DNA from: a virus
Taxonomy: Duplodnaviria; Heunggongvirae; Uroviricota; Caudoviricetes
Reading direction: 5' to 3' (one strand)
Virus record (IMG/VR): IMGVR_UViG_3300033489_000001
Location: 62,023 to 126,022 of that record
DNA length: 64,000 nt
Shown here: positions 1 to 64,000 of the stretch, piece after piece
How positions within the stretch are numbered: the first letter of the stretch is position 1
How the letters are laid out: each line of letters starts with the position of its first letter
The notes under the pieces: generated by a model
Databases searched by the model: none
Told to the model about the DNA's origin: nothing
What the model saw: the letters and a program-made list of their open reading frames with translations, nothing else
Program-made: the position numbers and the translations under genes

Positions 1-48
1 TACCTCACTATCAAGATCAAAATCTAAATCTAAATGGGTAACTAGCTG

Positions 49-963
49 CTACACCGTAACAAAACCCTCTTCTAAACCCTCTTCTATTTTCTCAGAAATT
101 TTTTCTCTGGATGCATCAGATGACGTTCTCGTGCCTTCTGGACAGACGGGCAAATAGCTGCACAGTTTACAATTAGAGCCTGGAGCAGCGGAGAAAAGCA
201 TACCTGGATTGGTCTTGTCCGGAATACTGACTAATTCCTTTTGAGCTAGTTCAATTTCTTCAATGGCTTCCAATACAGCTAGCTTAAGACTCTCCAATTC
301 ATCACGAGTTACACCGCTCCAATCCATACTTTCTTCCGGTTCGTACCTCCAATACAAGAAACCAACCTGATCAGGAATCACCCCATTTTTTAACCAGTAC
401 AACATAGCGTACCAACGCAATTGCCGATCATTTGTGTATTTATCTCGCCAACGAGAACCTTTCCCATCAATGATCACCAAATCATTGTGAGGTTGTACAC
501 GCTTTATAATGAAATCCGCCCGACCTCCAATCTTATGCCCATCTATATCTACATCCAACACAACTTCAGCATCAGCCTCTACACCCAAAAGGCGATGATA
601 CTTAATGCTCTGAAGACCTCTAGGTATAGTCTCACTTACCTCTTTTTCCACTTCGTCAATAGAACGAGTTCCCGGTTTCAAGCCTAACTCACCCCAATCA
701 AAAATTCCACCTTTTTTGGTTTCCCGTATCAGGATCCGATTCAGCGTAGGACGGACAAGACCTAATAACCCTGACAGCAGAGAACCTTTTGCTGCCCAAA
801 GTCGATCCCGGTAAAAACGCTCAAAAAGCTTGCCAACGGCCTCCCCGTAAAGCGTGTGAACGCAATTCTTTGGCTTTGGAGGAACGGTTTTCGCAATATA
901 TTGATGATAGTAAGCCCTTCGGCAATCTTGAAAGGTCTTAAAACCAGAATATGACAAGTACAT
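49..963 (-). CDS. PD-(D/E)XK nuclease superfamily protein (RecB/AddB/Cas4-like)
   Basis: GRADFII...IDGKGS catalytic pattern; one N-terminal Cys plus C-terminal CKLC..C (Fe-S staple pattern); sits in the recombination operon. Confidence 0.8.
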   Translation of the reverse strand: MYLSYSGFKTFQDCRRAYYHQYIAKTVPPKPKNCVHTLYGEAVGKLFERFYRDRLWAAKGSLLSGLLGLVRPTLNRILIRETKKGGIFDWGELGLKPGTRSIDEVEKEVSETIPRGLQSIKYHRLLGVEADAEVVLDVDIDGHKIGGRADFIIKRVQPHNDLVIIDGKGSRWRDKYTNDRQLRWYAMLYWLKNGVIPDQVGFLYWRYEPEESMDWSGVTRDELESLKLAVLEAIEEIELAQKELVSIPDKTNPGMLFSAAPGSNCKLCSYLPVCPEGTRTSSDASREKISEKIEEGLEEGFVTV

Positions 964-3116
964 TAGACCTCTTCCCTTGCTCTCTCCAAATAAGCTAGAG
1001 CTAAATCCCTAACTTCACTGGCGAAGCCTAATGATTGAATGTTTGTCTCAACTGTGGCCGTTGACGAAAACACCGCATCTTCTTGAAGACGCTCAAGAAA
1101 ATGATCAATGCTACGCTTTTCATTCTCAACCCGTTCCTTCTTTTCAAGATCAAATACGTCTTCAGACGGGGCTACAGTCAAAGACAACGTCTTTACATTA
1201 ATCCCCGAAGTATTGAACTCTAATAAAGCTACTTGTGGCACGCGATCAAGATTATCATGTGTAAGAGCCCCACGTGAAACTGCTCCCTGATTTACAAAAT
1301 ACTTTCCCCCGATATTGACTATACCTTGATCTTTATGCCAATGGCCAAAACAGTTGTGAACAAGCAAGCCCCCAGCCACATACTCCCCCGTAGAAGTGCG
1401 AAAGTTATGAACGTTCCCAGTATACCTAAATCTAGAAACCTTCTTAACCCTCGCATAATATAAATCCCTTTCAAAAAATGCTGCAACTTTGGTCTTACCT
1501 CTATCCGAAGGAGAAATTCCCATACACTTAGATAATAAATTAGCGTCATCTCCGTAGAAAGAGATAACATTAACAGGTAAACAAACAGAGGTAGAGTGCC
1601 TGTCCTTATACCTATTAAAATGAGTAACTCGTGCTGGACGAACTGTAAAATATGGGTGCAGACCTATAGACAAGGCTAAGAAAAAAATCTGAAAGGAAAG
1701 AGTTTTAGAAACAGTGGCACCCACAATTTCAGCTCTTAGTCGAGCTTTAGTTTTCACTGGTCGAACGTAGCCATCGCCCAATAACCAACCGATAAGGAAT
1801 TCAAAACGATCCATGGCTGATCTTTGCCAAATCCATGAGGATAAACTTTTCTTAGCTGCATATCTCCCCCCATGTTGTAAAAAGAATTCAGAAATTGCTT
1901 GCCCGTACCCACATACTTGAACAGAATTACTTACCTTAGAAATGTGGATATGTGTGTCGATATCAAAATACTCTTTCACAAGTGAGCTGACATCCTTATG
2001 CAGACTCGTCTCGTTAGAATTAAAACTCCACCCTACCCCAGCTATAGGCTCTTTTTGACGATTTTTTATTAGGTGCCCCTCAGCCACATAATAACCTAAA
2101 AGCCTGGCCAAACCGGGTGACGATGGTGCCCCAGAAGGAATTTTTGGAACAGGTATAGCTATATAATCACCTATTTCAATTTTACCCGCCTCTACCCAAG
2201 ATGAAGATACACTAGGCGCTTTAATGCAAACTGAACAAGGATAAGAAGTCATCACCTTATCAGGATGACACCTTCTAGTATTCCTGGAAGAAAGGCTACA
2301 ATGTAACCCTTTTGCAACCCAATAAGGATGCTCCACAGTAACCCCTGTTAAAGAGGGAACACCTTCCACTTCAACCCTAACTAAATCTGTATTCACGAAT
2401 CTAACTGGATGCACCTCTTCAACAATTGTTGAACCATCCCTACCCAACATTGAAAAATCTTTTTTAACACCTTCGATAGGAAGGGGACGGTATAAACTAT
2501 CCAAAACAGGGGTGCCAGAAGGGAAACAAAATACGTCCGGGCCATTCTCCGTAACAAGATCCCCATAACGAAACACAGGCTCCTTAAAGAAACCTTCAAC
2601 TTTAGAAGGCGGCGCTTCTGTTGCTAAAGAATGTACAACCGCTACAAGAAAATTGTCTCCCGGTTGCTTTTGAATAGCCAAGAGGTCCTCAAGAGATCTG
2701 GTTAAACTATAAGGAACCCCCACAACTCTAACCTGTAAAGCACCCTCTCGAAAAACCTCTTCTCTCAAATGCTGAAAAACCTTAGTAGCGTATAACACCC
2801 CAAGTGGTTGTTGATCAATACTATCAAGATTGTTGTAAAAAAGGTCGTGGTTACCTTCAACACAATAAACAGGACAACTGTACTCGCTATGAATCTTCGT
2901 TGTTCTGATCACTAAAGAATGGCTGTTTCTGCTCGCTGTTTTAATGTGGAAGTAATCCCCACCATCTAGGACAGCCGCAACCTTGTGCGCTTTCGCTATC
3001 TGTCCAATCTCTTCTAAACTTGACCAAATTTCAGCTAGGTAATCCCCCTTCCATGAAGCAGGATTCTTATCGGATGCATGGACGTCTGTACGATAAATGA
3101 AAGCTATCCTAGACAT
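963..3116 (-). CDS. sbcD: Mre11/SbcD-type metallophosphoesterase nuclease, interrupted by an intein
   Basis: DVH, GGDYFH, GNHD, H and GHWH phosphoesterase motifs; adjacent to a Rad50-like ATPase. Confidence 0.9.
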   Translation of the reverse strand: MSRIAFIYRTDVHASDKNPASWKGDYLAEIWSSLEEIGQIAKAHKVAAVLDGGDYFHIKTASRNSHSLVIRTTKIHSEYSCPVYCVEGNHDLFYNNLDSIDQQPLGVLYATKVFQHLREEVFREGALQVRVVGVPYSLTRSLEDLLAIQKQPGDNFLVAVVHSLATEAPPSKVEGFFKEPVFRYGDLVTENGPDVFCFPSGTPVLDSLYRPLPIEGVKKDFSMLGRDGSTIVEEVHPVRFVNTDLVRVEVEGVPSLTGVTVEHPYWVAKGLHCSLSSRNTRRCHPDKVMTSYPCSVCIKAPSVSSSWVEAGKIEIGDYIAIPVPKIPSGAPSSPGLARLLGYYVAEGHLIKNRQKEPIAGVGWSFNSNETSLHKDVSSLVKEYFDIDTHIHISKVSNSVQVCGYGQAISEFFLQHGGRYAAKKSLSSWIWQRSAMDRFEFLIGWLLGDGYVRPVKTKARLRAEIVGATVSKTLSFQIFFLALSIGLHPYFTVRPARVTHFNRYKDRHSTSVCLPVNVISFYGDDANLLSKCMGISPSDRGKTKVAAFFERDLYYARVKKVSRFRYTGNVHNFRTSTGEYVAGGLLVHNCFGHWHKDQGIVNIGGKYFVNQGAVSRGALTHDNLDRVPQVALLEFNTSGINVKTLSLTVAPSEDVFDLEKKERVENEKRSIDHFLERLQEDAVFSSTATVETNIQSLGFASEVRDLALAYLERAREEV
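1353..2528 (-). mobile_element. Intein (392 aa) with LAGLIDADG homing endonuclease in sbcD
   Basis: Starts at Cys197 (CFPSGTPVL), ends GGLLVHN followed by a Cys+1 extein (CFGHWH); LAGLIDADG-like motifs LLGYYVAEGH and IGWLLGDGYV. Confidence 0.92.
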
Positions 3117-4332
3117 TTAAACACTGATGAGCATTTACAAAAGGCCGATTGCAACCAGAACATACACCTAAAGCTTTAAATTCGTTCAATACGGAAACCT
3201 CTTCCTGTTTAGCCCCCTCCAAATCCTTTTTAAATTTAGCTATTAATAGGGCTATTTCATTCATTTGAGAAAACCAAGAACTAAATTGAAAATAGTTCTC
3301 TCCAGTCTTCTCTAAAGAAGTTATTACGGGGAACGAAACTGAATCAAATTTCCTGAGCCGCCCAAAGAAACCTCGTAATGAATCCATCTTAGATTCCCAC
3401 ACAACAAGTTTTGCATAGGTTGCACTGGAAGAAAGAAAGAAATCAATACTTGGTAGCGTAACAGAATCCACACCATCTAACGATGAAACGGATGCCATCC
3501 TATCTGCCAAGCTGGCAATAAACTCTTTTAATCGCTCAAACTTAGATCCATCAGTTATTAAAAATTCAACATCTGGAAGCTCAATCAAATTAATTTTTTC
3601 TAAGCTTTTTATTCGACTAACCACAATGAGTACGGTTTCTATGAAGCGTTCTAACTGCTCCACCTTGAAACCAATTACCTCAGTCTGACCGTCAAGATCT
3701 TCGATAGTTGAAACATGATCCACAACAGCATCTAACCCCTCATAACGGGTTAAAGCTATCCGCAAATCAAGGATATCTTTTTCCCTGACTTTACGTGTTG
3801 AGCTGGCTTCTTTACGGTCTTTCTCAGCTAAGCGTGTTGCAATATTAATCTGATCTAATTTTGCCACATCTGACAAAATATCGGCTGCTATAGTCCCCGA
3901 TTCATCCAGAATAAATATGGGATTAAACTGATCGGATACTTGAATAATTTCTTTTTCGTCCCCTAATTTAATAGGGGCGAAATCCTGCATGAGAAATTCT
4001 GGTGTTCCTTTTCCAACCACGGTATAGGTGGTATCGTTATAAACATACCGATTAACAGTGTCTCCTTTCTCCCAAAGAAGATCTAGGCCGTCCGTCACTA
4101 TATGAACAGAACAAAAACATTTACAAGATTTAGCGCCTTTATTGCGTGGGCAGTTAAAACTATGCCTCACATAAATATCGGCAGGAGCCCCGGTTAGTGC
4201 AGCCTTAATAGCCCGCACCACGGAACTCTTGCCAATATTGCTTTTTCCAGCCAAAACCGAAAAGCCATCTACTTCGATAACCGTATGAGCTATGGCCTGA
4301 AAGTTCCTAATCTCAATTTGCACCACGCTCAA
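3109..4332 (-). CDS. Rad50/SbcC-like ATPase, N-terminal half only
   Basis: N-terminal IEIRNFQ, Walker A GKSNIGKSS, Q-loop, coiled coil, terminal CSGC hook; no signature or Walker B motif seen. Confidence 0.8.
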   Translation of the reverse strand: MSVVQIEIRNFQAIAHTVIEVDGFSVLAGKSNIGKSSVVRAIKAALTGAPADIYVRHSFNCPRNKGAKSCKCFCSVHIVTDGLDLLWEKGDTVNRYVYNDTTYTVVGKGTPEFLMQDFAPIKLGDEKEIIQVSDQFNPIFILDESGTIAADILSDVAKLDQINIATRLAEKDRKEASSTRKVREKDILDLRIALTRYEGLDAVVDHVSTIEDLDGQTEVIGFKVEQLERFIETVLIVVSRIKSLEKINLIELPDVEFLITDGSKFERLKEFIASLADRMASVSSLDGVDSVTLPSIDFFLSSSATYAKLVVWESKMDSLRGFFGRLRKFDSVSFPVITSLEKTGENYFQFSSWFSQMNEIALLIAKFKKDLEGAKQEEVSVLNEFKALGVCSGCNRPFVNAHQCLNV

Positions 4333-5699
4333 GCATCTCCACCCTCAGAGGGGACGCCTTCCGACTCATCAACTTCAGCCAGGACTTCTTCAACCTCTTT
4401 TTCAACGTTAGCTGCAACATCTGCATCCAAGCTATCATTCTCAAGATCAAAACCTTCTAACAATTCGTCGTCTTCCCCTAATTCCTCAGCGCCGGTTATA
4501 GCCGTAGAGTTCACTGCCTGAGCCAATTTTAGCTTTAAAGCCTCATAGACCTTAACATTTGTAATCAGGAACTGACGGAATTTATCCTTGCCTTGAAAAC
4601 GGTTCTCCCCCAAACCATAATAAGCGCCTTCCTTTTTGATAAGCTTCTGCGTAATCCCTGATTCGATGATCGAAAGGTAATCATCGATTCCCACGCCATA
4701 ACGAATAAAAATTTGGGTTGAATGCCCTTGCTTATCATTGATCTTAGTTTTGACAATCTTTACGTCGGTTACGTTACCATAAGGATATCTACGCTTTTTT
4801 CCTGATATAGGATCCTTACGCTCTATAAATTCAGACTTATAACGAGACACACGTAGTCGCAGATAAGCATAGAATTTAAGTGCCTTTCCTCCAGTTGTGT
4901 TCTCATTTTCGCCATGTCCACCCCCACCTCCCATGGAGATTAGGGCTCTAGTTTGATTAACAAAAATCAAAGCTGTGCCAGGATGGTTAGGATCTTTGAC
5001 TTCTTTGTTCGTTGGAAGTTTAGGATATTTCTGTAACCAGATAACGAATTTTGGTAATGCTCTAGAAAACGGAGCAGCGAGGGCACCAATTTTAGCCTCC
5101 TCATCAAATCCTTTTTCTAGTTCCTTTTTTGGAACCATCGCTGCTATTGAGTCCACTCCAATAACATCCACTCCAGCAGCGATTCCAACAAACAGCATCT
5201 TGAAGCCTTCCTCCATAGTGTCCGGTTGGTAAACTAGGAGTTTCTTATCATCATAAGACAAACCAAGAGCTTTGGCATAGTTGTGGTCTAAACTATGCTC
5301 AAAATCGATAAACATAGCCGTACCACCGGCTTTTTGTGCTTCCACCATTGCATGGATTAACAACGTGGTTTTTCCGCTAGACTCAGGACCATACAACTCC
5401 GTGATCCTACGCCTAGGATACCCTGGACAAACTTGTCCCTTCCCATCTTTAATTTGACTACCTCCAATCATACTATCTATAGGGAAAGATCCTGAATGGA
5501 CGTGCCCTAACGTAGCCACTACTGGTTGTAATGGTTTCTGATTGGTTGCCTTAAGAATCGTGGCCTTGGCTTTAGCCAACGCTATTGCACTGATATTAGT
5601 AGTAGGAATAATCTTCTTCTTCTCCACTTTTTCTACCACTACCTCTTCTGCCTCTTCTGCCTTTTTTGTCTCTTTTTCTGAACCCTTTTTTTCAACCAT
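4329..5699 (-). CDS. recA: RecA recombinase
   Basis: ELYGPESSGKTT, FIDFEHSLD, DSIAAMVPK, FVNQTR, TTGGKALKFYA motifs. Confidence 0.97.
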   Translation of the reverse strand: MVEKKGSEKETKKAEEAEEVVVEKVEKKKIIPTTNISAIALAKAKATILKATNQKPLQPVVATLGHVHSGSFPIDSMIGGSQIKDGKGQVCPGYPRRRITELYGPESSGKTTLLIHAMVEAQKAGGTAMFIDFEHSLDHNYAKALGLSYDDKKLLVYQPDTMEEGFKMLFVGIAAGVDVIGVDSIAAMVPKKELEKGFDEEAKIGALAAPFSRALPKFVIWLQKYPKLPTNKEVKDPNHPGTALIFVNQTRALISMGGGGGHGENENTTGGKALKFYAYLRLRVSRYKSEFIERKDPISGKKRRYPYGNVTDVKIVKTKINDKQGHSTQIFIRYGVGIDDYLSIIESGITQKLIKKEGAYYGLGENRFQGKDKFRQFLITNVKVYEALKLKLAQAVNSTAITGAEELGEDDELLEGFDLENDSLDADVAANVEKEVEEVLAEVDESEGVPSEGGDA

Positions 5700-5741
5700 A
5701 AAGCCCCTTTATCAACATTAGCTTTAGAAAGTCATAAACAT

Positions 5742-6386
5742 TTAGCTAGGAAGCAAGGAGAACCGAAAATACCGTTGGTTTTCTTTAAATATAGCCCCCG
5801 TCTTTATTGTTTGCCCTTCTCGTTTACCCCGTGTAAAAGTGTGTATCCTCGTAAAAGCCCTAATTTCAGAAGGAGTCAAATCCTCTTCGGAAAGCTCACC
5901 CTTCACTAACATCCAAAACCGAGCTGTGAACCTAGAGATATGGTAGGCATCCGCTTCATCAGAATTCCACTTAGAAATTTCTGTGTCTGCTTTAGCTGCA
6001 TCAATCATATCCGATTTAAACATCTTACCTTTACGAAGCTTAGGGTCTTCTTTCACTAACATCTTTACAGTCAATGGATCAAAATACACCACATCTTTGC
6101 GGCGACTCCAAATAGCCTCGTTGACTACCAAAAATAAAGCATAAAGCCCCTCACTCCATAACTCACCAAACGGAGGGGATTCCACTCCGACCGCTTCAAT
6201 CAACAAATATTGATCTAATAAATCCTGTAACTTCTGCCGCAATAAGACATATCTTTCCACCCAAATAGTTTTAGGCGATGTTGACCATCTACCCCGAGCA
6301 AAGACCCGATCTTTACCAATGACCGATGAATTATGAATGCACCAGCCGAAGCCCGAAAGAGAAGGATCCAGCCCAAGCGAAATCAC
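5742..6386 (-). CDS. ruvC: RuvC-like Holliday junction resolvase
   Basis: LGLDPSLSGFGW, VGVESP and DEADAY acidic catalytic motifs. Confidence 0.8.
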   Translation of the reverse strand: MISLGLDPSLSGFGWCIHNSSVIGKDRVFARGRWSTSPKTIWVERYVLLRQKLQDLLDQYLLIEAVGVESPPFGELWSEGLYALFLVVNEAIWSRRKDVVYFDPLTVKMLVKEDPKLRKGKMFKSDMIDAAKADTEISKWNSDEADAYHISRFTARFWMLVKGELSEEDLTPSEIRAFTRIHTFTRGKREGQTIKTGAIFKENQRYFRFSLLPS

Positions 6387-6430
6387 TTAGGTACCTGAGC
6401 CTTGAGGAGGCCAATCGTGCATGAATGATT

Positions 6431-6463
6431 AAGATAGCGAGGGCTTTTAACCCCCGCTATCTT
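6431..6463. terminator. Intergenic hairpin (terminator or processing stem)
   Basis: AAGATAGCG-AGGG...CCCC-CGCTATCTT inverted repeat between the putative ssb and ruvC. Confidence 0.5.
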
Positions 6464-6476
6464 CTTTCACAATCGA

Positions 6477-7364
6477 TCAGACCTGTTCTAACATATCCGT
6501 ATAGTTGTCGGAAGAAACGTCCTGTACGGCAGAACCACCAAGCCCTAGTTTTTCCTTGAGCTGGCTGGTTGTTACCTCACGGAACGGGGACAACTTATCA
6601 TACATATTAATAGCCGTTAGTAATACCAGTTCCTTAAATGTCGGATTTTTCTGCCAAATCACTGGCCCGGCAGACCCCATAGAAATATTTTGGTATTTCT
6701 CATCTTTTACGCATTCTAACTTAACATCTTGCCCGGCTAATGTTAGGTTGTTCTCACGAAGTCCGTCATTGAGCTTCCAGATAGCTTCATAGGTATTAGA
6801 ACCAAAACGCCAGGGGATTATCTTTAACTTCTTCTCTCGAACCTGACTAGTAAGTTCTTCTTTATTGACCGCGCCCTCAGAATTTGTAGGATAAATGAGA
6901 AAAAGCGTGCTGAAATACGCCTTGGGATCCGGTAAACGCTTCCAGATAGCATCAGCTTCTGGCCCGTCTTTTCCTAGCCGAGATAAAATATACCCCAAAC
7001 CATCTTGATAATGAGCCCGCATTGACTTGAAGTGAGCAGTGGAAATATCCAATTTTTCAATTGGGGTCAATTGATCTATGCTCTTTTTTAGTTCTTCCGC
7101 TCGCTTTCCAAGCGCCTTTTTTGCAACTTCCACTTTCTCTTCACGGGTTAGATTTTTGCCACTCCTACGAGCAACTTTATTCGCCGCCATAACAGCGTTT
7201 ACATCATGAGTATGAAAGTAAATAAAAGCCCCTCTAATAATCTGGCCTTTTCTCACTTTTAACCATTCTTGCTTGACCCCTCCAGCATTCTTTTCATCAA
7301 CGTCAAGCGAGACCTCATCATCAAAACTATACTCATCGCCTAGATTATCAAATTCATCAGCCAT
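6477..7364 (-). CDS. Putative single-stranded DNA-binding protein
   Basis: Probable start MADEF at 7364 after AAGGA; acidic termini; located in the recombination operon; function inferred from context only. Confidence 0.45.
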   Translation of the reverse strand: MADEFDNLGDEYSFDDEVSLDVDEKNAGGVKQEWLKVRKGQIIRGAFIYFHTHDVNAVMAANKVARRSGKNLTREEKVEVAKKALGKRAEELKKSIDQLTPIEKLDISTAHFKSMRAHYQDGLGYILSRLGKDGPEADAIWKRLPDPKAYFSTLFLIYPTNSEGAVNKEELTSQVREKKLKIIPWRFGSNTYEAIWKLNDGLRENNLTLAGQDVKLECVKDEKYQNISMGSAGPVIWQKNPTFKELVLLTAINMYDKLSPFREVTTSQLKEKLGLGGSAVQDVSSDNYTDMLEQV

Positions 7365-7539
7365 CGGACTATCCTTTTTTTGGGGTCGCTCCAATAACAA
7401 GACCAATTAGGGTGGGTATTGGAAAGCGACAGTTAGTAAGTTGACAAGCCCGATTACTTTGCCAAGAGGAATTTTATAAAGCCTAGGGCTTAGGTTTTCG
7501 GGCCTGTCAAAGTCTCGCTACACCAAAAAAACAAAAGAT

Positions 7540-8349
7540 TCACAAATTTTCTAAAAAAGATAAAGCGTCTTCAACCCCTTCTTCGTCTTTATTAATACTA
7601 GACCCTTTAGTAGTAGAGGCTGAATCAGGCACCACTATCGATTGTACTGGCAAAGATTCTTCTGGGGATGCGAGAAACTCCAGCACATCGCTTTCTTCCA
7701 CCTTTACCGAAGATGCTTTATTCCCTTTTTCTTGAACAACTTCAACAACTTTATCCTCTTTAGGAGAAGCCCCCTCTCCATCAGGAGGAATATCAGATAA
7801 CATATTCGCTAATGCTTCCTCGCTAAAATCATCATCTAACCCCATACCTTCAGCCGATTTAGGTGTACGTTCATCACCATAAAAAGCTCCAGTAGCTACT
7901 TCAGTCTGCATAAGACGCCGCTGATCTTTAATCGCAGTCATTGTCGCATGTAACTCACGATTACGATGAGACACAACTTTATATACAGAATCTAAGGCGT
8001 GCATTTGATCTTTGAGTTTATTTATTTCGGTTTGTTGCCCCCGAAGAGCATAACCTACCGCAGCTTTACGATCATCCACGCTAGCAAGATTCTTAACACA
8101 GACATCATTTGCAAGCTTGTCATCATAGTCTAATGCGTATAACGCTTCTAACTTCCGTAACTCACTGCTAACGTCCAATCTTTCACGGTTTATCTCAGAA
8201 ATTATCAGGCTTACTTTATTGAGATAATTACGACAAACAGAGATAATATTTTGAAAGTACTGTGGCCCTAAAGCTCCAGGCTCACTGGCCAACTCCAAAA
8301 CATAACTATCCGTCTCTTTGAAAATTTCATCTACACGTTCAGGAGTCAT
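7540..8349 (-). CDS. Coiled-coil protein, possibly a UvsY-like recombination mediator
   Basis: Helical N-terminal ~150 aa, acidic low-complexity tail; context. Confidence 0.35.
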   Translation of the reverse strand: MTPERVDEIFKETDSYVLELASEPGALGPQYFQNIISVCRNYLNKVSLIISEINRERLDVSSELRKLEALYALDYDDKLANDVCVKNLASVDDRKAAVGYALRGQQTEINKLKDQMHALDSVYKVVSHRNRELHATMTAIKDQRRLMQTEVATGAFYGDERTPKSAEGMGLDDDFSEEALANMLSDIPPDGEGASPKEDKVVEVVQEKGNKASSVKVEESDVLEFLASPEESLPVQSIVVPDSASTTKGSSINKDEEGVEDALSFLENL

Positions 8350-8373
8350 GGTTACCTTTACACCGCTCCTTGG

Positions 8374-9024
8374 TCACTTGCTCAAAGCCTCATAAAATTG
8401 TGCCATATAAGGCAAACCACGGAGCCATGCACAAATCCCTTCCGGCCCTGACCATTCTGGCAACCGATGATCCCCCCGCCAGCGAAGCATCCCTAAACCA
8501 GTCTCGTAATTCATAGAAAAAGTGGCTTTTTGTAGAAAACCTTCAGGCAAAAGCTTTTTCATTCTTCGAACAAGCTCGTAATCTTTTGTTTCTGCATAAC
8601 GTCTCGAAAGATTATTTAATACATCAAGAACCGCAGGAAGCACATCCCCGTCTTGAAAGTCATCGGGGGTTATTTGAGATCCCCCGAGCTTATGCATGGT
8701 GGAACAACTATTTCTGACCGTTGCTACCTTGTAGGTGTCCAGCTCTTGCCATATATATCTCGGTATGGTGATATCAGTAACGATCATTATCTGACGTAAA
8801 AACTTTCGATGCACAGATCCAGCTTTTATCAACTTGCAGCAAAGCTCTAAATCTTTGGGACCTATCTTCACATTCTCTATGGAGTGAAGATCAAAGCTAT
8901 CATTGTCTACCACGTACCTAACGAACTCAAAGGTGCTATCACTCTTGTTCCAAGAGTTCATAGGATTTCTCATCCCACGCAAAGCTGCTTTGAAGCCGTA
9001 TACTTCAGTTTTTTCGATTTTCAT
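8374..9024 (-). CDS. ThyX-like (flavin-dependent thymidylate synthase-related) protein
   Basis: HRKFLRQI, RYIWQELDTYK and STMH segments; canonical RHRxxS motif not seen; probable start MKIEK at 9024. Confidence 0.55.
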   Translation of the reverse strand: MKIEKTEVYGFKAALRGMRNPMNSWNKSDSTFEFVRYVVDNDSFDLHSIENVKIGPKDLELCCKLIKAGSVHRKFLRQIMIVTDITIPRYIWQELDTYKVATVRNSCSTMHKLGGSQITPDDFQDGDVLPAVLDVLNNLSRRYAETKDYELVRRMKKLLPEGFLQKATFSMNYETGLGMLRWRGDHRLPEWSGPEGICAWLRGLPYMAQFYEALSK

Positions 9025-9139
9025 AAGTCTCCTCCGTAGAGATTTCCCTGCACTACACCACAAGCGCTCTGCCCCCACGCTTTTAGCTCTATGGGAAGAA
9101 ACTTTATTTCTGCTTTACTTTTCCCGAATCAGGCTAGTG

Positions 9140-11320
9140 TCATATAGACACTGGCAATATGAGATCTCGCAAAACAGTGTTGCGTTGGATTACCTTATCA
9201 TTCGCGATAGCCTTTGAAACAGCCTCGGTTTCCCCCAAAACCCAAACCTTTTCCCGCGCCCTCGTGATAGCCGTGTAAAATAAATTTCGTTGCAACATTC
9301 TGCCTTGAGACCTAACCAGTGGAAGAATTATGGTTTTAAACTCTTCCCCTTGGCACCTATGCACTGTCACGGCATAGGCCAATTTAAGCATAAGCCCCGC
9401 CTGATCTTTTGGAATAGAAACTTTTGCATCGGGGATAGTACCCACTCCATGGATTCTCAATACTAAACTATCCCGGTTGATTTCTATAAGCTTTCCAATA
9501 TCCCCATTATAGATGTTTAGCTTGTAGTCGTTTTTAATGACCATCAACCGGTCACCAACTCGAACAAAAAAGTCCGCTAATTCCCAAGTAGGTTGCCCTT
9601 TATCAGGATTGAGCTGATCCCTCAGAAGCGTATTCAAGTTGTTTACCCCAACAACCCCGTCATATTTTGGGGACAAAATCTGAAAATTAGCATCCCTACT
9701 TTTAAGCTTTGCCGCCATCTTCACAACTAACTCAGCAATTTCGTTCTCATCAGACATTCGCCAAAAACGAAACTCGGAATTTTCTTTAGAGGGCAAATCC
9801 AAAGGAGACGCCCCTTTCCGAATACGATGAGCCGCTAGCACAATGTCACTGGTCTCCGCTTGCCTAAAAACTTGTTCCAGCTTAATATGCGGAACTGCTT
9901 TACAAGCAAGCAATTCACGCAATACGTTGCCAGGACCAACAGAAGGGAGCTGAGCATCATCCCCCACCAAAACCAACATGGTTCTGGTATCCAAAGCATC
10001 TAAGAGGCGATAAAACAACTCCATATCAAGCATCGAAACCTCATCAACAATTACTGCCTGAGTTTCCAATTGATCGAAATTATCTCTGCCCCATCGAAAC
10101 CCATCATATCTTAGCGCTCGATGAATTGTCTGTGCTGCTGCCTCCGTCACGGATGCTAAACGTTTAGAGGCAATTCCAGTTGGGGCCATAAGCATGTAGT
10201 CAATATTGAGCCTCCTAAACAATTGCACGAAAGTACGAATTAGAGTTGTTTTACCCGTGCCAGGGGCTCCCGTAACAACTAAAGCCCGATGAGTTAATAG
10301 TTGGACTACAGCTTCCCGTTGAAGGTCAGACAAGGTAATGTCATTTACTTTTTCGTAGTCCTTTAGAAACGAATCTAAATCAATAATCAACTCTGAAGGG
10401 GCTAGGAATTTTGATAGCATGACCGCTGCACCTCGTTCATAGAGATACATTTCAGGTGTGTATATCCCAACTCCAGGATCTATCTTCACCGCCTCAATCT
10501 TCTCTAACTCAATTAATGCAGCTTCTACTGCCGTAGAAATATTAGGCACATCGAAAGGTCGCGTCTTCTCCCGTATGGACAAATCATTCAAAAGAGAGGG
10601 AACCTCTCCGCGCCGAACAAATAAATGCCCTTGTTGCCGAACCTGATCCCGAATAACCCACAAAACAGCACCAGCAATCCGACGAGGGTCTCCAGCCCCG
10701 ATCCCTCTTTGTTCTGCTAATAAATCCGCCCGTTGAAAAGTAACTCCCTCAATCTCCACCAAACGGTAAGGGTTCTGTGACAGAATCTCTACTGAATCAA
10801 AACCAAAGCGATGAAAAACCGCTGCAATAAGAAATGCCCCAAGTTTATAGCTCTGGAGAAAATCCGATAATGTAGCTATACCAAGAACATTGTTCCATCT
10901 CTCAATAGCGATACAAAGAGCCTCCCGTTCCTTTTCATCAATAGTACATTCAAGAACTTTATCCCCCACAAGAACTTCGTATGTTTGCTTCCCAAAATAA
11001 CTCACAACTTTTTGAAGCAAAGCCGTATCCGAAAAGACATCAACGCATTCCCCTAAAAATAAAGCCACCCCCATAACCGTTTTAGCCCAAGGTTTCCACC
11101 TTTGAACTTTATACTGTCGCCCATACTTAGGATGTCTAGCCCATTCCCCTTCTATCTCTAACGTCGCTCCCGAAATGAGACGTGTGATTCCAAAAAAGTA
11201 TCCCGTAGCCGTGATCATTCTAGGCACGCCTAGGCTGTCACTCTCCATCACATGAAAAGACAAAATGTTATGTGTTCCACTAGTGTGGAACACACGTTCG
11301 ACACAACCACGTATAGGCAT
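9140..11320 (-). CDS. recD2: RecD2-family SF1B helicase
   Basis: N-terminal OB-like region, HhH region (NPYRL), GAPGTGKTT, DEVSM, GDDAQLPSVGPG, YAVTVHRCQG. Confidence 0.93.
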   Translation of the reverse strand: MPIRGCVERVFHTSGTHNILSFHVMESDSLGVPRMITATGYFFGITRLISGATLEIEGEWARHPKYGRQYKVQRWKPWAKTVMGVALFLGECVDVFSDTALLQKVVSYFGKQTYEVLVGDKVLECTIDEKEREALCIAIERWNNVLGIATLSDFLQSYKLGAFLIAAVFHRFGFDSVEILSQNPYRLVEIEGVTFQRADLLAEQRGIGAGDPRRIAGAVLWVIRDQVRQQGHLFVRRGEVPSLLNDLSIREKTRPFDVPNISTAVEAALIELEKIEAVKIDPGVGIYTPEMYLYERGAAVMLSKFLAPSELIIDLDSFLKDYEKVNDITLSDLQREAVVQLLTHRALVVTGAPGTGKTTLIRTFVQLFRRLNIDYMLMAPTGIASKRLASVTEAAAQTIHRALRYDGFRWGRDNFDQLETQAVIVDEVSMLDMELFYRLLDALDTRTMLVLVGDDAQLPSVGPGNVLRELLACKAVPHIKLEQVFRQAETSDIVLAAHRIRKGASPLDLPSKENSEFRFWRMSDENEIAELVVKMAAKLKSRDANFQILSPKYDGVVGVNNLNTLLRDQLNPDKGQPTWELADFFVRVGDRLMVIKNDYKLNIYNGDIGKLIEINRDSLVLRIHGVGTIPDAKVSIPKDQAGLMLKLAYAVTVHRCQGEEFKTIILPLVRSQGRMLQRNLFYTAITRAREKVWVLGETEAVSKAIANDKVIQRNTVLRDLILPVSI

Positions 11321-11321
11321 G

Positions 11322-13247
11322 TTACTTAAGCAAGTTCAGAAATTCATCTTCAGAGATACACTTCGTATTGTTCTTGCGAGCCGCCGCCGCCTTTGTACTA
11401 TTAGATTTGGGATCAGCCAATACCAGGTAAGTGAGCTTCTTACCAACTGATTTCTTCACTTCTCCCCCGGCCCGCCTCACAAGCTCTTCCAATTCAGCAC
11501 GAGGCTTGCTTGAGGCCCCCGTAAAACAGAAGCTCTTGCCTGTGAGCTTACCGTGAATTTTTTCCTCGACTTCTACGCCAAGGATTACCAACTCATCCAC
11601 GATTTGGCTGTTCTTTTGTAACCAAGTCCAAAGGGCCTGAGCCTTGACCGGTCCCAACCCCGCGACCGCCGAAAGCTGTTCAATATTAGCCGCCCTGAGT
11701 TTTGCCAAACTATCATATCCAGCGTCAATAGCCATTTTTATGGTGCTCATCGCGCATCCAGGAATGGACAAAGATCCCAAAATAGTCTCTAAAGAGACTT
11801 TTTTACGATCCGTCAACTTCTTAAGCACCTTTGCTGCCGATTTAGGTCCCATCCGATCAATGGAGGCTAATTCTGCTTCCGTAAGCCTATATAAATCGCA
11901 TACATCCTTAACGAGACCTAAAGAGACTAGTTTCTCAACTAAGATTTCGCCCCACTCCTTGATATCCATAGTGGTAACATAACGTTTGATTCGTCCGATG
12001 GCCTGAGCAGGGCATTCGGCCGTATTAGGGCAAAGAACATACTCGCCCTCTATCTGAGTTGGACTCCCACAAACCGGGCACGCGACCGGAGGCGTTAAAG
12101 CAACATCCGTGGCCTTTGTGACAGAAACTTTAGAAACCACGCGCGGAATGACATCCCCAGCGCGAGCAATAAGGATCTTACATCCAATTGATAGACCAAG
12201 GGATTTGATATAGGCCCAATTGTAAAGTGTCGCGTTAGTGACTACTGCCCCGGAAAGTTGAACTGGATTGAAAACCGCTACTGGGGTAATCCGTCCGCTG
12301 CCTCCCACTTGCCAATCAACCCGTTGAAGAACCGACTCCCTGGTCATTGGGGCGAACTTGAAGGCCACAGCGCCCTTAGGACGCCCATCCACCTCCCCTA
12401 GCTCTAGTTGCTTCACGAGGTCATTTAGACGCACCACAAGCCCGTCAATCTCATAATCCAGCTCATCCCTCTTGAACTGCTGGTACTCCAACCAAAGGTC
12501 GTGTGGGGTCCTAATTCCAGGCATCATTGCCGTGACGTACCAGTTGGGAGTTTTAAGCCCCATAGAAATTAGCCACTCAAATTGATCCCCTTCAGTTTTA
12601 AACTCTTGCCCCTCCGTCACCTGATAAAAGAGGACATTTAAGTGCTCACACCCCACGCCATCATATCTCTTAGAGATACCACTAGCGGCATTTCTAGTGT
12701 TGGCGTAATCCACAAAATATTTGGCGTAGTTGCTCTTGGTAAGGATAATCTCCCCTCGCAAAGTGCCCGTAAACTTTTTGGGGAACTTTCCAGGAACGCC
12801 TTGCATCTTTGCCACGTTTACTGAAATGTCTTCACCTATAGCACCATCCCCACGAGTTACAGCTTGAGAAAAAGCTCCCTCCACCCAACTTACAGAAATT
12901 GAAATGCCGTCAAGTTTTTCCGTAACAAAGAGAGGATCAAATTTAGCCCCAGAACCCATGACCCAAATTGTCAACTCCTCTAAAGTGTTGACTTTCTCCA
13001 AGGAGCCCATTGGATTTGCATGAGCTACTTTTTTCCACTCAGAAACCGGAGGTGCCCCTACAGCAGTTACCGCCGGACTATCATGCTTAAGCGAAGATAG
13101 TTCATCTACCCAAGCATCAAAAACCTCATCCGAGACGGTAGGGACACTATTGTAGTAATCGTGCCGCGCTTGTGTAATTAACTTTTCTAATTCAGCGACA
13201 CGGTCAATAGACGCCTGATCTAAGAGGTTCAAAAAATCTATAGTCAT
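11322..13247 (-). CDS. ligA: NAD-dependent DNA ligase
   Basis: EKLDG adenylation motif, DGLVV, C4 zinc finger, HhH repeats, C-terminal BRCT domain. Confidence 0.97.
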   Translation of the reverse strand: MTIDFLNLLDQASIDRVAELEKLITQARHDYYNSVPTVSDEVFDAWVDELSSLKHDSPAVTAVGAPPVSEWKKVAHANPMGSLEKVNTLEELTIWVMGSGAKFDPLFVTEKLDGISISVSWVEGAFSQAVTRGDGAIGEDISVNVAKMQGVPGKFPKKFTGTLRGEIILTKSNYAKYFVDYANTRNAASGISKRYDGVGCEHLNVLFYQVTEGQEFKTEGDQFEWLISMGLKTPNWYVTAMMPGIRTPHDLWLEYQQFKRDELDYEIDGLVVRLNDLVKQLELGEVDGRPKGAVAFKFAPMTRESVLQRVDWQVGGSGRITPVAVFNPVQLSGAVVTNATLYNWAYIKSLGLSIGCKILIARAGDVIPRVVSKVSVTKATDVALTPPVACPVCGSPTQIEGEYVLCPNTAECPAQAIGRIKRYVTTMDIKEWGEILVEKLVSLGLVKDVCDLYRLTEAELASIDRMGPKSAAKVLKKLTDRKKVSLETILGSLSIPGCAMSTIKMAIDAGYDSLAKLRAANIEQLSAVAGLGPVKAQALWTWLQKNSQIVDELVILGVEVEEKIHGKLTGKSFCFTGASSKPRAELEELVRRAGGEVKKSVGKKLTYLVLADPKSNSTKAAAARKNNTKCISEDEFLNLLK

Positions 13248-13271
13248 CCCTTCAGGCTACACCGGGGAGAC

Positions 13272-13571
13272 CTAAGATTCAAACCTATTAGGTATTTTTA
13301 ACTTTGGGACTTCATCTACAGGCAACTTGCCTGATTTCACCAACTTCGTAAGCTCATCCACCGTTCGTAAGGGAGTCATGATGAACCGAACTTCCTCCCC
13401 TTTATACTTTTCCAAGCACTCCTGTACATCAACAAACTTATTAGAACCATCTTTTTGCTGAATTCGTAGGACCATTCGGCTAGTCATAGGGTCCAGCTCA
13501 ATAATGCCTTCTAAAATAATACCAAGGTCCATTTTAACCCTCATGTTAGGGAGCATAAGCCGCCAGCACAC
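13272..13571 (-). CDS. Hypothetical protein
   Basis: Co-oriented ORF filling the gap between nrdJ and ligA; real start probably MDLGI at 13532. Confidence 0.6.
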   Translation of the reverse strand: MCWRLMLPNMRVKMDLGIILEGIIELDPMTSRMVLRIQQKDGSNKFVDVQECLEKYKGEEVRFIMTPLRTVDELTKLVKSGKLPVDEVPKLKIPNRFES

Positions 13572-15862
13572 GCCGGTTCCATGCTAACGTGCGTTCCATC
13601 CTCATCTTCTACCATAGAGGTATAGTCCACGGATTTATATTTCAGAAGCAGCTCATTCCATCTTTGCTCATCAGCGGGCGTACTAATAGCTTCATTGGGA
13701 ACAAAAGCAAAATCTTTGTCCGCACTAGCAGAAAGTAAAGTTACTCCTGTGAAAAACTCCCGATTTGTCCACAGATAATCGAGAACTTCATCCCATTCAT
13801 TTGGACGAACCATAACAGTATTTGACACGTTATGGTTCAACCCTGGTGAAACAGACTCATCCGCAGTACCAGTAAGAACCCAATTTTGTTGAGTCGATCG
13901 TACCATATCTAAAAACTTAATAGCTGACAGATCATCTTTGATTATAGCTTTAGCTGGTGCTTCAACGGGAAACTCGATAACCCATTTACCATCTGGCTTA
14001 CGCAGGCACATATTCGGATTAACCGATTTGAAAATTTTAAAAACAGGCTCTAACTCGTCTGCTGTCACACGCCGAATATATCTACGAGCGTGGTGAGCGT
14101 GGATTCCAGAACCCACACAATTAAGCTCTAAAGAAGTCGTGCCTGAAGGTTTGATACATGTGGTTCGAGCCGCTGGCCGAATTCCAAGCCGGGCTGCGTA
14201 CTCTATATTCCACTCTTTAACTTTAGTAGCTACTTTCTTTTGATACTCAGGGCTACAAGAGATATCTGGGGAATCCATCATCCCGGTCATCCCAATACCC
14301 AAAAGAGCATCCCGCTTAGCAATGCACTCCGAAACCCACCCTAGGTAAGGCATATCCGTATAGGTTGCCTGAAGGGTACCAATTAAAGTTGCCGCTTTGG
14401 CCGCTGCTTCAAAATCTTCGTAAGAAGTAAACTTAGCAGCATTCATCTCACATAAATTACAAAAAGCCCAACCTGTATAAATCTCTCCAACCTCTACCCT
14501 GATCTTCTTTTCTTCTAACTCCTCCTTAAGCGCCTCATCAATTGTGAGAACTGGGTGCATTCCTACCTCACCACAGGGGTTAGTCCCGTAATCATAATTA
14601 TTTGTGAAAAAGAATCCAGGTTCACCCCACTCTTTTGTCATTTGGAAAATGCGCCTGAACTGCTTCTTCTTTATCTCATCACGCTTAAGAACTACAGAAT
14701 TGTTAGCATTTGCAAACCAAGGATTGTCAACATACCAGTTACCGGTTTTAGCATACATCATTTCGCTATCATCAAAAGAGAACAGAGCGATCATAGCGGA
14801 TCTTCTAATACCACCAGAAAGAACAGCGTCAGCTCCGAAACACATGATTTTATGGCACTCTATAGGACGAAGCTTCCTACCTTGAGCGGCAAAGAGAACA
14901 GAACGAATCCTCTCTAAAGATTCTTTGAGCTTCAAATGACCAGGGGCTTTTCCTCCCGATGTCTTTAAAGGGACTCCAGCTGGACGAATCTTGTAGAAGC
15001 TAAATTCCAAATTAGTTCCATTCTGATAACTTTGGAGTAAAGCCTTTAAAGCTTCTGCCCACCCTTCAATAGAATCCGCTACCACATGATGAGCCACTCT
15101 TTTTTGATCTATGTATCCAATAGGGGCCAACTTCTCCACATGATCAAATTGCACAGAGTACCCCACGCCGCAACCGGACAACAGCAGATAAAGGGCCTCA
15201 GAAAAAACACTGAAACGATCAACAGAAGAAAAAGAACAATTGTAAATCCGATTATTGTTTGCTAAGACGGCCTTCCCCCCAAATTGCATACTGCGCATCG
15301 ATGGAAGAACTCTTTTTTCCCTAACAAAATTAAAAGCTTCCCTGATCTCAGATATCATGTCCGGGAATCGCTTGAGATGCATTTCCTCAACTCTAGCAAC
15401 CGTTTCCTCGTAAACTTCTCGCCTCTTTAACTCTGGTATATAGCGAGCATACTTACTAGCGTGAATGTAATCAGAAAGACCCTTTGGATCTATGGCTTTA
15501 GCCCTCATCTGACGAAGTTCTTGCCGTTGATGACGATATAATATATACGCCTTAGCAACCTTAAACTTACCGTGCTTCATAAGCGCAGTCTCTACAGCAT
15601 CCTGTATTACCTCAACATCTACGATAGTACCAGACAAAGAATTCAAGACAGTTCGGACCACTGCCCCCATAACTTTATCGTCTAAAGGACCATTACTACT
15701 AACCCAAGCTGAACGAATCGCTTTTTGCAACTTCTCGGGATCAAAAGCCTGGAGTGTGATACCATCTCGTTTGCGAACGCTCTCGATCGTTGTACTAATG
15801 CTAATCATGTTATTAGATCCACCGTTAGTCGGCACAACAGCTACAGCTACATTAGTTTGCAT
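13541..15862 (-). CDS. nrdJ: Class II (adenosylcobalamin-dependent) ribonucleotide reductase with ATP cone
   Basis: VRKRDG ATP cone, LPSMR, NPCGE, TTCIKPSGT, C-terminal CAGGLC; no small-subunit gene nearby. Confidence 0.92.
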   Translation of the reverse strand: MQTNVAVAVVPTNGGSNNMISISTTIESVRKRDGITLQAFDPEKLQKAIRSAWVSSNGPLDDKVMGAVVRTVLNSLSGTIVDVEVIQDAVETALMKHGKFKVAKAYILYRHQRQELRQMRAKAIDPKGLSDYIHASKYARYIPELKRREVYEETVARVEEMHLKRFPDMISEIREAFNFVREKRVLPSMRSMQFGGKAVLANNNRIYNCSFSSVDRFSVFSEALYLLLSGCGVGYSVQFDHVEKLAPIGYIDQKRVAHHVVADSIEGWAEALKALLQSYQNGTNLEFSFYKIRPAGVPLKTSGGKAPGHLKLKESLERIRSVLFAAQGRKLRPIECHKIMCFGADAVLSGGIRRSAMIALFSFDDSEMMYAKTGNWYVDNPWFANANNSVVLKRDEIKKKQFRRIFQMTKEWGEPGFFFTNNYDYGTNPCGEVGMHPVLTIDEALKEELEEKKIRVEVGEIYTGWAFCNLCEMNAAKFTSYEDFEAAAKAATLIGTLQATYTDMPYLGWVSECIAKRDALLGIGMTGMMDSPDISCSPEYQKKVATKVKEWNIEYAARLGIRPAARTTCIKPSGTTSLELNCVGSGIHAHHARRYIRRVTADELEPVFKIFKSVNPNMCLRKPDGKWVIEFPVEAPAKAIIKDDLSAIKFLDMVRSTQQNWVLTGTADESVSPGLNHNVSNTVMVRPNEWDEVLDYLWTNREFFTGVTLLSASADKDFAFVPNEAISTPADEQRWNELLLKYKSVDYTSMVEDEDGTHVSMEPACAGGLCSLT

Positions 15863-15872
15863 ATATTAGTTC

Positions 15873-16835
15873 CTATTGGGCGATAGATAGTATGGTTAGC
15901 TCAACCAGTGTACGTTTTGATTGAATTGAGCTTTTTACATCTGTATCTAATTTACATAATCGCCCCATATAACCAACAAGGGACTTAAGATCATGTTTAC
16001 GTGCAACAGGAGCTGCAATATTCTTGTAAGGCCAGTCTTTCATACCTACAATAGTCGCGATATCTCCTTCACTTACACCTTTATCTTGCAGACTCCTAAT
16101 AAGTAATGTCTTTTCAACTTGATTCATTAATGCACGCACTACCGGAATAAGACTGTCATTACCAGAATTCCTATATAATATTGAAAATAAGGTTAATGCC
16201 CGCTCTAAATTTTTAGCCAGCACTTGCTCTGCAACTTGAAAGGGCTCTGCTTTGGGCGTAGGACTAGTTACTAATGTAATATGCTCCTTCTTAATAGTTC
16301 CCGCTTGCCCAACAAAAATAGTGAGCTTCCTTAATTCATTTTCCAAACGGTAAAGATCAGTGCCAACGTATTGAAAAAACATTGACGCTACCGCTTGATC
16401 AATAGATACACGCAAACGAGTTGCTTCAGTTTTAATGAAGCTTATATACCCATCAACTTCCCAAGGTTTGAATTTTTTTCTCTCAACCCGCTTACCCTTT
16501 GAAGCGGCAAAAGCCCATATTTCAGGCAGTTTTTCACTCCGCACTACCGCAACAAGAACAAGAGATCTATCGGAGACGTTACGATTCTCTATGAATTCTC
16601 GTAAGTCTTTGTTCCCTTTCAATTTATTCGCGTTGTCAACAATAATAGTGCGAGGGATTTCCGAATACCTTTCACATAGGTTTACAAGTTCTATATCAGA
16701 CAGCCCATCAGCATCTACTTGAAGCACGTCACGTTTACTTTGACGTGCTTTTTCAATATCTCGATCAAGATAAAAATCTTCATCTCCAAACGCAACTAAA
16801 AAAGGACTAAAAGGAGCTGTTTTTGCAGGTAGCAT
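15873..16835 (-). CDS. holA: DNA polymerase III delta subunit-like clamp-loader protein
   Basis: FGDEDF start, VGTDLYRLENELRKL, terminal D..VKS...LVELTI pattern. Confidence 0.85.
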   Translation of the reverse strand: MLPAKTAPFSPFLVAFGDEDFYLDRDIEKARQSKRDVLQVDADGLSDIELVNLCERYSEIPRTIIVDNANKLKGNKDLREFIENRNVSDRSLVLVAVVRSEKLPEIWAFAASKGKRVERKKFKPWEVDGYISFIKTEATRLRVSIDQAVASMFFQYVGTDLYRLENELRKLTIFVGQAGTIKKEHITLVTSPTPKAEPFQVAEQVLAKNLERALTLFSILYRNSGNDSLIPVVRALMNQVEKTLLIRSLQDKGVSEGDIATIVGMKDWPYKNIAAPVARKHDLKSLVGYMGRLCKLDTDVKSSIQSKRTLVELTILSIAQ

Positions 16836-16841
16836 TATTGT

Positions 16842-17792
16842 TTATAAGAGAGATTCAACGAGAATAGTTTTAAAATGAAAAGGGATATTCAATTTAGTTG
16901 CCTGGTGTCTAACTTGTAAATCTTTGACTTTTCTAGCCAACTTAAACCACACAAGCAAAGGGGCTCTCTTCCCCAATTTTTCTAAGTCTTCTAAACGGTC
17001 TGAATGAATAACCTTCTTAGGATCTACACTAACAATAAGAATGTCATGAAGTATTTGCTCCAGAAATTTTATAGCCAGTACCAAATCCCGATTCATAGTA
17101 TCTATAGAAGAAAAAAGCGATGGTAAGTCCTTATCTAAAGCACTCTGAAGAACTCTTATTACCTGGTCTCTAAGAATTAATTTACCTGAGCCCCAGTAAT
17201 AAACCGCTCTACCTGCTGAACCTTCTCCCATTCGCGCATAAACAAAAGCTTTAGCGCTATCCTCTTCGTATCGCTGAACTACTGATAAAACGAAAGCTTC
17301 CGGGAGTGAGACATATCGCACCTGCCCACACCTGGATAAAATTGTTGGAAGCATCCGGCTTGCAGTCTCGGAAATCAAAAAAAAGCGAGAACGAGCCGGA
17401 GGTTCCTCCAAAGTTTTTAAAAAAGCGTCCGCTGCTGAAACAGTAAAACGATCCGCCCCATCTATAATAAAACAGCGTACCTTAGAAACCGAAGGATAAT
17501 TTTTAGCTTCACTAATTATCCCACGTATATCATCTATACCAATATCTTTTTCTCCAGCGGCTAAAGTGATGATATCAGGATGAATTCCTTTAGCTATTGT
17601 ATAGCACGATGAACACGGGCAGTCCGATTTATGTGTTCCAATACAAAAAGCTTCCTGTGCAGCTTTTAGTACTGAAAATTTTCTGCCAACCCCCTCAGGC
17701 CCCAACAGCAAGATGGGGGACACCAAGCTCCCTTCAACGAAGCGTTGTAGGAACTTTACGCCCTCCTTCTGATGTTGCACTTCCTCCAGCAT
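16842..17792 (-). CDS. holB: DNA polymerase III delta-prime subunit-like clamp-loader protein
   Basis: GPEGVGRK, C..C Zn module with HPDI, AFLKTLEEPP, TILSRC. Confidence 0.9.
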   Translation of the reverse strand: MLEEVQHQKEGVKFLQRFVEGSLVSPILLLGPEGVGRKFSVLKAAQEAFCIGTHKSDCPCSSCYTIAKGIHPDIITLAAGEKDIGIDDIRGIISEAKNYPSVSKVRCFIIDGADRFTVSAADAFLKTLEEPPARSRFFLISETASRMLPTILSRCGQVRYVSLPEAFVLSVVQRYEEDSAKAFVYARMGEGSAGRAVYYWGSGKLILRDQVIRVLQSALDKDLPSLFSSIDTMNRDLVLAIKFLEQILHDILIVSVDPKKVIHSDRLEDLEKLGKRAPLLVWFKLARKVKDLQVRHQATKLNIPFHFKTILVESLL

Positions 17793-17976
17793 TTGAACTA
17801 AGCAACTCTTGCGACCGATTAATAGGTTCTACAGGATCAAAATACAAAACCGCGTGATAATTCTGCCCGCAGCTTTGACAAATGTACCTATGGACCTCTA
17901 CACCACTAGACAGAAGTTGCCCTTTGCATCGTTGGCAACGAATAAAGCCATGAGACGAAATTTCAGAATCCAACAT
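17734..17976 (-). CDS. Small Zn-ribbon protein
   Basis: CQRC...CQSC; probable start MLDSE at 17976. Confidence 0.55.
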   Translation of the reverse strand: MLDSEISSHGFIRCQRCKGQLLSSGVEVHRYICQSCGQNYHAVLYFDPVEPINRSQELLSSNAGGSATSEGGRKVPTTLR

Positions 17977-18181
17977 AACCGCCAACAGCCACGCCCCACG
18001 TATATTTGCATTTGCAGCACTGATATAAGCGTTGGCTCCCGCCCATCTGCCCCGCAATAGGTACTTCAATGGCTAAGATGGAGTCACAATTAGAATTTTT
18101 ACAACGAACTTGCAACTTTTTTGGGGAAACTTCTTCCTTTTTAAGCCCAGGAGCTGTACCAGAAGGATCAACGACACCCAT
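17963..18181 (-). CDS. Small Zn-finger protein
   Basis: CKNSNC...CCKC. Confidence 0.6.
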   Translation of the reverse strand: MGVVDPSGTAPGLKKEEVSPKKLQVRCKNSNCDSILAIEVPIAGQMGGSQRLYQCCKCKYTWGVAVGGYVGF

Positions 18182-18196
18182 AAAATTATCCCCTTT

Positions 18197-18787
18197 TCAA
18201 TAAGTTGTCGGAAAATCTGTGGGAAAAAGATTTTGAAGCATAAAAACGAGCTTATTATAAAGCGCCGCGTTACTGAAAGACATCGAATCCGTACGCTGAA
18301 TAGGGGGGATTAATGAAGGAGCATCCGGGATAGGATTAGAAGCCTTTGCGGGTAACGCTTGCTTGTCTAGGTTATCAACCGACAGGGTGGTTAATAAATT
18401 TTGAATTTTATGGTACTCCGCAAAAGAAAATCCCTCTAAAAACGATCGCAACCCCCCGGCCGGATTAACAGGAGGAGGATACATCACACGATTGGGTTGA
18501 GGTGACGGTATGGGAGAGGGCTGATCTAGAGAGGTAACAACCGGTTTATAAGAGGCTGAACTATAGCGTAAGAAAGGGAAAATCTTACGCCAATCATCCC
18601 CCCGTATAACGACATTATACATTTTGTCGCGAACAAATTCTAAGTACGTCACATCATGAGATTGTCCTGACAAAACACGAGCTTGACCCTCTACAGCATC
18701 CACAATCGCTTGAGCCACTCTAGGGGCATCTGAATACCGTAACGGGGCCAACCGCGTACCACCTACTCTTTGGAGTCTTGAGTCCAT
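18197..18787 (-). CDS. Hypothetical protein
   Basis: Co-oriented 196-aa ORF, proline-rich. Confidence 0.6.
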   Translation of the reverse strand: MDSRLQRVGGTRLAPLRYSDAPRVAQAIVDAVEGQARVLSGQSHDVTYLEFVRDKMYNVVIRGDDWRKIFPFLRYSSASYKPVVTSLDQPSPIPSPQPNRVMYPPPVNPAGGLRSFLEGFSFAEYHKIQNLLTTLSVDNLDKQALPAKASNPIPDAPSLIPPIQRTDSMSFSNAALYNKLVFMLQNLFPTDFPTTY

Positions 18788-18813
18788 TCACCCCAAGCTA
18801 TCTCACAAACTTT

Positions 18814-20765
<1,952 letters not shown>

Positions 20766-20784
20766 GTATGGAACCTTTAAATAA

Positions 20785-20810
20785 CTTAGGGGCAGTTACC
20801 TGCCCCTAAG
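20785..20810 (-). terminator. Rho-independent terminator
   Basis: Perfect 11-bp stem CTTAGGGGCAG/CTGCCCCTAAG, GTAA loop on the minus strand, followed by TTATTT, just after the vWA gene. Confidence 0.75.
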
Positions 20811-20828
20811 ATCTACACCATCAAAAGC

Positions 20829-22391
20829 TTACCAACGTTTCGATTTCTGAGATACCTTCTTCTTAGAAAACTTTCCAGGTAGCGAAGCAATATCTCCCAC
20901 CGAAGGAGCAGCTTCAAGATACAAAGGGCTACCGTTAAAATCCACTACACTTGAAATCGTAATAGAGGCAGGGACTACTACGTTTGGAAGATCAAACGTA
21001 GTAGGAGGAGGGGAGAAAGGAACCACTACCTCCGTATCTCCATCCTCAGCTTCAAAGGAAGCCGCTATGTTGCTCTGAGCTTCATTAGAAAGAATCACAC
21101 CTGCGGTTTTGAGGTCACGATTTGCCGCCACACTATAGGTGCCACCCATGCCTCTAGTCGCCCCTCTGCTCATACTGGTCAAATACGAGGCATTACTTAC
21201 GTAAGCCGCCGAACTACCCATGCACGCACCTATATTATTAGCCACCGCACCAAGATCAACAAGACCTCTTGCTCCAATATGAGCTGAGACGGACTGCATT
21301 AATCCCGCTGCCTGAGCAAAGTTGCCTTGTTTGGCCTGTTCTTCAGCTTCAATTTGAGCCCGAACAATTTGAGCCAAGCCTACAATACGATCCAAAGCGG
21401 CGTCCGGAACTGTGTCCTGTTCCCCTTCTTTGACGAATTGAACTTTGACCTTCGCTTCTAATATCTTCCGTTCTTTACGAAGATTAGCATCCAAAATGTC
21501 ATAACCGAATTTCACATCGAATACATTAACGGCCCTGGGGAGAGCGCTCTTTTGGCTTTGAAGCTTAATGGCCAAAACCAAATTACGAGTTTCCTCTGAC
21601 AAAATGTCTGGTATCCTAATCGAAACCTGACCTAAGTCATCTTCATCAACGTCCACATCGGATACCACCTGAGTAATTTGGTGCCCAGCAAGCGGAGCTA
21701 TCTCTAGCACCAAGCCCGTAGCATAGGTGCTTAGAAGACCTCCTAACTCCTTCCCAAAAACTGAAAGAGCATCATCAGGGTTCTGCACAAAAGAGTAGTT
21801 TCCGTTACCGGACTTAGCTAAATTCAACAAGAAGTCCTGTTGGGCATCAAAGCCATACCCAAAAGCACTTACGCTGGCCCTCCCAATATTAGGTTTTACC
21901 AATGCAAGGATGTCTTTCGGTGTCTTTGCAGGCCCTTCATTCGCGGCTCCATCCGTAAAGAGAATCACCCGCAAAATCACCTCTATAGCTAAGTCCATGC
22001 TATTGACAATCCCAAACCCCTGCAAAAGAGCATCGGCTATGTTTGTAGAGGTACAGGCATGTAAGTCACCAACCTTACGTTTAAGGTCCTCTTTTGCCTC
22101 TTTGGTGCATCTTACCGGCTTTGCTACAACCTCAGCTACATTCGTAAATGTAACAAGACCGCAATAGTCATTAGCCGAAAGATGATCGATCAATTTAATC
22201 AACGACCGCTTCGCATACGCAAGCTTCTCCCCAGCCATCGAACCAGAAATATCCAAAAGAGGAATTATGCACAGCGGGGGCCTCTTATCCTCCACTGCCA
22301 CCGCCGGGGCTTGCAAATTCAGAACTAAATGCGCTTCGGTTTCTTGATTGAACTGGACTTTATTAAATGTGAGACTAGCATCAATTTTCAT
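20829..22391 (-). CDS. vWA domain protein (YfbK/inter-alpha-trypsin-inhibitor-like)
   Basis: MIDAS DISGS...T...TDG; FGYGFD; GNGNYSFV. Confidence 0.85.
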   Translation of the reverse strand: MKIDASLTFNKVQFNQETEAHLVLNLQAPAVAVEDKRPPLCIIPLLDISGSMAGEKLAYAKRSLIKLIDHLSANDYCGLVTFTNVAEVVAKPVRCTKEAKEDLKRKVGDLHACTSTNIADALLQGFGIVNSMDLAIEVILRVILFTDGAANEGPAKTPKDILALVKPNIGRASVSAFGYGFDAQQDFLLNLAKSGNGNYSFVQNPDDALSVFGKELGGLLSTYATGLVLEIAPLAGHQITQVVSDVDVDEDDLGQVSIRIPDILSEETRNLVLAIKLQSQKSALPRAVNVFDVKFGYDILDANLRKERKILEAKVKVQFVKEGEQDTVPDAALDRIVGLAQIVRAQIEAEEQAKQGNFAQAAGLMQSVSAHIGARGLVDLGAVANNIGACMGSSAAYVSNASYLTSMSRGATRGMGGTYSVAANRDLKTAGVILSNEAQSNIAASFEAEDGDTEVVVPFSPPPTTFDLPNVVVPASITISSVVDFNGSPLYLEAAPSVGDIASLPGKFSKKKVSQKSKRW

Positions 22392-22632
22392 AGCTTTGGT
22401 CCTTTCCCGTAGCCGTCTGGCCCAGCAAATTCAATGGTGCAGGTTGGACAACCTCAAACCAAAAAACCGCTAAGCATTTCGCAGAACGTCCACCGCTTCC
22501 CCAAACCCGAAGGCGCGGTCAGCGGCACGAGAGATCCAAAACCCAGGTTATTGAACGAAGGTGCGATCTCACGCTTCCATATCTACACCGGTACAAAAAG
22601 ATTCTTCCCTCAACCGGTGTAATTAAAAAGCA

Positions 22633-23112
22633 ATGAAAACCTCAAAAGCTAAGAGAGCCGCTCTAAAAAGATATTACTACTCGGAAACTGGGAAAGCTTT
22701 TAGAGAACAATACAAAGCCTCTGGAAAAAGAAAAGAGGTTAAGGATAAATACAAACAATCCAAAAAAGGTAGAGCTGCCATAAAGCGATACCGTTCTTCT
22801 GAGAAGCACAAAGACTACCGAAAAAAATGGAACAAAACTCCAACGGGTAAAGCCGTAAGGGCCAAAGCCTCCAAAAAAATACATGACCGAAAGCGTGCCA
22901 TCATTAGTGAAGAAAAACTAAAACGAGGGTGCGTTGATTGCGGATACAAAGGGCACCCCGCCGCCTTAGATTTTGATCATGTCAAAGGTAAGAAGTTGTT
23001 TAGTATGTCCCAAGCTGTAAGTCGCTCAATCAAAGCGATACGTGCAGAAATGGAAAAATGTGTGGTACGTTGTTCTAACTGTCATAGAATTAAGACTTTT
23101 GAAGATCGCTAA
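22633..23112 (+). CDS. HNH endonuclease (free-standing, probably homing)
   Basis: Basic N-terminal region then CVDCG...LDFDH...CSNCH. Confidence 0.8.
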   Translation: MKTSKAKRAALKRYYYSETGKAFREQYKASGKRKEVKDKYKQSKKGRAAIKRYRSSEKHKDYRKKWNKTPTGKAVRAKASKKIHDRKRAIISEEKLKRGCVDCGYKGHPAALDFDHVKGKKLFSMSQAVSRSIKAIRAEMEKCVVRCSNCHRIKTFEDR

Positions 23113-23213
23113 AAGACAAGGTAAGAAGGATCAAAAATTAAGAAAGCCACATAAGAACTCACCAATAGTGTAATTAAGCTTTTTAGACTCTGAATGCCTA
23201 CAAGGAGAAAACC

Positions 23214-25607
23214 ATGGAAATTGTTTGTTCCTACAAAATCAGTTCTGATCTTTATTTAGTCCGGCACCGCATAGATCAAAAAGAAACTCCTAAAAAAATT
23301 GATGTCCCTACCAACCATTTCTTGATAATCGATTGCAGCGGAAGCATGTCCTATGACCTCCCTAAAATCCGCGAACAACTCAAGAAGAAGCTGCCTAAAC
23401 TTCTCAAGGAGAAGGACACTATTACCATCATTTGGTTCAGCGGCCGGGGCCAATTTGGCACCTTATTGGAAGCTGAGCCCGTAGCTACCCTTGCAGACCT
23501 TAAAGATGTTGAACGAGCCATTGACAGATGGTTAAAACCAATAGGACTTACTGGTTTTCAAGAACCAATTGAAGAAGCTGGAAAGGTTCTTGACAGGGTG
23601 TCTAAAAAGCATCCAAAAAATGTTGGTAGTCTCCTATTCCTAAGCGATGGTTGTGATAATCAAGGCACTAGATCAAAGATATTAGATACCGTAAGTTTAG
23701 TGTCTCGTAAATTTTCCTCCTCCACATTCGTAGAGTATGGCTACTACGCCGATAGGCCCCTCCTTACCGCGATGGCTGAAAAATCCGGGGGAACGCTCAT
23801 CTTCGCTGAAGACTTTGACCGCTACGCTCCTACTTTTGAATCAGCCATTCAAAAGAAGCTATCTGGGGCTCCCCGCATTGAAGTCAAGCTTACGGAAACT
23901 CCTGTAGAAGGATTCGCCTTTGCTCGCTCTGACGGGGATCTTTTAACCTTTGCTGTTACTGAAAACACAATTCAAGTTCCGGCGGACTTACCCTGTATTT
24001 CCTACCTCACAAAATCCCCCAAAGATGAAGTCACAGATTTAGGTATGGGATCTCTTTTACAAACCCTGTCCCTAGGCATAATAGCAAAAGAGCACTCCGA
24101 TCCTAAATCCAAAGTAAGTGCAGATGAACAACCCATAAGGGACGCCTATGCAGCCTTGTCCCTCTATGCCATCCGGATGAAATCTAACATTGTCTTCCCT
24201 CTACTAAAGGCTTTGGGAGATATAAAGTTCATTGATCAATTCTCTACCTGTTTCGGAAAACAAGCCTATTCCGCTTTCCAAGAAGTGACTAAAGAGGCAG
24301 CCTTTGACGAGAAAAAACAGTGGGAAAAAGGATGGGATCCAAACAAAGTCCCGGCGGAAGATGCCTTTACCATTTTGGAATTAATGCAGCTCTTAGCCTC
24401 AGACGAAAACAATCGGGTACTACTTGATCACTCGTCCTTCAAGTACAACCGAATAGGGCGAGGACGCATAGATGCAAGCGACCAAATCACCGCCGACGAG
24501 CAAAAAGAGATACAAGAGTTAACAGTCAAGTTAGCTACTGAAAAGAAAGCCTCTAAAGCCAAAGAAATTTCTGATCGAATCGCTGAGATCACAAACAAGA
24601 AGACTCTAAAGTTTGAAGCTGATCCCGCTCCAGACGGGTATCCTATATCATCGCTCACTTTCAACGAGGACCGGCCCAATGTTTCATTTCTTGTTCGTAA
24701 GGCTGGGACGGTTGATCTTTCCGCTTGGATACCGGAAACACTCCAAGGAAAACTTCCGGCAAAATTCCCAACCTTTGTTTATCGAAACTATGCCGTAATC
24801 AAAGACGGCCTAGTCAACATTGATGTATTGCCAGTCAGGATTAAGGAAAACACTTACAAAGAAATCCTGTCAAAAACCTCCACAGAGGTCATAAACAGTG
24901 CAGTTGCTGATTCTCAGGGCTTCGTTGATACCGTTTTAAATCTTCGCTTACTTCCCGTGATCAATCGCAAAATGATCAAGGACGTGAGTGCCAAAACCTT
25001 CTTCCAAATCAAGTATACCCTGATTCAAGCGCAAGCCGAACAAAAGGTCTTTAACAGTTATTCCAAAGATCTTTTGCCTGATAAGAAATCGAAAAGCTTC
25101 TCCACTCAATACGGGGATGAAGCTACCGAATGGCTTAAAGAGCTAGGATTTACAGATTACTCCGGCTTTTCTCCTAAGAGCATTCAAGCTGAAGCAGTTG
25201 ACTTCTACATGGGGAAAGAGCTGAAAGTAAACCTAAAAGGACTTTCATCCCTGCCTAGTCTTAATGAACTTCGTAAACAAATTGCCAAGGGTAAGACCAA
25301 TACTGCCGGTAGCCTTATGGTTCCAACCTTCAACTTGGTTGAAGGATTCCTAACTAATGACATTTACAAGAATGCCGCTGATAAGGACGCCGTTCTAAAA
25401 GCCTGGTTAGAGGGTCAAACCAAGGCGGCTAAGACAAAGACCCGCGCTCTGATCTATCAGATTGCTCAAACAGTCTTTGTTTTAACAGTGGGTCAAATCT
25501 GGTTTAAAGAGTTTGCCACGCTCGATGACAACTCCTTGGATATAGATGTGGCCGGAACTACTATTCCTTGCAAAGCCGAGCTACGTGAGATCAAAATAAA
25601 GATCTAA
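23214..25607 (+). CDS. Large vWA domain protein
   Basis: MIDAS DCSGS...T...SDG in the N-terminal ~200 aa; C-terminal ~550 aa unrecognised. Confidence 0.8.
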   Translation: MEIVCSYKISSDLYLVRHRIDQKETPKKIDVPTNHFLIIDCSGSMSYDLPKIREQLKKKLPKLLKEKDTITIIWFSGRGQFGTLLEAEPVATLADLKDVERAIDRWLKPIGLTGFQEPIEEAGKVLDRVSKKHPKNVGSLLFLSDGCDNQGTRSKILDTVSLVSRKFSSSTFVEYGYYADRPLLTAMAEKSGGTLIFAEDFDRYAPTFESAIQKKLSGAPRIEVKLTETPVEGFAFARSDGDLLTFAVTENTIQVPADLPCISYLTKSPKDEVTDLGMGSLLQTLSLGIIAKEHSDPKSKVSADEQPIRDAYAALSLYAIRMKSNIVFPLLKALGDIKFIDQFSTCFGKQAYSAFQEVTKEAAFDEKKQWEKGWDPNKVPAEDAFTILELMQLLASDENNRVLLDHSSFKYNRIGRGRIDASDQITADEQKEIQELTVKLATEKKASKAKEISDRIAEITNKKTLKFEADPAPDGYPISSLTFNEDRPNVSFLVRKAGTVDLSAWIPETLQGKLPAKFPTFVYRNYAVIKDGLVNIDVLPVRIKENTYKEILSKTSTEVINSAVADSQGFVDTVLNLRLLPVINRKMIKDVSAKTFFQIKYTLIQAQAEQKVFNSYSKDLLPDKKSKSFSTQYGDEATEWLKELGFTDYSGFSPKSIQAEAVDFYMGKELKVNLKGLSSLPSLNELRKQIAKGKTNTAGSLMVPTFNLVEGFLTNDIYKNAADKDAVLKAWLEGQTKAAKTKTRALIYQIAQTVFVLTVGQIWFKEFATLDDNSLDIDVAGTTIPCKAELREIKIKI

Positions 25608-25622
25608 CCGGAACTAGAAATT

Positions 25623-25662
25623 AAAAAACCGGGCGAAGTATTGTCAGTCCAACTTCGTCCGG
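25623..25662 (-). terminator. Rho-independent terminator closing the tRNA-mimic RNA array
   Basis: 11-bp stem (25629-25639/25652-25662) followed on the minus strand by TTTTTT. Confidence 0.75.
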
Positions 25663-25699
25663 TCCCCTTACAGCAGCGGCTTTCTGCAATGGTTTCCCT

Positions 25700-25749
25700 C
25701 GGTGCTCTTGGCGGGAATCGAACCCACTAAGCTCCATCTGCTCAAGAAC
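25700..25749 (-). ncRNA. 50-nt mini-tRNA (acceptor stem + T arm only), copy 1
   Basis: GTTCTTG-15 nt-GTGGG TTCGATT CCCGC-CAAGAGC-ACCG. Confidence 0.65.
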
Positions 25750-25752
25750 ATA

Positions 25753-25906
25753 TTCTGCAACGTATCCGAGTACTAAACCTGTTTTAGCGTTTTGCTTGTA
25801 CCAAAAACAAGTGCCTTAACCACTAGGCTACTTCTCCCTTACGGGGGAAAGTTGGATTCGAACCAACGATTGCATGTAAGATTTAGCTGGTGGATACAAT
25901 GCAGAA
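25753..25906 (-). ncRNA. Circularly permuted tRNA-like RNA (YrlA/Y-RNA-like) A, with a Gln(UUG) anticodon arm
   Basis: Order: closing stem, T arm GTTGG TTCGAAT CCAAC, acceptor capped by C-GTAA-G, D arm GCC TAGTGGTTAA GGC, anticodon arm CTTGT TTTTGGT ACAAG, closing stem. Confidence 0.8.
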
Positions 25907-25912
25907 ATTTTT

Positions 25913-26036
25913 GAGGGCGTTCGAGGCGAAAAAGCAGGTTTTTTGCGACGGGATTCGGACCCGTTACAATCTGTTTATAGGACAGATGCTCTACCTATTG
26001 AGCTACGCTTGTATGCTTTCTCTGTTGAGCGTCCTC
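25913..26036 (-). ncRNA. Pseudo-tRNA-Ile(UAU) with a broken, extended acceptor stem
   Basis: D arm GCTC/GAGC, anticodon arm TCTGT CCTATAA ACAGA, T arm ACGGG TCCGAAT CCCGT; only 3 acceptor bp, then outer helices GAGAAAGCA/TGCTTTTTC and GAGGACG/CGCCCTC. Confidence 0.65.
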
Positions 26037-26085
26037 GGTGCCGGATCGTGGAGTCGAACCACGCTAAGCAACCTATTTGTCCGAC
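26036..26085 (-). ncRNA. 50-nt mini-tRNA (acceptor stem + T arm only), copy 2
   Basis: GTCGGAC-15 nt-CGTGG TTCGACT CCACG-ATCCGGC-ACCG. Confidence 0.65.
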
Positions 26086-26136
26086 AGTCCCACTCATTAA
26101 GAAGGTGGGCTTACTTTGATTGATGAACCTCAGGCT

Positions 26137-26164
26137 AATATACCAATCCAGAATATATTGTCAA
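26137..26164 (-). promoter_or_regulatory. Sigma70-type promoter inside the RNA array
   Basis: TTGACA-N16-TATATT with a TG extended -10. Confidence 0.6.
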
Positions 26165-26175
26165 CCAAAAATCAT

Positions 26176-26289
26176 TGCACCCGAGTAGATAAACCTGGTT
26201 TTGCCTTACCATTAGGCTATTTTTCCAGTTTATGGAGGAAAAAGTTGGAATTGAACCAACATGCATGTAAGGTTTATCTGGTGGGTGCA
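26176..26289 (-). ncRNA. Circularly permuted tRNA-like RNA (YrlA/Y-RNA-like) B
   Basis: TGCACCC/GGGTGCA and ATAAACCT/AGGTTTAT closing stems; T arm GTTGG TTCAATT CCAAC; capped acceptor TTTTTCC/GGAAAAA; D arm GCC TAATGGTAA GGC; no anticodon arm. Confidence 0.8.
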
Positions 26290-26290
26290 G

Positions 26291-26424
26291 TGGCGGGCTA
26301 TTCGGGAGTCGAACCCTATCTTGTAAGGACTAGCGGGGTGGTCCCTTTGAGAGGACCGAGAACTAATCCTGGTTAGTTGCCTTTTTATAATAAAGGTGAC
26401 GGAACCGACCGTCTGTTATAGCCC
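26291..26424 (-). ncRNA. 134-nt tRNA-like RNA, UAU anticodon, ~61-nt variable region, encoded CCA
   Basis: Perfect 7-bp acceptor GGGCTAT/ATAGCCC plus GCCA; D-like GACGG/CCGTC; CCTTT ATTATAA AAAGG arm; two extra hairpins; T loop TTCGACT. Confidence 0.7.
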
Positions 26425-26483
26425 CTTGTTTTCAAACAACGAAATCTACTTATAGCACCGATCCGAACAACAAACAACTTCTA

Positions 26484-26874
26484 TTACATTGCTGGTTCGG
26501 GATCTTCTCCTTCCAAGATTATCATCAGTTTTGGCCAAGCATCGGGGGAGATTTCATCTTCACACGGCTCTTGATTTTCGTTCTTCTTTTCCAGGTTACA
26601 CCCGACACCAAACCAATCAGAAGGTCAGTTTATCATGCGTTTCTGACCTTCCATTATAGCGGTCATTTCCTTGTGAAAGTCATCCTCAGTATACCCATGT
26701 TGGCTGCATACGGTACACGGCCAATGCGGTCCCCCATGTCCGTCACTCGGTTGAAATACAGCTCCAGGCTCAACTTGAGCGAACACATGAACCATCGGGG
26801 CATCCTCACGCTTCCATCCAACACTATATGATGCCCCTAACGATCGAAATACTTTGAGTTGAGGTTTTTTTCAT
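26484..26874 (-). pseudogene. Degraded or recoded small ORF (A7 frameshift after ATG, in-frame TGA at 26625-26627)
   Basis: Manual translation: (M)KKPQLKVFRS...CTVC...RMIN*PSDWFGVGC...EPAM*. Confidence 0.35.
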
Positions 26875-26890
26875 ACCCAAAACCAAACGA

Positions 26891-27499
26891 TCAGGTTCGT
26901 ATGAACCCGGCCGGATGAATTTCGAAACCAATCTTCTTCCCGTTCTTTAAAAACTCCTGAGCGGCCTTAGCCAAAAAAGCCGAGACCAAGCCAATAAAAG
27001 GGAGGAACTCTCCTCCAGCACAAGTAGCGGTTTCTCCGGCCACTTCGGAATCGATCGCAAAAGATTCATCCCAGACCACTCTTCCAAAGGAGCCACCAGC
27101 CGCCAGAGCCCCGTGAAGGCAAGGAGTTTTTGTCCTACGAGCAAAGCCTTGGACAAGCCTGCGAGCTTCCGCGTTATCTAGGCAATCGATAATCAAGTCA
27201 GACCCAGACAAAAGCTGGTTAGCATTATCCGAAGTCAACTTGTGTGGGACTCCAATAAGTTTTACCCCAAATAAGAACTGCATTGTCTGCTGTAGAGATA
27301 GAGTTTTATTCTTACCCACTCCTGGTTTTCCATGAAATTGTGAGAGAACATTTTTAGTCTCCACACGATCATAATCAATGATCCTTAGATTAACCTCGTT
27401 CCTCAGAAATTGAACGACGTGAGATCCTAAAGCTCCCACACCAACAATTGTAACTAGCTTTTCCACTATCAATCCCGAACTGGTATTAAAATTTGTCAA
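26891..27499 (-). CDS. E1/ThiF-family ubiquitin-like activating enzyme
   Basis: IVGVGALGS, DYDRVETKN, DCLDN..AR, candidate catalytic Cys in ATCAGG; no Zn-binding CxxC pairs. Confidence 0.88.
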   Translation of the reverse strand: MTNFNTSSGLIVEKLVTIVGVGALGSHVVQFLRNEVNLRIIDYDRVETKNVLSQFHGKPGVGKNKTLSLQQTMQFLFGVKLIGVPHKLTSDNANQLLSGSDLIIDCLDNAEARRLVQGFARRTKTPCLHGALAAGGSFGRVVWDESFAIDSEVAGETATCAGGEFLPFIGLVSAFLAKAAQEFLKNGKKIGFEIHPAGFIRT

Positions 27500-28512
27500 G
27501 TTAGATCATTCGCCCCGAAGATACAGTCCTTATATGTTTTTCCTCGTTTAATTAAACTTATAGCCGATGGGGATACTCCAAAAATACGAGCTATCCCATG
27601 ATTAGTAATGCCTCTTCTTATCAGGTTCTTAATTTTATAAATTTGATGTTCATTTAATTTCCTAACTCCAGTGGGTTTAGGAGATCTCACAAAAGCAAAC
27701 TTATATCTAAAGCAACCCAACATGAATGGATCTAGTATTTCTTTCAGACGAACAGCATCGGCTAACTTAGATAAAAGCAAAATTCTGTATCCTTTGCCAG
27801 TCTTACACATAGTAGGGGTTAAACCTAAATCTTTTCTAAAACGACAAAGAAGAAAATTTAGGTCTGCTTCAGAAAAAGCGCAGGTACTAAATGACAGTTG
27901 CCCTAATCTTGAATAAGAACCATCACCAAAAAACCATAGTGCCATGGTCAATGGAGTAAGTTGAAGGTCACTGGGAATAACTTTTTTGTCTCTAAGATAC
28001 CACCTCTTATTCTGTTCCCTAAGCTCCTTGTAAGTTGATGTACAAAGCCTCAATCCAGCAGAGGTCCTAAACGATTTTCCTCTGATTGATCCAAACCTAG
28101 AAGGATAAAAGCGCACAGAACTAACAACACCAATATCCCAAAATTTTGATTGAAGGTTATAGATCCATTCAGAATGAGTTATCTCTTGGTGTATCTGTAA
28201 TTGTCCTTTAGGCGTAATATGCCCATCTCCTAACAATAAACCGTCCACTGTTTCTATGAATTTTTTGTGGGTATTGAAGTTTAGATTTATTTCTTTATTT
28301 ATGTTTGACTTAAAAACTCCTTCTACTTGAAGTCTTTGAGTCACTGTATGTCTATTCACACCCAACCGACTAGCAATTACAGATGGGCTATTGCCAGCTA
28401 AGTAACTAACTACTATAGCCTCATTATCAAGCTTTAGCGAAGGGCGACTCACAAAAGATTCCAAAAGGCGTTTTTGGCCGAATTTGCAAAAGATTAAAGG
28501 GACGAGCTTCAT
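27496..28512 (-). CDS. Free-standing LAGLIDADG homing endonuclease with terminal HTH domains
   Basis: DGLLLGDGHI and ALWFFGDGS motifs; HTH-like segments at both ends; start uncertain (overlaps the Ubl 3' end). Confidence 0.85.
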   Translation of the reverse strand: MKLVPLIFCKFGQKRLLESFVSRPSLKLDNEAIVVSYLAGNSPSVIASRLGVNRHTVTQRLQVEGVFKSNINKEINLNFNTHKKFIETVDGLLLGDGHITPKGQLQIHQEITHSEWIYNLQSKFWDIGVVSSVRFYPSRFGSIRGKSFRTSAGLRLCTSTYKELREQNKRWYLRDKKVIPSDLQLTPLTMALWFFGDGSYSRLGQLSFSTCAFSEADLNFLLCRFRKDLGLTPTMCKTGKGYRILLLSKLADAVRLKEILDPFMLGCFRYKFAFVRSPKPTGVRKLNEHQIYKIKNLIRRGITNHGIARIFGVSPSAISLIKRGKTYKDCIFGANDLT

Positions 28513-28711
28513 TAGCTGTGAAACGATCCACTACAAAATCCTGTAAATCCACATCAAGATTTGCTGCAATTCCAGGGATACCCCCTGTACGAATTGCTTC
28601 GGTTACCCACTGCTTAACATCTGCGTCCGTGGAATCAAATAGTACAGGATCCGGAAGATCTCCATTGGACCCAGCAAACGTAATATTGATCTTGGCTTCA
28701 TTGGTTTCCAT
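28427..28711 (-). CDS. Ubiquitin-like (beta-grasp) protein, inferred
   Basis: 94 aa, between JAB and E1; RPKTPFG84 followed by a 10-aa tail. Confidence 0.6.
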   Translation of the reverse strand: METNEAKINITFAGSNGDLPDPVLFDSTDADVKQWVTEAIRTGGIPGIAANLDVDLQDFVVDRFTANEARPFNLLQIRPKTPFGIFCESPFAKA

Positions 28712-28766
28712 ACAGCACCTCCATTTTACATTTAATGCCTTGTACTACTACACCGATTAGGTTTCG

Positions 28767-29189
28767 TCAAGAGAAAGTTATTACTGGTTTTTCTGGGTCA
28801 ATAAAAGAAGCAGGATCGTAATTTGATTCTTCACGGAGACGTTTCAGCCAGGATGTTTCAAATATGCAATGGGTGATACCATACCCTAACTTATCAGGGC
28901 CAACCCAAAACAACCTTATATAAGCATCATAACTCACAATCCACCAATTCCACCGCTTGCCCAATGCAGCCTCAATTGCGGAAAAAGTTGTTAGATCTTC
29001 ATGCGAAGGTCCTGGCACCCCACTACCCGGATGACTGTGAGCGAAACCTAAGACTTGTGCCCGATTAGTCCAAATTACATCCCAAAGGTCATAACTATCA
29101 GGAAGCGACCCTGCACTTCTTTTGTTAGGCAAATGCCAAAAAAGGGGCTCCTCATTAAGACCAACCAAAACTCCAGCTTCAGTACTCAT
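28767..29189 (-). CDS. JAB/MPN+ metalloprotease
   Basis: N-terminal Glu plus HSHPGSGVPGPSHED (HxH...SxxD). Confidence 0.85.
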   Translation of the reverse strand: MSTEAGVLVGLNEEPLFWHLPNKRSAGSLPDSYDLWDVIWTNRAQVLGFAHSHPGSGVPGPSHEDLTTFSAIEAALGKRWNWWIVSYDAYIRLFWVGPDKLGYGITHCIFETSWLKRLREESNYDPASFIDPEKPVITFS

Positions 29190-29515
29190 GTTATCTTTAA
29201 AGCCTCTTCCTCTATCAGAGAAAGAATTTTCTTGTCTTCCTCTTCCAGTATAGATTGTGCCCCAGTATCAACTGCCTCCAATTCCCTTAACCTATCTAAC
29301 TTTTTCCAAAGCTTATTTTCATCCTCGTATAATTTTTTGTTCATCTCCGGGCCAAGGTCATCGGTTGACTGTATGGCTCGAATACCATCGCTGATAATTT
29401 GAATTTGAGCCTTGATTTCTTCTTTTGTTGTTGGCTCTCCAAGATTGATAGCTCTTTCGCCATCCTGAATCCGCCGCCTTGTTAGAGCTGAATATTCCAT
29501 TTCTTGTAACCTCAA
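29186..29515 (-). CDS. Hypothetical helical protein
   Basis: Stop overlaps the JAB start; part of the operon. Confidence 0.65.
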   Translation of the reverse strand: MRLQEMEYSALTRRRIQDGERAINLGEPTTKEEIKAQIQIISDGIRAIQSTDDLGPEMNKKLYEDENKLWKKLDRLRELEAVDTGAQSILEEEDKKILSLIEEEALKIT

Positions 29516-29518
29516 AAA

Positions 29519-30481
29519 CTAATCCACGTGGCGGTAAACCACCAATTTATTACTTCTATCAGCTTCGAGAATTACTGAGGGCAAACTCTCCAACGAAAAG
29601 AAACTATCACCTTTGGTACCTTCCTCAAATTCGCCATCATTGTGTGCAGTAAGACAAATTCCGCTGTCAATAATTTGCAGAGTTTTCTTATCACAAGTGC
29701 ATTCGTAACGACGGCCATTCAACCTAAATCTAACGGCCATCTCATTTCTACGAACCGCTGTGCGATGCTCTATGTATTCCGCTCCGCCAACGGCTAAAGC
29801 TGCTTTTGCGGCTGCTCCGAAGTCAACTAGGGCCATTTCCCGACGCCCGGCACCATCACCAAGCTTCTTGGCAACTTCCTTAAGACGGGCTTCACGTTGT
29901 CTTTTCTCTTCTTCTTTACGAAGACGTTCTTCCAACTCCAAACGCCTCCGTTCGACTTCTGCTTTCCGCCAAACTTCCATACGAAAAGCCGCGTCCAAAG
30001 CCGGAGTGACGTTTTTAATTCCAGCTACAGAAGGCTTCCCATCTAAGAAAGCCGATTGAACTTCTTCCTCCGGGCCTAGAGGCATTTCTTGCCGGATATA
30101 AATCAACGGACCATCTTCACAAGTCCGACCCGCCAAGACCAGCACGAAACGATCCAAACCCAATTCGATCAAATGAACTCGTTCCGAATGGGATACGATG
30201 GTTTTCGGGTCCGGGTCTACTCGAGCATCTTTACGAACCAATCTATCTCCAACCAAGTAGCCCATGACTTGGTGGTGCAACTGCTCCGGTTCGGGATCAC
30301 AAATTTTCCTGAACTTGGCCTTGCGGTTAGCTTCTGTATAAAATTCCGCCCAACAGTGCTCCTTTGGGAGAAGCCCTTCAATACGCCAGTAACGCGAACC
30401 CAACCGAAGAACCCGTCCCCCTACCCATGGCAAAGGGACGGACATTGGCGCTTCGGTTTGGAGTAGGTCTTGCCAAGCCAA
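29519..30481 (-). CDS. Uncharacterised protein in the Ro/Ubl operon
   Basis: 320 aa, central charged coiled coil, C-terminal CxC...C..H cluster. Confidence 0.7.
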   Translation of the reverse strand: MAWQDLLQTEAPMSVPLPWVGGRVLRLGSRYWRIEGLLPKEHCWAEFYTEANRKAKFRKICDPEPEQLHHQVMGYLVGDRLVRKDARVDPDPKTIVSHSERVHLIELGLDRFVLVLAGRTCEDGPLIYIRQEMPLGPEEEVQSAFLDGKPSVAGIKNVTPALDAAFRMEVWRKAEVERRRLELEERLRKEEEKRQREARLKEVAKKLGDGAGRREMALVDFGAAAKAALAVGGAEYIEHRTAVRRNEMAVRFRLNGRRYECTCDKKTLQIIDSGICLTAHNDGEFEEGTKGDSFFSLESLPSVILEADRSNKLVVYRHVD

Positions 30482-30487
30482 GCGGCC

Positions 30488-30739
30488 TCACTTTTGTTTG
30501 GTTAAAGCACAAAAAATGGCTGCAATGCCCCCAACAATAACTGCCCCTTTAGCTAGTTTGACCGCAGCACGACCTATACTGCGAAGGTCCTCTGCATTCT
30601 CCCTTTGGATACGATACTCTTCTACTTCTGCTTCGTAGGCTGCACCTGCTTCTGCTAACTTTGCACCACAATCAAGACAAGTGTCTGCATCAGTAGACAT
30701 TTGTTCACCACAAACTGGACAAGGGAAAAGCATGGCCAT
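30488..30739 (-). CDS. Zn-ribbon membrane protein
   Basis: CPVC...CLDC; hydrophobic C-terminal segment. Confidence 0.65.
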   Translation of the reverse strand: MAMLFPCPVCGEQMSTDADTCLDCGAKLAEAGAAYEAEVEEYRIQRENAEDLRSIGRAAVKLAKGAVIVGGIAAIFCALTKQK

Positions 30740-30749
30740 ATGTATACCC

Positions 30750-32666
30750 TCAAGCTGCCCAGGCCGGTTTTGAAAGAAGGGCTGTATCCAAAATTATATC
30801 CACTAAGGACTTTCTAGGAACAGCAGCAGCTCTGGCCGCCTTACCAACGGGTGTGGCGGAAATTAAAGTACGGATAGTCCGAGGAATTGCATAAGCATCT
30901 GCAAAGATCTTCTCATCGATCATGAAGCACGGGACACCTAACTCAGTCGCCGTACCGGTGACTGCCGAGTAAGGAGATTGCCGCACTTTCAAGAAACCAA
31001 AAGCAATCGGCTCTAATTTAGAATCCCGTACAGCAGCCGCAAAAGGTCCAGCTTCCTCATCGCCTACGAAGATGAAAAGGACATCCTCATCAGCCTTAGG
31101 TTTGAAGTTTTGAAGCGCCCGTACCCCAGCACCGTAATCAGTGCCACCTCCAGACGTAATGCCTCGAAAAGCATTTTCAACTCCAGCAGCAGAATTGTGC
31201 TTAATCTCAACCACACGACCAGAAGTATTGAATACCGAAACATGGATCTGATCTTTTGGAAATCCCTGTAAGAACTTGGCCAAATAGACTTTGGCTTGCT
31301 CAATGGCATCATGCATCGAACCTGAGATATCCACCATGAAGTAGATGCGGAGACCTTTGACAACTTCTTCTACGGCCTTTTTAACCGCATTGTCCGCCGC
31401 TTCTACAAGCTTTTCTTGTGTCGCCTTAGAACGAACACGGGTTGCGATATTAGCCGCCCTGGTGTCTTCAGCGGTCTTGATAGCCCTCTCCCACCGCTCA
31501 CGGATTTCTTGAACATCAAGAAGCCCAAGTTCCTCAAGGGTAGGAGTTGAAATGATCAAGTCCTTATCAGAAAGCGCCTTCGCTTCGATAGCTGCCGCCA
31601 TAATCGCTCTTGTCAGTCCCATGTCTTTAGGCAAGAGGCCCACAATGCGCTTAAAGCTTGGCTTGGTCTTGATGATAGTCTTACAGATTTTTGCTTCGTC
31701 AAATCCTTCCCAAGATTCCGCCGCCGCAACAGCCTGACCAATAGTAAGAGTCCTTCTGCCGTCTTTCGCTTGCGTTTGCTTCCAACGAAGAACCTCAAAG
31801 AATTTTGTGGAAGTAGGCTTGTATCCAACCGTACGAGCTAGGTCCATCACTGTCCGTCGAAACCCCGCTTTGACTAAACCTTCTAGCATCTTTGGGTTTT
31901 CTTCCCGATAACGAAGCCACTTTTCAACAACCTTAGGCCAACGACCTAGAAACGGATGTTGAGCTGATTTTCCAAAGCCCAGCTCTTGGTTGATTTGCAC
32001 AACAGCCGGTAGAAGCAGGACATCTCGAACACGGAATAGAAGCTTTGGGTTGAAATCTCTGCCTACTTCTACCTTAGCCTCCTTATCCGCCTTACCCTTT
32101 TTCTTGGTTTTTGTACCTTGAGGGCGAGCCACTTTACTGGTCAATAGCAGCATCGCTTCCCCAACATCACGAAAGTCTTCATCGTAGAAAGCCAGTTTTC
32201 CACCGTCAAGAACAGGATCACCTTTACGGCATTGTACAAGCATGAAAGCCGCTAGGATGACTTTCAAATCCCGGTGCTCTTGTGCATAAGCATAAGAAGC
32301 CCACTTAGCTGAGAACTCATTATCAAGCCTCCAAACCTCAGCAACTTGCCGGTAAATCCACGACACAACCTCTGGGTACAATCCCGCCGGTTGATAACGG
32401 CCAATGACCCGGTTTCCGTCTTTTACACGACCGTCGTCCTTGAGCTTACCAAGCTTGACCTTAGTATCCTTGCGCCCAATTCTACGTAATTCGTAGACGA
32501 CTTTATCGCCTTCTTCTACTACGTGAGTTACTGGCAACCATTTAGTGCCCACAACCGAAGTAGTATCAGGAATCGTAATTCCAGCTCGGTTATGGTAACT
32601 ATGATCGACATAGCCAAGAACCGTCTGGAGAATTCGTTCTGCTGGTCCTAGGTTTTCATTTGGCAT
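30750..32666 (-). CDS. Divergent Ro60/TROVE-like protein with C-terminal vWA domain
   Basis: Helical N-terminal region with DLARTVGYKP (cf. Ro60 DLLRLxHxKP); vWA DISGS, GGGTDY, FVGDEE; co-located with YrlA-like RNAs; probable start MPNEN at 32666. Confidence 0.6.
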   Translation of the reverse strand: MPNENLGPAERILQTVLGYVDHSYHNRAGITIPDTTSVVGTKWLPVTHVVEEGDKVVYELRRIGRKDTKVKLGKLKDDGRVKDGNRVIGRYQPAGLYPEVVSWIYRQVAEVWRLDNEFSAKWASYAYAQEHRDLKVILAAFMLVQCRKGDPVLDGGKLAFYDEDFRDVGEAMLLLTSKVARPQGTKTKKKGKADKEAKVEVGRDFNPKLLFRVRDVLLLPAVVQINQELGFGKSAQHPFLGRWPKVVEKWLRYREENPKMLEGLVKAGFRRTVMDLARTVGYKPTSTKFFEVLRWKQTQAKDGRRTLTIGQAVAAAESWEGFDEAKICKTIIKTKPSFKRIVGLLPKDMGLTRAIMAAAIEAKALSDKDLIISTPTLEELGLLDVQEIRERWERAIKTAEDTRAANIATRVRSKATQEKLVEAADNAVKKAVEEVVKGLRIYFMVDISGSMHDAIEQAKVYLAKFLQGFPKDQIHVSVFNTSGRVVEIKHNSAAGVENAFRGITSGGGTDYGAGVRALQNFKPKADEDVLFIFVGDEEAGPFAAAVRDSKLEPIAFGFLKVRQSPYSAVTGTATELGVPCFMIDEKIFADAYAIPRTIRTLISATPVGKAARAAAVPRKSLVDIILDTALLSKPAWAA

Positions 32667-32814
32667 GGTATTTAATCCGATCTGGCTCGCCCTTGGCACA
32701 AACTTATAAGGCTGGCAAGCTAGCCTTGAAAAAACCCCCATTATTACACCGAATAACGGTCTTGTAAAGTTACTTCCTAGCAGATTACTTGAAAAAAAAA
32801 CAGCTTTTGTGACT

Positions 32815-32997
32815 TTACTTCTTTTTTATGACCTTACCGTAATGGTCGGTGGTGTTTCCGCTCTCCTTATGGTAGGTAGAGTGCCATTCCTTCGTCGTCC
32901 TTCCGGCTGAATCTTTTTCCCAAACCTCTGTCTTTTTCTTATCATGATAAACGGCCTGCTTAGGATGATCTTCACGTTTTCCCATGGCTACCCTCAC
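32815..32997 (-). CDS. Small basic hypothetical protein
   Basis: 60-aa ORF with a CGGTGTA motif upstream. Confidence 0.5.
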   Translation of the reverse strand: MRVAMGKREDHPKQAVYHDKKKTEVWEKDSAGRTTKEWHSTYHKESGNTTDHYGKVIKKK

Positions 32998-33064
32998 ATT
33001 TATAGGTTAATTACGCAACAACAGTATTACACCGAAAAAAACTGATTTGCAAAAAAAAGATTTG

Positions 33065-33094
33065 TTGAAAAGCTCAAGGTATCCCAATTATAAC
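33065..33094 (+). promoter_or_regulatory. Sigma70-like promoter upstream of the omegaRNA
   Basis: TTGAAA-N18-TATAAC. Confidence 0.45.
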
Positions 33095-33127
33095 CCAAGT
33101 GAAAATAGCTATCAGGAAGGTTATGGA

Positions 33128-33310
33128 GTTAATTCAGCGATGAATTATCTAGGATTAGCCGAGATCCAACGCAAGTTGGATCAACTGAATCACCTAGAGC
33201 TGGCAACTCAAAGGTATGTCGAGGGTGCTACCCAAGCCTTCGACCTCTACGGTGGTCAGTGGCGAAGGGTTGTATATACAAGGTCCGTAAGGACAAATTA
33301 GTTAGATTAG
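33128..33310 (+). ncRNA. omegaRNA scaffold of the IsrB element (boundaries approximate)
   Basis: Hairpin-rich region directly 5' of a PLMP gene; GATTAGCC, GGTGCTACCCAAGCC..CTCTACGG and GGCGAAGGG segments resemble IscB/IsrB omegaRNAs. Confidence 0.6.
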
Positions 33311-33317
33311 GTTAGTT

Positions 33318-34325
33318 ATGGTGCCCGTAGTTGATAGAAATCAGATCCCCTTAATGCCGTGCTCCGAAAAGAGAGCTAGGAAAATGGTTGCATCCAAAAA
33401 GGCCACTCCTTTTTGGAAAAGAGGGATTTTTTGTATCCGTCTTAATGTAGAACCGTCAGCTTGTAACTTACAAAAAATAGTTGTTGGAATAGATCCAGGC
33501 TCTAAGAAGGAAGGATTCACTGTAAAATCTAAAGCTCACACTCTTTTAAACATTCAAGCCGATGCTATAACTTGGGTGAAGGATCATGTTGAAACTAGAA
33601 GGATTATGAGAAGAGGGCGGAGGTTTAGAAAGACTCCTTGTAGACAAAATAGAATGAATCGATCTAGGGGAAGTCTGCCTCCTTCAACTAAGTCTAGATG
33701 GCAGTGGAAGTTAAGGATTGTAAACTGGCTTAGGAAGATGTTTCCTGTAGTTAGCTTTGTAGTTGAGGATATAAAGGTAATAACCAAGAAATTTCAAAAG
33801 AAGTGGAACAGAAGTTTTTCTCCTTTAGAAGTTGGAAAAGCTTGGTTCTATGAGAAGTTAAGAGCTTTAGGGGAATTGACGATTAAGCAAGGGTGGGACA
33901 CTAAACTTTTACGAGACAACTTAAGCCTCAAGAAGACCTCTAAGAAAATGTCTGAAGTTTTTAGTGCTCATTGCGTTGATTCTTGGGTTTTAGCAAATGA
34001 GATAATTGGGGGCCATTTAAAGCCTGAGAACACAAGACTTACTTGTGTTATTCCTATTCAACTATTTAGAAGACAGTTGCATAGAATGGTTCCTTCTAAA
34101 GGAGGAAAGAGATCTCTTTATGGTGGGACTAGAAGTCTTGGGTTGAAACGCGGATCTTTAGTAAAGCATCCTAAGCTAGGGCTCACTTATGTTGGTGGAA
34201 GTTCTAATAATCGGTTGAGTCTTCATTCCTTGTTGAATGGATCTAGATTGACTAAGAGTGCGAAGTTAGAAGATTGCAGGTTTTTATCTTATAGTGGGGT
34301 AAGGACTTATAATGTTCTTACTTGA
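33318..34325 (+). CDS. isrB: IsrB (IscB-family RNA-guided nickase lacking HNH)
   Basis: PLMP motif, GIDPGSK (RuvC-I), Arg-rich bridge helix, VVEDI (RuvC-II), HCVDS (RuvC-III); 335 aa, no HNH domain. Confidence 0.85.
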   Translation: MVPVVDRNQIPLMPCSEKRARKMVASKKATPFWKRGIFCIRLNVEPSACNLQKIVVGIDPGSKKEGFTVKSKAHTLLNIQADAITWVKDHVETRRIMRRGRRFRKTPCRQNRMNRSRGSLPPSTKSRWQWKLRIVNWLRKMFPVVSFVVEDIKVITKKFQKKWNRSFSPLEVGKAWFYEKLRALGELTIKQGWDTKLLRDNLSLKKTSKKMSEVFSAHCVDSWVLANEIIGGHLKPENTRLTCVIPIQLFRRQLHRMVPSKGGKRSLYGGTRSLGLKRGSLVKHPKLGLTYVGGSSNNRLSLHSLLNGSRLTKSAKLEDCRFLSYSGVRTYNVLT

Positions 34326-34337
34326 GGAGAGTTCTCG

Positions 34338-35609
34338 ATGGATGCTCAAAAAGTAGCCGCCCGATTTGCAGCGGAACAAACAAAAGCCGAACTTCTCAAA
34401 AACACAATTGAGGAATTTGGCAAAGCTTTGCGTTATCTTAGCCGTTTTTCCTCAGTCCTTTCCGCCGCCTTGCACGAAGACCGTACCACTTTAGAACCGG
34501 ACGAAGTCTGGCAAGACCAGTTCGTACGCTATTGGAAAGATTGGGACCCGATTAGAAAACGCTTAGAGGATCTGGCCTCTGATTTAGGCGACCTAAGCTT
34601 ATATGACTTGGAAGCTCATATCAAAAAAGCCACTGCTGAAACTTCCGGAACCCCTAGCTACAACCCAAACTCTCCTTACCAAATTGGTTACGCCACGAAT
34701 GATGGAACGGGGCACACCACTTTTAGAAAGACGCCTCAAGGCCGCCAGCACATTGCTTACAAAGTTGACCGATTGAAAACTTGGGGCGAAGCCATGGTTC
34801 GATGGGCTAAAGAAGGCCAAACTCTCGCCCAAAAGTTAACTAAAATAAAAACACGCCCTAATAAACGTTTGGCAAATCTGCTAAAAGCTTCTGAGACACA
34901 GTTCCCCCTACAACGTCTGGCTATGGTCCGCATGATAAAGGGTACAAGCATGGTACCTTGGGCCAAACGGGAATTAGAATTGGCTGGCCTTTTCGATGAA
35001 GCCTCCGATTATGATGGAGCATTAGGCTCACAAATTTACGAATTAGTGAAAACTTTCTCAGAACAAGGACATAGCGGGGGATCCGCCGGTATAGTTTCCG
35101 ATGTACTCGATAAGTTGCTCAACTACGAGCCCCTCACCCCACTAGGAAACCCCAGCGAAACCGGGGATTATATAAACGTTCAAATACCCAGCCCCACAGG
35201 CGCACCTACTTACCAAAGCACCAGAGATTTTTCAGTCTTTAGTGACGATTCAGGTAAGACTTGGTACAAGCTTGTAAGTGATCAAGACGAGGTGCTGCGA
35301 AACACATCAATGATTTCTAATCGCGTGCCTCTTGAAGAATATGAAGCTCAAAAGTTTAGAACCGCTCGCGTAAGTTTCAAGTATGAACCAAAAGAAACAA
35401 AACAGTCTAAAGTAAAACGTCTCATGGCCTTTATTACAAAAAGTACGGGCGTGGGGCGTAATGTTTCTGAGGATATTGCGGACGCCATCATTCGTAATCG
35501 GAATCTCTCTGCGTTGGCCGTTCAAAAGGGATGGCCAATGTCCGATGATACAATAGAAGGCCCTTTGGGGAACCTAAGTGTAGACGAAGTTCGCAACGCT
35601 CTAAACTAA
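34338..35609 (+). CDS. Hypothetical multi-module protein
   Basis: 423 aa; N-terminal KVAARF motif; internal FSEQGHSGGSA...PLTPL module. Confidence 0.7.
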   Translation: MDAQKVAARFAAEQTKAELLKNTIEEFGKALRYLSRFSSVLSAALHEDRTTLEPDEVWQDQFVRYWKDWDPIRKRLEDLASDLGDLSLYDLEAHIKKATAETSGTPSYNPNSPYQIGYATNDGTGHTTFRKTPQGRQHIAYKVDRLKTWGEAMVRWAKEGQTLAQKLTKIKTRPNKRLANLLKASETQFPLQRLAMVRMIKGTSMVPWAKRELELAGLFDEASDYDGALGSQIYELVKTFSEQGHSGGSAGIVSDVLDKLLNYEPLTPLGNPSETGDYINVQIPSPTGAPTYQSTRDFSVFSDDSGKTWYKLVSDQDEVLRNTSMISNRVPLEEYEAQKFRTARVSFKYEPKETKQSKVKRLMAFITKSTGVGRNVSEDIADAIIRNRNLSALAVQKGWPMSDDTIEGPLGNLSVDEVRNALN

Positions 35610-35625
35610 AATTACAGAAACTTCT

Positions 35626-36564
35626 TTAGGGATCATTATCAGCCATAACGCTGGATTCACCTTGAAGATCACTAACCCCAGCCAAAGTAACTACTGCATC
35701 GGCCGTAAGATCCGAAGCCCCTACAAGAGTACTAACCCCAGCCAAAGTACCTATAGCATCGGCTGTTAGATCCGAAGCTCCCGAAAGACTCGCTGAAGCT
35801 GGCCGAACGACACCAGCAGGAGCTACTATACTTGAAGCCCCTGAAAGACTAGCCGTCTCAGCATAAGTTACTTTAGCTCCCGCTGTAAAGATAGAAGTCC
35901 CTGCGAGATCAGCACTATCTCCTAGATTCTCCGCTTCCATAGCTCCTACAACAGGCGTAAATACTACGGAATTCCCTACTTGAACTTTCCCTATGACCCC
36001 AGTAAAACTTGAGAGTCCGTGGCCCCCTAACGAAGTTCCCACATACAGCGAAGTAGGTATGAACGAAAGCCAAGCTGGAACGTTCGCTGTCCAAGCAGTG
36101 ATTTGATCATTATACTGAAACGCCGCATGGCCCCCTTCCCATATCACGTTCTTAGAATCCCACGCAAGTTCTAAAACCAAAGGGGTGCCAGCAGGTATAG
36201 CTGGACCTAATACCACCGATTGTCCCACGGTTGTACCAAGAACATCAACCAAAAGGGAGTAAGGCCGGTTGCTCGCGTCTAAAGCCACACCAAGCGAAAG
36301 CGTGGGAGACAATGCAATAAAAGCGATAGCTTGGCTCGCACCAGCAGTTCCCGTAGTGCAGTTAATTAATAGAGTTCCTTGCTGGCCAGAGAGCTGCCCC
36401 GCCAAAAGGTGCTCCCCTTTACCTCGAACTTGAACAACACCTCCGGGTAAAGGACGTGAAACAAAAACGCTCCCGTAGGTGCCTGTACCGTTTACTGGAG
36501 CAACGAAACCTACGTCCATGACATAACCGGCCGGGGATAGAATTGAAAATGATTCTTGGTACAT
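35626..36564 (-). CDS. Probable virion structural protein
   Basis: Beta-rich, G/A/T/S-rich; C-terminal 20-aa repeats. Confidence 0.55.
   Translation of the reverse strand: MYQESFSILSPAGYVMDVGFVAPVNGTGTYGSVFVSRPLPGGVVQVRGKGEHLLAGQLSGQQGTLLINCTTGTAGASQAIAFIALSPTLSLGVALDASNRPYSLLVDVLGTTVGQSVVLGPAIPAGTPLVLELAWDSKNVIWEGGHAAFQYNDQITAWTANVPAWLSFIPTSLYVGTSLGGHGLSSFTGVIGKVQVGNSVVFTPVVGAMEAENLGDSADLAGTSIFTAGAKVTYAETASLSGASSIVAPAGVVRPASASLSGASDLTADAIGTLAGVSTLVGASDLTADAVVTLAGVSDLQGESSVMADNDP
35671..35780. repeat. 60-bp-period tandem coding repeat
   Basis: 35671-35720 closely matches 35731-35780. Confidence 0.85.
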
Positions 36565-36620
36565 ACCTAGCGTTTTTTACAAAAAGGTTTATCTTTTACC
36601 TCTTCAAGAGGATCTGAAAA

Positions 36621-38111
36621 ATGAAAAATAATGCCGCTCAAGTTGTACAACGTTTCTTAGAAGCTAAGGTGCTTATCGCTTCAAACGCCGAAAAAGAAGT
36701 TGAAAGGCTGCTCAAACAAGTGCTGCCAAGAACCCCCTGGGCTGGGAAGGCAATGGCTGTCGGCGGCTACATTAGAGACCAATACATGGGCCTAGAAGCC
36801 AAGGATCTTGACATTGTCGTAACCATCCCTGGCGGCTCCGAACATCTAACTAAACACCTCCACCGAATATTCCCGGAGAGCACTACCAACCCTCATCAAA
36901 TGGGAGCCTACCCCATCTGGCAAATTACCTTCACAGATGACACAGAGTATGATCAGCAAACATTCCACACGAAAGGGGCCATAATTGAGTTTGCTGATAC
37001 CATGAAAGAAAGCTTCCCAGACGACACCTCACGGCAACGTTCCGTGCAGCCGGGCACTCTCGAGGAGGATATAGAAAGACGTGATTTTACCGTTAACATG
37101 CTTCTCAAGGATCTAACTAGTGGAGAAATAGTTGATCTTACAGGCGTTAGTAAATCCGATATTGAAAATGGCATCTTGAGAGGTCACCCTCGGGTATCTC
37201 TTGATAAGATTTTCAAAGAGGATCCCTTACGTATGGCTAGGCTCATACGCTTCCAATGCAAGTATGGTTGGATCATTCCTCTCTCAGTTCTAAAAACCGT
37301 CCGGCGAAATGCGACACGTATCAAGATAGTTTCTGCTGAACGTATCATGGGAGAACTGACAAAGGTAATGAAGCTAGGCAAGTTAGATCAAGCCATAAAA
37401 TTAATGAAAGCAACCGGCCTATTACCTCACATCTTACCCGAAGTTCAGGCCATGATTGGCGTGAAGCAATCCGAACGAGAACACGCCGAAGGAGATGTCT
37501 ACAAGCACACTCTTGAAGTGCTCCGGAATGCACCCTCCACTATTGAAGGGCAACTGGCGGCCCTACTCCACGATGTTGGAAAACCTTCTACGCAAGAATT
37601 AATAGGGGATGCCCTACACTTCTACGGACACGAAGACGTAGGGGCTGAAATAACCGAAGCCATTTTACGCCGTCTAAAGTTTGATGTGACAACCATCAAA
37701 AAAGTTGTGACTGCTGTCCGCAATCACATGCGTCCCCACTTCCTCTCAGAATCTAAAGACAAAGCTATCCGAAAATTTATTCGTGACCTTGGAGACGAAA
37801 TAGAAGTCACGCTGGACTTAGCGGAAGCGGATGAAAAAGGAAGTTTCCCAAACAAACATAACATCCCGGTGCTTAGGGAAAGAGTCAAAAACATCCGAGA
37901 ATCCCCCCTGCCCGTTTCCCGGAAACCGATCCTAAATGGAATTGAATTGATGGGTATCCTTGGAATTACCACACAAGACAAACAAAAGCTGCCCTTGATA
38001 GGCTCAGCTGGCAAGTTCCTATTGGACCTGGCAGATGACTATGCCGAACGGGGACTCGAATTAACCAAAGAAGAAGCCGCCCACGCTGTTAGAGAACGAT
38101 ATAAAGCATAA
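36621..38111 (+). CDS. cca: CCA-adding tRNA nucleotidyltransferase with HD domain
   Basis: VGGYIRD..DLDI, EDIERRDFTVN, DPLRMAR, ERI, LLHDVGKP. Confidence 0.9.
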   Translation: MKNNAAQVVQRFLEAKVLIASNAEKEVERLLKQVLPRTPWAGKAMAVGGYIRDQYMGLEAKDLDIVVTIPGGSEHLTKHLHRIFPESTTNPHQMGAYPIWQITFTDDTEYDQQTFHTKGAIIEFADTMKESFPDDTSRQRSVQPGTLEEDIERRDFTVNMLLKDLTSGEIVDLTGVSKSDIENGILRGHPRVSLDKIFKEDPLRMARLIRFQCKYGWIIPLSVLKTVRRNATRIKIVSAERIMGELTKVMKLGKLDQAIKLMKATGLLPHILPEVQAMIGVKQSEREHAEGDVYKHTLEVLRNAPSTIEGQLAALLHDVGKPSTQELIGDALHFYGHEDVGAEITEAILRRLKFDVTTIKKVVTAVRNHMRPHFLSESKDKAIRKFIRDLGDEIEVTLDLAEADEKGSFPNKHNIPVLRERVKNIRESPLPVSRKPILNGIELMGILGITTQDKQKLPLIGSAGKFLLDLADDYAERGLELTKEEAAHAVRERYKA

Positions 38112-38136
38112 AAAGCTCTTTTAGAATTCCCTAAGC

Positions 38137-38751
38137 ATGGCCTCTACTTTTTCAAGTGACGTTCAACAAATGCTTAGGCGAGCCTCCGAAGGCCCTCCAC
38201 GAAAACGCTTTACATGTGAGATCCTAGATCCCCAAGGGAATGCCTTTGTGGAGGCTTGGGCACCGAAAATCCATGCCTTTGTGTTCAACGCTTTGGGACC
38301 TTACGGAAAAGATCCCCTGCCAAATATCCTCAAGCTCCAAGATGGCCATCACGTTGCCGGAGCTACCGCAAGCTTTGATCCTGGCACCGGACAGATTCAT
38401 CTATCCACTTCCGTAATAGGGAAACCAGGGCAAATTCTTGAGAAGCTCACTCACGAAATGACCCATGGATCTCTTGCTCTATTCCCTGAGGATGACGGGT
38501 TCTATACTGAGGGTTTTGTAGACTATTCAGTCTGGGTTATGGCACACGCTCCCCTTTGGGGAAACTATCGAGAACCTATGATTGAAGCCGCTGCCTACAA
38601 TATTCATACCCGTCGTGAACGAGCTATGCGAGGCGGATCTGACTGGGATAAAAAACGTTGGTCCGGGGGGCTCTTCGCTTCCATGGCTTATGGCTCCCAT
38701 GTGGTATCCCGTCTTAAGCAAAAGAAGTTAGAAAACGATTTTACTTGGTAA
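38137..38751 (+). CDS. HExxH zinc-metalloprotease-like protein
   Basis: LTHEMTHG, with a downstream TEG. Confidence 0.6.
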   Translation: MASTFSSDVQQMLRRASEGPPRKRFTCEILDPQGNAFVEAWAPKIHAFVFNALGPYGKDPLPNILKLQDGHHVAGATASFDPGTGQIHLSTSVIGKPGQILEKLTHEMTHGSLALFPEDDGFYTEGFVDYSVWVMAHAPLWGNYREPMIEAAAYNIHTRRERAMRGGSDWDKKRWSGGLFASMAYGSHVVSRLKQKKLENDFTW

Positions 38752-39028
38752 TTGGTGACGCTAACGGGCTTTTGCGTCCAACCAAATGGCTATTACCCGG
38801 TTCTAAGTGAACGCCATACCATTCATCCCGTTTCTTAACGGCTTTATTGTAAGCCTCTAAACACCCCAAGAGATATTCAGCTAAGATGAAATCCGAGGTG
38901 TTTGATTCATTTTCAGCACAAGCTCTATTGAGTGTTACGCTAAGCTCTTTCAAAAGGCTCAATTTAGCTGCTTTCTTAGCTGCTTTCGTTTTTACTGAAC
39001 GAACTCTTACAACTTTTGACTCTGACAT
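38741..39028 (-). CDS. Hypothetical protein
   Basis: NRACAENESNTSDFILAEYL segment; co-oriented with the next gene. Confidence 0.65.
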   Translation of the reverse strand: MSESKVVRVRSVKTKAAKKAAKLSLLKELSVTLNRACAENESNTSDFILAEYLLGCLEAYNKAVKKRDEWYGVHLEPGNSHLVGRKSPLASPITK

Positions 39029-39043
39029 ATAAATTTCCTCTCT

Positions 39044-39622
39044 CTATTTACTTAAAATACTCGAATCAACTAATTCGGCAAGGTCTAACGGTGACAAGGC
39101 ATCTTGTTTAGGCTTAGTTTGAAACACGGGTTCGCTCCCATCAGGTTTATCCGCCAAACCTGCGATGAAAGCTCGCCAGTGTCCTTTAGGAGGCTCAAAC
39201 CCCAATATTAAGGGCTCCGGTACGAAAATCCAAGCATGGACTATTGGAACCGTAATCTTCGCAAACAAATAAGCTAACTTACGTCGATCAATAAGATATC
39301 CTAGAAGTACGCCCTGGTTTTCAGGAGGAACTGTCCCCAAAGACACTAACCTTTCCGGAGCATCTCCGGCCCAAGCTTTAAGTTCCTCTAAATTGATCTC
39401 AATCGGATTTACGGCCGGTTCCGAAAACATACTTTTCAAATCGTCTAAGCTTTTACAATCTTCTCTAATAGGAGAAGCCCCCGGCATTCTAACAGCTACC
39501 ATAATACTACCATCGGTAGCCGCTGACCAGGTTGCTTTTTTAATCTTGATAGAAAAAGGTGCCGAATGCCATATGTGCGTGCCTAAGGAGAAGCGCATAA
39601 GCTGTGATAGAACGGCACTCAT
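39044..39622 (-). CDS. Hypothetical protein
   Basis: 192-aa ORF. Confidence 0.65.
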   Translation of the reverse strand: MSAVLSQLMRFSLGTHIWHSAPFSIKIKKATWSAATDGSIMVAVRMPGASPIREDCKSLDDLKSMFSEPAVNPIEINLEELKAWAGDAPERLVSLGTVPPENQGVLLGYLIDRRKLAYLFAKITVPIVHAWIFVPEPLILGFEPPKGHWRAFIAGLADKPDGSEPVFQTKPKQDALSPLDLAELVDSSILSK

Positions 39623-39623
39623 T

Positions 39624-39896
39624 ATGTGGAAGCTTTACATGATCCAAAGTGAGTCAGCAAGAAAGATCTACACCGGAATCTCAACTGACCCTTGGAAAAG
39701 ACTAAAAACACACAACGCTGGAAAAGGGGCCAAAGCTACCCGAGCAGGAAGACCTTGGAAACTGGTCTACATAGAAAAGTGTGAAACAAAAGGGGACGCT
39801 TTAAGAAAAGAGAGTGCTATCAAAAAGCTGCCCAGATCAAAAAAACTGCTTCTTATAGAAAACCATTCGTTTAATCTCTTCTATTTCATCAAGTAA
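39624..39896 (+). CDS. GIY-YIG nuclease (UPF0213/YhbQ-like)
   Basis: MWKLYMIQ...IYTGISTD...HNAGKGAKATR...RKESAIK; true start 39624, not 39393. Confidence 0.85.
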   Translation: MWKLYMIQSESARKIYTGISTDPWKRLKTHNAGKGAKATRAGRPWKLVYIEKCETKGDALRKESAIKKLPRSKKLLLIENHSFNLFYFIK

Positions 39897-40025
39897 AATC
39901 TTCACAGCAATTTTACCTAACATAAGAGGCAAAAGATCTCTTCTCTCCTGAATCTCTTGATGCCTAACTTGGTCAGACAGATCCCCTACAAAACAAAATT
40001 CGCGTAATTCTTGGATTTGACGCAT
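39837..40025 (-). CDS. Small hypothetical protein
   Basis: Starts 2 nt after the MT-A70 stop, same strand. Confidence 0.45.
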   Translation of the reverse strand: MRQIQELREFCFVGDLSDQVRHQEIQERRDLLPLMLGKIAVKILLDEIEEIKRMVFYKKQFF

Positions 40026-40026
40026 G

Positions 40027-40806
40027 TTAATCTTGAGGTAGCCCCTCCAAGATAGATCTAAGCTCTTCTTGTTCTTCTACCTCTCTCAGCTTCGCTTGAA
40101 GTTTTGGTGACCGGGCCTCAGATGAAGACATAGGTCTATCAGCTTCAAGTCCCCAAGATGTCCATCCAGAGTATCGCTTCCTAGCAAACAATTCGATCCG
40201 AGGAATGTCTCCAAAAAGTTCTTCTATGCGTTCTCTTACCTCTATTGGTTTTTCCGAATGCTCTCCCCTAGGCGCAAAGACTAGTTGGCTTTGCCCCTCA
40301 TTAAAGATAGGCAAAGTACGTCCTTCAGCCTTAGTAGATCCGATGAGAACCAATTCAGTTGTAGGTTTCACAAAGCTTGGCCGCACCCCTTGACCCTCAA
40401 TAACATGGCCATCTTTTGCTGTTTTAATCCAGATATAACCTATGCCCCGATAGAAAAAATCCCATTCCCTAATAAGGTCAACGGCTTGATCAAGTTTAGA
40501 ACTTGTGGCCCACATAAATAGAACGCCCGGATCATCAATAAGTTGTCTGACGGGCAAAACTGCTAACTCCTCATAAGACATCTCGTTATAGTGTTTACCC
40601 GCCGCTTGATCTTTGTCTGGGTCCCCCGTGTACATCCACGGAGGGTCTAAATAAGCTAATTTGAATTGTCCAGCTAACTCCAAAAGATCCTTCATGTTTA
40701 ATTGAACGCCGCCTTCTTTAACTTTTTGTTCTGTTCTTGTTTTAGGGCCTTGCCCTAACGAAGAAAAAAGATTTGCCAATTGCTTTAACACAATAATTTC
40801 CTTCAC
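40027..40806 (-). CDS. MT-A70-family adenine methyltransferase
   Basis: YLDPPW, LFMWAT, EHSEKP, IELFAR. Confidence 0.9.
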   Translation of the reverse strand: MKEIIVLKQLANLFSSLGQGPKTRTEQKVKEGGVQLNMKDLLELAGQFKLAYLDPPWMYTGDPDKDQAAGKHYNEMSYEELAVLPVRQLIDDPGVLFMWATSSKLDQAVDLIREWDFFYRGIGYIWIKTAKDGHVIEGQGVRPSFVKPTTELVLIGSTKAEGRTLPIFNEGQSQLVFAPRGEHSEKPIEVRERIEELFGDIPRIELFARKRYSGWTSWGLEADRPMSSSEARSPKLQAKLREVEEQEELRSILEGLPQD

Positions 40807-42422
40807 TCATCCTCAGGCAAGTCGAGCATCAAATTAAAAGACTCTTGTTGAGCTTCCTTTTCCAACTTGACTTCCAACTCTGTTTTCAATGCAGCAATCC
40901 GTTTGGTTGCCACTTCATGAAACTCAGGATCTCTCTCGATACCGATGTACTGACAACCTGAGGATAAAGCTGCCACACAAGTCGTACCTGTACCCGCATA
41001 CGGATCTAAAACCGTGGCACCTTTGGGGCATACCAACTTGACTACCCACTCCATCAATTTTAATGGTTTCATTGAAGGGTGTGGGTTTGACCCTTCTAGA
41101 ATTGGACTAAAGTATTTCTCGAATCCCTCAGGGATTTCAGTACTTGCAAGTGTCACCTCTGGACTTGAAGTATAATTTTCAGGCCATTCTTCAAATATGT
41201 GCTCTCTTTCCGCATCGGACAAATCCTCACGAAGAGCCATGAGAGGGTACTCTGGTTTAACTTTAGTAAACCAACCACCGCGCTCCTTACGGCTCACCTT
41301 ACCTGTATAGAAGAAAGGCGCATCGGGTTGAATTTGACCAAAGAAACGGGAAGCGCCACCCACATCGCCGTAAGTACTCTTTTCTCGTTCCCGCCCTTCA
41401 TAAGATCCATAACAACCGGCCTCTTTCCCACTATCTTTGTGCCAAGGTTCAAATTTACCACTCTTAAGCTTCCCACTTTGCTCATCTAACAACTTGACCG
41501 GGCAACCATCCTCACACTTATAAACTGGGATCTCTTCCTTGCCCTCTTTATCCCCGGTTGGCGTAGACGTATAGGCGTGCCCGGCCCCATCCCCAAAAGG
41601 CTTCATGCCATCCTCAAAGCGATTGATAACCGGAGCTGAGACTTTCTTAAATCCTACAATTTTACAACCGGGAGAATGAATTAAAACAATGTTTGCAGGC
41701 CACCGTCCTTTAGGCATAGAACGGTCTACATCTGTGATCTTATTATTATGTGCATTCCATCCAGAACCTTGCCCTAATGCAGTTGCACCAGAGCTTGAAC
41801 CACCACTACTCGGACCACTAGAAATTCTAACAGCATCAATGTTCATCCCGCCCATACCTGTCTTGAGAACTTGAGCCGCTACCGTCTTCTCCTCAATAGG
41901 CTTCCTGAAAACTAATATAGGCTCGAACGAAGGCTTAAGCGAGGTACCATACCCAGACCACTTTGCAGCTACATCAGGAGCTACTCCAGCCTTAAGCATG
42001 GCTTTCTCTATTGATAACGACTTTGGAAATCCTTGAGATTGAATCCAAGCGAGCGTGGTTGATCCAAAAAAACTTGCGACCGTATCCCGGTTCTCAAACC
42101 CCGCCGCCCTGATCCCTATAGAGATTAAATCAAAAGTGCGTGTCGAGCCAAAACTTAAAAGATGCCCGCCCGGCTTCAAAACTCGGAAACATTCCTTCCA
42201 AACAGCAACCGGGGGAATAGACCAATTTTGTCCCATAAAGTCGCCCTTCGTATCAAGGGTTGCCCCCTCTAAGTAAGCTATAATCTCTTCCCCAGTTGGC
42301 TCCCTTGTCCCTAGACCATATGGTGGATCAGTTATAACACAACTGATTGAAGCATCAGGTAAGTTCTTAAGAAGTTTCAAACAGTCGCCCAGAAGGATTT
42401 GGTTTAAAGGCAGTGCAAGCAT
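40803..42422 (-). CDS. N6-adenine/N4-cytosine DNA methyltransferase (beta class) with a long insertion
   Basis: ITDPPY, HPSMKPLKLM, VLDPYAGTGTT, GIERD. Confidence 0.9.
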   Translation of the reverse strand: MLALPLNQILLGDCLKLLKNLPDASISCVITDPPYGLGTREPTGEEIIAYLEGATLDTKGDFMGQNWSIPPVAVWKECFRVLKPGGHLLSFGSTRTFDLISIGIRAAGFENRDTVASFFGSTTLAWIQSQGFPKSLSIEKAMLKAGVAPDVAAKWSGYGTSLKPSFEPILVFRKPIEEKTVAAQVLKTGMGGMNIDAVRISSGPSSGGSSSGATALGQGSGWNAHNNKITDVDRSMPKGRWPANIVLIHSPGCKIVGFKKVSAPVINRFEDGMKPFGDGAGHAYTSTPTGDKEGKEEIPVYKCEDGCPVKLLDEQSGKLKSGKFEPWHKDSGKEAGCYGSYEGREREKSTYGDVGGASRFFGQIQPDAPFFYTGKVSRKERGGWFTKVKPEYPLMALREDLSDAEREHIFEEWPENYTSSPEVTLASTEIPEGFEKYFSPILEGSNPHPSMKPLKLMEWVVKLVCPKGATVLDPYAGTGTTCVAALSSGCQYIGIERDPEFHEVATKRIAALKTELEVKLEKEAQQESFNLMLDLPEDE

Positions 42423-42452
42423 AGGCGTAAGCCTAGATACACCGCTTCCCCT

Positions 42453-43307
42453 CTATAATGAAGGCCGGAATTCCCGACGAGGATCCTTCATTGCATCCTT
42501 CAAGACTTTAAAAATCCTATCCTTATAATCCATTTCCCACGTTGCTTGGGTCAAAGGTCTTCCTAATCGATTATAAGGATGTGTTAATAAAGACGGAACC
42601 CCATGTTTTTCATCACCTAAAATTTCCCGATCCGTGTAGCCATCAACTAATGATAACTTTATATACAAAGCGCCATCAGGATGGATTGCATTTAACTTAC
42701 TAGTTACTCTAGGTAGTATCCGCTTGAGTTCCTTTTCCATAGAGGCTTCATCTACAGAAACAGGGATGTCACGATACTTTTTTCTACCCCCGTCATCCTC
42801 TCCCTCTTGATAGACATCACTCACTTCTTTTCCTTCACCTCTAAGCCAACTCCGAAGAGCGTTGGAAGCGTCATGGTGTAAAGCGGTTAACACGTAATTC
42901 TCTGCGTCACGTAAAGATGCCCCCGGACGTATATGATCGGAACCAGAAACTAAGAAGCCCACCAAAAAGTTACTCATTACGTCTTCGGCCACCTCTGGAT
43001 TGTGCAACCGGCCCATGAGATTTGCATAAGCTTTTTTGCCAAATGCTCTGCCATAATCATGAGGAAGACGATTGGCCACGGGTTTACGAGAAATGTCAAA
43101 TTCAGATGCCGAACGGCCGTTGATGTCCGGCATTCCTTCAACCCCGTGTGTCAAGAACTCCGCATAAACGGCCTTACCGAAAGCTTCCGTGGTAGAAACC
43201 GCGAGACGGGAAAAAAAATCCGCCATACGTAAGCTAAAAGGCAAAGATGCCCAAATTTTTCTACGGAGAGCTACCGAAGCTTCAATTAAATGTGCAGTGC
43301 GATCCAT
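42453..43307 (-). CDS. Divergent sigma70/ECF-like protein
   Basis: Region-2-like AEDVMSNF...YVLTAL..DASNALR; region-4-like LSLVDGYTDREI. Confidence 0.5.
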   Translation of the reverse strand: MDRTAHLIEASVALRRKIWASLPFSLRMADFFSRLAVSTTEAFGKAVYAEFLTHGVEGMPDINGRSASEFDISRKPVANRLPHDYGRAFGKKAYANLMGRLHNPEVAEDVMSNFLVGFLVSGSDHIRPGASLRDAENYVLTALHHDASNALRSWLRGEGKEVSDVYQEGEDDGGRKKYRDIPVSVDEASMEKELKRILPRVTSKLNAIHPDGALYIKLSLVDGYTDREILGDEKHGVPSLLTHPYNRLGRPLTQATWEMDYKDRIFKVLKDAMKDPRREFRPSL

Positions 43308-43345
43308 TACCAGAGAGTACTGACAAAAGGAATTTTACCTTATGG

Positions 43346-44362
43346 TTACCTAAGTTCATTTACTCTTGGCCGCACCATTTCAAAAATTGACTTGCAAATC
43401 TTAGGCGGTAAATCGGAATTTCGTAACGCTCGCATAAGTGACGTACCATCCCCTAAGGAGGTGAATATTTCTAGTTCATATTCTTCAACCCCTTTATCAG
43501 ATTGAATACTTTCTAAATATTCACGTAAGGTTTCTGATAATAACTTCTGTGCTTCTTTTAACGCAACCTGGTTGTCCGTACCCACCGCTTTTGAATCAGG
43601 AAGGGTAGTTTCCCAAGCCATTGCTTCCTCTCCTATAGATACCTGCGGACGTTCCTTATGCCTTCGATCTTGCGTTCGGCAAAAATTAGCATAATGGTTC
43701 ATAATCGCTCTAAGCAAGTAATTCTTGAATTGTGTTCGCGTCGTCTTAACCTCAGGAAACTTTAAATACCCCTCAGGACGTTTCCCTCCTACAACAACAC
43801 CGTCTTTTACTTCCCGCCCCATAATCAAAAATGCTCCACGAATACTGCCATTCTTTAATCGTTTTTCATCCAGGGATAATTTTACGATGTCTTCCAAATC
43901 AAAAAGAGCGTCCTTTGAAGCATAACCAGCAAGACCCTGGGCTTTAAACTCTGCCAGGTTGATTGGGGTTGGCATCCAACGCCCTTTTTTGCGAGTTATA
44001 ATTTTCCCATCCCACCTGTATTTGCTCGGGATGCCTTTATGATAGGCCCCCATCGCAACAATCCATTGAGCCCAAGAAATTCCAAAAAAGTCACACACCT
44101 GTAAGGCTGTAAGTACCTTTGGGATTTGACGTTGAATGTGCTCATTAAAACGATCCAAAAGCTTTGCTTCAATGATTTTTAACCACACATGACCAAGAAG
44201 ATCCTCAAAATTTCTGTCTACTTTATTGGCTTTAAACAGAGTTTTGTAAATGAGTGTTCCATACTGTCTTCGCAAGTCTTCATAATCTTTAGGGATTACT
44301 TCATCCACTGCTGATGATTTAATAAACACCATGCAAAATCCCCGAATATATGTATCTGACAA
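43346..44362 (-). CDS. Divergent sigma70/ECF-like protein with an insertion in region 2
   Basis: RQYGTLIY...FEDLLGHVWLKI and FKNYLLRAIMNHYANFCR, about 170 aa apart. Confidence 0.55.
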   Translation of the reverse strand: MSDTYIRGFCMVFIKSSAVDEVIPKDYEDLRRQYGTLIYKTLFKANKVDRNFEDLLGHVWLKIIEAKLLDRFNEHIQRQIPKVLTALQVCDFFGISWAQWIVAMGAYHKGIPSKYRWDGKIITRKKGRWMPTPINLAEFKAQGLAGYASKDALFDLEDIVKLSLDEKRLKNGSIRGAFLIMGREVKDGVVVGGKRPEGYLKFPEVKTTRTQFKNYLLRAIMNHYANFCRTQDRRHKERPQVSIGEEAMAWETTLPDSKAVGTDNQVALKEAQKLLSETLREYLESIQSDKGVEEYELEIFTSLGDGTSLMRALRNSDLPPKICKSIFEMVRPRVNELR

Positions 44363-44989
44363 GAGCTAAGTTTTAAATCAAGGATCGTTCAGAACAACAA
44401 GTAGACTAGATGTAATAACTAAATGTCAAAAAAGATGCAAACAATTTTTACGTAGTTTTTCATTTACTAGAGGATAAACAAGAGAAAATAAACGGTTAGC
44501 ATAAAAAACTAGAATCTAAACTACATTTTCTATACTGGTATGTAGATGTAGTACTTTAGGTTGCGCATCTGCTGTATTGGTTACTTTTATCACTTTACTT
44601 TAAATAATTCTCGCTTTTGGTTTACTTACTTAAGGTTAAATTGTTGTTTTCTTTACGGTTAATTTAATGGTTTTGTTAATGGGGTCTCTAGTTTCAGTCA
44701 CTCTTGGAAAAAACATCTTTTCAAGGGGAGATCTTGATCCTCTTGTTAAGAGAATCTCGGTTCCGATCTGCCGCGTACTTACTTTGCTAAAACACTCTTT
44801 TTCCGAAGGAATCGATCCTCTGAGTGCCTTTCCACCGACCACCTCGCCAGTAGCTTTCTGGTTTAAACGATGATCGAAGCTTCTAGTCCTTCGACTAGCT
44901 AGAGCAGTTGGTCTTTCCCTGGGGTCCGGGTAGCTTGCCCGGTCCAGATGTCCTACCTTTCCTACACAGAAAGTTAGGCAAGGGACCTG

Positions 44990-45340
44990 ATGACCTCTTA
45001 TCCCTTTTGGTGTAGAACAAAAAACATGTCAATCATTTTTTTTGAGTTATCCGATTTAGTTGATTCCCCCCGAGTTAAAGCGGATCTCCCTTTTTTCAGA
45101 ACAGGGGATAAGGTAAATTTAAAATTACACTTGGAAAGACAACATCTTGGCAGACGAGAGATACTTGATGTATCCGGTGAGCACTTAATCACGTCTTCCA
45201 TGATTGACCTCAGCCACGGTAAACCACGCCAGATCGTCAGAGTCGCTTCTACCGGAAAAGCACCCGCATGGAAAGCCATCAAGCATCTTCCCCGTCGTCA
45301 ATTACCCCCGGCTAAATCCCCGCCCACCATCATCGAATAA
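44990..45340 (+). CDS. Hypothetical protein
   Basis: 116-aa ORF, possibly starting MSIIFF at 45026. Confidence 0.4.
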   Translation: MTSYPFWCRTKNMSIIFFELSDLVDSPRVKADLPFFRTGDKVNLKLHLERQHLGRREILDVSGEHLITSSMIDLSHGKPRQIVRVASTGKAPAWKAIKHLPRRQLPPAKSPPTIIE

Positions 45341-45349
45341 ATAATCCCG

Positions 45350-45461
45350 ATCTTTATTTATCAAGATTATAATGCTTATTTATTTTCTTCTATCTTTATA
45401 AATAAAGATCAGGGTATTTATTTGTTCGTTTTAATTACAATTGATCTTGATAAATAAAGAT
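45350..45461. repeat. Three 18-bp imperfect palindromes in AT-rich DNA
   Basis: 45350-45367 and 45444-45461 are a perfect inverted pair; 45392-45409 differs from the latter by one base. Confidence 0.85.
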
Positions 45462-45482
45462 GCGCATATTTTTCCGCTTGCT

Positions 45483-45863
45483 TTATTTGTAATAAGGGTT
45501 GTCGATCTTCCACTTTCTATGGGGGCTAGGCTTCGGCACTTTTGGTAGCTTCAGCATGGGCACGGGCTTTACCGGCTCCGGGAGCCGGGGCAGCTTAGGC
45601 AAGGCAGGAGGCTTTATTGGGGCCGGTGGTGGATCTCTTGGGATCTCCGGTCTGTAGGGCTTTCTGGGGCGTCTAGGAGGCTTTGCCTTCCCACGCCAAC
45701 GGTAATCGCCCATCTCATTCGGCGGAATTTTTTCAAAGCGGTTCGGCTCCTCCTTCAAAGTTTCCGGGAGGACATAAACGGTTCGCCCCGTCTCTTTATT
45801 TTTAACGGGAACTTCCTTGCTTTTAGCCCACCTTGCCAGAACTCTTTCGCGGAGATCGCTCAC
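45483..45863 (-). CDS. Pro/Lys-rich hypothetical protein
   Basis: N-terminal ERVLARW motif; proline-rich C-terminal half. Confidence 0.65.
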   Translation of the reverse strand: MSDLRERVLARWAKSKEVPVKNKETGRTVYVLPETLKEEPNRFEKIPPNEMGDYRWRGKAKPPRRPRKPYRPEIPRDPPPAPIKPPALPKLPRLPEPVKPVPMLKLPKVPKPSPHRKWKIDNPYYK

Positions 45864-45953
45864 GCTTAGGTATTTTTATAAAGAGGAACGAGAATACCGC
45901 CAGCCTTTTCAGGGGTATGAGAGGAACAAAGAAAAACCATGTGAGAGATTGAT

Positions 45954-47143
45954 GTTTTGTTTGTATCAGCTTAACATATAAAGAAACATGATCCGCACGG
46001 TATCAATCCCTGTCAGTTTGAAGCCAGAGGTTTTTCTCCCTCTAATGGCTGAATGTGCGGACATCTTTAATCAACATGTCGCTTGGTCATTGAAGAACAG
46101 AACTTATAACAAAAACAAAGCCCATAAGGCTCTGTATCGCTCCATTAGAATTCAACACTCAAATGTCCCTTCAGCTTTGATCCAAACGGTGCGCGATACC
46201 GCTTTGGAATCCATTAAGGCTACTAAATTTGAGAGATCCCCGAAGAAGAAACCGACTTCAAGCCTTCGCTATGACAAGAGAACCTTCACGCTCCGAGGCT
46301 CTCAACTTACCCTCTCATGCCTTGGGCCTAGAACCAAAGTGATTCTTCCAGAGATCCCAAAATATTTCAAAGACAAATCTGAAAAATGGGATCTCTCTTC
46401 TTTGACTCTTAGTTATTGTTGTACACAAAAGAGATTCTTTGTCAACTTAGCTTACGAACATCCAGACCCGGAACCACTTAAAGAAGAAGCTGTTCAAGGT
46501 TTGGATAGAGGTTTACATCACTTAGTCGTAACCTCTGATGGAGACTTTTTCTCAAATCAAGCAATCAGAGCTTCACAGAGAAAAAGGCTTTTTCAGAGAC
46601 AGCAACTCCAGGCAAAAGGCACTCATTCTTCTAAGAAGCGATTAAAGTTTCTTAGTGGAAAAGAGAAGCGGTTCAGCCGGGATGTTAATCATCGAGTAAC
46701 GAAATCTTTGATTTCGCAGCGAAATGTTACTACGTTTGTACTTGAAGACTTGTCAGGAATCAGAAATCAGTACCGAGGCAGGAAGTTCAACAAGAGGATT
46801 GGTGGTTGGCCCTTCTATCAATTTGAGCAGTTTCTTAGTTATAAGGCGATAACTGCTGGGAAGAGAATAACTTTTGTTGATGCTAGGTATACTTCACAGA
46901 GGTGTAATTGTTGTGGGTATATTGAGAGAAGGAATCGAAAGGGTGCTATTTTTGTATGCGTTAGATGCGGTCACAGAGATCATGCTGACAAGAATGCTGC
47001 AAAGAATATTAGGGATCGTTATATACTCTCTATTACGGGAGATCCGTCTATAGAGCAGGGTGCAGTCAATCACCCGAATGTTGCTGGGTATCAGTTAGCT
47101 GAATCAGTGACGAACCTCAGGCCTTGTGCCTGCGGTAGTTGAC
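45954..47143 (+). mobile_element. Non-autonomous IS200/IS605-like tnpB element (ends inferred)
   Basis: TTGAT at 45949-45953 on the left; GGTAGTTGAC right-end-like sequence ending 47143; no tnpA. Confidence 0.5.
45988..47142 (+). CDS. tnpB: TnpB RNA-guided endonuclease
   Basis: GLDRG, LEDL and ADKNAAKNI RuvC motifs; CNCC...CVRC Zn finger. Confidence 0.92.
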   Translation: MIRTVSIPVSLKPEVFLPLMAECADIFNQHVAWSLKNRTYNKNKAHKALYRSIRIQHSNVPSALIQTVRDTALESIKATKFERSPKKKPTSSLRYDKRTFTLRGSQLTLSCLGPRTKVILPEIPKYFKDKSEKWDLSSLTLSYCCTQKRFFVNLAYEHPDPEPLKEEAVQGLDRGLHHLVVTSDGDFFSNQAIRASQRKRLFQRQQLQAKGTHSSKKRLKFLSGKEKRFSRDVNHRVTKSLISQRNVTTFVLEDLSGIRNQYRGRKFNKRIGGWPFYQFEQFLSYKAITAGKRITFVDARYTSQRCNCCGYIERRNRKGAIFVCVRCGHRDHADKNAAKNIRDRYILSITGDPSIEQGAVNHPNVAGYQLAESVTNLRPCACGS

Positions 47144-47152
47144 AAAGGGTCT

Positions 47153-47626
47153 CTAAAAAAGCAATGTTTTTCGGCCAAGCTGAACCACGATCTGTTCCTC
47201 AATTTTCCCCGGAACATTCCATAAACTGAGCTTGCCCTTACAAGGAATCGGCGTGGTGAGCCGAACCGGGTTTTCCAACACCCAACACCAAGGCCCAAAA
47301 GCCCACCTGCTCTTGCCTTGGAGAGTTTCCATGTCATGCACGGGAAAACAACCTACAACCGAGACCACTCCTACGATCGTTCCGGGCGCGTAGGGCTCGT
47401 GCTCTATATCCTCTTTTAAGGCATACATGGCCGAAGCCGTAAAACCATTGCTAAAAAAAATCTTGGGTATTCTTTCAGCATCACCCTTTTCAAAGCGTTT
47501 TCCGGCGTGGATGGCGATCTTTTTACCAAGAATCTGCTCCGGGGTCGGCCACGTCCTATTCTCAATATCCTTGCCAAGCCAGAATATAGCATAAGGCCAT
47601 GGCCGGACTAAGGTCAGAGCTTTCAT
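47153..47626 (-). CDS. ASCH domain protein
   Basis: MKALTLVRPW, GKDIENR.W, IAIHAGK. Confidence 0.88.
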   Translation of the reverse strand: MKALTLVRPWPYAIFWLGKDIENRTWPTPEQILGKKIAIHAGKRFEKGDAERIPKIFFSNGFTASAMYALKEDIEHEPYAPGTIVGVVSVVGCFPVHDMETLQGKSRWAFGPWCWVLENPVRLTTPIPCKGKLSLWNVPGKIEEQIVVQLGRKTLLF

Positions 47627-47931
47627 GATTTACCCACCAATTCCCTGTACTTTGGTAAACATTTGGGACATGCATTTTCATTTAAGTGGTGCTCGGTCAT
47701 CCGTACAGCCAAATCCCAACCTCTCCCGGCCTCTACACGGCCACACAAGGAGGGCGTATCAACGCCGCCACCGAGTTTTAACCCAACCTCAGTGGTCTTA
47801 CGAATACACCAGTGGCCGGAGCCACTAACCCACACAGGCTCACAGAAAGTAAAAGGTGGCCTATCCTCCGGCCCCAACCCTAGAGATGGCCTCTTCTTTC
47901 CCTGAGTCAAAATCTTAAGCCATTTTTTCAT
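47623..47931 (-). CDS. Hypothetical protein
   Basis: Overlapping stop/start with both neighbours; Cys cluster. Confidence 0.6.
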   Translation of the reverse strand: MKKWLKILTQGKKRPSLGLGPEDRPPFTFCEPVWVSGSGHWCIRKTTEVGLKLGGGVDTPSLCGRVEAGRGWDLAVRMTEHHLNENACPKCLPKYRELVGKS

Positions 47932-49256
47932 GTTGCCTCCGAGGCACGAAGATCGTGGTAAAGTTTACTCCAAATACGTTCAATGGCGGCCACATGCTTA
48001 GGACTTCCATCAGAGCCGTACTTATGGGCTAACTCATGAATCGTATTTTCAAGTGACCTATCCCAATCGGATAGATCCTCTCTTTTCAAAAGAAGCCGCG
48101 ATTCTTTGAACATACCCAACAGCTCAGGCGAGCGGAAAGCAACCACGTCTACTTCGGCAAGGGTTATAGGTTCCGCTGTATTTACGAGAGCGATAATTTC
48201 TTCCAGATTAACTCGTTCCACTTCCGTTAGGTCATCCCAAGCATAATGAGTTAGAACTTCATCAGCAAGCTTGGCTTTTACTTGGTCAATGGTCCCCAAA
48301 ACAGCTTGAAGAATGGTCCCCAAGGGTTTGCTGACCAGGACACCCTTTTTACCTAAGTGCGCTATGTCTTTGGACTCCGCTAAGGTTTCCACGGGAACAG
48401 CGTGCTCCCCGTGTTGAGCCTTAAACTGAGCCACCGTTTCGGTTTTAACTTTTTCCGGAAGTAGGGAGGCATTGTAGGCGCTGAGGTTGGCTACATCCCC
48501 GGTATTTTCTTGCACCATCCCCAAATATTTAGTGATGAGATCTTCACGCCGAACAAGAGCTTCTCTCCAAATAACCTGCGTCCGCCAGTCAAAGTCATAA
48601 CGGTTGACCATCTTACGATCGCGATCAACCTCTACGTCCTTAGTAAAATCGTACCCCACTTTGATATTAGGGTTGTTTTCAACAAAGATCCCTTTTACGA
48701 AAACCTTCCCCGAGTAGCTCTCCCCTAGAAGCAAAGCCCCGTAATCCGTATCAACTCGGTCAGCAACCTTTGTCTCATTAAGGAATAAGAAGCAGGTCCG
48801 CATCAGCTCCCATTCCTCTCTAGTGATGCTAGAAATTTCGATTTGAATGCGATTTTTGGGCTGACGGCCTTTTTCAATATAGAATACAAGCACATCGGCG
48901 TTAAACTTTTCAGATTTTTCAATTTTAGGAGTCCATACTTCGGCCCCGGAACGGATTTTCACGCTATAACCCGCTCGGACCAAAGCCAAACTTCCTATTT
49001 TCAATCCCTCCCCAAATTTGCCCCTCAGCTCCGCCTGGCCCTCTTTGGTTGTGTGCCCAAAAAGTAAAGCTTCATGGGACAATGCACAGCCGGTATTTTC
49101 GATAACCAGGACGTTGGACTCTGCCCGATGACGAACTTCCAGTGGAGCTTGAAATTGGATTTCACCATCTTTGCCGTTCTGAATAAGCTCTCTCGCACCT
49201 TCGAAACAACCCCAATGGGGTAAATATGTAACCTCTACGCTTAGTTCAATTCTCAT
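47928..49256 (-). CDS. GHKL (HATPase_c/MORC-like) ATPase with a C-terminal HExxH motif
   Basis: RELIQNGKD, NTG, GKFGEGLKIG; TIHELAH. Confidence 0.75.
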   Translation of the reverse strand: MRIELSVEVTYLPHWGCFEGARELIQNGKDGEIQFQAPLEVRHRAESNVLVIENTGCALSHEALLFGHTTKEGQAELRGKFGEGLKIGSLALVRAGYSVKIRSGAEVWTPKIEKSEKFNADVLVFYIEKGRQPKNRIQIEISSITREEWELMRTCFLFLNETKVADRVDTDYGALLLGESYSGKVFVKGIFVENNPNIKVGYDFTKDVEVDRDRKMVNRYDFDWRTQVIWREALVRREDLITKYLGMVQENTGDVANLSAYNASLLPEKVKTETVAQFKAQHGEHAVPVETLAESKDIAHLGKKGVLVSKPLGTILQAVLGTIDQVKAKLADEVLTHYAWDDLTEVERVNLEEIIALVNTAEPITLAEVDVVAFRSPELLGMFKESRLLLKREDLSDWDRSLENTIHELAHKYGSDGSPKHVAAIERIWSKLYHDLRASEAT

Positions 49257-49271
49257 ATTTTGATCCTTCCC

Positions 49272-49304
49272 TTATTACTACACCGAAGAGAAGGAAAATT
49301 CAAG
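49272..49304 (-). promoter_or_regulatory. Conserved phage promoter-like motif
   Basis: CTTGAA-N13-CGGTGTAGTAATAA. Confidence 0.7.
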
Positions 49305-49310
49305 TTTTTT

Positions 49311-49880
49311 CTAAAACTCCTCTTCCTGGAGGTGATCCCAGAGGCCGCGCTCTGCCCCTTCATCTTTAGAGTCCCATTTAACCCCTTGTAAAACATCCAG
49401 AACTTTACTTACTATATCCTCTGTTACCTTATAGATTTGGATGTCAAGTGTTCCGGCAAAGTTTTGATTAGAGCTAAGAACAACTCTTTCTGAGGGCACT
49501 CTCGGGGCTAGTCTCTTGATGGCATTCTCGGCTGATTGACTAAGTTGACGCTTTCGTAAAGCCTCTTGCCGTAATTTTTGTTCAATAGCGAAGCATTCAA
49601 GAATATGCTTAACAATGTGCCCGATCATGAACTGTCCGGTACGGGTCTCTCTATAGGTTTTAACTTTTGTGTTTTCTGTTTTTACGCAGAGAACATACTT
49701 CCCCGTTGGATTTTTCGATCTATCAAAAACCGAACGTACTTTAACGTTCGCTTGATCCAACCCAACCTTTAGAACCCAACCAGTCTCGGAGTGGTCCTGT
49801 GTAGAGGCGATGCATTTAATACGTCGCCCTATGGCGGTTAGAATCTCTTGTTTAACCGTTGTAATACGAAAAGGATCCAT
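49311..49880 (-). CDS. Hypothetical protein
   Basis: 189-aa ORF with CGGTGTA upstream. Confidence 0.65.
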   Translation of the reverse strand: MDPFRITTVKQEILTAIGRRIKCIASTQDHSETGWVLKVGLDQANVKVRSVFDRSKNPTGKYVLCVKTENTKVKTYRETRTGQFMIGHIVKHILECFAIEQKLRQEALRKRQLSQSAENAIKRLAPRVPSERVVLSSNQNFAGTLDIQIYKVTEDIVSKVLDVLQGVKWDSKDEGAERGLWDHLQEEEF

Positions 49881-49916
49881 AGATCTTTCTCATATTACAC
49901 CGAGATCTGACCCACC

Positions 49917-50693
49917 CTACTTGGTTTTCTTAGGGGTGCCTTCCACTACTACTTTCTTCCCTTTTAGTTTCTCGGCTTCTTCTTTGTTTTTCTTCTTTTG
50001 TTCCGCAATCTCTACCATTTTTCTTTGTCTTAAATCGGTCAACGCCTTATTTAGGGGGGTTCGGGAAGAAGTACTAATATTAGAAAGGTCAAGTTTACGT
50101 GCAGGTGCTTTTTCAAAAACATCTAAACGAGCGAGGATTTCTGCTACCTCTGCCCCATTATTAATTGCATCTTGTACCCGTTGTGGAACATCCTTACCCT
50201 CAGCAATAGCCCAACGAACCACATTCGCATGTGCTTTGATGCTAGTTTTTGCAGCCATAATGTTGATGAGTTGAGGAGGCAAATTCATAACACGAGGGAC
50301 TTCTCTATACCACTGTTCCAACATTCGTGTACCTAAGCCCTGATTCCTATAATTTTCGTGAACATAAATCAAACGATAATCACGAGTATAGTGCCCTGGA
50401 ATCAGATAGGTTCCAATGATCTTGCTTCCATTATAAACAATGATTCCCGTTCGACGATCCCCTGTGTGGGGTAGGCTCGGTATTTCCTTATGAATAAGGG
50501 CGACATCCGCTAACGAAGAACTATCTGAAACCCCCAACTGATAAGTATAGGGTGTTCCAATAAGGGAAAGCTTCGGCAGTTTGAATGGAACAGTGGGTAA
50601 TTGGATGCGGCTTCTATCCTGACTATTCACAGGGACAAGACAAGATAAAAGCTCTTTTGGGGTTAGATCCCAGTAATAAACAAGGTTAGACAT
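49917..50693 (-). CDS. GNAT-family acetyltransferase
   Basis: YVHENYRNQGLGTRML (acetyl-CoA motif A). Confidence 0.75.
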   Translation of the reverse strand: MSNLVYYWDLTPKELLSCLVPVNSQDRSRIQLPTVPFKLPKLSLIGTPYTYQLGVSDSSSLADVALIHKEIPSLPHTGDRRTGIIVYNGSKIIGTYLIPGHYTRDYRLIYVHENYRNQGLGTRMLEQWYREVPRVMNLPPQLINIMAAKTSIKAHANVVRWAIAEGKDVPQRVQDAINNGAEVAEILARLDVFEKAPARKLDLSNISTSSRTPLNKALTDLRQRKMVEIAEQKKKNKEEAEKLKGKKVVVEGTPKKTK

Positions 50694-50705
50694 GAATAGC
50701 TCCTA

Positions 50706-52187
50706 CTAAGGTGTCGCTGGAACTGGTGATAATAAGGCATAAGTTGTTTGTTGGATTTGTCCTTTTATAATCCAAGACCCATAGCCGTCAGATATTAGAT
50801 CAAAAGCATGACCAATCATTGACGTAGCGCCATAATCATCTAAATCAAAAAGTATTATAGCTCCAAGTTCTCCAGGAGCCATACCGATAATTGCATCCGT
50901 TCCTGCGGGCTGCACATATACTGCGGGAATTTCAGTTGCAGCCATTTTCCCAACTAAAAAACCATGGGAAACATATGTAATTGCTTTCCCGGCACTATCC
51001 TCAGTGATAGGTGGAAGAGTAAGGATGACGAGGCTATTTGTTCGCTGAAAATTATATGGGATAGTAGACCTAGCCATCACCATATCATCAAAGTCAACAT
51101 CAACTCTAACAGGACCGCTTTGTGCAAGATCAACAGCCTGAAATAGTAACCATTCCTGAGGATCTACTCCTACAACGCAAAGGCCGTAAAAAGGATAGTT
51201 TAAAAAGAATTGGTAGTCGGCATAAACACCACCATTGTCAACATAAAGGATAGTTCCCCCACTTAAAGCAATACCCATATCAACCGTATCTCGTAACCAA
51301 TCACCAGTACCAACTATATAAACGCCGTTATTTATAGGATCTGTTTGTCCCGCAGCTAAGATAAGATCACCGGGATTAAGAGAGTAGCCGTCTATTTCGG
51401 TAGTCGTGTCAGAGAGAGCTATATTTGTTACTGCTACTGCTGCCACATGAAGGAATGGATCAAAACTACCATAGTATACCGTAAGAACCCAATTTTGAGG
51501 ATCTACCCCAACATTTAAAGGAATACCTGTTGGATTCCAAAGAGCCCAACGCATTGCATATGAAGGTTCATCAGGATCAATCTCCATTTCAACGATGGCG
51601 TCTTGAATCTCAGCTCCCGTGTCAGCATCAGTAGCACGAGTCCAATCCCCAGAAGCAACGATGTAAATACCATTTGCTACTTGATCTTCATCGGCTTCAT
51701 CAGGTGGGCTATAGGCACAAGCACGAAGTACTCGATCCCCCGCCTCAACTTTCACCCCTTCCTTCTCTCCTTCACCTGATAATGTTGTCGTAGGATCTAT
51801 AAGGGTCTGAACAACATCAGCATGTGTCGGAACAGTACTTGTAGCATCAAACAAATTGCCTTCAACGCCACCATTCCAACGTACATTGATGGCACTCGGT
51901 TCTACGCCCCCCGTGATTTGCGTCTCTTCTCCGGCGTCATTCAACGCAAACAATTGAGAGGTGCTATCAACATCCTTAGCATAAACTTTAACAGCATTAG
52001 GTGCTAGAGCCGGAGTTGAACCTTGCTCGTTAAATAGAGCGGGGCCTCCCGCGTTAGTTGCAGGAGTTATGGCTCCGGTAGAATCCTTGAGAGAAGGGTT
52101 TCCCGATTGATCAACAAAAAAAGTAAGATGCGTTGACGGAGGAGTTGGTACTGCCCCACCTGGTTTTTTCTTCAATGCTATGGACAT
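50706..52187 (-). CDS. Tail fibre/tail-associated protein
   Basis: Two GDRVL/GDLIL...NGIY.V..GDW.R modules typical of phage fibre proteins. Confidence 0.7.
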   Translation of the reverse strand: MSIALKKKPGGAVPTPPSTHLTFFVDQSGNPSLKDSTGAITPATNAGGPALFNEQGSTPALAPNAVKVYAKDVDSTSQLFALNDAGEETQITGGVEPSAINVRWNGGVEGNLFDATSTVPTHADVVQTLIDPTTTLSGEGEKEGVKVEAGDRVLRACAYSPPDEADEDQVANGIYIVASGDWTRATDADTGAEIQDAIVEMEIDPDEPSYAMRWALWNPTGIPLNVGVDPQNWVLTVYYGSFDPFLHVAAVAVTNIALSDTTTEIDGYSLNPGDLILAAGQTDPINNGVYIVGTGDWLRDTVDMGIALSGGTILYVDNGGVYADYQFFLNYPFYGLCVVGVDPQEWLLFQAVDLAQSGPVRVDVDFDDMVMARSTIPYNFQRTNSLVILTLPPITEDSAGKAITYVSHGFLVGKMAATEIPAVYVQPAGTDAIIGMAPGELGAIILFDLDDYGATSMIGHAFDLISDGYGSWIIKGQIQQTTYALLSPVPATP

Positions 52188-52216
52188 TAGAAAGCCTCTC
52201 TAATTTAGAAACCTTT

Positions 52217-52771
52217 TTAGCCTACCTGCATCCAATTTGCCCCATCCGAACGAAGGACAATCCACTCATAATCCGTGCTAAGAGTGGCAACTAAAGCTCC
52301 ATCAATTGTTTGCGAACCTAAACCGTCTACCGTACATACATAAGTGGCCACTGAGACCAACTTAACCGTGATTTCTTTACAAGCATTTCCAACAGCCGTA
52401 GGCAAATTCACAAGAACAGCGCCAGCGGCAACATTTATACGGACAAAATCTCCAATAACCGCAGCATAAGTTGTAGGGCCTACTTGAATAGCAGTTTGAG
52501 TTCCAATACCAGAAGCTTGCCAAATAGCTGCTGTTGGAGACGTGGCCGTCAAAACATCTCCTGCAATGGGCGGGGCCGAAGCAGAAACATCAACAGGAGA
52601 CCCGGTAGTGGCCAACTCATCCGCTGTGCCAACGCCAGATGGACGAACGGTCCCACTACTGTCTTTAGTTTTTAGAATATCATCAGCACTATCAACAAAC
52701 AGACGTAACTGATCCGTTTGAGGGAGTTCGACGCTAACTGCACTTTGCTTCTTAAGTGTTATGGCACCCAT
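52217..52771 (-). CDS. Tail-associated structural protein
   Basis: N-terminus similar to that of 50706-52187; C-terminal LPTA..G..TIDG..WIVL module. Confidence 0.65.
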   Translation of the reverse strand: MGAITLKKQSAVSVELPQTDQLRLFVDSADDILKTKDSSGTVRPSGVGTADELATTGSPVDVSASAPPIAGDVLTATSPTAAIWQASGIGTQTAIQVGPTTYAAVIGDFVRINVAAGAVLVNLPTAVGNACKEITVKLVSVATYVCTVDGLGSQTIDGALVATLSTDYEWIVLRSDGANWMQVG

Positions 52772-52795
52772 GCTGTAATCTCCTCAAACAAATAG

Positions 52796-55102
52796 CTAAC
52801 CATGTTCCACAATCTTGCCGGTAATACGCCAAGAGATGCTTTCACCACTATCCCCGGTAACTTGAATATTAATATTTGGACCACTGCCAGGAACAGCAAA
52901 AGTTACCACCCAAGCTGTGGCCCCAAGATCTCGATAAGGCCCGTTCATAAAAGCGATATCTTTGACCACCACCGTATGAATTCCGCTACCTCTTCTACAG
53001 ATTGCTGCAATTACAAATGAAGCCGTATCCGTAGTAACGTTCGATTTCGCTTCCACTAAAAGATCAAAAGCAATAATGTGGTTATTTAGATTGGTAGCAT
53101 AAGAATAGATTGTGGTGGCTGTAGCTGTTGTCGTAGTAAGGACAGCATCAATTGTCACCTGATCCGTTATTGAGGCTAAAGCAGCCGCAATATCATACCC
53201 ATCGTAAGGAGTACCATCCACAATGTCCCCATCAACGACGAGGTTGCCATCGACCTGCATTGACGTGTTGTAGAACATCAGGTCATTTTCTTGAACAACC
53301 CTTGTTGAACGTTGTGGGATGAAATTTACTGAAAAGTTATCCGCAGTCCAAACAGGAGTGACAACCCCTTCTACATTCAAATCTCCCCCGTCTAAAACAA
53401 CGACGGAGTCACTATAAAGCATACTCTGCTGTTCAGGGATTGTTCTCTTTGTGGTGATTTCAGTTAAAGAGAAGTTCTCACTTTCGCTAACCGATTCAAA
53501 AATCAGAGGGGTAGTATTGAGAACAATTGGGGCTGGCGTAGCTAAAATAAACAGCTTCTCTTTATTTACAATTCCTTCAGGTCCTGTAGATATGATCATG
53601 CCAGGACTTATTTGACTCGAATCGTTGAAGTCCTTGTATCTATCTAAAATAAACGAAAGCCCTCCACTTCCAAGTTGAGTAATAACCCAAACTCCATTGT
53701 CAGCTCCCGATGCTCCGTTGAGTAAAAGAAAAACATCATTTAGAACAGGGGTTACGCCATCCTGGGAAGGAAGTGCCCCCAAACCGGTTGCCGTAATAGT
53801 GTTACCCGTACGGATATAAGCTGGGAGAGTTGTTATGGTTGCAAAACGAACCGTAATAACTCCACCCCCACCGCTGATAGCTTCAAACACTAAGGGAGTG
53901 GTATTGAGAACAATTGGGTCCGGGGTAGTTAAAATAAATAACTTTTTCCCATTTACGGGTCCCTCAGGTCCTGTGGGTATAACCATACCTGGATCAATTT
54001 GACTTGAATTACTAAAGTCCTCCCGGCGGTTTAAAATAAACGGAAGCCCCCCATCTCCTACTTGCGTGACAACCCAAATCCCGTTGTCAGCGTTAGATGC
54101 TCCGTTGAGTAAAAGAAAAGAATCATCAGGAGCCGGAGTTACACCATCTTGAGAGGGAAGCGCCCCAACAGCATTTGCTGTAATAGTATTACTAACGCGA
54201 GTGTAGGTAGGAAGGGTGGAAACGGTTGCAAACCGAACAGCATCTTTATGATCTTTAGAACCTTCGCTTCCAACAATTCCAAAAGTTAGAGGCGTAATAT
54301 TGAGAACAATTGGGTCTGGCGTAGCTAAAATGAATAACTTTTCTTTGTTTACAATACCTTCAGGCCCAGTAGGAACAACCATACCAGGGGTTACTTGACT
54401 TGAGGAACTGCAATCATCCCGGCGTTCTAAAATAAACGGAAGTATCCCACTTCCGAGTTGAGTGATAACCCAAATCCCGTTATCAACAGCAGATGCTCCA
54501 TTGAGTAATAAGAAGGAATCATTTAGAACAGGGGTTACGCCATCCTGGGAAGGAAGTACTCCAACAACAATTGCCGTAATAACGTTGCCAGTACGAGTGT
54601 ACGTTGGGAGAGCAGAAACGGTTGCAAAACGAACAGCATCCTTAAAATCTTGAGGGCCAGTATAAACCCCTTCAGTACGAATAATGGGATTCAGCTTTGC
54701 AGCCCAGCCATGCGTTGCATTTCCTTCAAATTTTTCGGTAACAAACCCAACCCGATACCCATAAGGAGTAAGAGAGTAAGTACCAAAAGTATTTTCAAGA
54801 GGTCCCCCGGTACCTGTAACCGTGCTCTTGAAACCTATGGCTCTTCCCGTCACACTTGGAAAGGGAAAAGTAACCGTAGCTCCAGGGCTTGTAACTTGAT
54901 GAGTAACCGGATTTACATTTGTGAGAGTAGGTGGGGACGATAATTCATCAGTCCCAATAACTTCTAAGAACCAGGTTACGACGCTGGAAGGGTCAAGAAG
55001 CTTAATGCTGATCGTATCGCCCGGAGATACGTTTACGCCCCCGACGGTGGGCATAAAAGGACCACTTCCGTCTTGAATTAAGCATATAGGGTTAAGAGCC
55101 AC
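52796..55102 (-). CDS. Tail fibre-like protein with three ~130-aa repeats
   Basis: VRFAT...LPSQDGVTP...DNGIWV...TPL repeated at aa 157, 289 and 418. Confidence 0.75.
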   Translation of the reverse strand: MALNPICLIQDGSGPFMPTVGGVNVSPGDTISIKLLDPSSVVTWFLEVIGTDELSSPPTLTNVNPVTHQVTSPGATVTFPFPSVTGRAIGFKSTVTGTGGPLENTFGTYSLTPYGYRVGFVTEKFEGNATHGWAAKLNPIIRTEGVYTGPQDFKDAVRFATVSALPTYTRTGNVITAIVVGVLPSQDGVTPVLNDSFLLLNGASAVDNGIWVITQLGSGILPFILERRDDCSSSSQVTPGMVVPTGPEGIVNKEKLFILATPDPIVLNITPLTFGIVGSEGSKDHKDAVRFATVSTLPTYTRVSNTITANAVGALPSQDGVTPAPDDSFLLLNGASNADNGIWVVTQVGDGGLPFILNRREDFSNSSQIDPGMVIPTGPEGPVNGKKLFILTTPDPIVLNTTPLVFEAISGGGGVITVRFATITTLPAYIRTGNTITATGLGALPSQDGVTPVLNDVFLLLNGASGADNGVWVITQLGSGGLSFILDRYKDFNDSSQISPGMIISTGPEGIVNKEKLFILATPAPIVLNTTPLIFESVSESENFSLTEITTKRTIPEQQSMLYSDSVVVLDGGDLNVEGVVTPVWTADNFSVNFIPQRSTRVVQENDLMFYNTSMQVDGNLVVDGDIVDGTPYDGYDIAAALASITDQVTIDAVLTTTTATATTIYSYATNLNNHIIAFDLLVEAKSNVTTDTASFVIAAICRRGSGIHTVVVKDIAFMNGPYRDLGATAWVVTFAVPGSGPNINIQVTGDSGESISWRITGKIVEHG
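53498..54634 (-). repeat. Three tandem ~390-bp coding repeats
   Basis: Periods of 132 and 129 aa. Confidence 0.9.
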
Positions 55103-55203
55103 AGTTCATAGCCTCACCCTATAAATAAATACAGAAAGAATAGCGATTTTTGACCTCAACCCCTACTCCCAAATGGAAAATCTTTCAATAACTCTCCCTG
55201 AGC

Positions 55204-55554
55204 ATGTCGCTTACCGACCAAGAACGATGGGATCGAAAGCAAAGGGCCTATATTCGTAGGAAAGCTCTACAAGAAAAAGCAATCAATTATCTTGGAGGGA
55301 AGTGTCAGATCTGCGGTTACGACAAATGCACCTCAGCGATGGATTTTCATCATCGAGATCCTAACGGAAAAGATTTTAACATCTCCACCGCACTAACTTC
55401 TTGGAAGCGTATCGAAAAAGAATTAGACAAGTGTGAATTGCTCTGCTCCCGCTGTCATCGGGAGGTTCACGACGGCGGGATGCATCCTGGTCATATCGAA
55501 TTAGACGGATCCTTAGCCACTCCCCTGCTTTGGGATGACCCTTGGGATGATTGA
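55204..55554 (+). CDS. HNH endonuclease
   Basis: GGKCQICG...DFHH...LCSRCHREVH. Confidence 0.85.
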   Translation: MSLTDQERWDRKQRAYIRRKALQEKAINYLGGKCQICGYDKCTSAMDFHHRDPNGKDFNISTALTSWKRIEKELDKCELLCSRCHREVHDGGMHPGHIELDGSLATPLLWDDPWDD

Positions 55555-55572
55555 CCAAATAAATTTTGTGCG

Positions 55573-55947
55573 TTAACGTAAGTAGGTGTAAGCTACCAAC
55601 GTGCGACGTGCTTTCAGATATGCCCTGAGTTGGTTCAATGATGAAGGCATAGGCATGTCCGGCGTCGGTTCTCCAGGCTCAATTTCAACAAGCTTACGAA
55701 ATCCCGCGTCCAATCTTGCAGGGGGTACTTGTACTACTGCCGGTTCTAACACCGTTTCAATCTCGGACAGAGCTACGTGGGCTCCCTTGACCCATTCTAA
55801 GGGTAACCAATCTAACTCCTCTACCTTGTCAAACCGGCCGATTGTAGCCCCGTCAGTGACCAGCCAATCCCCACGGTGGAGCTTAATACGATGTGCCCCC
55901 GCTGATAATAGAAGGTCTTTTAAAACGATATAATACCCTGAACGCAT
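55573..55947 (-). CDS. Hypothetical protein
   Basis: 124-aa ORF with GGAG upstream. Confidence 0.6.
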   Translation of the reverse strand: MRSGYYIVLKDLLLSAGAHRIKLHRGDWLVTDGATIGRFDKVEELDWLPLEWVKGAHVALSEIETVLEPAVVQVPPARLDAGFRKLVEIEPGEPTPDMPMPSSLNQLRAYLKARRTLVAYTYLR

Positions 55948-55982
55948 CTTCCGTCTCCCTTAGAAGAATAAATCAAAAGAAA

Positions 55983-56015
55983 CTTGAATTAAATCTCTCT
56001 CCGGTGTAGTAATAG
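55983..56015 (+). promoter_or_regulatory. Conserved phage promoter-like motif
   Basis: CTTGAA-N13-CGGTGTAGTAATAG, 2 nt before the ATG (leaderless-like). Confidence 0.7.
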
Positions 56016-56017
56016 AT

Positions 56018-56413
56018 ATGGACAAAATGGATCTAAGTGAACTTTTCAGAAGTGAAAACGAAGCACGTCAGATCGCCGATTCGAAAGTGGCTCCTGAACA
56101 AGTGGCTCTTAAACCCGGTGACTTCTGTGTGCGCGTGGCGCACGGGATAACCATTTACAGCGAGATATTAGACGCTGCAAATTTGCTTCTCAATGGGCGT
56201 CAAGTTAATGACCTCGATGAAGACGAACTAGAAGAATACCAGGATGTCCTAGATTCCTATAAAGAAGAAGCCCTAAAACACTATCGCTTTACGCGATCTT
56301 ACAGCTATTTGTGTCCTCAAGGGGAACTAGGGGACATTCATATATCCACGGTACACCGTATAATTACCAAAGAAGAATTCCTGGCGGCGCAATGCAAAGG
56401 TTGGGTTGCCTAA
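56018..56413 (+). CDS. Hypothetical acidic protein
   Basis: 131-aa ORF after the promoter motif. Confidence 0.7.
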   Translation: MDKMDLSELFRSENEARQIADSKVAPEQVALKPGDFCVRVAHGITIYSEILDAANLLLNGRQVNDLDEDELEEYQDVLDSYKEEALKHYRFTRSYSYLCPQGELGDIHISTVHRIITKEEFLAAQCKGWVA

Positions 56414-56471
56414 TACCTCAGAACAATAAAAAAAACTATAAAAGAGAAAGTCCTTTTACGAAAACAAGGGC

Positions 56472-56810
56472 ATGGTACAAAATCTATCAGAATATGCACC
56501 TACAAGGAAAGGTGTTGAAAGTCTTGTAAGAGGTTTAACACCTACTATCCTTCAGCTATGGAAAATGGAGAGGGAAAGCAAGGGAGATGACTTGGTAGCA
56601 GTTATTGATACACAAGCGAACCGGGTGTTTATGAAACCCAAAGAAGTTATTTGCACTCAACTCCGAAGGCACAAAAATAATGCCGATTTACTGGTCAGAC
56701 TTACAAAACCGGCTTCTTCAAGAGCTAATGGTGCAATAACAATTTGGTCTATTATTGGATTTACTACTGGACAAGTTTGCACTCTCCCTTTGGTGATAGC
56801 CCGCAGCTAA
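56472..56810 (+). CDS. Hypothetical protein
   Basis: 112-aa ORF. Confidence 0.55.
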   Translation: MVQNLSEYAPTRKGVESLVRGLTPTILQLWKMERESKGDDLVAVIDTQANRVFMKPKEVICTQLRRHKNNADLLVRLTKPASSRANGAITIWSIIGFTTGQVCTLPLVIARS

Positions 56811-57403
56811 TCTTCAGGTGCTTGTAGGCCCCAAGTCGCGCTTGGATGGCTTCGTATTATATCGAAGTATTCTTCGCGACCTTCTTTACAAAGAATAACC
56901 CATGGGGAAAGATCCACCAGTAGAGCGTGGTTGATCATAAGGATCCGCCCAACTTTCCCGTTATAAAGTTCATACGGGTGGATATTCTCGAACTCACAGT
57001 GGAGTGCCCAAATCTCAGCTGCCTTGAAATTCGGATCAGCTCCTTTTTTTGTTCGTAGGGAATCTATTGTCTCTTGAACTGAACGATTCCATTTCCATAA
57101 AAAGTAAGATACCCGCGTTACCTCTAAAATAGGATTTAGCCCTATTTGGATATCACGTTTACGAAGCTTTCCCGCCAAAGGGTGCTCACGTAGTAATAAC
57201 CTATGTATAGCATTAGGCAGTGCATAACGATACTCTGATGCCATCCGAATTGCGTAGATTACGGCTTCCCGGTGGCCATCATAAAGAAGTGTTCCGGGCT
57301 CACTTGATCCCGGTTGAGGATCGATTTTGTTAGATTCGGTTACAAACTTATGTACCCAATCCGTGGACAACTCCGCCTGATAGAGTAATTCCGATTCGTC
57401 CAT
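56807..57403 (-). CDS. Fic/Doc-domain protein with a non-canonical motif
   Basis: FENIHPYELYNGKVGRIL; IHRLL...GKLR upstream. Confidence 0.8.
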   Translation of the reverse strand: MDESELLYQAELSTDWVHKFVTESNKIDPQPGSSEPGTLLYDGHREAVIYAIRMASEYRYALPNAIHRLLLREHPLAGKLRKRDIQIGLNPILEVTRVSYFLWKWNRSVQETIDSLRTKKGADPNFKAAEIWALHCEFENIHPYELYNGKVGRILMINHALLVDLSPWVILCKEGREEYFDIIRSHPSATWGLQAPED

Positions 57404-57405
57404 TT

Positions 57406-57663
57406 TCAGTTTTGTCCAAGCCTTCTTGCGGCGTTGTGAAGGGACATTGCTGAAATACGTTTCACCTGCAAGGATTCGCCCTTAGAAATGCCTAAGGATT
57501 CTCTAAGAAGTTCTTTTAGTACGGTTTGCCAACGACGCCCACGAATTTTAGCCTCATCTTTAATGGCACCTTCTAAATCATAGGGAAGCCGGAGAGTAAC
57601 AATTCGGCTAAGCGGGCCGTGAGTTGTACTAGACTTACGTGTCTTTTTTCGTTTGTGTTTCAT
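57406..57663 (-). CDS. Ribbon-helix-helix (CopG/BrnA-like) protein
   Basis: IVTLRLPYDL..IKDEA...WQTVLKELL. Confidence 0.7.
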   Translation of the reverse strand: MKHKRKKTRKSSTTHGPLSRIVTLRLPYDLEGAIKDEAKIRGRRWQTVLKELLRESLGISKGESLQVKRISAMSLHNAARRLGQN

Positions 57664-57949
57664 CGGCTAATTTCGATTTTTTAACTATGCGTTTGGCTGT
57701 TTGCATGAGGCGTAAAATCTTAATTCTTTGAACCTCAGTAGGTCCCTGTATTTTATACGGTGTAGAAAGTACAGACCAACCATAGTATTTCGCTTCGCTT
57801 TTAATGCCCTCCTCAATCAACCATTGAAGATAAAGCTGATACTTGATACCATGATAAGCTGCTCCTAAACGAACCATTTCAAGTATATGAGGCTTAATCT
57901 TAAACCCAATTGAAACTTTGGGGACTTTTTTTTTCTTCCGAGGAACCAT
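57635..57949 (-). CDS. Second RHH (CopG/BrnA-like) protein
   Basis: VSIGFKIKPHILE.VRLGA...YQLYLQWLI; probable start MVPRK at 57949. Confidence 0.55.
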   Translation of the reverse strand: MVPRKKKKVPKVSIGFKIKPHILEMVRLGAAYHGIKYQLYLQWLIEEGIKSEAKYYGWSVLSTPYKIQGPTEVQRIKILRLMQTAKRIVKKSKLADETQTKKDT

Positions 57950-58595
57950 GAACCAACCTACACCACCGCCCATACCAGAAACTATGGAATATGGGCAACT
58001 TACGATTGAAACAATTGACGATGTAGCCCCCCGCTTAAAACGTTTCACCAAAGATCTAATCGCTCAATTAGAGGCTTGTAAGATTCAAATAAAAACCTCA
58101 ACGGTCTACTTACTGAATTCTACAGACCATCCAATCGAGGTGCCCTGCTCAGGGAATAATGTGCCCATCGAAATGAATTTTGACGCTATAATGCCCGTAT
58201 GGGCATTGGAGCCCCGCGCTAGGCTCCAAGTCAGTTTCAATCATGGGAGACGTTACTTCTACGCAGAACGAGGCAAGAGCATTCGAAAAAAAGAAGCTCA
58301 CTTTCCTATGGCAAAAATAATGGGCCGGTTTCTTTATGAAATTCAAACTGAAGATCAAAAACGTCGGATTCAAGCCGAGACGGCTATTAAAGCAAATCAG
58401 GCCCGCCAGTACTTCGCAAGTCTCAGCGCCGACCTTGGCATTCCTCCCTCAGAAAATCCAGACATCATTCGTAAAGATAACCTAAAGATCCTGTGCTTAC
58501 CACAAACACCCACGCAGGTCATCATTATGCTGACTGTACCCCATGTTCAAGCTGTTGAAATTGCTAATAAATATCTCAAGGATACCTCCTCCTAG
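57948..58595 (+). CDS. Hypothetical protein
   Basis: Probable start MNQPT at 57948. Confidence 0.6.
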   Translation: MNQPTPPPIPETMEYGQLTIETIDDVAPRLKRFTKDLIAQLEACKIQIKTSTVYLLNSTDHPIEVPCSGNNVPIEMNFDAIMPVWALEPRARLQVSFNHGRRYFYAERGKSIRKKEAHFPMAKIMGRFLYEIQTEDQKRRIQAETAIKANQARQYFASLSADLGIPPSENPDIIRKDNLKILCLPQTPTQVIIMLTVPHVQAVEIANKYLKDTSS

Positions 58596-58617
58596 CTTTC
58601 CGACCAAAAACAAAATT

Positions 58618-58650
58618 CTTGAATTAATTCTTTCTCCGGTGTAGTAATAG
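58618..58650 (+). promoter_or_regulatory. Conserved phage promoter-like motif
   Basis: CTTGAA-N13-CGGTGTAGTAATAG. Confidence 0.7.
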
Positions 58651-58686
58651 ATAGGACACAAACCTTGAATTTGGAGGTAGCTAAAA

Positions 58687-59070
58687 ATGGTTCAAATCAT
58701 TCCCCTAGGATCTATTGTGAGTGTACCCTTAGACCTATCCGTTCCCGCTGACGAAGAAGGAATAGAGGTCACTTTAAAGGGCGCGGGCCACCTTTATGTG
58801 GTGGGTTGGTTTAGAGAAGACGAAGAAGAAGAAGAAGAAGAAGACCTGTTGTATACCGTTTCAGACATCCCCGTAGTATACCCTGTCTCAGAAGAACTAA
58901 TAACCCCGGACAAGCTGTTATATCGTTCATTGGCCACGGTTGTTGAACACGTCTTTGGTGAAGACCTTCAAACTCTAGGTAAAAAACGAACGCTCTACCC
59001 AACTATTCAAGATTGGCTGAACGCTTCCAAACCTCTGTTCGAGCCGCCTGAAAATCACGTACGGTCGTAA
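58687..59070 (+). CDS. Hypothetical acidic protein
   Basis: GGAGGT Shine-Dalgarno; poly-Glu tract. Confidence 0.7.
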   Translation: MVQIIPLGSIVSVPLDLSVPADEEGIEVTLKGAGHLYVVGWFREDEEEEEEEDLLYTVSDIPVVYPVSEELITPDKLLYRSLATVVEHVFGEDLQTLGKKRTLYPTIQDWLNASKPLFEPPENHVRS

Positions 59071-59252
59071 ATACCTTCCAGACTCTTTAACTGTTTTTCT
59101 GAAAGACTTTGACCTTTTGCAAGACGGTACTCAATATCGATCACGAAGTCCTCTTCCCACTCGGACAACTCGAAATCCTCATCTAACCGGATGCAAGTGT
59201 TTATTGCTTCAAGCATATCTTTAGGATTAGGGGCGTCTTTGGAGGTAAGCAT
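59055..59252 (-). CDS. Small hypothetical protein
   Basis: LSEWEEDFV...LSEKQL segment. Confidence 0.65.
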   Translation of the reverse strand: MLTSKDAPNPKDMLEAINTCIRLDEDFELSEWEEDFVIDIEYRLAKGQSLSEKQLKSLEGIYDRT

Positions 59253-59260
59253 AAAGTTCC

Positions 59261-59473
59261 TCAGTTGGAGTCAGAGCTGAATACTTTGGATAACTCTTGA
59301 GTGATATCCTCTTCGGTTTTCCCGTACATTATAAGAGCTTGACCCGTTATACCAAAGGGGGTTAAATCAAAAGAAATGGGCTTCCCTTCTTTAAGGAATT
59401 CCAGATTTTTTTCAGAAAGGCCCAAGATTACCACCGGCCGACCTTTATTATCTTTTACACCTACTTTGACCAT
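59261..59473 (-). CDS. Small hypothetical protein
   Basis: Co-oriented chain of ORFs. Confidence 0.65.
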   Translation of the reverse strand: MVKVGVKDNKGRPVVILGLSEKNLEFLKEGKPISFDLTPFGITGQALIMYGKTEEDITQELSKVFSSDSN

Positions 59474-59826
59474 TTCTTGATTACCTCAAATACATAAAAG
59501 ATTCCACCAATAGTTCCTATCAAAGTGGCGAGCAATAATAAAGCTTTCCACCACTCCTTAATGCGCCTCAGAGCAAAGTATAGTGCCAGGATGAAACCTC
59601 GGAACATTTCATCGTATGTTTGATGAGCTTCCTCTAAATCATCCTTCAAAATTAAGAACGAAAATACCTCTTTAACTAAGGCGAGATCCACGTAAAAGTT
59701 AACATCAACCCACTCAAAAAACTCCTCAATACCGCGATTACGTTCTTCCCCAACGCTTTCAAAAGCTCTCTGTAAAAGCTCTCTGCCTTGTTGAGTATCT
59801 TGTGGACTCAGGTAAAATTTCTTCAT
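59461..59826 (-). CDS. Hypothetical protein with a C-terminal TM segment
   Basis: Hydrophobic C-terminus. Confidence 0.6.
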   Translation of the reverse strand: MKKFYLSPQDTQQGRELLQRAFESVGEERNRGIEEFFEWVDVNFYVDLALVKEVFSFLILKDDLEEAHQTYDEMFRGFILALYFALRRIKEWWKALLLLATLIGTIGGIFYVFEVIKKWSK

Positions 59827-59987
59827 AATTCAAAGTTCAATTCTAAAAGCTGAACTCAAAAAGTTAAAGAAAGATAATGAACGGCTACAGCGAAAAGAAA
59901 AAGAATTTGACCATACTTAGATTTCGGTGTAGTGTCCCTAAAAGAATACTTACAAAAGTAACTAAAAACAAAAAGGTAATGTGTTCC

Positions 59988-60473
59988 ATGGTATACCAGA
60001 AATTAACTTTAGAGGGTTTCAAACAAAGGCTAGAATTCAACCAATACAAAACGGCCGGAGCAGCTTACAAAGCTATCGGAAAATCCACGCTTCCTGATAA
60101 AGAAAAAGCCGCTGGCAAAGAACTAATTGAAAAAGCGTTCTTCGAGAAGGAAGCCGCCAAAGTGGTTGTCCAGAAAAGAAAATACACCCGCCGGACTCCC
60201 CTTCAAACAAAGCTTGAAAAGAAGGAAGCTCCCAAAGGCGCGGAGGAAATTAGCAGAAAGGCTAAGGCCGCCACGCCCCTCAGTATAGAAAAGCAGATAG
60301 ATAAGGCTGGTATTGCTAAGGATCGTGTCGATATTATAACGCAGGCTATTGGCTCTTTAAAAGAGGCCAAAAAGCTGCAACCGAAATTAGACATTGCACC
60401 AGATATAAAAAACGCGAAACAGGTTCTTGCCAGCATTATAGCTAGTGTGCAGGAAGATCTGAACCGATCATAA
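59988..60473 (+). CDS. Basic Lys/Ala-rich hypothetical protein
   Basis: Probable start MVYQK at 59988, downstream of CGGTGTA at 59925. Confidence 0.6.
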   Translation: MVYQKLTLEGFKQRLEFNQYKTAGAAYKAIGKSTLPDKEKAAGKELIEKAFFEKEAAKVVVQKRKYTRRTPLQTKLEKKEAPKGAEEISRKAKAATPLSIEKQIDKAGIAKDRVDIITQAIGSLKEAKKLQPKLDIAPDIKNAKQVLASIIASVQEDLNRS

Positions 60474-60536
60474 TCTAGCGCTGGTTGACCTTATCCTGCT
60501 CCTCTTTCATCCGAGCTAGGATTTGTTGACGCATTT

Positions 60537-60794
60537 TTACTCTTTCTCTAACTGTGCCGCTAGCACTCTAGCCGCACGCTTTACCCTAACTCGTTCCCGT
60601 ATCTTCTGGATTGTCGGTTCCAACTTCACATACAAAAGCTGTAGCCGCCCAAGCTCTTGTAACTCTTCCTTGGTTAGCCATTCGCATTCCGCTGTGTGGA
60701 GCCCTCGGATGCAAGGATCAAGGGATTCATCCCGTCTTTTTTGACCCTTAGCGATTAAAGAGTCTAAAGCTTCAGTGATTTCTTGGAGAGTCAT
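60537..60794 (-). CDS. Hypothetical protein
   Basis: Downstream of the promoter motif at 60819-60851. Confidence 0.65.
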   Translation of the reverse strand: MTLQEITEALDSLIAKGQKRRDESLDPCIRGLHTAECEWLTKEELQELGRLQLLYVKLEPTIQKIRERVRVKRAARVLAAQLEKE

Positions 60795-60818
60795 CTACTA
60801 GTCCTTGAACTGTCTCTC

Positions 60819-60851
60819 TTATTACTACACCGAAGAAGAGAAAAGTTCAAG
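60819..60851 (-). promoter_or_regulatory. Conserved phage promoter-like motif
   Basis: CTTGAA-N13-CGGTGTAGTAATAA. Confidence 0.7.
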
Positions 60852-60884
60852 AATTTTTGATCAAATAATCCCTGGTTAGGATAG

Positions 60885-61121
60885 GCACGTTACAACATAA
60901 TTATTGAATGGGACGGTGACTTCTGGCATAGTAATCCTTCCGTTTATCCTAATTCACCTTATCCCATTCAACAAAAAAATGCTAAACGAGATAAAGCTTG
61001 TAATGCATACCTTACTAAATGTGGGTATAAAGTTTTACGCTTTTGGGAAAGGGATGTTCATTCTTTTCCCTTAATGGTTAAGGATCACATTCTTTGTGCT
61101 TTGGCTGATTCAGGCGTTTGA
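60885..61121 (+). pseudogene. Vsr/DUF559-like endonuclease remnant without a start codon
   Basis: Manual translation IIEWDGDFWH...RDK...GYKVLRFWE, preceded by an in-frame TAG at 60882. Confidence 0.7.
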
Positions 61122-61470
61122 TCCATCCCCCTTTGTAGTATTTCCGTTGTCTATAAACTTTTGTATCAAAGCCGGAACCAGTGAAAAAGGAGCTTGCTCT
61201 AAATGCGGAGCGCCTTGGGTACGGATTACAGATGGTTGGGAGCCTTCTTGTACTTGCAAAACGCAAGAAATAACGCCATGCCTCGTTTTAGATCCTTTTT
61301 CCGGGTCAGGCACAACCCTAATGATGGCGGCTAGACTAGGACGGGATTACGTGGGAATTGAACTGAACCCTGAATATGTAAAGTTGATCGGAGAACGTGT
61401 TCGACCCGCCGAAGAGTACAAGACGCAACATTCCTTATACGAGTTGATAGCTGAATTGCCTCAGGAATAA
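61096..61470 (+). pseudogene. C-terminal fragment of an N6/N4 DNA methyltransferase
   Basis: CIKAGTSEKG, VLDPFSGSGTT, GIELNPEY; no DPPY catalytic half. Confidence 0.75.
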
Positions 61471-61485
61471 CCTTTATGCCAAAGC

Positions 61486-61971
61486 TTGAACTTTTCTTTG
61501 AACAAATTAAATCAGAGGGAAAAGACGATGGACATTAGATTTGCATATATCAAAGACCCGGAAAATCAAAAAAGAGTTGTCACTATCGGATACGCTATTG
61601 ATGGCAACCGAATTATTTTTGATGTTACAGTAAATAAGGTAGTGGAACCCTTATTATTAGACCCATGGCTTAGAGAAGTAATAGGGAACGAGGCGTTTCA
61701 AGATATTCAGGAACGCTGCAAAAGAAAATTTAAAGGAGATCCCCACCGTAAACGGATAGCCAGAGCCATTCTAACTGGTAGGGTAGGAACTATTTCATGT
61801 TTTCAATTACCATATGAACACGAAGAAAGGCCTCCTAACAGATCAGCAATTGTAAGAAAAATAATAGATTTTCTTGCCGGTGGAGATACTACCATCAACC
61901 GTATAAGTGTTGTCATCGATGTGCTTCGCAGACATCTAGAGTACGCCACAGATACTGAGGTATCTGTTTGA
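61486..61971 (+). CDS. Hypothetical protein
   Basis: 161-aa ORF, possibly starting MDIRF. Confidence 0.6.
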   Translation: MNFSLNKLNQREKTMDIRFAYIKDPENQKRVVTIGYAIDGNRIIFDVTVNKVVEPLLLDPWLREVIGNEAFQDIQERCKRKFKGDPHRKRIARAILTGRVGTISCFQLPYEHEERPPNRSAIVRKIIDFLAGGDTTINRISVVIDVLRRHLEYATDTEVSV

Positions 61972-62198
61972 TGGACACTGAAGAGAGAGATACCGCTGGA
62001 AATTACGTTCAGCAAATCCCGGCTGACGGCAATTGTCCAGAATGCTGCCGCCCAAACCTCACTTCATCAGTCATCTGTCTGGAGTGCTCTGCAAACAGAA
62101 CTCATGGACCCTACTATTACATGCTACAGTTAGACGGAACTTTTGAGAGAACTCATACCCCCTATAATGAAAAACTACTTGGATGGTACTTTTTTTAA
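61968..62198 (+). CDS. Small Zn-finger-like protein
   Basis: CPEC...CLEC. Confidence 0.5.
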   Translation: MMDTEERDTAGNYVQQIPADGNCPECCRPNLTSSVICLECSANRTHGPYYYMLQLDGTFERTHTPYNEKLLGWYFF

Positions 62199-62807
62199 AG
62201 CTTTCTTCTTACGCTCCTCCAATCCAAACTGGGGACATACCTTCCAGAAAACCCCATATGAGCAAATCTCAATAACCACATAATCGTCCCATGTGCTTTT
62301 GTAAAGATCTTTTTCCCCCAGCTGATCCATAACGTCCCAAATAGCGCCTCTTTGATCCCATTCCTCTTGTGAGATCCCTTCCGGTTTATCCGCATTATTG
62401 TAGTAACTAAAGTCTTCCAGCCGGGGATCTTCCGCCAAGAAATCAAGTGCGTGGCGCATAAGCGAGTCGCAATAAGGAACGAGATACAACCTACCTTCAT
62501 GCTCCCTAACAGCTATAGATACATCAAAATCAAAGATGTTCCTATCAAGTTTACCTAGCTGAGCTTGATAACCAGATTTGATCAAGCGCTCTACAACATA
62601 TCTTTTCGCGTCTTCCGGTCCTATCTTTTTAGCCAAAAATTGTTTGTATTCCTCTCCTTCGGTGTTCACATCTTCTAAGGCATCATGGTAAAATTGTCTT
62701 AGAACCTCCTGAACCTTCCTAACACCCTCCCGCCGAACATCACGCAAAAAAGTCCAAAAATCTTTGGAGTCTTTCATACGATATGCTGTATAAATTTTGG
62801 TACTCAT
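62175..62807 (-). CDS. Hypothetical phage protein
   Basis: 210-aa ORF. Confidence 0.7.
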   Translation of the reverse strand: MSTKIYTAYRMKDSKDFWTFLRDVRREGVRKVQEVLRQFYHDALEDVNTEGEEYKQFLAKKIGPEDAKRYVVERLIKSGYQAQLGKLDRNIFDFDVSIAVREHEGRLYLVPYCDSLMRHALDFLAEDPRLEDFSYYNNADKPEGISQEEWDQRGAIWDVMDQLGEKDLYKSTWDDYVVIEICSYGVFWKVCPQFGLEERKKKALKKVPSK

Positions 62808-62809
62808 AA

Positions 62810-63559
62810 CTAGTTTGGATTTTTGTCAGGATTAATTAACGAACCTAAAAGCATAGCGGTAAGTTCAATCTGTTTGAGGATTTTTGCATACTCCTCATCG
62901 GAAGGGATATTTAGCTTCACTATGGTTCCACGTTTTACGCAAGGAGCCGTTTTTATATCGATCATCTTCCCACCAGGAGCACTTGGCCCTTCAAAAACAG
63001 CTTCCTTACCCTTAAGGTACTTGATTAATTCCCCATAATCTTCGGGATGCATGATGATCATCGGCGTATTTGGAAAGAGATTAGGAAAGGATGGCTCTGA
63101 AAAAATAGGCAGTGGCGGTACTTGATTCGCCTTCATCTTTTCCCGCCAATGATGCCAAAACTCGGTAGCCGGGCCATGAGTCCTTACCTTTTCGATTACT
63201 TGCTGACATTGTTCAATGCTCATCTTGAACATGTGAGCTTCCTCAACAGATAGTTCCATTACTTCTCGGAGCCAGCTATAAGCATCGGTACGCTTACAGT
63301 GTTTCTCTTTCCACAGTATGTCGAAAGCCGCATGAGCCCGACTTCTCCAGCCTTGTAACTCCCTTGTGCGTGGGACTCCATTAGGTGATCCGTCCGAGTT
63401 AGCCGGAAGGATGCCATTGCACTTCGGCCAACGATTACACCCGTAGAACCAACGTTCAAGCTTATTGGTCCAACGAAGCTCTAAAACGCCATCACAGCCC
63501 GGCTCTGCACACCGAAGGCCCTCTACAGCAAAAGGAGGTGGATTTTTAGGCTTCATCAA
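62810..63559 (-). CDS. Zn-ribbon plus DUF3268-like protein
   Basis: CAEPGC...FYGCNRWPKC; RSRAHAAFDILW...AYSWL...AHM. Confidence 0.65.
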   Translation of the reverse strand: MMKPKNPPPFAVEGLRCAEPGCDGVLELRWTNKLERWFYGCNRWPKCNGILPANSDGSPNGVPRTRELQGWRSRAHAAFDILWKEKHCKRTDAYSWLREVMELSVEEAHMFKMSIEQCQQVIEKVRTHGPATEFWHHWREKMKANQVPPLPIFSEPSFPNLFPNTPMIIMHPEDYGELIKYLKGKEAVFEGPSAPGGKMIDIKTAPCVKRGTIVKLNIPSDEEYAKILKQIELTAMLLGSLINPDKNPN

Positions 63560-63755
63560 TATCGGGATACCGTTCTTTTAGAGCTAGTTTAAACTCCGGG
63601 TCTTGCCCAATACACTCATCTAGTGTGTCACAATCCGCCTTCTCAAATGCATCAATGAGCTTACTATACAATACCTTACGTGACCCAACAGGCACGCAAT
63701 CTCGCACGGCGGAAATCACGTCACTCATCAATTCAGAACCCCTTGCCCAACCCAT
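63546..63755 (-). CDS. Small hypothetical protein
   Basis: MGWARGSEL...CDTLDEC. Confidence 0.65.
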   Translation of the reverse strand: MGWARGSELMSDVISAVRDCVPVGSRKVLYSKLIDAFEKADCDTLDECIGQDPEFKLALKERYPDIDEA

Positions 63756-63767
63756 AAAACCTCCTTG

Positions 63768-63950
63768 TTACGATAGAACGTGTAACAAATACTGCTGAAC
63801 AGCCACACCTGGTGGAGTGTACCATAACACAAGAGCCGTGATAATAGCAGGAACAAAACCGGTTTTCTTAGATTGGCTATGAAACTTTTCCACCACCACC
63901 CAGTTAATAATAAAAGCTAAGATCGTTGTGAGAAGTATTAACCCGACCAT
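63768..63950 (-). CDS. Small membrane protein
   Basis: Two hydrophobic segments. Confidence 0.55.
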   Translation of the reverse strand: MVGLILLTTILAFIINWVVVEKFHSQSKKTGFVPAIITALVLWYTPPGVAVQQYLLHVLS

Positions 63951-64000
63951 TGCAACAACTGATTCCTTTTCGGAAACGGAGGCAGAACCCCAACCGCCTT

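What the first reader, a model, noticed from the sequence alone, without database searches (positions are those of the whole stretch)
25700..25749. 50-nt mini-tRNA consisting only of the tRNA top half (copy 1)
Seen: 7-bp acceptor, 15-nt linker containing GG, canonical 5/7/5 T arm, then ACC-G; there is no D stem and no anticodon arm. Its geometry is identical to copy 2 although the stem sequences differ. Established: CCA-adding enzymes and RNase P recognise mainly the acceptor/T-arm half. Inference: a minimal decoy or substrate that would need one A added after trimming, possibly by the phage CCA enzyme.
Basis: partly seen in the sequence, partly recalled or inferred. Interest (0 to 1): 0.78.

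Follow-up and report, generated by a model that had tools for sequence, protein, structure and literature searches.

The report
Anticodon-less mini-tRNA spacer in phage
A 411-kb phage encodes a real, conserved 47-base tRNA look-alike with no anticodon arm; it most likely marks where tRNA-trimming enzymes cut neighbouring Y-RNA-like small RNAs out of one long transcript, though no RNA data show this yet.

Summary
The element is real and lies on the minus strand (25749-25700): a 7/7 acceptor stem, 5/5 T stem, canonical T loop, then A-C-C; 0 such in 300 simulated windows. Corrections: a small GG-containing D-like hairpin is probably present (10 of 12 such minis); linkers run 14-25 nt, so 7+15+17+7 is not fixed; ACC-G is an ordinary tRNA ending in this phage. 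It sits in an array of tRNA-shaped RNAs beside a distant Ro60-like gene. In related phages, minis, full-length tRNA-like RNAs and ordinary tRNAs fill the same slot: directly 5' of a closed Y-RNA-like RNA (8/11 minis vs 26/905 tRNAs) whose helix starts at tRNA positions 75-78. Minis are deletion derivatives of several origins that keep the parts processing enzymes recognise. Best reading (0.6): tRNA punctuation. This copy starts 3 nt after closed RNA E, so an RNase P cut would make E's 3' end; its usual 3' partner looks decayed. The cutting enzymes are inferred. No link to the phage CCA enzyme was found. The scan noted this reading before, for copy 2 and for an Enterococcus phage.

The parts
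25703..25749 (-). Mini-tRNA F (the finding): acceptor stem, probable 3-bp D-like hairpin with GG, T arm, discriminator A73; 47 nt, 50 nt if CCA-completed
25743..25749 (-). 5' acceptor strand; G+1 preceded by U-1 (25750): predicted RNase P site, 3 nt after the end of RNA E
   Evidence: the cut itself is inferred
25728..25742 (-). 15-nt linker; possible AGC/GCU stem around a 7-nt GG loop; anticodon and variable arms absent
25711..25727 (-). T arm, 5 bp plus canonical 7-nt loop
25701..25710 (-). 3' acceptor strand plus A73-C74-C75
25679..25700 (-). Probable truncated remnant of the 5' strand of a D-type closed RNA (13/22 ungapped matches to the start of RNA D; handle motif missing)
   Evidence: binomial p about 0.0015, one anchored comparison
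25623..25662 (-). Terminator-like bulged hairpin plus U run closing the array
   Evidence: fold; not listed by the consensus scan
25753..25906 (-). RNA E: closed, permuted tRNA mimic (T arm, loop-sealed acceptor, D arm, UUG anticodon arm) on the conserved bulged handle helix; 5' neighbour of F
25913..26036 (-). RNA D: closed RNA with D, anticodon (UAU) and T arms; the handle helix replaces the acceptor stem
26037..26085 (-). Mini-tRNA C (copy 2), directly 5' of RNA D
26087..26125 (-). Palindromic repeat (13 copies in the genome) just 5' of copy 2
26137..26164 (-). Sigma-70 promoter-like site (11/12 matches) that could drive C-D-E-F
   Evidence: the count of 2 sites equals the shuffle expectation, so this is weak
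26176..26290 (-). RNA B: closed permuted mimic with YrlA-like geometry (handle at the anticodon-arm position)
26291..26424 (-). RNA A: open, CCA-ending tRNA-like RNA with the handle in the variable arm; abuts the 5' end of B
30750..32741 (-). 663-aa helical plus vWA protein, distant Ro60/Rsr-like; heads the JAB/ThiF gene block upstream of the array
36621..38111 (+). Class II CCA-adding-like nucleotidyltransferase with HD domain; could complete F's 3' end but shows no specific link to it

Best explanation
F is a tRNA-derived processing signal ('tRNA punctuation') in a multi-RNA transcript. SHOWN (sequence comparison): anticodon-less minis occupy a slot that full-length tRNA-like RNAs and ordinary tRNAs fill in other phages, directly 5' of closed Y-RNA-like RNAs that have no free acceptor end of their own. 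SHOWN: they keep a 7-bp acceptor, the T arm, usually a GG hairpin, and N-C-Y. INFERRED: host RNase P cuts at G+1 and a 3' tRNA-processing activity cuts or trims near N73-76, releasing the neighbours. For this copy the working end is probably the 5' one: an RNase P cut 3 nt after RNA E's closing helix makes E's 3' end, mascRNA-style. Its usual 3' partner has apparently decayed, so the short trailer before the terminator would be trimmed to ACC and an A added by host or phage enzyme, leaving a ~50-nt uncharged by-product. INFERRED: the released closed RNAs bind the Ro60-like protein.
For: Strong minis ending N-C-Y are followed by the handle motif in 8/11 cases, against 26/905 ordinary tRNAs and 68/119 long A-type RNAs (Fisher p 2e-10, inflated by relatedness). 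For open elements preceding a handle, the next RNA's closing helix starts at tRNA positions 75-78 in 107/126 cases, against a much flatter control. The order A, E, (full A2 or mini), D recurs after the ThiF gene. A deletion series exists for the copy-2 type: full-length in L015, L242, L245; about 55-nt linker in L012; 15 nt in the window; about 11 nt in L083. F's acceptor recurs in L018 and L081 (Ro-like protein 71-76% identical) with unrelated linkers and T-stem pair 50-64 varying U.G / C-G / U-A. Other minis carry quite different, fully paired acceptors, one Ala-like with G3.U70 (L174), suggesting repeated independent loss of the anticodon arm. F has U-1, G+1, 7 bp and C74-C75; C74/C75 pair with G293/G292 of RNase P RNA (PMC1874595). 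RNase Z contacts the T arm and acceptor stem, and anticodon-less precursors can be processed (PMC7479834). The helical domain of the 663-aa protein ranks the three Ro60/Rsr structures first of 48,161 chains (Z 8.7-9.1, next 6.0).
Against: No RNA-level evidence was obtained. F lacks the conserved downstream closed RNA, and 5' abutment of a mini to a closed RNA is not conserved (insertions lie there in L018, L081, L042 and copy 2). B. subtilis RNase Z cuts trailers starting with CC poorly (PMC7479834), so the 3' enzyme is unresolved. F's predicted MFE fold disrupts the T arm (P(53-61)=0.01 without modifications or tertiary contacts). Loci are related, so counts are not independent events. The Ro60 likeness is distant (rmsd about 18 A, 11-17% identity, no TROVE Pfam hit).
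Confidence: 0.6

Rival explanations
1. This copy is a leftover. Minis act only for a downstream D-type RNA; here a second E-mini-D block lost D, and F persists without a job.
For: The 22 nt after F match the start of RNA D at 13 positions, then break off before the handle motif. The window array reads as A-[B-C-D]-[E-F-remnant], whereas relatives have one such block.
Against: F keeps 7/7 and 5/5 pairing and a canonical T loop while the remnant beside it differs from D at 9 of 22 positions. A contig from a second study keeps the E-F junction and F's first 20 nt unchanged (X3). E has no open element 5' of it and needs a 3' end.
Confidence: 0.15
2. The mini is not cut off at its 3' side. It is the 5' domain of a composite RNA (mini plus closed RNA, two elbows), with the next helix stacked on its acceptor stem and only RNase P acting.
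For: The downstream helix begins at positions 74-78, even pairing C74-U75 in L081. C74 is near universal, and cytidines there inhibit B. subtilis RNase Z (PMC7479834). MHV68 TMER4 accumulates as tRNA-like part plus stem-loop (PMC4838037).
Against: Ordinary tRNA genes fill the same slot in about 20-30 cases and need a free 3' end to work. F has no closed RNA after it.
Confidence: 0.13
3. One reading: a free ~50-nt RNA that is itself the functional product, a decoy or substrate for CCA-adding enzyme, RNase P, tRNA-sensing defence proteins or the Ro60-like protein.
For: It keeps the elbow and acceptor that such proteins read, it would resist anticodon nucleases, and a CCA-enzyme gene lies 11 kb away.
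Against: Linker length, acceptor sequence and discriminator vary. No conserved aminoacylation signal (G3.U70 only in L174). Minis are interchangeable with normal tRNAs in the slot. They lack the handle motif. No CCA-enzyme gene in 237 related loci.
Confidence: 0.12

Closest known systems
mascRNA / Men-beta tRNA-like structures (MALAT1, NEAT1)
   Same: Short tRNA-like element whose cleavage by RNase P forms the 3' end of the upstream RNA and releases a small CCA-tailed, uncharged RNA (10.1101/312249; PMC10424219).
   Different: Eukaryotic; mascRNA keeps an anticodon-like loop (PMC10424219). Here it is a phage element with no anticodon arm at all, and the neighbours are Y-RNA-like.
MHV68 TMERs (viral tRNA-miRNA-encoded RNAs)
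   Same: A virus places tRNA-like elements directly 5' of small structured RNAs; tRNase Z processing releases them (PMC4838037).
   Different: Animal herpesvirus, Pol III transcripts, pre-miRNA cargo; the tRNA-like part is not reduced to about 47 nt (own knowledge).
YrlA/YrlB bacterial and phage Y RNAs with Rsr/Ro60 (Rfam RF02553; PMC4201824; PMC12135203)
   Same: Neighbours B and E have the permuted, loop-sealed acceptor geometry next to a Ro60-like gene. M. smegmatis YrlA and YrlB come from one precursor, and YrlA is cut by RNase P and gains CCA.
   Different: F has no 5'/3' protein-binding stem and no GNCGAA motif; the neighbours use a different handle motif and score no YrlA hit.
tmRNA tRNA-like domain and synthetic minihelix / anticodon-deleted substrates
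   Same: Acceptor plus T arm plus a GG loop, with no anticodon arm.
   Different: No G3.U70, no mRNA-like domain; the phage has a separate tmRNA. F is a natural, genomically encoded element.

Membership tests
canonical tRNA | 7-bp acceptor stem and 5-bp T arm with consensus loop | tested here: met
canonical tRNA | anticodon stem-loop | tested here: not met
   15-nt linker, no room; ARAGORN 0 genes. The Rfam tRNA hit at 25710-25831 is a chimera of E's D and anticodon arms with F's T arm across a long insert.
tRNA-like processing element (mascRNA/TMER type) | tRNA-like fold abutting a separate structured RNA | tested here: met
   3 nt from E's helix; homologues abut closed RNAs at positions 75-78
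tRNA-like processing element (mascRNA/TMER type) | RNase P sequence determinants (U-1, G+1, 7-bp stem, C74-C75) | tested here: met
   PMC1874595 for the C74/C75 pairing; U-1 and G+1 preference from own knowledge
tRNA-like processing element (mascRNA/TMER type) | actual cleavage by RNase P and/or RNase Z that releases the neighbour | not testable with these tools
   needs RNA end mapping or in vitro assay
YrlA-type Y RNA | 5'/3' stem carrying the GNCGAA Ro-binding motif | tested here: not met
   F's ends form the acceptor stem; no motif; no RF02553 match in the array
YrlA-type Y RNA | encoded within about 4 kb of a Ro60 orthologue on the same strand | tested here: inconclusive
   same strand, 5 kb from a distant Ro60-like gene; no TROVE Pfam hit
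YrlA-type Y RNA | binding to Ro60/Rsr | not testable with these tools
   needs pull-down or EMSA
tmRNA (incl. two-piece) | G3.U70 alanine identity pair | tested here: not met
   U3-A70
tmRNA (incl. two-piece) | mRNA-like domain with tag ORF | tested here: not met
   none near; the genome's tmRNA lies at C1:219546-219933
b7a-tRNA (Burroughs and Aravind 2016) | near-authentic tRNA next to Band-7 and RtcB genes | tested here: inconclusive
   known only through 10.1101/312249; no Band-7 or RtcB hit among the 20 neighbouring proteins scanned; the primary paper could not be opened

The most novel reading that the evidence does not exclude
Phages have repeatedly shrunk tRNAs and tRNA-like RNAs to 45-60-nt anticodon-less junctions (acceptor, GG hairpin, T arm, N-C-Y) kept only as cleavage punctuation that releases an uncatalogued family of Y-RNA-like RNAs for a divergent Ro60-like protein. 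This would be a natural bacterial/phage counterpart of mascRNA/TMER processing and a natural readout of the minimal in vivo substrate of RNase P and the 3' tRNase.
Probability: 0.5. Interest if true: 0.65.

Novelty: new variant of a known kind. Interest (0 to 1): 0.5.

Why it matters
How bacterial and phage Y-type RNAs get their ends is little studied; M. smegmatis YrlA and YrlB are only known to come from one precursor (PMC4201824). This locus family offers a concrete rule: an open acceptor/T-arm unit is placed against each closed RNA, and it can shrink to about 47 nt. I found no paper on natural anticodon-less minis used this way in bacteria or phages (8 literature searches; the library is incomplete). 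The natural series from full-length to mini defines what the enzymes need in vivo and is directly testable in vitro. Minis could also serve as compact separators in multiplexed RNA expression. Limits: tRNA punctuation itself is known, and this particular copy may be a leftover.

Tried and rejected
Rfam (gathering and E<=10): only tRNA part-matches and chance plastid/miRNA hits. Exact-pattern scans of viral contigs for F and for its acceptor/T-arm pattern found nothing; two more returned only phages already in hand. Sequencing runs: no RNA holder listed, which says nothing about expression. Contig pieces from X5 over F were an 18-nt match without a T arm and were ignored. The phage genome gave no match to TROVE, RNase Z-like metallo-beta-lactamase (PF12706) or RNase P RNA, and none to YrlA above cut-off, so host enzymes are assumed. 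Sequence search of the 663-aa protein against PDB gave nothing. The whole-model VIA search was dominated by vWA domains and Foldseek on the helical domain alone had no hit at E<=0.001. Rejected: split or intron-containing tRNA-Gln made of E's arms plus F's T arm, because E has its own T arm and sealed acceptor and F its own 7-bp acceptor; alanine-charged tmRNA-like domain; fixed 7+15+17+7 geometry; specific pairing with the CCA enzyme. A self-cleaving ribozyme in F's trailer was considered by eye only and not formally tested. The loose mini descriptor gives chance calls (null mean 14, max 23, observed 25 strong closures in 2132 T arms), so the raw count is barely above chance and only calls with N-C-Y plus context or a shared acceptor were trusted. 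Burroughs and Aravind 2016 could not be opened with the id I tried.

Full report
Observation. The feature lies on the minus strand, 25749-25700. It has a 7/7 acceptor stem, a 15-nt linker, a 5/5 T stem with loop UUCGAUU, then A73-C74-C75 and a G. A descriptor of these features matches once in the window and never in 300 simulated windows. ARAGORN finds no tRNA in the window. The Rfam tRNA hit over it joins the D and anticodon arms of the upstream RNA to this T arm across a long insert. Predicted folding of the naked RNA prefers another hairpin inside the same acceptor stem, -18.2 against -15.5 kcal/mol, so the tRNA-like fold rests on conservation, not on energy.

Setting. The window belongs to a complete 411,618-bp phage with 36 tRNA genes and a tmRNA elsewhere. 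Between a ThiF gene and a converging vWA gene lies an array of six tRNA-shaped RNAs: A (open, CCA end, long bulged helix in the variable arm), B (closed, permuted), C (mini, copy 2), D (closed, helix in place of the acceptor stem), E (closed, permuted) and F (this finding), then a terminator-like hairpin. A, B, D and E share a bulged 'handle' helix; C and F lack it. Upstream are JAB and ThiF genes and a 663-aa helical plus vWA protein. Foldseek ranks phage phiLo Ro60 and human Ro60 first for the whole model (E about 1e-7, TM about 0.2). The helical domain alone ranks the three Ro60/Rsr structures first among 48,161 chains (Z 9.1, 8.8, 8.7; next 6.0; rmsd about 18 A). That supports a distant Ro60-like protein but is not proof; Pfam TROVE does not hit.

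Homologues. I fetched about 240 loci, mostly through that protein and scanned every T arm for its acceptor closure. Two other phages carry F's acceptor with 17- and 14-nt unrelated linkers (L018, L081); T-stem pair 50-64 varies U.G, C-G, U-A. Further minis have other acceptors and linkers of 15-25 nt (L030, L042, L094, L026/L066, L174, L065, L150, L080), and L083 is of the copy-2 type. All contain GG in the linker, and 10 of 12 can close it with a 3-5-bp stem against 3.5 expected, 0 of 2000 shuffles. These are therefore anticodon-less junctions that keep the elbow, not bare top halves, and 15 nt is not a fixed length.

Position. Strong minis ending N-C-Y are followed by the handle motif of a closed RNA in 8 of 11 cases, long A-type RNAs in 68 of 119, ordinary tRNAs in 26 of 905. 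The loci are related, so the p-values overstate the case. Where an open element precedes a handle, the next RNA's closing helix starts at tRNA positions 75-78 in 107 of 126 cases, against a much flatter control. Close relatives show the order A, E, A2, D after ThiF, alternating open and closed RNAs. The A2 slot holds a full-length RNA in L015, L019, L242, L243 and L245, a partly deleted one in L012, and a mini in L018, L030, L081, L083 and the window. Copy 2 shares its 3' acceptor strand with full-length A2. The full-length ancestor of the F type was not found; the nearest acceptors are in Arg- and Glu-type tRNAs. Ordinary tRNAs can fill the slot too. The common denominator is an acceptor stem, a T arm and N-C-Y.

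This copy. F is unusual. It starts 3 nt after E's closing helix, with U-1 and G+1. It is followed not by a closed RNA but by 22 nt that match the start of D at 13 positions and stop before the handle. The array reads as A, [B, C, D], [E, F, remnant]. A contig from a second study keeps the E-F junction and the first 20 nt of F.

Mechanism. Shown: the fold elements, their covariation, the slot and the interchangeability. From the literature: C74/C75 pair with G293/G292 of RNase P RNA (PMC1874595); RNase Z binds acceptor and T arm, and anticodon-less precursors can be cut, but B. subtilis RNase Z is inhibited by trailers starting with CC (PMC7479834); RNase P cleavage of tRNA-like elements forms upstream lncRNA 3' ends (10.1101/312249); tRNase Z releases hairpins from MHV68 TMERs (PMC4838037). 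Inferred: host enzymes (none found in the phage) cut at the mini's ends and free the closed RNAs, which cannot be processed that way themselves. For F the likely job is E's 3' end through RNase P, followed by trimming and A addition. The 3' enzyme for other minis is open. CCA is under-represented before handles (28/122 vs 426/1187), which fits an endonuclease that dislikes CCA, but C74 is nearly always present.

The CCA enzyme is a plausible class II nucleotidyltransferase, but 28 of 35 ordinary phage tRNAs lack encoded CCA and five end N-CC-G, so it has ample other substrates, and no homologue lies in the 237 loci searched. Most homologous minis end N-C-U. A dedicated decoy role is not supported.

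Comparison and verdict. It works like mascRNA or a TMER tRNA-like element. It is not a tRNA, not a YrlA and not a tmRNA piece by the tests listed. My processing reading predates the look-up of earlier notes; those notes agree for copy 2 and for an Enterococcus phage but are not independent evidence. They gave me the Ro60 and TMER leads. Verdict: real, under selection as a class, new variant of a known kind; best explanation 0.6; interest 0.5. No RNA evidence was available.

Noticed in passing
window 26125-26087 (-) and 12 other sites in genome G000: A ~39-nt palindromic repeat, 13 copies genome-wide, resembling IS200/IS605-type ends (resemblance from memory); copies sit next to copy 2 and inside another tRNA-like RNA.
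   Followed up: partly
genome G000 C1:276620-276300 (-), outside the window: A second cluster with what looks like a permuted tRNA-Leu-like RNA (T arm and 3' acceptor strand before the 5' strand and D loop), the repeat inserted in its variable arm, and a further T-arm-like hairpin downstream.
   Followed up: partly
genome G000 tRNA genes, C1:217-251 kb: All 35 parsed tRNAs have C at position 74 but only 7 encode CCA; N-C-U is the commonest ending, which would still pair with the GG of RNase P RNA.
   Followed up: partly
window 26424-25753 (-): The same bulged handle helix is mounted at three different tRNA positions (variable arm in A and E, anticodon arm in B, acceptor stem in D); no Rfam family matches.
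   Followed up: partly
window 32741-26891 (-): Gene block of Ro60-like vWA protein, unknown 320-aa protein, JAB and ThiF (ubiquitin-like conjugation parts), conserved across related phages; the Ro60-like protein also occurs in Myxococcota-rich MAGs; here interrupted by a LAGLIDADG gene.
   Followed up: partly
L242:14735-14870: Directly after an E-type RNA, a long hairpin whose terminal stem matches F's acceptor stem but has no T arm; possibly coincidence or a mobile element.
   Followed up: no
L174:9679-9736; L080:8234-8282: Minis apparently derived from tRNA-Ala (G3.U70, could be charged) and from a Met-type tRNA (encoded CCA, no closed RNA after it).
   Followed up: partly
L018 and L042, just 5' of the minis: A similar HNH-like ORF is inserted immediately upstream of the mini in two phages.
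   Followed up: no
window 34338-35609 (+): 423-aa protein with a Tad3 (Thoeris inhibitor) Pfam domain.
   Followed up: no
window 33318-34325 (+): RRXRR-family (IscB-like) gene with a ~270-nt non-coding leader.
   Followed up: no

What the first reader, a model, noticed from the sequence alone, without database searches (positions are those of the whole stretch)
25753..25906. Circularly permuted RNA with a complete tRNA-Gln(UUG) arm set inside a long closing helix
Seen: the arms occur in the order T arm, acceptor (ends joined by C-GTAA-G), D arm, 5-bp/7-nt anticodon arm with TTG, all enclosed by about 20 bp of closing helix with an ACCAG/TACTC internal loop. Established: YrlA has the permuted T-acceptor-D layout, with the anticodon stem replaced by the Ro-binding stem. 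Keeping a true anticodon arm as well is unusual. Inference: either a Y RNA displaying a Gln anticodon loop as nuclease bait, or a permuted tRNA precursor (known in some algae and archaea) that could be religated.
Basis: partly seen in the sequence, partly recalled or inferred. Interest (0 to 1): 0.85.

Follow-up and report, generated by a model that had tools for sequence, protein, structure and literature searches.

The report
Megaphage Y-RNA-like inside-out tRNA mimic
This is a small structured RNA of a 411-kb phage, built like a tRNA turned inside out and mounted on a conserved stem. It most likely partners a Ro60-like protein encoded just upstream, and it is neither a glutamine tRNA nor a precursor of one.

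Summary
On the minus strand, 25906-25753 folds (MFE -50.9 kcal/mol, z -4.6) into a closing stem of about 22 bp that encloses a T arm, a GUAA-capped acceptor stem, a D arm and a 5-bp/7-nt anticodon-like arm. Twenty homologues from related huge phages keep the fold: 95% of cells are paired, 32 of 37 pairs show compensatory change, and the tertiary 15:48 pair covaries.

The Gln reading fails. The loop triplet differs between homologues (UUG, ACG, AGG, AAG, CUG, UGU and others). The arm is a tetraloop hairpin or is absent in some copies, and the phage already carries canonical tRNA-Gln genes.

The unit is one of about six tRNA-like modules in an array. Four of them share the conserved stem (CC-A-rich loop / NACUC-G, followed by YACANGCA). 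The array lies downstream of ThiF, in a cluster that begins with a 663-aa protein. That protein's helical domain matches only Ro60 structures at the top of the list (Z 10.3, 10.1, 8.9; next 6.6), and it carries a C-terminal vWA domain.

Best reading: a YrlA-type Y RNA variant, absent from Rfam, that keeps an anticodon-like arm. Binding and expression are untested. The scan has seen similar phage Ro60-like/tRNA-mimic pairs on other DNA.

The parts
25753..25906 (-). The finding: permuted tRNA-mimic RNA ('unit B'), 154 nt
   Evidence: MFE fold and z-score; CM R1 hit of 121.8 bits
25892..25905 (-). Outer closing helix, 5' strand; pairs with 25754-25767
   Evidence: Helix 1 of alignment A4: all 9 pairs show changes on both sides, 96.6% of cells paired
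25754..25767 (-). Outer closing helix, 3' strand, starting with the conserved G-G after CUC
25768..25772 (-). 3' side of the conserved internal loop, (U)ACUC. The motif (A/C)CUCG(G/A) is near-invariant in homologues
   Evidence: Alignments
25887..25891 (-). 5' side of the conserved internal loop, ACCA(G). It is A-rich in homologues (AACAG, AACAA, AUAAG and others)
25879..25887 (-). Inner closing helix, 5' strand; pairs with 25772-25780
   Evidence: Helix 2 of A4: 7 of 9 pairs show changes on both sides
25868..25878 (-). Linker UACAUGCAAUC (conserved YACANGCA). It holds the YUAY-like start of the variable region and ends in C48
   Evidence: Levitt 15:48 covariation
25851..25867 (-). T arm, 5 bp with a UUCGAAU loop
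25831..25850 (-). Acceptor-like stem closed by a GUAA tetraloop, with one A/C mismatch
   Evidence: Helix 4 of A4: all 7 pairs show changes on both sides
25813..25830 (-). U8-A9 linker and D arm (GCCU / AGUGGUUA / AGGC), with A14, G15, G18 and G19
25795..25811 (-). Anticodon-like arm, 5 bp plus the 7-nt loop UUUUGGU (triplet UUG)
   Evidence: Helix 6 of A4: all 4 counted pairs show changes on both sides, 97.4% paired. The loop sequence is not conserved
26174..26291 (-). Paralogue ('unit A') with the same stem and the same T / closed acceptor / D order, but no anticodon-like arm
   Evidence: R1 hit of 100.1 bits; fold
25620..26440 (-). Whole array of about six tRNA-like modules. It ends in a stem-loop followed by a U run (about 25670-25625)
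   Evidence: Syntenic arrays in L001, L008, L009, L011, L012 and L013
26137..26164 (-). Sigma-70-like promoter inside the array (TTGACA, 16 nt, TG-TATATT; 11 of 12 matches), upstream of the half that holds the finding
   Evidence: This is a consensus match only
30750..32741 (-). 663-aa Ro60-like protein: N-terminal beta domain, TROVE-like helical ring domain, C-terminal vWA. It is the predicted protein partner
   Evidence: Pfam finds vWA only. Foldseek's best rows are Ro60 entries. In a VIA-align search of 48,161 chains the top three are all Ro60, at Z 10.3, 10.1 and 8.9
26891..27499 (-). ThiF/E1-like gene directly upstream of the array. This neighbour is conserved
   Evidence: R1 hits lie just downstream of ThiF in 12 metagenome loci

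Best explanation
The element is a phage-encoded, YrlA-type Y-RNA-like tRNA mimic.

**Shown**
- Its two ends pair into a long 'handle'. This is an outer helix, a conserved asymmetric internal loop (CC-A-rich strand opposite NACUC-G), an inner helix, and then YACANGCA.
- The handle carries a tRNA-shaped head in circularly permuted order, plus an anticodon-like hairpin in the normal place after the D arm.
- The handle therefore leaves the body where a class II tRNA has its long variable arm.

**Inferred**
- The handle is the docking site for the Ro60-like ring protein (TROVE-like domain plus vWA) encoded 4.8 kb upstream on the same strand.
- The L-shaped head recruits or occupies a tRNA-recognising host or phage factor. 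Known Ro60-Y RNA particles work this way, tethering or gating an effector.
- The unit is released from a multi-module transcript. The neighbouring modules with free acceptor ends (one ending in CCA, two ending in ACC) would serve as tRNA-type processing signals.

The UUG in the loop is incidental and not a glutamine identity.
For: 1. The structure is real and under selection. z is -4.58. Nine sequences give 26 of 37 compensatory pairs. Twenty sequences give 95.3% of cells paired against 71.6% shuffled and 31-46% in slid registers, with 32 of 37 compensatory pairs.
2. tRNA tertiary signatures are kept: U8-A9, A14, G18-G19 and the UUCRA T loop. The Levitt 15:48 pair covaries (A:U 11, G:C 6, G:U 1, A:A 2). 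Chen et al. 2014 (PMC4201824) reported the same signature for YrlA.
3. The same handle carries different cargo. The cargo can be a permuted tRNA body with or without the extra arm, a near-complete tRNA body in which the handle replaces the acceptor end, or non-tRNA inserts (L001 8798-8912 and 18287-18376, L009 9790-9905, L008 15901-15996). The handle also occurs as a closed hairpin in the variable-arm position of a CCA-ending module. This is the modular logic of Y RNAs.
4. The 663-aa protein matches Ro60 structures. Full-length Foldseek gives 9kop at 6.9e-8, then 9nfa, 1yvr, 9l5y and 2nvo, aligned over 529-568 columns. For the helical domain alone, the top three of 48,161 chains are the three Ro60 representatives: Z 10.3 over 254 aa, 10.1 over 265 aa and 8.9 over 250 aa. 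The next hit is Z 6.6 over 102 aa. Its C-terminal vWA domain completes the Ro60 architecture.
5. Synteny is conserved: Ro-like gene, about 315-aa gene, JAB, small ORF(s), ThiF, then the RNA array, all on one strand. It was seen in 10 of the 11 Ro-like loci examined.
6. There is precedent. Ro60 and Y RNAs occur in phages (PMC4201824). Thermus phage phiLo Ro60 binds two phage Y-like RNAs (PMC12135203). Bas63 gp130 is Ro60-like by structure, sits beside tRNA genes and counters a defence system (10.1101/2024.10.10.617714).
Against: - There is no transcript, processing or binding datum.
- Pfam TROVE does not hit anywhere in the complete genome. The Ro60 assignment rests on predicted structure (pLDDT about 75). 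A Z of about 10 for a helical repeat is not by itself decisive. Foldseek on the helical domain alone gives E values of only 0.3-0.8.
- The Rfam YrlA model (RF02553, gathering score 69 bits) does not match the unit even at E <= 10.
- The published Ro-site motif GNCGAAN0-1G on the 5' strand is absent. The conserved motif here is (A/C)CUCG(G/A) on the 3' strand.
- The array abuts ThiF, not the Ro-like gene, which is six genes away.
- One locus (L010) has the Ro-like gene and ThiF but no array within 10 kb.
Confidence: 0.65

Rival explanations
1. tRNA decoy. The anticodon-like arm, with or without the Ro-like protein, is presented as bait or a competitive substrate. The target would be an enzyme that reads anticodon loops, such as a host anticodon nuclease of a defence system or a modification enzyme such as TrmD.
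For: The arm keeps anticodon-arm geometry in most homologues: a 5-bp stem with all counted pairs covarying, and a 7-nt loop, most with pyrimidine-32 and U33. The 3' half of the loop is biased, with G36-G37 in 10 of 15 seven-nt loops and usually A38 after them, while positions 34-35 vary. From general knowledge, G36pG37 is the TrmD recognition element. A related phage Ro60-like protein counters a defence system (10.1101/2024.10.10.617714).
Against: The arm is dispensable. It is absent in the paralogue, replaced by a GUGA tetraloop hairpin in L012 15448-15592, irregular in L011, and has 6-nt loops in L035 and L038. No single anticodon is conserved, so no single nuclease specificity is mimicked. 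No nuclease or target is identified.
Confidence: 0.12
2. The RNAs work with the adjacent ubiquitin-like machinery (ThiF/E1, JAB, Ubl) and not with the Ro-like protein. For example, they could be substrates or scaffolds of a tRNA-modification-type sulfur relay or an E1-like tRNA enzyme.
For: The array always follows ThiF directly. It was found in 12 ThiF-anchored metagenome loci and in all the syntenic phage loci. From general knowledge, some ThiF-family proteins act on tRNA: TcdA on t6A37, and TtuC/TtuB in T-loop thiolation.
Against: No PP-loop thiolase or other tRNA-modifying catalytic partner was seen in the operon. The handle-plus-variable-cargo design is what Ro60-Y RNA systems show. Earlier notes of this scan report Ro60-like/handle-RNA pairs in phages without mentioning ThiF; I did not check them.
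Confidence: 0.08
3. Permuted tRNA gene. The transcript is circularised or religated at the closing stem and opened at the GUAA cap, giving a functional tRNA-Gln(UUG).
For: All four arms are present, and the re-ordered sequence is called tRNA-Gln(ttg) by ARAGORN. The genome encodes an RtcB ligase. M. smegmatis YrlA is cut by RNase P in its 7-bp acceptor-like stem and receives CCA (PMC4201824).
Against: The triplet is not conserved among homologues, and the arm is missing in some. The junction is a 9-bp helix, a 4-5-nt internal loop and a second 9-bp helix, not a 3-4-3 bulge-helix-bulge. There is no tRNA splicing endonuclease in the complete genome. Canonical tRNA-Gln(UUG) and tRNA-Gln(CUG) are already present. 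The acceptor stem has an A/C mismatch, and the caps vary in length without a conserved CCA.
Confidence: 0.02
4. A structured RNA with another role: a pure processing or punctuation element, a stabiliser of the operon transcript, or a partner of an unidentified protein.
For: The array is a run of tRNA-like elements at the 3' end of an operon, ahead of a terminator-like hairpin.
Against: Punctuation does not need a conserved internal-loop motif that recurs on different cargos, nor full conservation of tRNA tertiary pairs.
Confidence: 0.08

Closest known systems
YrlA (Y RNA-like A; Rfam RF02553; Chen et al. 2014, PMC4201824; Wang et al. 2018, 10.1101/312249)
   Same: The 5' and 3' ends pair into a long stem. 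The head has the order T arm, closed acceptor-like stem, D arm. The tRNA tertiary nucleotides and a covarying 15:48 pair are kept. A YUAY-like element starts the variable region. It is encoded on the same strand as a Ro60-type gene, and it also occurs in phages.
   Different: It is not matched by RF02553. It has an added 5-bp/7-nt anticodon-like arm, so the handle sits in the variable-arm position of a five-helix junction instead of replacing the anticodon stem. There is no GNCGAA motif on the 5' strand; the conserved motif is CUCG(G/A) on the 3' strand. The partner protein is not recognisable as TROVE by sequence. The RNA is one of about six modules in an array placed after a ThiF gene.
Deinococcus radiodurans Yrn1
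   Same: It is a Ro60-bound Y RNA that can be drawn with a T arm and a potential 5-bp 'anticodon arm' (PMC4201824).
   Different: The Yrn1 loop has 6 nt. Yrn1 has no full D arm, and its arm order relative to the ends differs.
Thermus phage phiLo Ro60 with Yrl1/Yrl2 (PMC12135203; PDB 9KOP, 9L5Y)
   Same: A phage-encoded Ro60 with phage-encoded Y-like RNAs nearby, built as stem, internal bulge and stem with a CGAA-type motif. phiLo Ro60 is the best Foldseek hit of the 663-aa protein.
   Different: The phiLo RNAs are simple hairpins upstream of the gene, not tRNA mimics. phiLo Ro60 is recognisable by sequence.
Bas63 (Felix O1-like) gp130, Ro60-like by structure (10.1101/2024.10.10.617714)
   Same: A phage protein that resembles Ro60 only in structure and sits beside tRNA-type genes. 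The authors suspect that some of those genes are Y RNAs.
   Different: It is a different phage lineage, and its RNAs have not been defined in print. A defence-counter role is shown there, not here.
Circularly permuted tRNA genes of Cyanidioschyzon merolae and some archaea (general knowledge; cited in 10.1101/312249)
   Same: The 3' half (T arm and acceptor 3' strand) lies upstream of the 5' half, and the termini pair.
   Different: Those genes have a bulge-helix-bulge junction, are processed by a splicing endonuclease and ligase, and keep a conserved anticodon that supplies a needed tRNA. None of this holds here.

Membership tests
YrlA (Rfam RF02553) | Scores at or above the family's gathering threshold (69 bits) with the Rfam covariance model | tested here: not met
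   There is no RF02553 hit on 25753-25906 or 26174-26291 at E <= 10. The best hits in the genome are junctions between neighbouring tRNAs, at 28 bits or less
YrlA (Rfam RF02553) | T arm, then a closed acceptor-like stem-loop, then a D arm, all enclosed by a stem formed from the 5' and 3' ends | tested here: met
   MFE fold. Consensus structure with covariation
YrlA (Rfam RF02553) | Conserved tRNA tertiary nucleotides and a covarying Levitt pair (G15:C48 or A15:U48) | tested here: met
   A:U in 11, G:C in 6, G:U in 1 and A:A in 2 of 20 sequences. UA linker in 13 of 20 rows, A14 in 18 of 20, GG and the UUCRA T loop in all 20
YrlA (Rfam RF02553) | GNCGAAN0-1G motif near the 5' end (the presumed Ro60 site) | tested here: not met
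   The 5' strand reads CC-ACCAG and similar. The conserved motif is (A/C)CUCG(G/A) on the 3' strand, and CGAA appears in only some copies
YrlA (Rfam RF02553) | No anticodon loop; the stem to the Ro site takes the place of the anticodon stem | tested here: not met
   Unit B and 16 of the 19 other homologues have a separate, regular hairpin after the D arm. The paralogue 26174-26291 meets this feature
Y RNA (Ro60 partner RNAs in general) | Encoded near a Ro60 (TROVE plus vWA) gene on the same strand | tested here: inconclusive
   Pfam TROVE is absent. The 663-aa vWA protein 4.8 kb upstream on the same strand has Ro60 as its best structural match. This rests on a predicted model
Y RNA (Ro60 partner RNAs in general) | Bound by Ro60 through the terminal bulged stem | not testable with these tools
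   Needs EMSA, co-immunoprecipitation or a structure
Circularly permuted tRNA gene | Bulge-helix-bulge motif at the paired termini, with a splicing endonuclease available | tested here: not met
   The stem is 13 bp, a 4-5-nt internal loop and 9 bp. PF01974 is absent from the complete genome
Circularly permuted tRNA gene | Anticodon conserved among orthologues, supplying a decoding function | tested here: not met
   At least 11 different triplets occur among the homologues, and the arm is absent or non-canonical in 5 copies. Canonical tRNA-Gln genes are present
tRNA-Gln (canonical) | Contiguous cloverleaf with a free, 7-bp acceptor end | tested here: not met
   ARAGORN finds nothing in the native sequence. 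The acceptor is capped by GUAA and has an A/C mismatch. The re-ordered unit B is not among the 8 most similar of the phage's own tRNAs to its tRNA-Gln

The most novel reading that the evidence does not exclude
The megaphage mounts a set of tRNA look-alikes on one Ro60-like ring. The set holds a complete inside-out tRNA with an anticodon-type loop, a CCA-ending giant tRNA, a tRNA whose acceptor end is replaced by the handle, and two acceptor/T-arm minihelices. Together they would act as an anti-defence particle that captures or misdirects host enzymes that cut or modify tRNA anticodon loops. The variable 34-35 positions and the frequent G36-G37-A38 in the loop would record that conflict.

A side reading is evolutionary. 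The retained anticodon arm may be a surviving intermediate of the proposed origin of YrlA from a dimeric tRNA transcript.
Probability: 0.12. Interest if true: 0.8.

Novelty: new variant of a known kind. Interest (0 to 1): 0.55.

Why it matters
Ro60-Y RNA particles are well studied in animals and in a few bacteria, but their phage versions are barely described. This locus gives a concrete, testable pair: a Ro60-shaped protein that sequence methods miss, with more than 1,500 relatives in metagenomes, and an RNA family that is absent from Rfam and unannotated in GenBank.

Three things follow:
- The family shows that the Y-RNA 'handle' can be attached to a tRNA body at three different positions.
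- Published YrlA has lost the anticodon arm, but this family keeps an anticodon-type arm. That bears on the dimeric-tRNA model for how Y RNAs arose.
- It bears on which tRNA-binding factor the head recruits.

The result also warns annotators that such units are not tRNA-Gln genes.

Tried and rejected
- **DNA similarity.** blastn of the array against 50,697 GenBank phages found only ordinary tRNA genes matching the tRNA-Ile-like module.
- **Exact DNA patterns in IMG/VR.** One pattern found nothing. The other found only the already known relative plus ordinary tRNA-Val(UAC) genes, whose anticodon loop happens to read CUUACAUGCA.
- **Home-made handle scanners.** Two scripts over the genome were too noisy to count copies. 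They did show no further strong handle outside the array in the 411-kb genome.
- **Expression.** No RNA holder was listed for the stretch in two look-ups. The only full holder is a soil metagenome run that may be the source of the DNA.
- **Sequence searches with the 663-aa protein.** Pfam and PDB searches gave vWA only.
- **VIA-align on the full-length model.** The list was filled by vWA domains, so the helical domain was folded and searched on its own.
- **Foldseek on the helical domain alone.** No hit reached E <= 0.001.
- **Descent from the phage's own tRNA-Gln.** The re-ordered unit is not closest to that tRNA.
- **K-turn or bulge-helix-bulge reading of the internal loop.** Rejected by inspection: there are no tandem G-A pairs and no 3-4-3 geometry.
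- **Not run.** Complex prediction was not used because it cannot take RNA. I did not search GTDB bacterial genomes with the RNA model.

Full report
**Where and what**

The window is bases 62,023-126,022 of a complete 411,618-bp virus record with direct terminal repeats. This huge phage carries 36 canonical tRNA genes and a tmRNA at 217-250 kb, including tRNA-Gln(UUG) and tRNA-Gln(CUG).

The finding lies on the minus strand.
- an outer helix of 13 bp with one U/U mismatch;
- an internal loop, ACCA(G) opposite (U)ACUC;
- a 9-bp inner helix;
- the linker UACAUGCAAUC;
- a canonical T arm (GUUGG/UUCGAAU/CCAAC);
- an acceptor-like stem of 7-8 bp with one A/C mismatch, capped by GUAA;
- U8-A9 and a D arm with A14, G15, G18 and G19;
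- one nucleotide later, a 5-bp stem with the 7-nt loop UUUUGGU.

The MFE is -50.9 kcal/mol, z = -4.58, and none of 200 shuffles folds as well. ARAGORN sees no tRNA in the window. After the parts are re-ordered in silico it calls tRNA-Gln(ttg).

**It is one module of an array**

The minus strand from about 26440 to 25620 is non-coding and holds about six tRNA-like modules, ending in a hairpin followed by a U run:
- a CCA-ending, non-permuted tRNA-like RNA (26425-26292), in which the same stem occurs as a closed hairpin in the variable-arm position;
- a paralogue of the finding without the extra arm (26291-26174);
- an acceptor/T-arm minihelix that ends in ACC (about 26085-26036);
- a tRNA-Ile(UAU)-like body, Rfam tRNA 48.4 bits, whose acceptor end is replaced by the same type of stem (26036-25913);
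- the finding itself;
- a second minihelix (25749-25700).

A strong sigma-70-like promoter match lies inside the array at 26164-26137.

**Homologues and covariation**

The 663-aa vWA protein encoded upstream served as an anchor. With it I fetched related huge-phage contigs. The ThiF gene then gave 29 metagenome loci.

The gene order is Ro-like vWA gene, a gene of about 315 aa, JAB, small ORF(s), ThiF, then the RNA array, all on one strand. It recurs in 10 of the 11 Ro-like loci examined. The exception is L010.

Nine permuted units aligned by MAFFT gave an RNAalifold consensus of 37 pairs, 26 of them with compensatory changes. A covariance model built from them found 20 full-length units at 64-140 bits. 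On that alignment:
- 95.3% of cells are standard pairs, against 71.6 +/- 1.0 when shuffled and 31-46% when the 3' partners are slid by 1-3 columns;
- 32 of 37 pairs change on both sides;
- every helix covaries, including the anticodon-like stem.

The alignment was fitted to the model, so these counts lean towards it. The independent MAFFT/RNAalifold result agrees.

The tertiary Levitt pair also covaries: A15:U48 in 11, G15:C48 in 6, G:U in 1 and A:A in 2. Chen et al. 2014 (PMC4201824) used this same signature to argue that YrlA folds like tRNA.

One homologue sits unannotated in GenBank record KX853510.1 (Virus Rctr197k), at 76.9 bits.

**The 'Gln anticodon' is not conserved**

At the homologous position the loops read as follows:
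- CUACGGA (three times) and AUACGGA;
- UUUUGGU (twice), UAAGGGA (twice), UUAAGGA and UUCUGGA;
- CUUGUAA, CUAGAAA, CUUGAAA, UAUCCAA and CUUUCAA;
- two 6-nt loops;
- one 6-bp stem with a GUGA tetraloop, and one irregular hairpin;
- in the window's own paralogue, nothing.

The geometry of an anticodon arm is usually kept: 5 bp, 7 nt, and in most loops a pyrimidine at 32 and U33. The triplet is not kept. The one recurring loop feature is G36-G37, usually followed by A38, in 10 of 15 seven-nt loops. Non-permuted relatives in L002 and L003 show it too. I note from general knowledge that G36pG37 is what TrmD reads. This is a lead only.

The re-ordered unit B is not especially close to the phage's real tRNA-Gln.

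**The handle**

All permuted units share an outer helix that ends in C-C/G-G, an A-rich 4-6-nt strand opposite N-A-C-U-C, an inner helix of 8-9 bp, and then YACANGCA. Several other elements share it too.

The same handle carries non-tRNA inserts in L001 (8798-8912 and 18287-18376), L008 (15901-15996), L009 (9790-9905) and L002 (21548-21642). A constant protein-site-like stem with variable cargo is the defining logic of Y RNAs.

It is not the published Ro site, however. The GNCGAAN0-1G motif on the 5' strand (PMC4201824) is absent. The nearest thing is CUCG(G/A) on the 3' strand, which reads CUCGAA in some copies. Rfam's YrlA model does not match.

**The protein partner**

Pfam TROVE hits nothing in the genome, and sequence searches of the 663-aa protein see only a C-terminal vWA domain.

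An AlphaFold2 model (pLDDT 74.9) has Ro60 structures as its best Foldseek matches, aligned over 529-568 columns. These are phiLo Ro60 9KOP at 6.9e-8, human and Xenopus Ro60, and D. radiodurans Rsr.

The vWA domain dominated a second look, so I folded residues 118-462 alone (pLDDT 75.9). Foldseek was then weak (E 0.3-0.8, though Ro60 rows had by far the best TM scores, 0.36-0.44).

The Foldseek-independent VIA-align search of 48,161 chains put the three Ro60 representatives first, covering the whole domain. They were 2NVO (Z 10.3, 254 aa), 1YVP (Z 10.1, 265 aa) and 9L5Y (Z 8.9, 250 aa). The next hit scored Z 6.6 over 102 aa.

With the C-terminal vWA, this is the Ro60 architecture plus an extra N-terminal beta domain. 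The family has more than 1,500 relatives in metagenomes, none of them labelled TROVE.

**Mechanism (inferred)**
- The array is transcribed, partly from its own promoter, and cut into modules. The modules with free acceptor ends would serve as RNase P/Z-type signals.
- Each handle docks on the Ro60-like ring.
- The tRNA-shaped head engages a tRNA-recognising factor, as Y RNAs tether PNPase in Deinococcus, Salmonella and phage phiLo (PMC4201824, PMC12135203).

In unit B the extra arm completes the L-shape, and the handle projects like a class II variable arm.

The phage also encodes RtcB, a frequent companion of Ro60/Y RNA loci. In one relative (L011) RtcB lies 4 kb from the Ro-like gene.

**Rivals**
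- *Permuted tRNA precursor.* Contradicted by the non-conserved triplet, the absence of a bulge-helix-bulge junction or a splicing endonuclease, the variable caps and the presence of canonical tRNA-Gln genes.
- *Decoy for anticodon-directed enzymes.* Remains possible and is compatible with a Ro particle.
- *A role with the ThiF/JAB/Ubl genes.* Cannot be excluded, because the array always abuts ThiF.

**Comparison and novelty**

The unit works like a YrlA-type Y RNA but fails three YrlA membership features: the Rfam score, the 5' GNCGAA motif and the lack of an anticodon loop.

Published YrlA 'lacks the anticodon loop' (10.1101/312249). Only D. radiodurans Yrn1 has been drawn with an anticodon-like arm, and its loop has 6 nt. 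The retained arm fits the dimeric-tRNA origin model discussed in that preprint. That model takes the T arm from tRNA 1 and the D arm, plus here the anticodon arm, from tRNA 2.

Phage proteins that resemble Ro60 only in structure, sitting next to tRNA-type genes, are already in print (Bas63 gp130, 10.1101/2024.10.10.617714). Earlier notes of this scan report similar handle RNAs in other phages, one with a His-type arm. I therefore class this as a new variant of a known kind, of moderate interest.

No expression data could be found.

Noticed in passing
window 26292-26425 (-): A non-permuted, CCA-ending tRNA-like RNA. Its 7-bp acceptor stem GGGCUAU/AUAGCCC is followed by G and CCA. The acceptor stem is nearly identical in L001, L008 and L009. 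It has a D-like hairpin and a 5-bp/7-nt arm whose loop differs between phages (AUUAUAA, CGGUUAA, CUAUCGA, AAUCUAA). The handle occurs as a closed hairpin in the variable-arm position. The next module starts right after the CCA.
   Followed up: partly
window 25913-26036 (-): A tRNA-Ile(UAU)-like body (Rfam tRNA 48.4 bits) with only a 3-bp acceptor stem. It is enclosed by a handle-type double helix (GAGGACGCUC...GAACGCCCUC outside, GAGAAAGCA/UGCUUUUUC inside, with a CUCGAA motif). The anticodon differs in orthologues (UAU, UAU, UAC, ACG).
   Followed up: partly
window 25700-25749 and 26036-26085 (-): Two 50-nt acceptor/T-arm minihelices, each followed by ACC-GAGG. They may be processing signals or CCA-enzyme substrates. 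In relatives the 5' acceptor strand lies much further upstream (L001, L008).
   Followed up: no
window 26137-26164 (-): A near-consensus extended -10 sigma-70-like promoter (TTGACA, 16 nt, TG-TATATT) in the middle of the RNA array. It suggests two transcription units.
   Followed up: no
window 25795-25811 (-) and homologues (alignment A4): The anticodon-like loops vary at positions 34-35 but carry G36-G37 in 10 of 15 seven-nt loops, usually followed by A38. CUACGGA is the most frequent loop.
   Followed up: partly
window 27496-28512 (-): A LAGLIDADG homing endonuclease ORF with HTH domains is inserted between the JAB/small-ORF genes and ThiF. It is absent at this place in most relatives; L011 has one as well.
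   Followed up: no
G000:C1:234468-236561 (+), outside the window: The phage RtcB RNA ligase gene appears split. Profile positions 1-32 and 15-426 lie about 1 kb apart, which suggests an intervening element such as an intein, an intron or a homing endonuclease.
   Followed up: no
L051 21502-21676 (GenBank KX853510.1, Virus Rctr197k): An unannotated homologue of the permuted mimic (76.9 bits) with an extra V-arm hairpin and the loop AAAUGGC. In that record the Ro-like gene follows a block of 36 tRNA genes and is annotated only as a misc_feature.
   Followed up: partly
L011 5845-8118: In one relative, an RtcB gene and an R2K-type ATP-grasp gene lie 2-4 kb upstream of the Ro-like gene.
   Followed up: no
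window 18814-25607: Further vWA-domain proteins (520 aa and 797 aa) and a Cpn60-type chaperonin flank the locus. Their relation to the Ro-like system is unknown.
   Followed up: no

Follow-up and report, generated by a model that had tools for sequence, protein, structure and literature searches.

The DNA analysed here (the window, 64,000 nucleotides) belongs to a phage genome that is complete at 411,618 bp and has terminal repeats. On its minus strand lies an operon that encodes, in order, a 663-aa Ro60-like protein, a JAB gene, a ubiquitin-like ORF, an inserted LAGLIDADG endonuclease and a ThiF-type E1, followed by an array of small RNAs and a terminator. The array closes the operon, running from 26424 to 25700, and comprises an oversized tRNA-like RNA ending in CCA, a permuted tRNA mimic resembling YrlA (YrlA-like A), a spacer, a short tRNA-like element that is the subject of this study (copy 2), a pseudo-tRNA(UAU), a further YrlA-like RNA (YrlA-like B) and a second short element (copy 1). 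The features to which we refer are as follows.

36621..38111, plus strand: CCA-adding-enzyme-like gene (PolyA_pol head, RNA-binding and HD domains)
30750..32741, minus strand: Ro60-like gene (TROVE ring and vWA) at the head of the operon, called by fold comparison
26176..26289, minus strand: YrlA-like permuted tRNA mimic A, the upstream neighbour (T arm, TTTTTCC-T-CCA, 6-nt loop, GGAAAAA, D arm in the closing helix)
26137..26164, minus strand: promoter-like TTGACA-16-TATATT with TG before the -10 box (11/12 matches, a consensus match only), about 50 nt upstream of copy 2
26087..26112, minus strand: hairpin immediately 5' of copy 2, one of seven copies of a genome-wide repeat
26079..26085, minus strand: copy 2, acceptor 5' strand GTCGGAC, pairing with 26040-26046
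26064..26078, minus strand: copy 2, 15-nt linker AAATAGGTTGCTTAG, containing AGGU, a candidate mimic of D-loop G18-G19
26047..26063, minus strand: copy 2, T arm CGTGG / TTCGACT / CCACG, with a canonical T loop and five Watson-Crick stem pairs
26037..26046, minus strand: copy 2, acceptor 3' strand ATCCGGC (26046-40) and A73-C74-C75 (A-C-C-G at 26039-36)
25913..26036, minus strand: pseudo-tRNA(UAU) mounted on an outer helix, whose 5' strand GAGG begins right after C75 of copy 2
25753..25906, minus strand: YrlA-like permuted tRNA mimic B, between the pseudo-tRNA and copy 1
25701..25749, minus strand: copy 1, GTTCTTG / 15 nt / GTGGG TTCGATT CCCGC / CAAGAGC / ACC, with 7/7 acceptor pairs
25620..25668, minus strand: intrinsic terminator closing the array (long G+C-rich stem, then UUUUUU)

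Sequence searches of the 663-aa protein against Pfam and PDB sequences returned a vWA domain only and did not recognise Ro60. When its AlphaFold (AF2) model (pLDDT 74) was compared with known structures, the 13 best PDB fold matches were all Ro60/TROVE proteins (E 5e-8 to 9e-6 over about 570 columns, with TM scores of only 0.24-0.44), including Xenopus and human Ro60, Deinococcus Rsr and the Ro60 of Thermus phage phiLo; on the strength of this modelled fold the protein is called Ro60-like. Among GenBank phages it has one relative, in uncultured Virus Rctr197k. A phage Ro60 has been reported to bind two phage Y-like RNAs (PMC12135203). Two more vWA-domain proteins, of 520 aa (minus strand) and 797 aa (plus strand), flank the array within 20829-25607, and an RRXRR protein and a protein with a Tad3 (Thoeris inhibitor) domain are encoded at 33318-35609 (plus strand), near the CCA-adding-type gene.

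Copy 2 consists of 49 bases of the minus strand (26085-26037), followed by a G at 26036 and then by AGG. Six of its seven acceptor positions pair (G-C, U.G, C-G, G-C, G-C, A-U), and the seventh is a C.A mismatch (C7.A66) at the junction with the T arm. The first-pass annotation had proposed a 50-nt mini-tRNA at this site; its parts and their spacing are confirmed on the minus strand, but the acceptor has six pairs and a C.A rather than seven pairs. Set against a canonical tRNA, the element has the 5-bp T stem, a loop of the TTCRANY form, an acceptor of 6 bp plus the C.A, and A73-C-C, but the gap between acceptor and T arm is only 15 nt and contains neither a D arm nor an anticodon arm, and therefore copy 2 is not a decoding tRNA. 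ARAGORN found no tRNAs in the window, Rfam gave no tRNA match (RF00005) at 26036-26085, and no Rfam family was found across the array beyond a partial tRNA match with its core at 25945-26008 (a joint Rfam match at 25710-31 was an artefact). Pfam gave no match for the plus-strand ORF that covers the site (25890-26123). Both the T arm and the ACC-bearing 3' strand are clearly tRNA-derived. Copy 2 is a real tRNA top half, with an acceptor stem stacked on a canonical T arm, a short D-loop-like linker and an encoded A73-C-C.

The partial tRNA match belongs to the next RNA of the array. This pseudo-tRNA matches the Rfam tRNA model at 48 bits without an acceptor stem (core 25945-26008) and is degenerate, with C33 and an acceptor of only 3 bp. 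In the fold of a 136-nt stretch containing it (-38.9 kcal/mol, z -4.18), GAGG (26036-33) pairs with CCUC (25916-13). The closing helix of this RNA thus begins with GAGG, and ACC|GAGG marks a genuine boundary between modules at copy 2, as had been suggested from the letters. The outer helix begins 0-3 nt past N73(CC) in the window and in the related loci L001, L008, L010, L012, L014 and L018. In this family of pseudo-tRNAs the D, anticodon and T arms are kept, the acceptor is replaced by the long outer helix, and AGCATACAAGCG always precedes; the anticodon loop varies (UAU with C33 in the window, UAU in L001, GAU-like in L012). The pseudo-tRNA and the mini (as we call the short form) or oversized element before it move as one block, which in L010 and L008 stands at another locus, behind an ORF. 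A pairing of the CCGAG tail with the conserved CTCGG of the YrlA-like RNAs was dropped, because both motifs are invariant, so that covariation cannot show it, and because the tail pairs inside the next RNA.

On its other side, copy 2 directly follows a 26-nt hairpin (AAGCCCRCC-loop-GYGGGAC with a conserved CTTAWTG loop) that recurs on the minus strand of the genome. The other sites are at genome positions 276547, 246834, 186689, 186517, 154770 and 139289, and the seven copies, all on the minus strand, show a compensatory change from CCCAC/GTGGG to CCCGC/GCGGG. These additional copies account for a spike in depth. The repeat may act as a leader or a terminator, or may itself be a small RNA; GAGGTTCATCAA and promoter-like boxes often precede it, and a similar hairpin follows the YrlA-like RNA in L016 and L013. 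Outside the window, 7 nt after another copy of the repeat, lies a third permuted YrlA-type element (genome about 276420-276515, minus strand) with the order T arm, GAGGCAC-A-CC, small hairpin loop, GTGCCTC, D arm. A more distant 5' strand for copy 2, TCTGGAT at 26153-26159 (6/7 pairs), was rejected as the main form because it would enclose both the promoter-like site and the independent seven-copy repeat hairpin.

Copy 1, counted with its final G, spans 25749-25700 and follows the plan 7/15/5-7-5/7/ACCG, as does copy 2, so that the proposed identity of dimensions holds for the two copies in the window, but it does not extend to relatives, where the linker measures about 9-15, 55 or 93-105 nt. 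As had also been noted, GCACCGAGG ends each copy. Common descent and the helix of the neighbouring RNA explain this shared tail better than a cleavage motif would. The tail of copy 1, which has no helix-bearing neighbour directly 3', is probably identical to that of copy 2 through common descent. The tail also trails normal tRNA-Leu genes and thus is not diagnostic, and exact-pattern scans of viral contigs with the 3' end, the plan of copy 1 or GTCGGACAAA retrieved ordinary tRNA genes of unrelated phages.

The pairing of the 5' strand of copy 2 is, taken alone, not rare, and this is the weak point of the element. We used 497 distinct real tRNAs from related loci as a control for chance acceptor pairing: a pseudo-acceptor lying 9-15 nt ahead of the T arm occurs in 64 of them with 6/7 pairs and in 10 with 7/7, giving an empirical chance rate of about 0.1-0.13 for the pairing seen in copy 2. 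Its folding energy does not stand out (z -0.74 for 50 nt, 0.04 for 58 nt), and minimum-free-energy folding of longer stretches around it yielded no tRNA-like form. A structure model built from relatives only (R2) scores copy 2 at 21.1 bits (E 0.01), level with the 3' halves of ordinary tRNAs; R2 lost three of the 12 pairs to gap columns, which makes it a weak test. Given this chance rate, the flat folding z and the low R2 score, copy 2 rests on its context and not on its own statistics. Copy 1 is the best match of R2 in the genome (30.6 bits), and with the mini structure model run over the whole 411-kb genome, only copies 1 and 2 exceed the level of tRNA 3' halves. The genome also encodes 36 ordinary tRNAs and one tmRNA (genome 219546-219933, ARAGORN), about 130 kb from the array and on the opposite strand.

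A 97%-identical sediment contig spans copy 2 and differs there at a single linker position (26067 A>C), and one contig with a difference in the linker only is uninformative about the stems. Contigs from four DNA runs matched only as the source sample and short near-identical pieces, and no GenBank phage matched the array in blastn.

The context is provided by related phages. We recruited related loci through the Ro60-like protein, obtaining 3 viral and 80 metagenome loci, and found seven distinct minis in five phage genomes: two in the window, one in L008 (the same phage as L001), one in L010, two in L012 (one also in L011) and one in L014/L017. The minis score 31-55 bits with the mini model; the checked matches at or below about 31 bits are ordinary tRNA 3' halves, except the L008 mini (31.3 bits). 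Their acceptors are as follows.

Window copy 2: GTCGGA / TCCGGC
Window copy 1 and L012:8919: GTTCTTG / CAAGAGC
L010: GGTAAG / CTTACC
L008: GGTGAG / CTTACC
L011/L012: AGCGGGA / TCCCGCT
L014: GCCGG / CCGGC, with a T stem of 7 bp

The longer T stem of L014 means that its stack remains at 12 bp. In an alignment of the seven minis (A4, made by a model), 97% of the cells in stem positions are paired and both sides change in 10 of the 12 pairs, a result to be read with the facts that the members were found partly via pairing and that the alignment was fitted to the structure. None of 500 shuffles reached the observed pairing, and slid controls were 48-58% paired. These data bear out the earlier proposal that selection acts on shape. 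Copy 1 and the mini at L012:8919-8967, whose acceptors are identical, have 23 of 24 stem bases in common and only about half of the linker, and this better preservation of the stems again indicates selection on them. The linkers, of about 9-15 nt, contain GG followed by U or A in 7/7 minis; this GG could mimic D-loop G18-G19, a likeness of limited statistical strength. Position -1 varies among the minis (U, U, C, A, A, A, U). The L008 mini encodes CCA, and one of the L012 minis (L012a) and that of L014 are without an encoded CC. Minis are confined to a subclade whose Ro60-like proteins share about 75% identity or more with that of the window, plus a second module in the L001 phage. The mini shared by L011 (8234-8283) and L012 (2451-2500) has a perfect 7-bp acceptor, a 15-nt linker, the plan 7/15/5-7-5/7 and a full encoded ACCA; it sits in an ordinary tRNA cluster, 13 nt past a normal tRNA and just before an ORF, with no Y-like RNA adjoining.

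The loci can also be compared by the element that stands just 5' of the helix-mounted pseudo-tRNA, which we recognised by AGCATACAAGCG. At this one position the element occurs in three sizes.

Full oversized form (L018, L041, L060, L062, L066, L074, L076): linker 93-105 nt
Intermediate form (L001): linker 55 nt
Mini form (window, L010, L012, L014): linker about 9-15 nt

The full form has a 7-bp acceptor, a D-like hairpin, an anticodon-like arm and a long variable region, for a total of 140-150 nt. The occurrence of this size series at one position points to the mini as a lineage-specific reduction in which the acceptor/T-arm half was kept. Copy 2 thus descends from a larger tRNA-like RNA of the array, with its D, anticodon and variable parts lost. 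In L001 the acceptor has A-U at pair 2:71 and U-A at 7:66, where the window has U.G and C.A. In L012, GTCGGACAAA is retained right after the YrlA-like RNA, at the place that the acceptor 5' strand occupies in L018 and L001, and its presence at the ancestral position argues that GTCGGAC of copy 2 was inherited and is not a chance complement. By analogy with known substrates, the reduced mini would keep what RNase P and CCA-adding enzymes recognise, and the series of 140, 90 and 49 nt amounts to a natural deletion experiment on the indispensable part of the tRNA-like RNA in the array. Between the YrlA-like RNA and the mini, L012 carries a 96-aa ORF (8618-8908), of which L020 holds a relative at 43% identity. 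The ORF opens with ATGTCGGACAAA, in which the 11-mer known from the window as the 5' strand of copy 2 is used again. L025 (15888-15950) holds another intermediate, with an acceptor, a D-like hairpin (GAGAC-TGGA-GTCTC), a T arm, no anticodon arm and a 22-nt linker.

We class the mini with tRNA-like processing modules and with the tRNA mimics found at Ro60 loci. It resembles RNase P hairpin substrates and synthetic tRNA minihelices in its acceptor-on-T-stem stack, T loop and 3' R-C-C(A) (PMC11143913), but laboratory minihelices have continuous stems, whereas the phage mini is gene-encoded, carries a 9-15-nt GG linker between its stems and is conserved in phage genomes. Plant mitochondrial t-elements, tRNA punctuation and 3' modules of the mascRNA type likewise place a tRNA-like fold at transcript borders, where it is proposed to guide RNase P/RNase Z (PMC1920247); the phage mini differs from t-elements in belonging to a bacterial system, in flanking non-coding Y-like RNAs and in being strictly a top half, and its cleavage is a prediction. 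Like the YrlA-type Y RNAs bound by Ro60/Rsr, it is part of an array downstream of a Ro60-like gene, is tRNA-derived and has a canonical T arm, but copy 2 lacks the Ro-binding stem, the D arm and the permuted order, ends at the acceptor as a tRNA does, and has no match to Rfam YrlA (RF02553) even at E up to 10. With the tRNA-like domain of tmRNA it shares an acceptor stem, a T arm, an unpaired D-loop analogue and the absence of an anticodon arm; unlike tmRNA, copy 2 has C-G at pair 3:70 instead of G3.U70, and it has no tag reading frame and no pseudoknots. In the literature we found no published description of gene-encoded tRNA top halves in phages. The mini represents a further RNA type at phage Ro60/Y-RNA-like loci, whose RNA content remains poorly catalogued.

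The reading that we favour, tentatively, is that copy 2 is quite possibly a cis-acting processing bookend that separates chained small non-coding RNAs, and we infer every enzymatic step of it. If the promoter-like site is used, one transcript would contain the leader, copy 2, the pseudo-tRNA, YrlA-like B, copy 1 and the terminator, so that the two minis would bracket two larger RNAs. Host RNase P would cut at the 5' end of copy 2, removing a hairpin leader of about 45 nt; enzymes of tRNA 3'-end maturation would work at A73-C-C or immediately past it, freeing the 5' end of the next RNA where its closing helix starts; and a CCA-adding enzyme, possibly that of the phage itself, could complete the 3' end of copy 2. 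Copy 1 would act likewise where the array finishes, with YrlA-like B on one side and the terminator on the other. The 49-nt product may be just a stable by-product, or it may be functional in itself. Hairpins made of an acceptor and a T arm are cleaved by bacterial RNase P at the canonical site, and the P15 loop of the enzyme pairs with R73-C74-C75 (PMC11143913). Copy 2 has the elements of a minimal substrate (about 12 stacked pairs, a T loop and R73-C74-C75), with 6+5 pairs and a mismatch at the junction, and its A-C-C fits the R-C-C motif of the RCCA contact with bacterial RNase P RNA (PMC11143913). Its position, judged from predicted features, is consistent with this role: the 3' end abuts the helix of its neighbour and the 5' end follows the leader hairpin and the promoter-like site. 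There are precedents in Mycobacterium smegmatis YrlA, which has a 7-bp acceptor, is cut by RNase P and gains CCA in vivo, with one precursor for YrlA and YrlB (PMC4201824), and in the plant mitochondrial t-elements, whose tRNA-like folds signal in cis to RNase P and RNase Z (PMC1920247). The phage's own CCA-adding-type gene also counts for the bookend. Against it, a mini is absent behind the YrlA-like RNA in the related arrays L013 and L016, and the junction between the oversized tRNA-like RNA and YrlA-like A in the window needs none. The minis of L010 and L008 overlap the last codons and the stop of an ORF, so that cutting at the 5' end would cost the ORF its stop codon. In some bacteria C74-C75 disfavours RNase Z, which makes the proposed 3' cut less certain. 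The variable base at -1 and the weak statistics of copy 2 taken alone also count against the bookend. If the bookend reading is true, phages separate chained non-coding RNAs by stripped-down tRNA mimics, following the logic of mitochondrial tRNA punctuation in a natural minimal form hitherto mainly a laboratory substrate.

Two of the alternatives would have copy 2 do something other than mark a border. It may be a free, trans-acting small RNA, a CCA-ended top half that works via its acceptor end or elbow and for which processing is incidental; such an RNA could be a decoy or stand-in for enzymes that bind tRNA ends or for host toxins, or an extra partner of the Ro60-like protein. The ACCA mini of L011/L012, which lies among ordinary tRNAs and away from any Y-like RNA, the encoded CCA of the L008 mini and the GG-bearing linker of all seven minis are in keeping with this, as is the ability of Ro60 proteins to bind several small RNAs, together with the T arm of M. 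smegmatis YrlB (PMC4201824, PMC12135203). We nevertheless consider it unlikely, given that the minis have no common identity elements (pairs 1-3 and N73 vary, and there is no G3.U70), no Ro-binding stem and no GNCGAA-type motif, that those of L012a and L014 have no encoded CC, and that five of the seven stand directly against the helix of a neighbour, which points to a positional role. A broader version, in which giant phages encode a dedicated class of CCA-ended top-half RNAs acting in trans, with processing secondary, either as decoys against host defence enzymes that attack or modify acceptor ends or as cofactors that link a Ro60-like particle to tRNA-end enzymes, seems to us rather less likely again. 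The mini might also never be released, forming instead the 5' domain of a two-module RNA with the pseudo-tRNA, a stacked rod with two tRNA-like elbows that would serve as a scaffold for a Ro60-like particle. In six phage loci the outer helix invariably starts 0-3 nt past N73(CC), and the mini or oversized form moves with the pseudo-tRNA as a block, as in L010 and L008 at the other locus behind an ORF. Both would follow naturally from such an RNA, yet copy 1 and the L011 mini lack this neighbour and an encoded ACC or ACCA resembles a tRNA 3' end and not a hinge, which makes this arrangement very unlikely.

A further possibility is that copy 2 has no function and is the 3' part of an oversized tRNA-like gene that lost its middle, a repeated promoter/hairpin cassette having come to lie upstream, its remaining 6/7 acceptor pairing being fortuitous or inherited. 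The reduction series itself would be expected of such a relic, and so would the C.A mismatch, the degenerate neighbouring pseudo-tRNA (C33 and a 3-bp acceptor), a 6/7 pairing with a chance rate of about 0.1 and the low score in the leave-out model; the distal TCTGGAT at 26153-26159 likewise pairs at 6/7 positions. Decay does not readily account for perfect T loops and compensatory stem changes in seven minis from five phages, for stems that are kept better than linkers, or for the retention of GTCGGACAAA in L012 at the ancestral position of the 5' strand, and the distal strand would enclose the independent seven-copy repeat element. A relic is therefore, in our judgement, improbable, and the bookend remains the reading that we prefer.

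Further tRNA-like RNAs are present elsewhere in one of these genomes. The 398-kb relative (L008) contains a second cluster of oversized and permuted tRNA-like RNAs at 1900-2300 (minus strand), far from the Ro60-like gene, in which the RNAs share CTTACATGCA just before the T arm.

What the first reader, a model, noticed from the sequence alone, without database searches (positions are those of the whole stretch)
26291..26424. Oversized CCA-ending tRNA-like RNA with a UAU anticodon and a ~61-nt two-hairpin variable region
Seen: perfect acceptor stem, G discriminator and encoded CCA; a D-like hairpin; a correctly placed 5-bp/7-nt arm reading AT-TAT-AA; two extra hairpins; a TTCGACT T loop. RNA B starts immediately after the CCA. 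Established: bacteria normally read AUA with lysidine-modified CAU, so UAU tRNAs are rare. Inference: a chargeable tRNA carrying an extra protein-binding domain, or a large decoy.
Basis: partly seen in the sequence, partly recalled or inferred. Interest (0 to 1): 0.72.

Follow-up and report, generated by a model that had tools for sequence, protein, structure and literature searches.

The report
Phage tRNA-shaped RNA with Ro handle
This 134-base gene of a 411-kb phage encodes a real, conserved RNA shaped like a complete tRNA with a long extra arm, which is probably the docking handle for a Ro60-like protein encoded nearby; it is best read as a new, "un-rotated" relative of bacterial Y RNAs and not as a rare isoleucine tRNA.

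Summary
The RNA is real and lies on the minus strand (26424 to 26291). It has a 7-bp acceptor stem, G73-CCA, a compact D hairpin, a 5-bp/7-nt anticodon-like arm (AUUAUAA) and a canonical T arm. The 61-nt "variable region" is not two hairpins. It is one 45-nt two-part helix followed by a conserved UUACAAG.

A covariance model found 116 distinct relatives in 55 huge-phage loci, nearly all beside and co-oriented with a divergent Ro60-like (TROVE-like + vWA) gene. All six helices covary (94.5% of cells paired, 59% when shuffled).

The extra arm matches the closing stem of the circularly permuted YrlA-like RNAs that follow it. After rotation those RNAs align to this one (z 5.7 and 3.8, about 0 unrotated).

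The UAU triplet occurs only in this member. Loops are hypervariable: 66 different loops, U33 in 54%. CCA is encoded in only 26%. G73 does not fit isoleucine identity. A dedicated AUA decoder is therefore unlikely.

However, the loops look like real anticodon loops and correlate with the discriminator base, so charging or tRNA-specific mimicry stays open.

Verdict: a new variant of Y-RNA-type tRNA mimics. Earlier notes of this scan report similar tRNA-shaped Y-like RNAs on other phage DNA. I found no published description.

The parts
26291..26424 (-). The RNA itself ('A-type'): 134-nt tRNA-shaped RNA with a long extra arm
   Evidence: Fold. R1/R2 covariance-model family. Covariation.
26418..26424 (-). 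Acceptor stem, 5' strand GGGCUAU (RNA nt 1-7); pairs with 26295-26301
   Evidence: The acceptor helix is 99.5% paired in 116 relatives, and all 7 pairs show double changes.
26398..26413 (-). Compact D-like hairpin GACGG-UCGGUU-CCGUC (5 bp, 6-nt loop with GG), preceded by a 4-nt linker AACA
   Evidence: The helix is 98.3% paired in the family. The GG in the loop is conserved.
26380..26396 (-). Anticodon-like arm CCUUU-AUUAUAA-AAAGG; UAU at 26387-26389
   Evidence: The stem is 95.9% paired. The loop is hypervariable in the family, and UAU is unique to this member.
26326..26370 (-). Extra ('handle') arm: helix 1 (nt 55-63/91-99), internal loop UCUC / CACCC, helix 2 (nt 68-73/80-85), loop CUCAAA
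   Evidence: 84.4% and 96.9% paired. CUCG and C-A-N-N are conserved. Same register as the 5' strand of the permuted neighbours.
26320..26328 (-). Conserved junction motif CCUUACAAG (family consensus C-Y-Y-A-C-A-M-G-C) between the handle and the T arm
   Evidence: ACA is invariant in 106 of 106 A-type and 67 of 67 B-type RNAs where the motif was located.
26302..26318 (-). T arm UAGGG-UUCGACU-CCCGA (one A.G mismatch)
   Evidence: The T stem is 97.4% paired, and GGUUCRAnUCC is conserved.
26291..26301 (-). Acceptor 3' strand AUAGCCC, discriminator G (26294), CCA (26291-26293)
   Evidence: In the family the tail is N-C-(C/U)-(A/G): CCA 30, CUA 27, CCG 21, CUG 14 of 116.
26170..26290 (-). Neighbouring permuted YrlA-like RNA ('B-type'). 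Its termini form the handle. Its acceptor stem is closed by a loop that contains U-CCA.
   Evidence: Fold (z = -5.7). Aligns to A only after rotation (z 3.8 against -0.1). 67 of 115 A-type RNAs are followed by such an element.
25753..25906 (-). Second permuted RNA, with an anticodon arm (UUUUGGU)
   Evidence: Fold. Rotated alignment to A z = 5.7, against 0.0 as encoded.
30750..32741 (-). Presumed protein partner: 663-aa Ro60-like protein (helical-repeat N-terminal part plus C-terminal vWA)
   Evidence: Pfam finds vWA only. For the full-length AF2 model the top Foldseek hits are all Ro60/TROVE. For the N-terminal domain alone, three Ro60 chains rank 1-3 of 48,161 (Z 9.3, 9.1, 7.3; next 5.7).
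26137..26164 (-). Sigma-70-like promoter TTGACA-16-TATATT (TG-extended) downstream of A and B. A and B themselves have no such promoter and probably ride on the operon transcript.

Best explanation
The 134-nt RNA belongs to a large, previously undescribed family of phage RNAs. Each is a full tRNA-shaped body (open 7-bp acceptor end, compact D hairpin, anticodon-like arm, canonical T arm) with a conserved 45-nt bipartite helix in the variable-arm position. Shown: the fold, its conservation and covariation, its linkage to a divergent Ro60-like (TROVE-like + vWA) gene, and the fact that it is the circular permutation of the YrlA-like RNAs encoded right after it. Inferred: the extra arm (helix - CUC/CA-N-N internal loop - helix, followed by YYACAMGC) is the handle that the Ro60-like protein binds, as Ro60 binds the stem of Y RNAs. 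The tRNA body would present a free acceptor end and an anticodon-like loop to a tRNA-handling factor: a synthetase, the CCA-adding enzyme, RNase P, EF-Tu, the ribosome, or a host tRNA nuclease. The RNA would thereby tether the Ro60-like protein to that factor or bait it. The loop sequence, UAU here, is one state of a fast-changing, tRNA-imitating loop and does not mark an AUA-decoding tRNA. A and B are probably co-transcribed with the upstream operon (Ro60-like gene ... JAB ... E1/ThiF) and separated by tRNA-type end processing.
For: Fold: (z -4.05). Family: the model R1, built from this RNA alone, finds more than 110 full-length matches (E down to 1e-23) in loci that were fetched only through the protein. 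114 of 116 lie on the gene's strand, often as 2-6 copies per locus. Covariation: 94.5% of cells are paired against 59.4% shuffled and at most 56% when slid. 36 of 37 pairs show double changes. Linkage in whole genomes: in five phage records of 370-536 kb, 20 of 24 strong R2 matches lie within about 6 kb of the gene. Cultured Corallococcus chromosomes with a 38%-identical protein carry a permuted relative of the RNA directly upstream of the gene. Protein: the AF2 models match Ro60/TROVE best. Shared handle: A-type and B-type RNAs have the same register, CCA(C/A)(C/U) - 8 or 9 nt - C-YY-ACA-M-GC. Rotated E and B align to A at z 5.7 and 3.8, against about 0 as encoded. The anticodon arm is dispensable and the handle is not: members in L089 and L019 lack the D and anticodon arms but keep acceptor, handle and T arm. 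Against a decoder role: UAU is unique, there are 66 distinct loops among 90, U33 is present in 49 of 90, and CCA is encoded in 30 of 116. The nearest relatives have other loops. From established knowledge, G73 differs from the A73 of bacterial tRNA-Ile. Precedent: YrlA RNAs lie near Ro60, mimic tRNA and are modified by tRNA enzymes. M. smegmatis YrlA is cut by RNase P and receives CCA (PMC4201824). Phage phiLo Ro60 binds phage-encoded Y-like RNAs and host PNPase (PMC12135203).
Against: No binding, expression or end-mapping data exist, so the partnership rests on co-location and analogy. The protein has no sequence-level TROVE match. Its N-terminal domain alone gives no significant Foldseek hit, and the VIA-align Z values of 7-9 come with rmsd near 8 A. 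The published Ro-binding motifs (GNCGAAN0-1G, CGAA) are absent from the handle. Rfam YrlA does not score this RNA. The loops are not random: R37 in 80 of 90, A38 in 70 of 90, and recurrent natural-looking loops such as CUCAUAA, CUGUUAA and CUUCCAC. The discriminator fits the implied amino acid in 47 of 90 cases, against 28.4 +/- 4.0 when shuffled. This fits charged, identity-bearing RNAs as well as mimics. The phage uses AUA often (13.4 per 1000 codons) and has no canonical tRNA-Ile(UAU).
Confidence: 0.68

Rival explanations
1. It is a working, chargeable tRNA, read at face value as tRNA-Ile(UAU). It decodes on the ribosome and merely carries a protein-binding tag in its variable arm, a natural counterpart of engineered aptamer-tagged tRNAs.
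For: It has a complete cloverleaf with a 7/5 acceptor/T branch, G-CCA, U33, A37, A38 and a canonical T loop. Relaxed ARAGORN calls it tRNA-Ile(tat). The phage's 36 canonical tRNAs include no UAU tRNA, and AUA makes up 23% of Ile codons. Across the family the loop triplet and the discriminator co-vary in the sense of bacterial identity rules (Gly-like UCC with U73 in 9 of 10, Asn-like with G73 in 8 of 9). Permuted relatives often keep N-CCA inside the acceptor-closing loop, which suggests that a free CCA end matters. Engineered tRNAs with hairpin aptamers on the variable arm remain active in translation (PMC7590224).
Against: UAU is found in no relative, and orthologue-level relatives have AUC, AAU, GGA, AUU and GUU instead. 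G73 does not fit Ile identity (A73, established knowledge). U33 is missing in 46% of family members, and 74% do not encode CCA. The D arm is non-canonical: a 4-nt linker, a 5-bp stem and a 5-6-nt loop without A14/R15/A21. Some members lack the anticodon arm entirely. Default tRNA detectors reject it. The triplet-discriminator association was not corrected for shared descent.
Confidence: 0.15
2. It is a decoy or sensor for host tRNA-targeting defence enzymes such as anticodon nucleases. Each paralogue would imitate one host tRNA's anticodon loop and discriminator, often with changes at positions 33/34 where such nucleases cut. The Ro60-like protein, and in this lineage the Ubl-E1-JAB genes, would act on the trapped enzyme or on the damaged RNA. 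This is a specific version of the best explanation, not an opposite of it.
For: Loops change fast, even among close relatives, yet stay anticodon-like. Many are natural loops with a substitution at 33 or 34, for example CAGUUAA, CGGUUAA and UGGUUAA beside CUGUUAA, and CUAUCAC, which differs at position 34 from the natural tRNA-Asp loop CUGUCAC as I recall it. Arrays of 2-6 copies carry different loops. Ro60 systems are tied to RNA damage and repair in bacteria (PMC4201824, PMC7790460). Jumbo phages carry ROT/TROVE proteins among their RNA-repair genes (PMC7824862).
Against: This is purely inferential. No nuclease partner was identified, the host is only guessed (Myxococcota), and the cut-site argument rests on my recollection of known anticodon nucleases. 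Cellular Corallococcus loci have the RNA-protein pair too, which argues for a housekeeping or stress role that predates any phage counter-defence use.
Confidence: 0.2
3. It is a precursor whose 45-nt arm is an intervening sequence. The arm would be removed by cleavage and ligation to give an ordinary tRNA.
For: Relaxed ARAGORN models the insert as an intron. Ro60 operons in bacteria often include the RtcB ligase (PMC4201824).
Against: The arm is the best-conserved non-tRNA part of the family, with covarying helices and an invariant flanking ACA. The same module forms the termini of the permuted neighbours, where it cannot be an intron. There is no bulge-helix-bulge geometry. Removing the arm would still leave about 18 unpaired nt. 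No RtcB was seen among the flanking ORFs that were tested.
Confidence: 0.03
4. It is a decayed tRNA pseudogene or a chance tRNA-like fold.
For: Default tRNA finders miss it.
Against: There are 116 distinct relatives with compensatory changes in every helix, and fold z = -4.05.
Confidence: 0.01

Closest known systems
YrlA and other bacterial/phage Y RNAs bound by Ro60/Rsr (Rfam RF02553; Chen et al. 2014, PMC4201824; Wang et al. 2018, 10.1101/312249; phage phiLo Yrl1/2, PMC12135203)
   Same: Encoded near and co-oriented with a Ro60-type gene, often several per locus. A tRNA-like T arm, D arm and acceptor stem are combined with a long helix that carries an internal loop. A pyrimidine-rich Y-U-A-Y-type motif follows that helix (here YYACA). 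Its immediate neighbours in this window are of the permuted YrlA topology.
   Different: The topology is that of a normal tRNA: the acceptor end is open (G-CCA) and the long helix is closed by a loop. In YrlA the acceptor is closed and the termini form the helix. This RNA has a full anticodon-like arm, and the helix sits in the variable-arm position. The GNCGAAN0-1G / CGAA motif is absent. The Rfam YrlA model does not score it. The protein partner has no sequence-level TROVE match.
[quoted passage not shown]
   Same: A Y RNA whose tRNA-like part ends in a free CCA on a 7-bp acceptor stem. The permuted neighbour B here even encodes U-CCA in its acceptor loop.
   Different: That form is a two-piece RNA made by processing. 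The RNA studied here is encoded in one piece with the handle closed.
Class II tRNAs, tRNA-Sec and allo-tRNAs (Mukai et al. 2017, PMC5389517; review PMC7609411)
   Same: tRNAs with long variable arms. tRNA-Sec has a long D stem with a tiny loop. Allo-tRNAs have very diverse anticodons, UAU being the commonest, occur in soil metagenomes as polycistrons, and many do not work in translation.
   Different: Those have 8/4, 9/3 or 8/5 acceptor/T branches and variable arms without a conserved internal loop (under about 25 nt as I recall). This RNA is 7/5 with a 45-nt bipartite arm, a conserved flanking motif and a Ro60-like gene neighbour.
Engineered aptamer-tagged tRNAs (Mukai 2020, PMC7590224)
   Same: A tRNA body with a protein-binding hairpin grafted on the variable arm. 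Strong binding sequesters the tRNA, and moderate binding recruits a fused enzyme.
   Different: Those are synthetic. This one is natural, and its protein partner and any charging are untested.
Class I RNAs of dictyostelid amoebae (PMC7919456)
   Same: A closing stem is directly followed by a conserved motif. As I recall, that motif is CCUUACAGCAA. The paper's stated invariant positions (T3, C6, C9, A10, A11) fit this. Here the motif is CCUUACA(N)GC.
   Different: One extra base in the motif. Class I RNAs are 42-65 nt, have no tRNA body, and come from a eukaryote. Homology was not tested. The lead came from earlier notes of this scan.
Bacterial tRNA-Ile(UAU) (established knowledge: a few bacteria read AUA with UAU instead of lysidine-CAU)
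   Same: UAU in the anticodon position, with U33, A37 and A38.
   Different: G73 instead of A73, a non-canonical D arm, a 45-nt arm, and no conservation of UAU in any relative.

Membership tests
Canonical elongator tRNA (specifically tRNA-Ile UAU) | Cloverleaf with 7-bp acceptor stem, 5-bp T stem, TPsiC-type loop and a 3' N-CCA end | tested here: met
   The T stem has one A.G mismatch.
Canonical elongator tRNA (specifically tRNA-Ile UAU) | Recognised by tRNA models at their normal thresholds | tested here: not met
   ARAGORN at default settings finds 0 genes in the window. Rfam RF00005 gives no match over 26291-26424 even at E<=10. Only ARAGORN -i -ps80 calls it.
Canonical elongator tRNA (specifically tRNA-Ile UAU) | Canonical D arm: 2-nt linker, 3-4-bp stem, 7-11-nt loop with A14, R15, G18G19, A21 | tested here: not met
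   It has a 4-nt linker, a 5-bp stem and a 6-nt loop UCGGUU. Only the GG is kept.
Canonical elongator tRNA (specifically tRNA-Ile UAU) | Anticodon conserved among orthologues; U33 and R37 universal | tested here: not met
   UAU occurs in 1 of 90 loops, U33 in 49 of 90, R37 in 80 of 90. The nearest relatives have other triplets.
Canonical elongator tRNA (specifically tRNA-Ile UAU) | Isoleucine identity set (A73 with the anticodon) | tested here: not met
   The discriminator is G. The A73 rule comes from established knowledge of bacterial IleRS identity.
Canonical elongator tRNA (specifically tRNA-Ile UAU) | Aminoacylation and use on the ribosome | not testable with these tools
   No RNA data are available. 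No RNA holder is listed for this stretch.
YrlA / Y RNA (Rfam RF02553) | Encoded close to, and on the same strand as, a Ro60 (TROVE + vWA) gene | tested here: inconclusive
   Same strand, 4.3 kb downstream, and the linkage recurs in 55 loci and in 5 whole phage genomes. But the protein is Ro60-like by predicted fold only, with no Pfam TROVE match.
YrlA / Y RNA (Rfam RF02553) | tRNA-like module with T arm, D arm and acceptor-like stem | tested here: met
YrlA / Y RNA (Rfam RF02553) | 5' and 3' ends pair to form the Ro-binding stem; acceptor-like stem closed; no anticodon loop | tested here: not met
   The topology is the reverse: open acceptor, closed long helix, anticodon-like arm present. The neighbours at 26170-26290 and 25753-25906 do meet this feature.
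YrlA / Y RNA (Rfam RF02553) | GNCGAAN0-1G (CGAA) motif in the stem | tested here: not met
   The conserved handle positions are CUCG on one strand and C-A-N-N on the other.
YrlA / Y RNA (Rfam RF02553) | Scores at or above the Rfam gathering threshold (69 bits) | tested here: not met
   The RF02553 search of the whole phage gives no hit on this RNA. The best hits (28 bits) are junctions of ordinary tandem tRNAs.
YrlA / Y RNA (Rfam RF02553) | Bound by Ro60/Rsr | not testable with these tools
   Needs EMSA or co-immunoprecipitation.
Allo-tRNA / tRNA-Sec-like | 12- or 13-bp acceptor branch in 8/4, 9/3 or 8/5 form | tested here: not met
   7/5 in this RNA and across the family.
Intron-containing tRNA | Insert bounded by a bulge-helix-bulge motif or a self-splicing intron core, and not conserved as a structured module of the mature RNA | tested here: not met
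   No bulge-helix-bulge in the fold. No intron family in Rfam. The arm covaries and is shared with the permuted RNAs.

The most novel reading that the evidence does not exclude
Huge phages, probably of Myxococcota, encode a whole class of 'handle-tagged tRNAs'. These would be tRNA-shaped RNAs that each keep the anticodon-loop look and discriminator of a particular tRNA species, end in or acquire CCA, and may be aminoacylated. Through a conserved 45-nt arm they would carry a Ro60-like protein (here with a Ubl-E1-JAB module) onto the tRNA-handling machinery. Possible roles are as baits for host anticodon nucleases, or as adaptors that bring Ro60-type RNA surveillance to synthetases, EF-Tu or ribosomes. 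The open form would also be the long-sought tRNA-topology ancestor from which the permuted Y RNAs arose by tandem duplication.
Probability: 0.25. Interest if true: 0.88.

Novelty: new variant of a known kind. Interest (0 to 1): 0.7.

Why it matters
Y RNAs of bacteria were known only as 'inside-out' tRNA mimics without a free CCA end or an anticodon loop, and their effector partners are still unknown. This RNA and its more than 100 relatives show the same handle mounted on a complete, open tRNA shape. Its anticodon-like loops diversify rapidly yet track the discriminator base.

This gives three testable openings:
- A natural experiment on what the tRNA part of a Y RNA is for. The candidates are charging, CCA addition, nuclease baiting or ribosome contact.
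- Side-by-side open and permuted forms that support the proposed origin of Y RNAs from tandem tRNAs.
- A natural counterpart of engineered aptamer-tagged tRNAs.

It also shows that tRNA finders miss a sizeable class of tRNA-shaped genes in huge phages.

Tried and rejected
- blastn of the 900-nt RNA array against 50,697 phage records gave no match.
- Public sequencing runs: no RNA holder is listed, only DNA metagenomes. Expression and RNA ends therefore could not be examined and read laying was not used.
- Sequence-level searches of the 663-aa protein (Pfam at E<=10, NCBIfam, PDB sequences, PHROGs) found only the vWA domain.
- Foldseek with the N-terminal domain alone gave nothing at E<=0.001.
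- The pdb_via second look at the full model was filled by vWA domains.
- The Rfam YrlA model gave no hit on A, B or E.
- Rfam at gathering thresholds on four cellular loci (L163, L164, L169, L176) gave nothing.
- MAFFT alignments of the first homologues mis-registered the stems. I replaced them with a single-sequence covariance model and its fitted alignment.
- The two-hairpin reading of the insert was rejected on pair counts.
- The intron reading was rejected; see the rival explanations.
- I considered that the RNA fills the phage's missing AUA decoder. The phage has tRNA-Ile(GAU), two CAU tRNAs and no UAU tRNA. This could not be excluded from this genome alone, but it is disfavoured by the family data.
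- I did not send a complex-prediction job, because the tool handles proteins only.
Full report
WHAT IS THERE. The window is part of a 411,618-bp virus record with direct terminal repeats. The stretch 25620-26470 holds no long ORF and, read on the minus strand, is an array of tRNA-like modules. The finding's RNA runs from 26424 to 26291. Its parts, in order:
- acceptor strand GGGCUAU
- linker AACA
- D-like hairpin GACGG-UCGGUU-CCGUC
- A
- anticodon-like arm CCUUU-AUUAUAA-AAAGG
- nine unpaired bases
- a long arm
- UUACAAGAUA
- T arm UAGGG-UUCGACU-CCCGA
- acceptor strand AUAGCCC
- G, then CCA

RNAfold returns exactly this cloverleaf as both the minimum-free-energy and the centroid structure (-46.5 kcal/mol; shuffles -31.7 +/- 3.7; z -4.05). 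The long arm is one bipartite helix: 9 bp, then internal loop UCUC/CACCC, then 6 bp, then loop CUCAAA. It is not two hairpins.

ARAGORN finds no tRNA in the window at default settings. Rfam's tRNA model does not report this RNA even at E<=10. ARAGORN calls it tRNA-Ile(tat) with a 36-nt 'intron' only at -i -ps80.

IT IS A FAMILY. The 663-aa ORF 4.3 kb upstream on the same strand (30750-32741) has a C-terminal vWA domain. I used it, and then alignments of its relatives, to fetch loci:
- 47 loci from viral contigs, on contigs of up to 619 kb
- 80 loci from metagenomes
- 70 loci from genome assemblies

A covariance model built from the window RNA alone (R1) found more than 110 full-length matches in these loci. 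That is 116 distinct sequences in 55 loci, and 114 of them lie on the strand of the protein gene. Many loci hold several copies, up to 6 at this cut-off in L012.

On the model-fitted alignment:
- 94.5% of cells are standard pairs, against 59.4% after column shuffling and at most 56% when partners are slid.
- 36 of 37 pairs show changes on both sides.
- Percent paired per helix: acceptor 99.5, D 98.3, anticodon stem 95.9, arm helix 1 84.4, arm helix 2 96.9, T 97.4.

The alignment is fitted to the model, so these counts lean towards it, but the slid controls share that bias. The local hairpin that a two-hairpin reading needs is paired in 32% of cells, the same as shuffled.

A refined model (R2) was run over five whole phage records of 370-536 kb. 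It placed 20 of 24 strong matches within about 6 kb of the protein gene. The weak matches were ordinary tRNAs. In the window's own genome this RNA is the only copy.

RELATION TO ITS NEIGHBOURS. The next RNA (26290-26170) and a third one (25906-25753) fold as long terminal helices. Each encloses UUACAUGCA, a T arm, an acceptor stem closed by a loop, and a canonical D arm. This is the circularly permuted tRNA mimic known as YrlA (PMC4201824).

Their terminal helix is the same module as the extra arm of the finding's RNA. Anchored on the invariant ACA, both types share the register CCA(C/A)(C/U) - 8 or 9 nt - C-YY-ACA-M-GC.

When the two permuted RNAs are cut in the acceptor loop and rejoined at their termini, they align to the finding's RNA with z = 5.7 and 3.8. 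As encoded they give z = 0.0 and -0.1. The finding's RNA is therefore the un-permuted isomer of its neighbours.

The tandem order is conserved. 67 of 115 family members are followed 15-34 nt downstream by the YYACAVG start of a permuted element, where about 7% would be expected by chance.

Among permuted elements whose acceptor stem is closed by a long loop, most carry N-CCA directly after the 3' strand. In this window the sequence is UUUUUCC-U-CCA-UAAACU-GGAAAAA. This recalls M. smegmatis YrlA, which RNase P opens and which then receives CCA (PMC4201824).

THE PROTEIN. No sequence method sees a TROVE domain.
- An AF2 model of the whole protein (pLDDT 77.7) has as its 13 best Foldseek matches only Ro60/TROVE structures. 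These include the Thermus phage phiLo Ro60. E-values are 1e-8 to 7e-6 over 507-588 columns, and TM-scores are only 0.20-0.42.
- The N-terminal 424 residues modelled alone (pLDDT 84.3) give no significant Foldseek match.
- An exhaustive VIA-align search of 48,161 chains ranks three Ro60 proteins first: Z 9.3, 9.1 and 7.3, with 250-275 residues aligned and rmsd 8-10 A. The next match has Z 5.7.

I read this as a divergent Ro60-like protein (helical-repeat ring followed by vWA), with moderate confidence.

Relatives at 50-61% identity sit on contigs binned with Myxococcota MAGs. Relatives at about 38% identity sit in cultured Corallococcus chromosomes. There a permuted RNA with the same CUACACG / T arm / CACUCGG landmarks lies directly upstream of the gene. 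So the RNA-protein pairing is older than this phage lineage. The JAB, LAGLIDADG and ThiF/E1 genes between the protein gene and the array recur in the related phage locus L001 but not in Corallococcus.

IS IT A tRNA-Ile(UAU)? Evidence against:
- Among 90 family members with 7-nt loops there are 66 different loops and 30 central triplets. UAU occurs only here.
- The closest relatives (bodies 67-72% identical) read AUC, AAU, GGA, AUU, UCC and GUU.
- U33 is present in only 49 of 90 loops.
- CCA is encoded in only 30 of 116. The tail is N-C-(C/U)-(A/G).
- Several members lack the D and anticodon arms but keep acceptor, handle and T arm.
- The discriminator here is G, whereas bacterial isoleucine identity uses A73 (established knowledge).

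Evidence for:
- The phage has 36 ordinary tRNAs and a tmRNA elsewhere, with Ile(GAU) and two CAU tRNAs but no UAU tRNA.
- It uses AUA at 13.4 per 1000 codons.

The loops are far from random. R37 is present in 80 of 90 and A38 in 70 of 90. Natural-looking loops recur, such as CUCAUAA, CUGUUAA and CUUCCAC/A. The discriminator fits the amino acid implied by the triplet in 47 of 90 cases, against 28.4 +/- 4.0 in 10,000 shuffles. UCC goes with U73 in 9 of 10, and the Asn-type triplets (GUU/AUU) go with G73 in 8 of 9. That test is not corrected for shared descent.

It leaves two readings open. Either the family members imitate particular tRNA species, or at least some of them are charged. Engineered tRNAs with protein-binding hairpins on the variable arm do work in translation (PMC7590224), so the arm by itself does not forbid this.

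MOST LIKELY MECHANISM.
- Shown: a conserved tRNA-shaped RNA with a conserved extra arm. It is linked to a Ro60-like gene and is the topological isomer of adjacent YrlA-like RNAs.
- Inferred, by analogy with Ro60/Y RNA particles (PMC4201824; PMC12135203): the arm is the handle for the Ro60-like protein. The tRNA body engages a tRNA-handling factor, so the RNA acts as a tether or a bait.
- The loop, UAU in this copy, is a rapidly changing specificity element and not a decoding anticodon.
- A and B have no sigma-70-type promoter of their own. The only strong one (11 of 12 matches, TG-extended) lies after B at 26164-26137. A and B therefore probably ride on the operon transcript and are released by tRNA-type processing.

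KNOWN OR NEW. Published Y RNAs are described as lacking a free CCA end and an anticodon loop (10.1101/312249). The phiLo phage Y-like RNAs are stem-bulge-stem RNAs with a CGAA motif (PMC12135203). Jumbo-phage surveys mention only that some phages carry a ROT/TROVE protein with a tRNA-like partner (PMC7824862). Allo-tRNAs share the diverse anticodons and long arms, but they have 8/4 or 9/3 branches and another context (PMC5389517). Seven literature searches found no description of the open, anticodon-arm-bearing form. Earlier notes of this scan describe comparable tRNA-shaped Y-like RNAs beside Ro60-like genes in other phages. They are AI notes, which I treated as leads only.

LIMITS. There is no expression, end-mapping, binding or charging evidence. 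Loci were fetched through the protein, so the linkage statistics outside the five whole genomes are biased towards linkage. The Ro60 assignment rests on predicted structures with modest scores.

Noticed in passing
window 25945-26008 (-), extended to about 25913-26036: A second tRNA-like module with UAU in the anticodon position (loop CCUAUAA, C33). It scores 48 bits with Rfam tRNA but has only 3 acceptor pairs, which continue into an interrupted outer helix (AGAAAGCA / UGCUUUUU).
   Followed up: partly
window about 26036-26072 (-) and 25700-25749 (-): Two 'top-half' mini-tRNAs: acceptor stem, a 15-nt linker with GG, and a T arm. Both end in GCACCGAGG, that is A-CC-G instead of A-CCA. The same ACCG tail is common in the A-type family (21 of 116 have CCG).
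   Followed up: no
window 26137-26164 (-): A near-consensus sigma-70 promoter (TTGACA, 16-nt spacer, TG-TATATT) sits inside the RNA array, after RNA B. It suggests the array is transcribed as two units.
   Followed up: partly
genome C1:217595-250649 (outside the window): The phage carries 36 canonical tRNAs and a tmRNA (tag ANDNAALPLAIAA). tRNA-Asp and any tRNA-Ile(UAU) are missing. One CAU tRNA (217818-217890) has the odd loop CCCAUAA (C33) and a U1/U72 mismatch.
   Followed up: partly
genome C1:248041-248414 and other tRNA clusters: The Rfam YrlA model gives its best (sub-threshold) hits on junctions of ordinary tandem tRNAs (T arm of one plus D arm of the next). This fits the published idea that permuted Y RNAs arose from tRNA dimers.
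   Followed up: no
L164:9740-9930 (Corallococcus coralloides chromosome) and the same place in L163, L165, L166, L159: Cultured myxobacteria carry a 38%-identical Ro60-like vWA gene with a permuted tRNA-like RNA directly upstream (compact D hairpin, anticodon-like arm UUCGUAA, CUACACG motif). Neither is recognised by Pfam TROVE or Rfam YrlA.
   Followed up: partly
window 26891-29189 (-) and L001:13137-18258: JAB, a LAGLIDADG homing endonuclease and a ThiF/E1-like gene lie between the Ro60-like gene and the RNA array in both phages. An E1 plus ubiquitin-like carrier next to tRNA-like RNAs could also be a sulfur relay for tRNA thiolation (TtuB/TtuC or Urm1/Uba4 type, from my own knowledge) and not a protein-tagging system. 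Not tested.
   Followed up: no
window 26320-26328 (-), 26262-26272 (-), 25870-25880 (-): The junction motif CCUUACA(N)GC after the handle resembles the 11-nt motif that follows the closing stem of dictyostelid Class I RNAs (PMC7919456 gives T3, C6, C9, A10, A11 as near-invariant). Homology was not tested.
   Followed up: partly
window 20829-22391 (-) and 23214-25607 (+): Two further vWA-domain proteins flank the RNA array. The 797-aa one matches phrog_2426 end to end (E 2e-173), function unknown.
   Followed up: no
G005 (record of L004) C1:91336-92136 and G004 (record of L023) C1:210093-210238: A few strong A-type copies lie 10-30 kb away from the Ro60-like gene, so the arrays are not strictly confined to that operon.
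   Followed up: no
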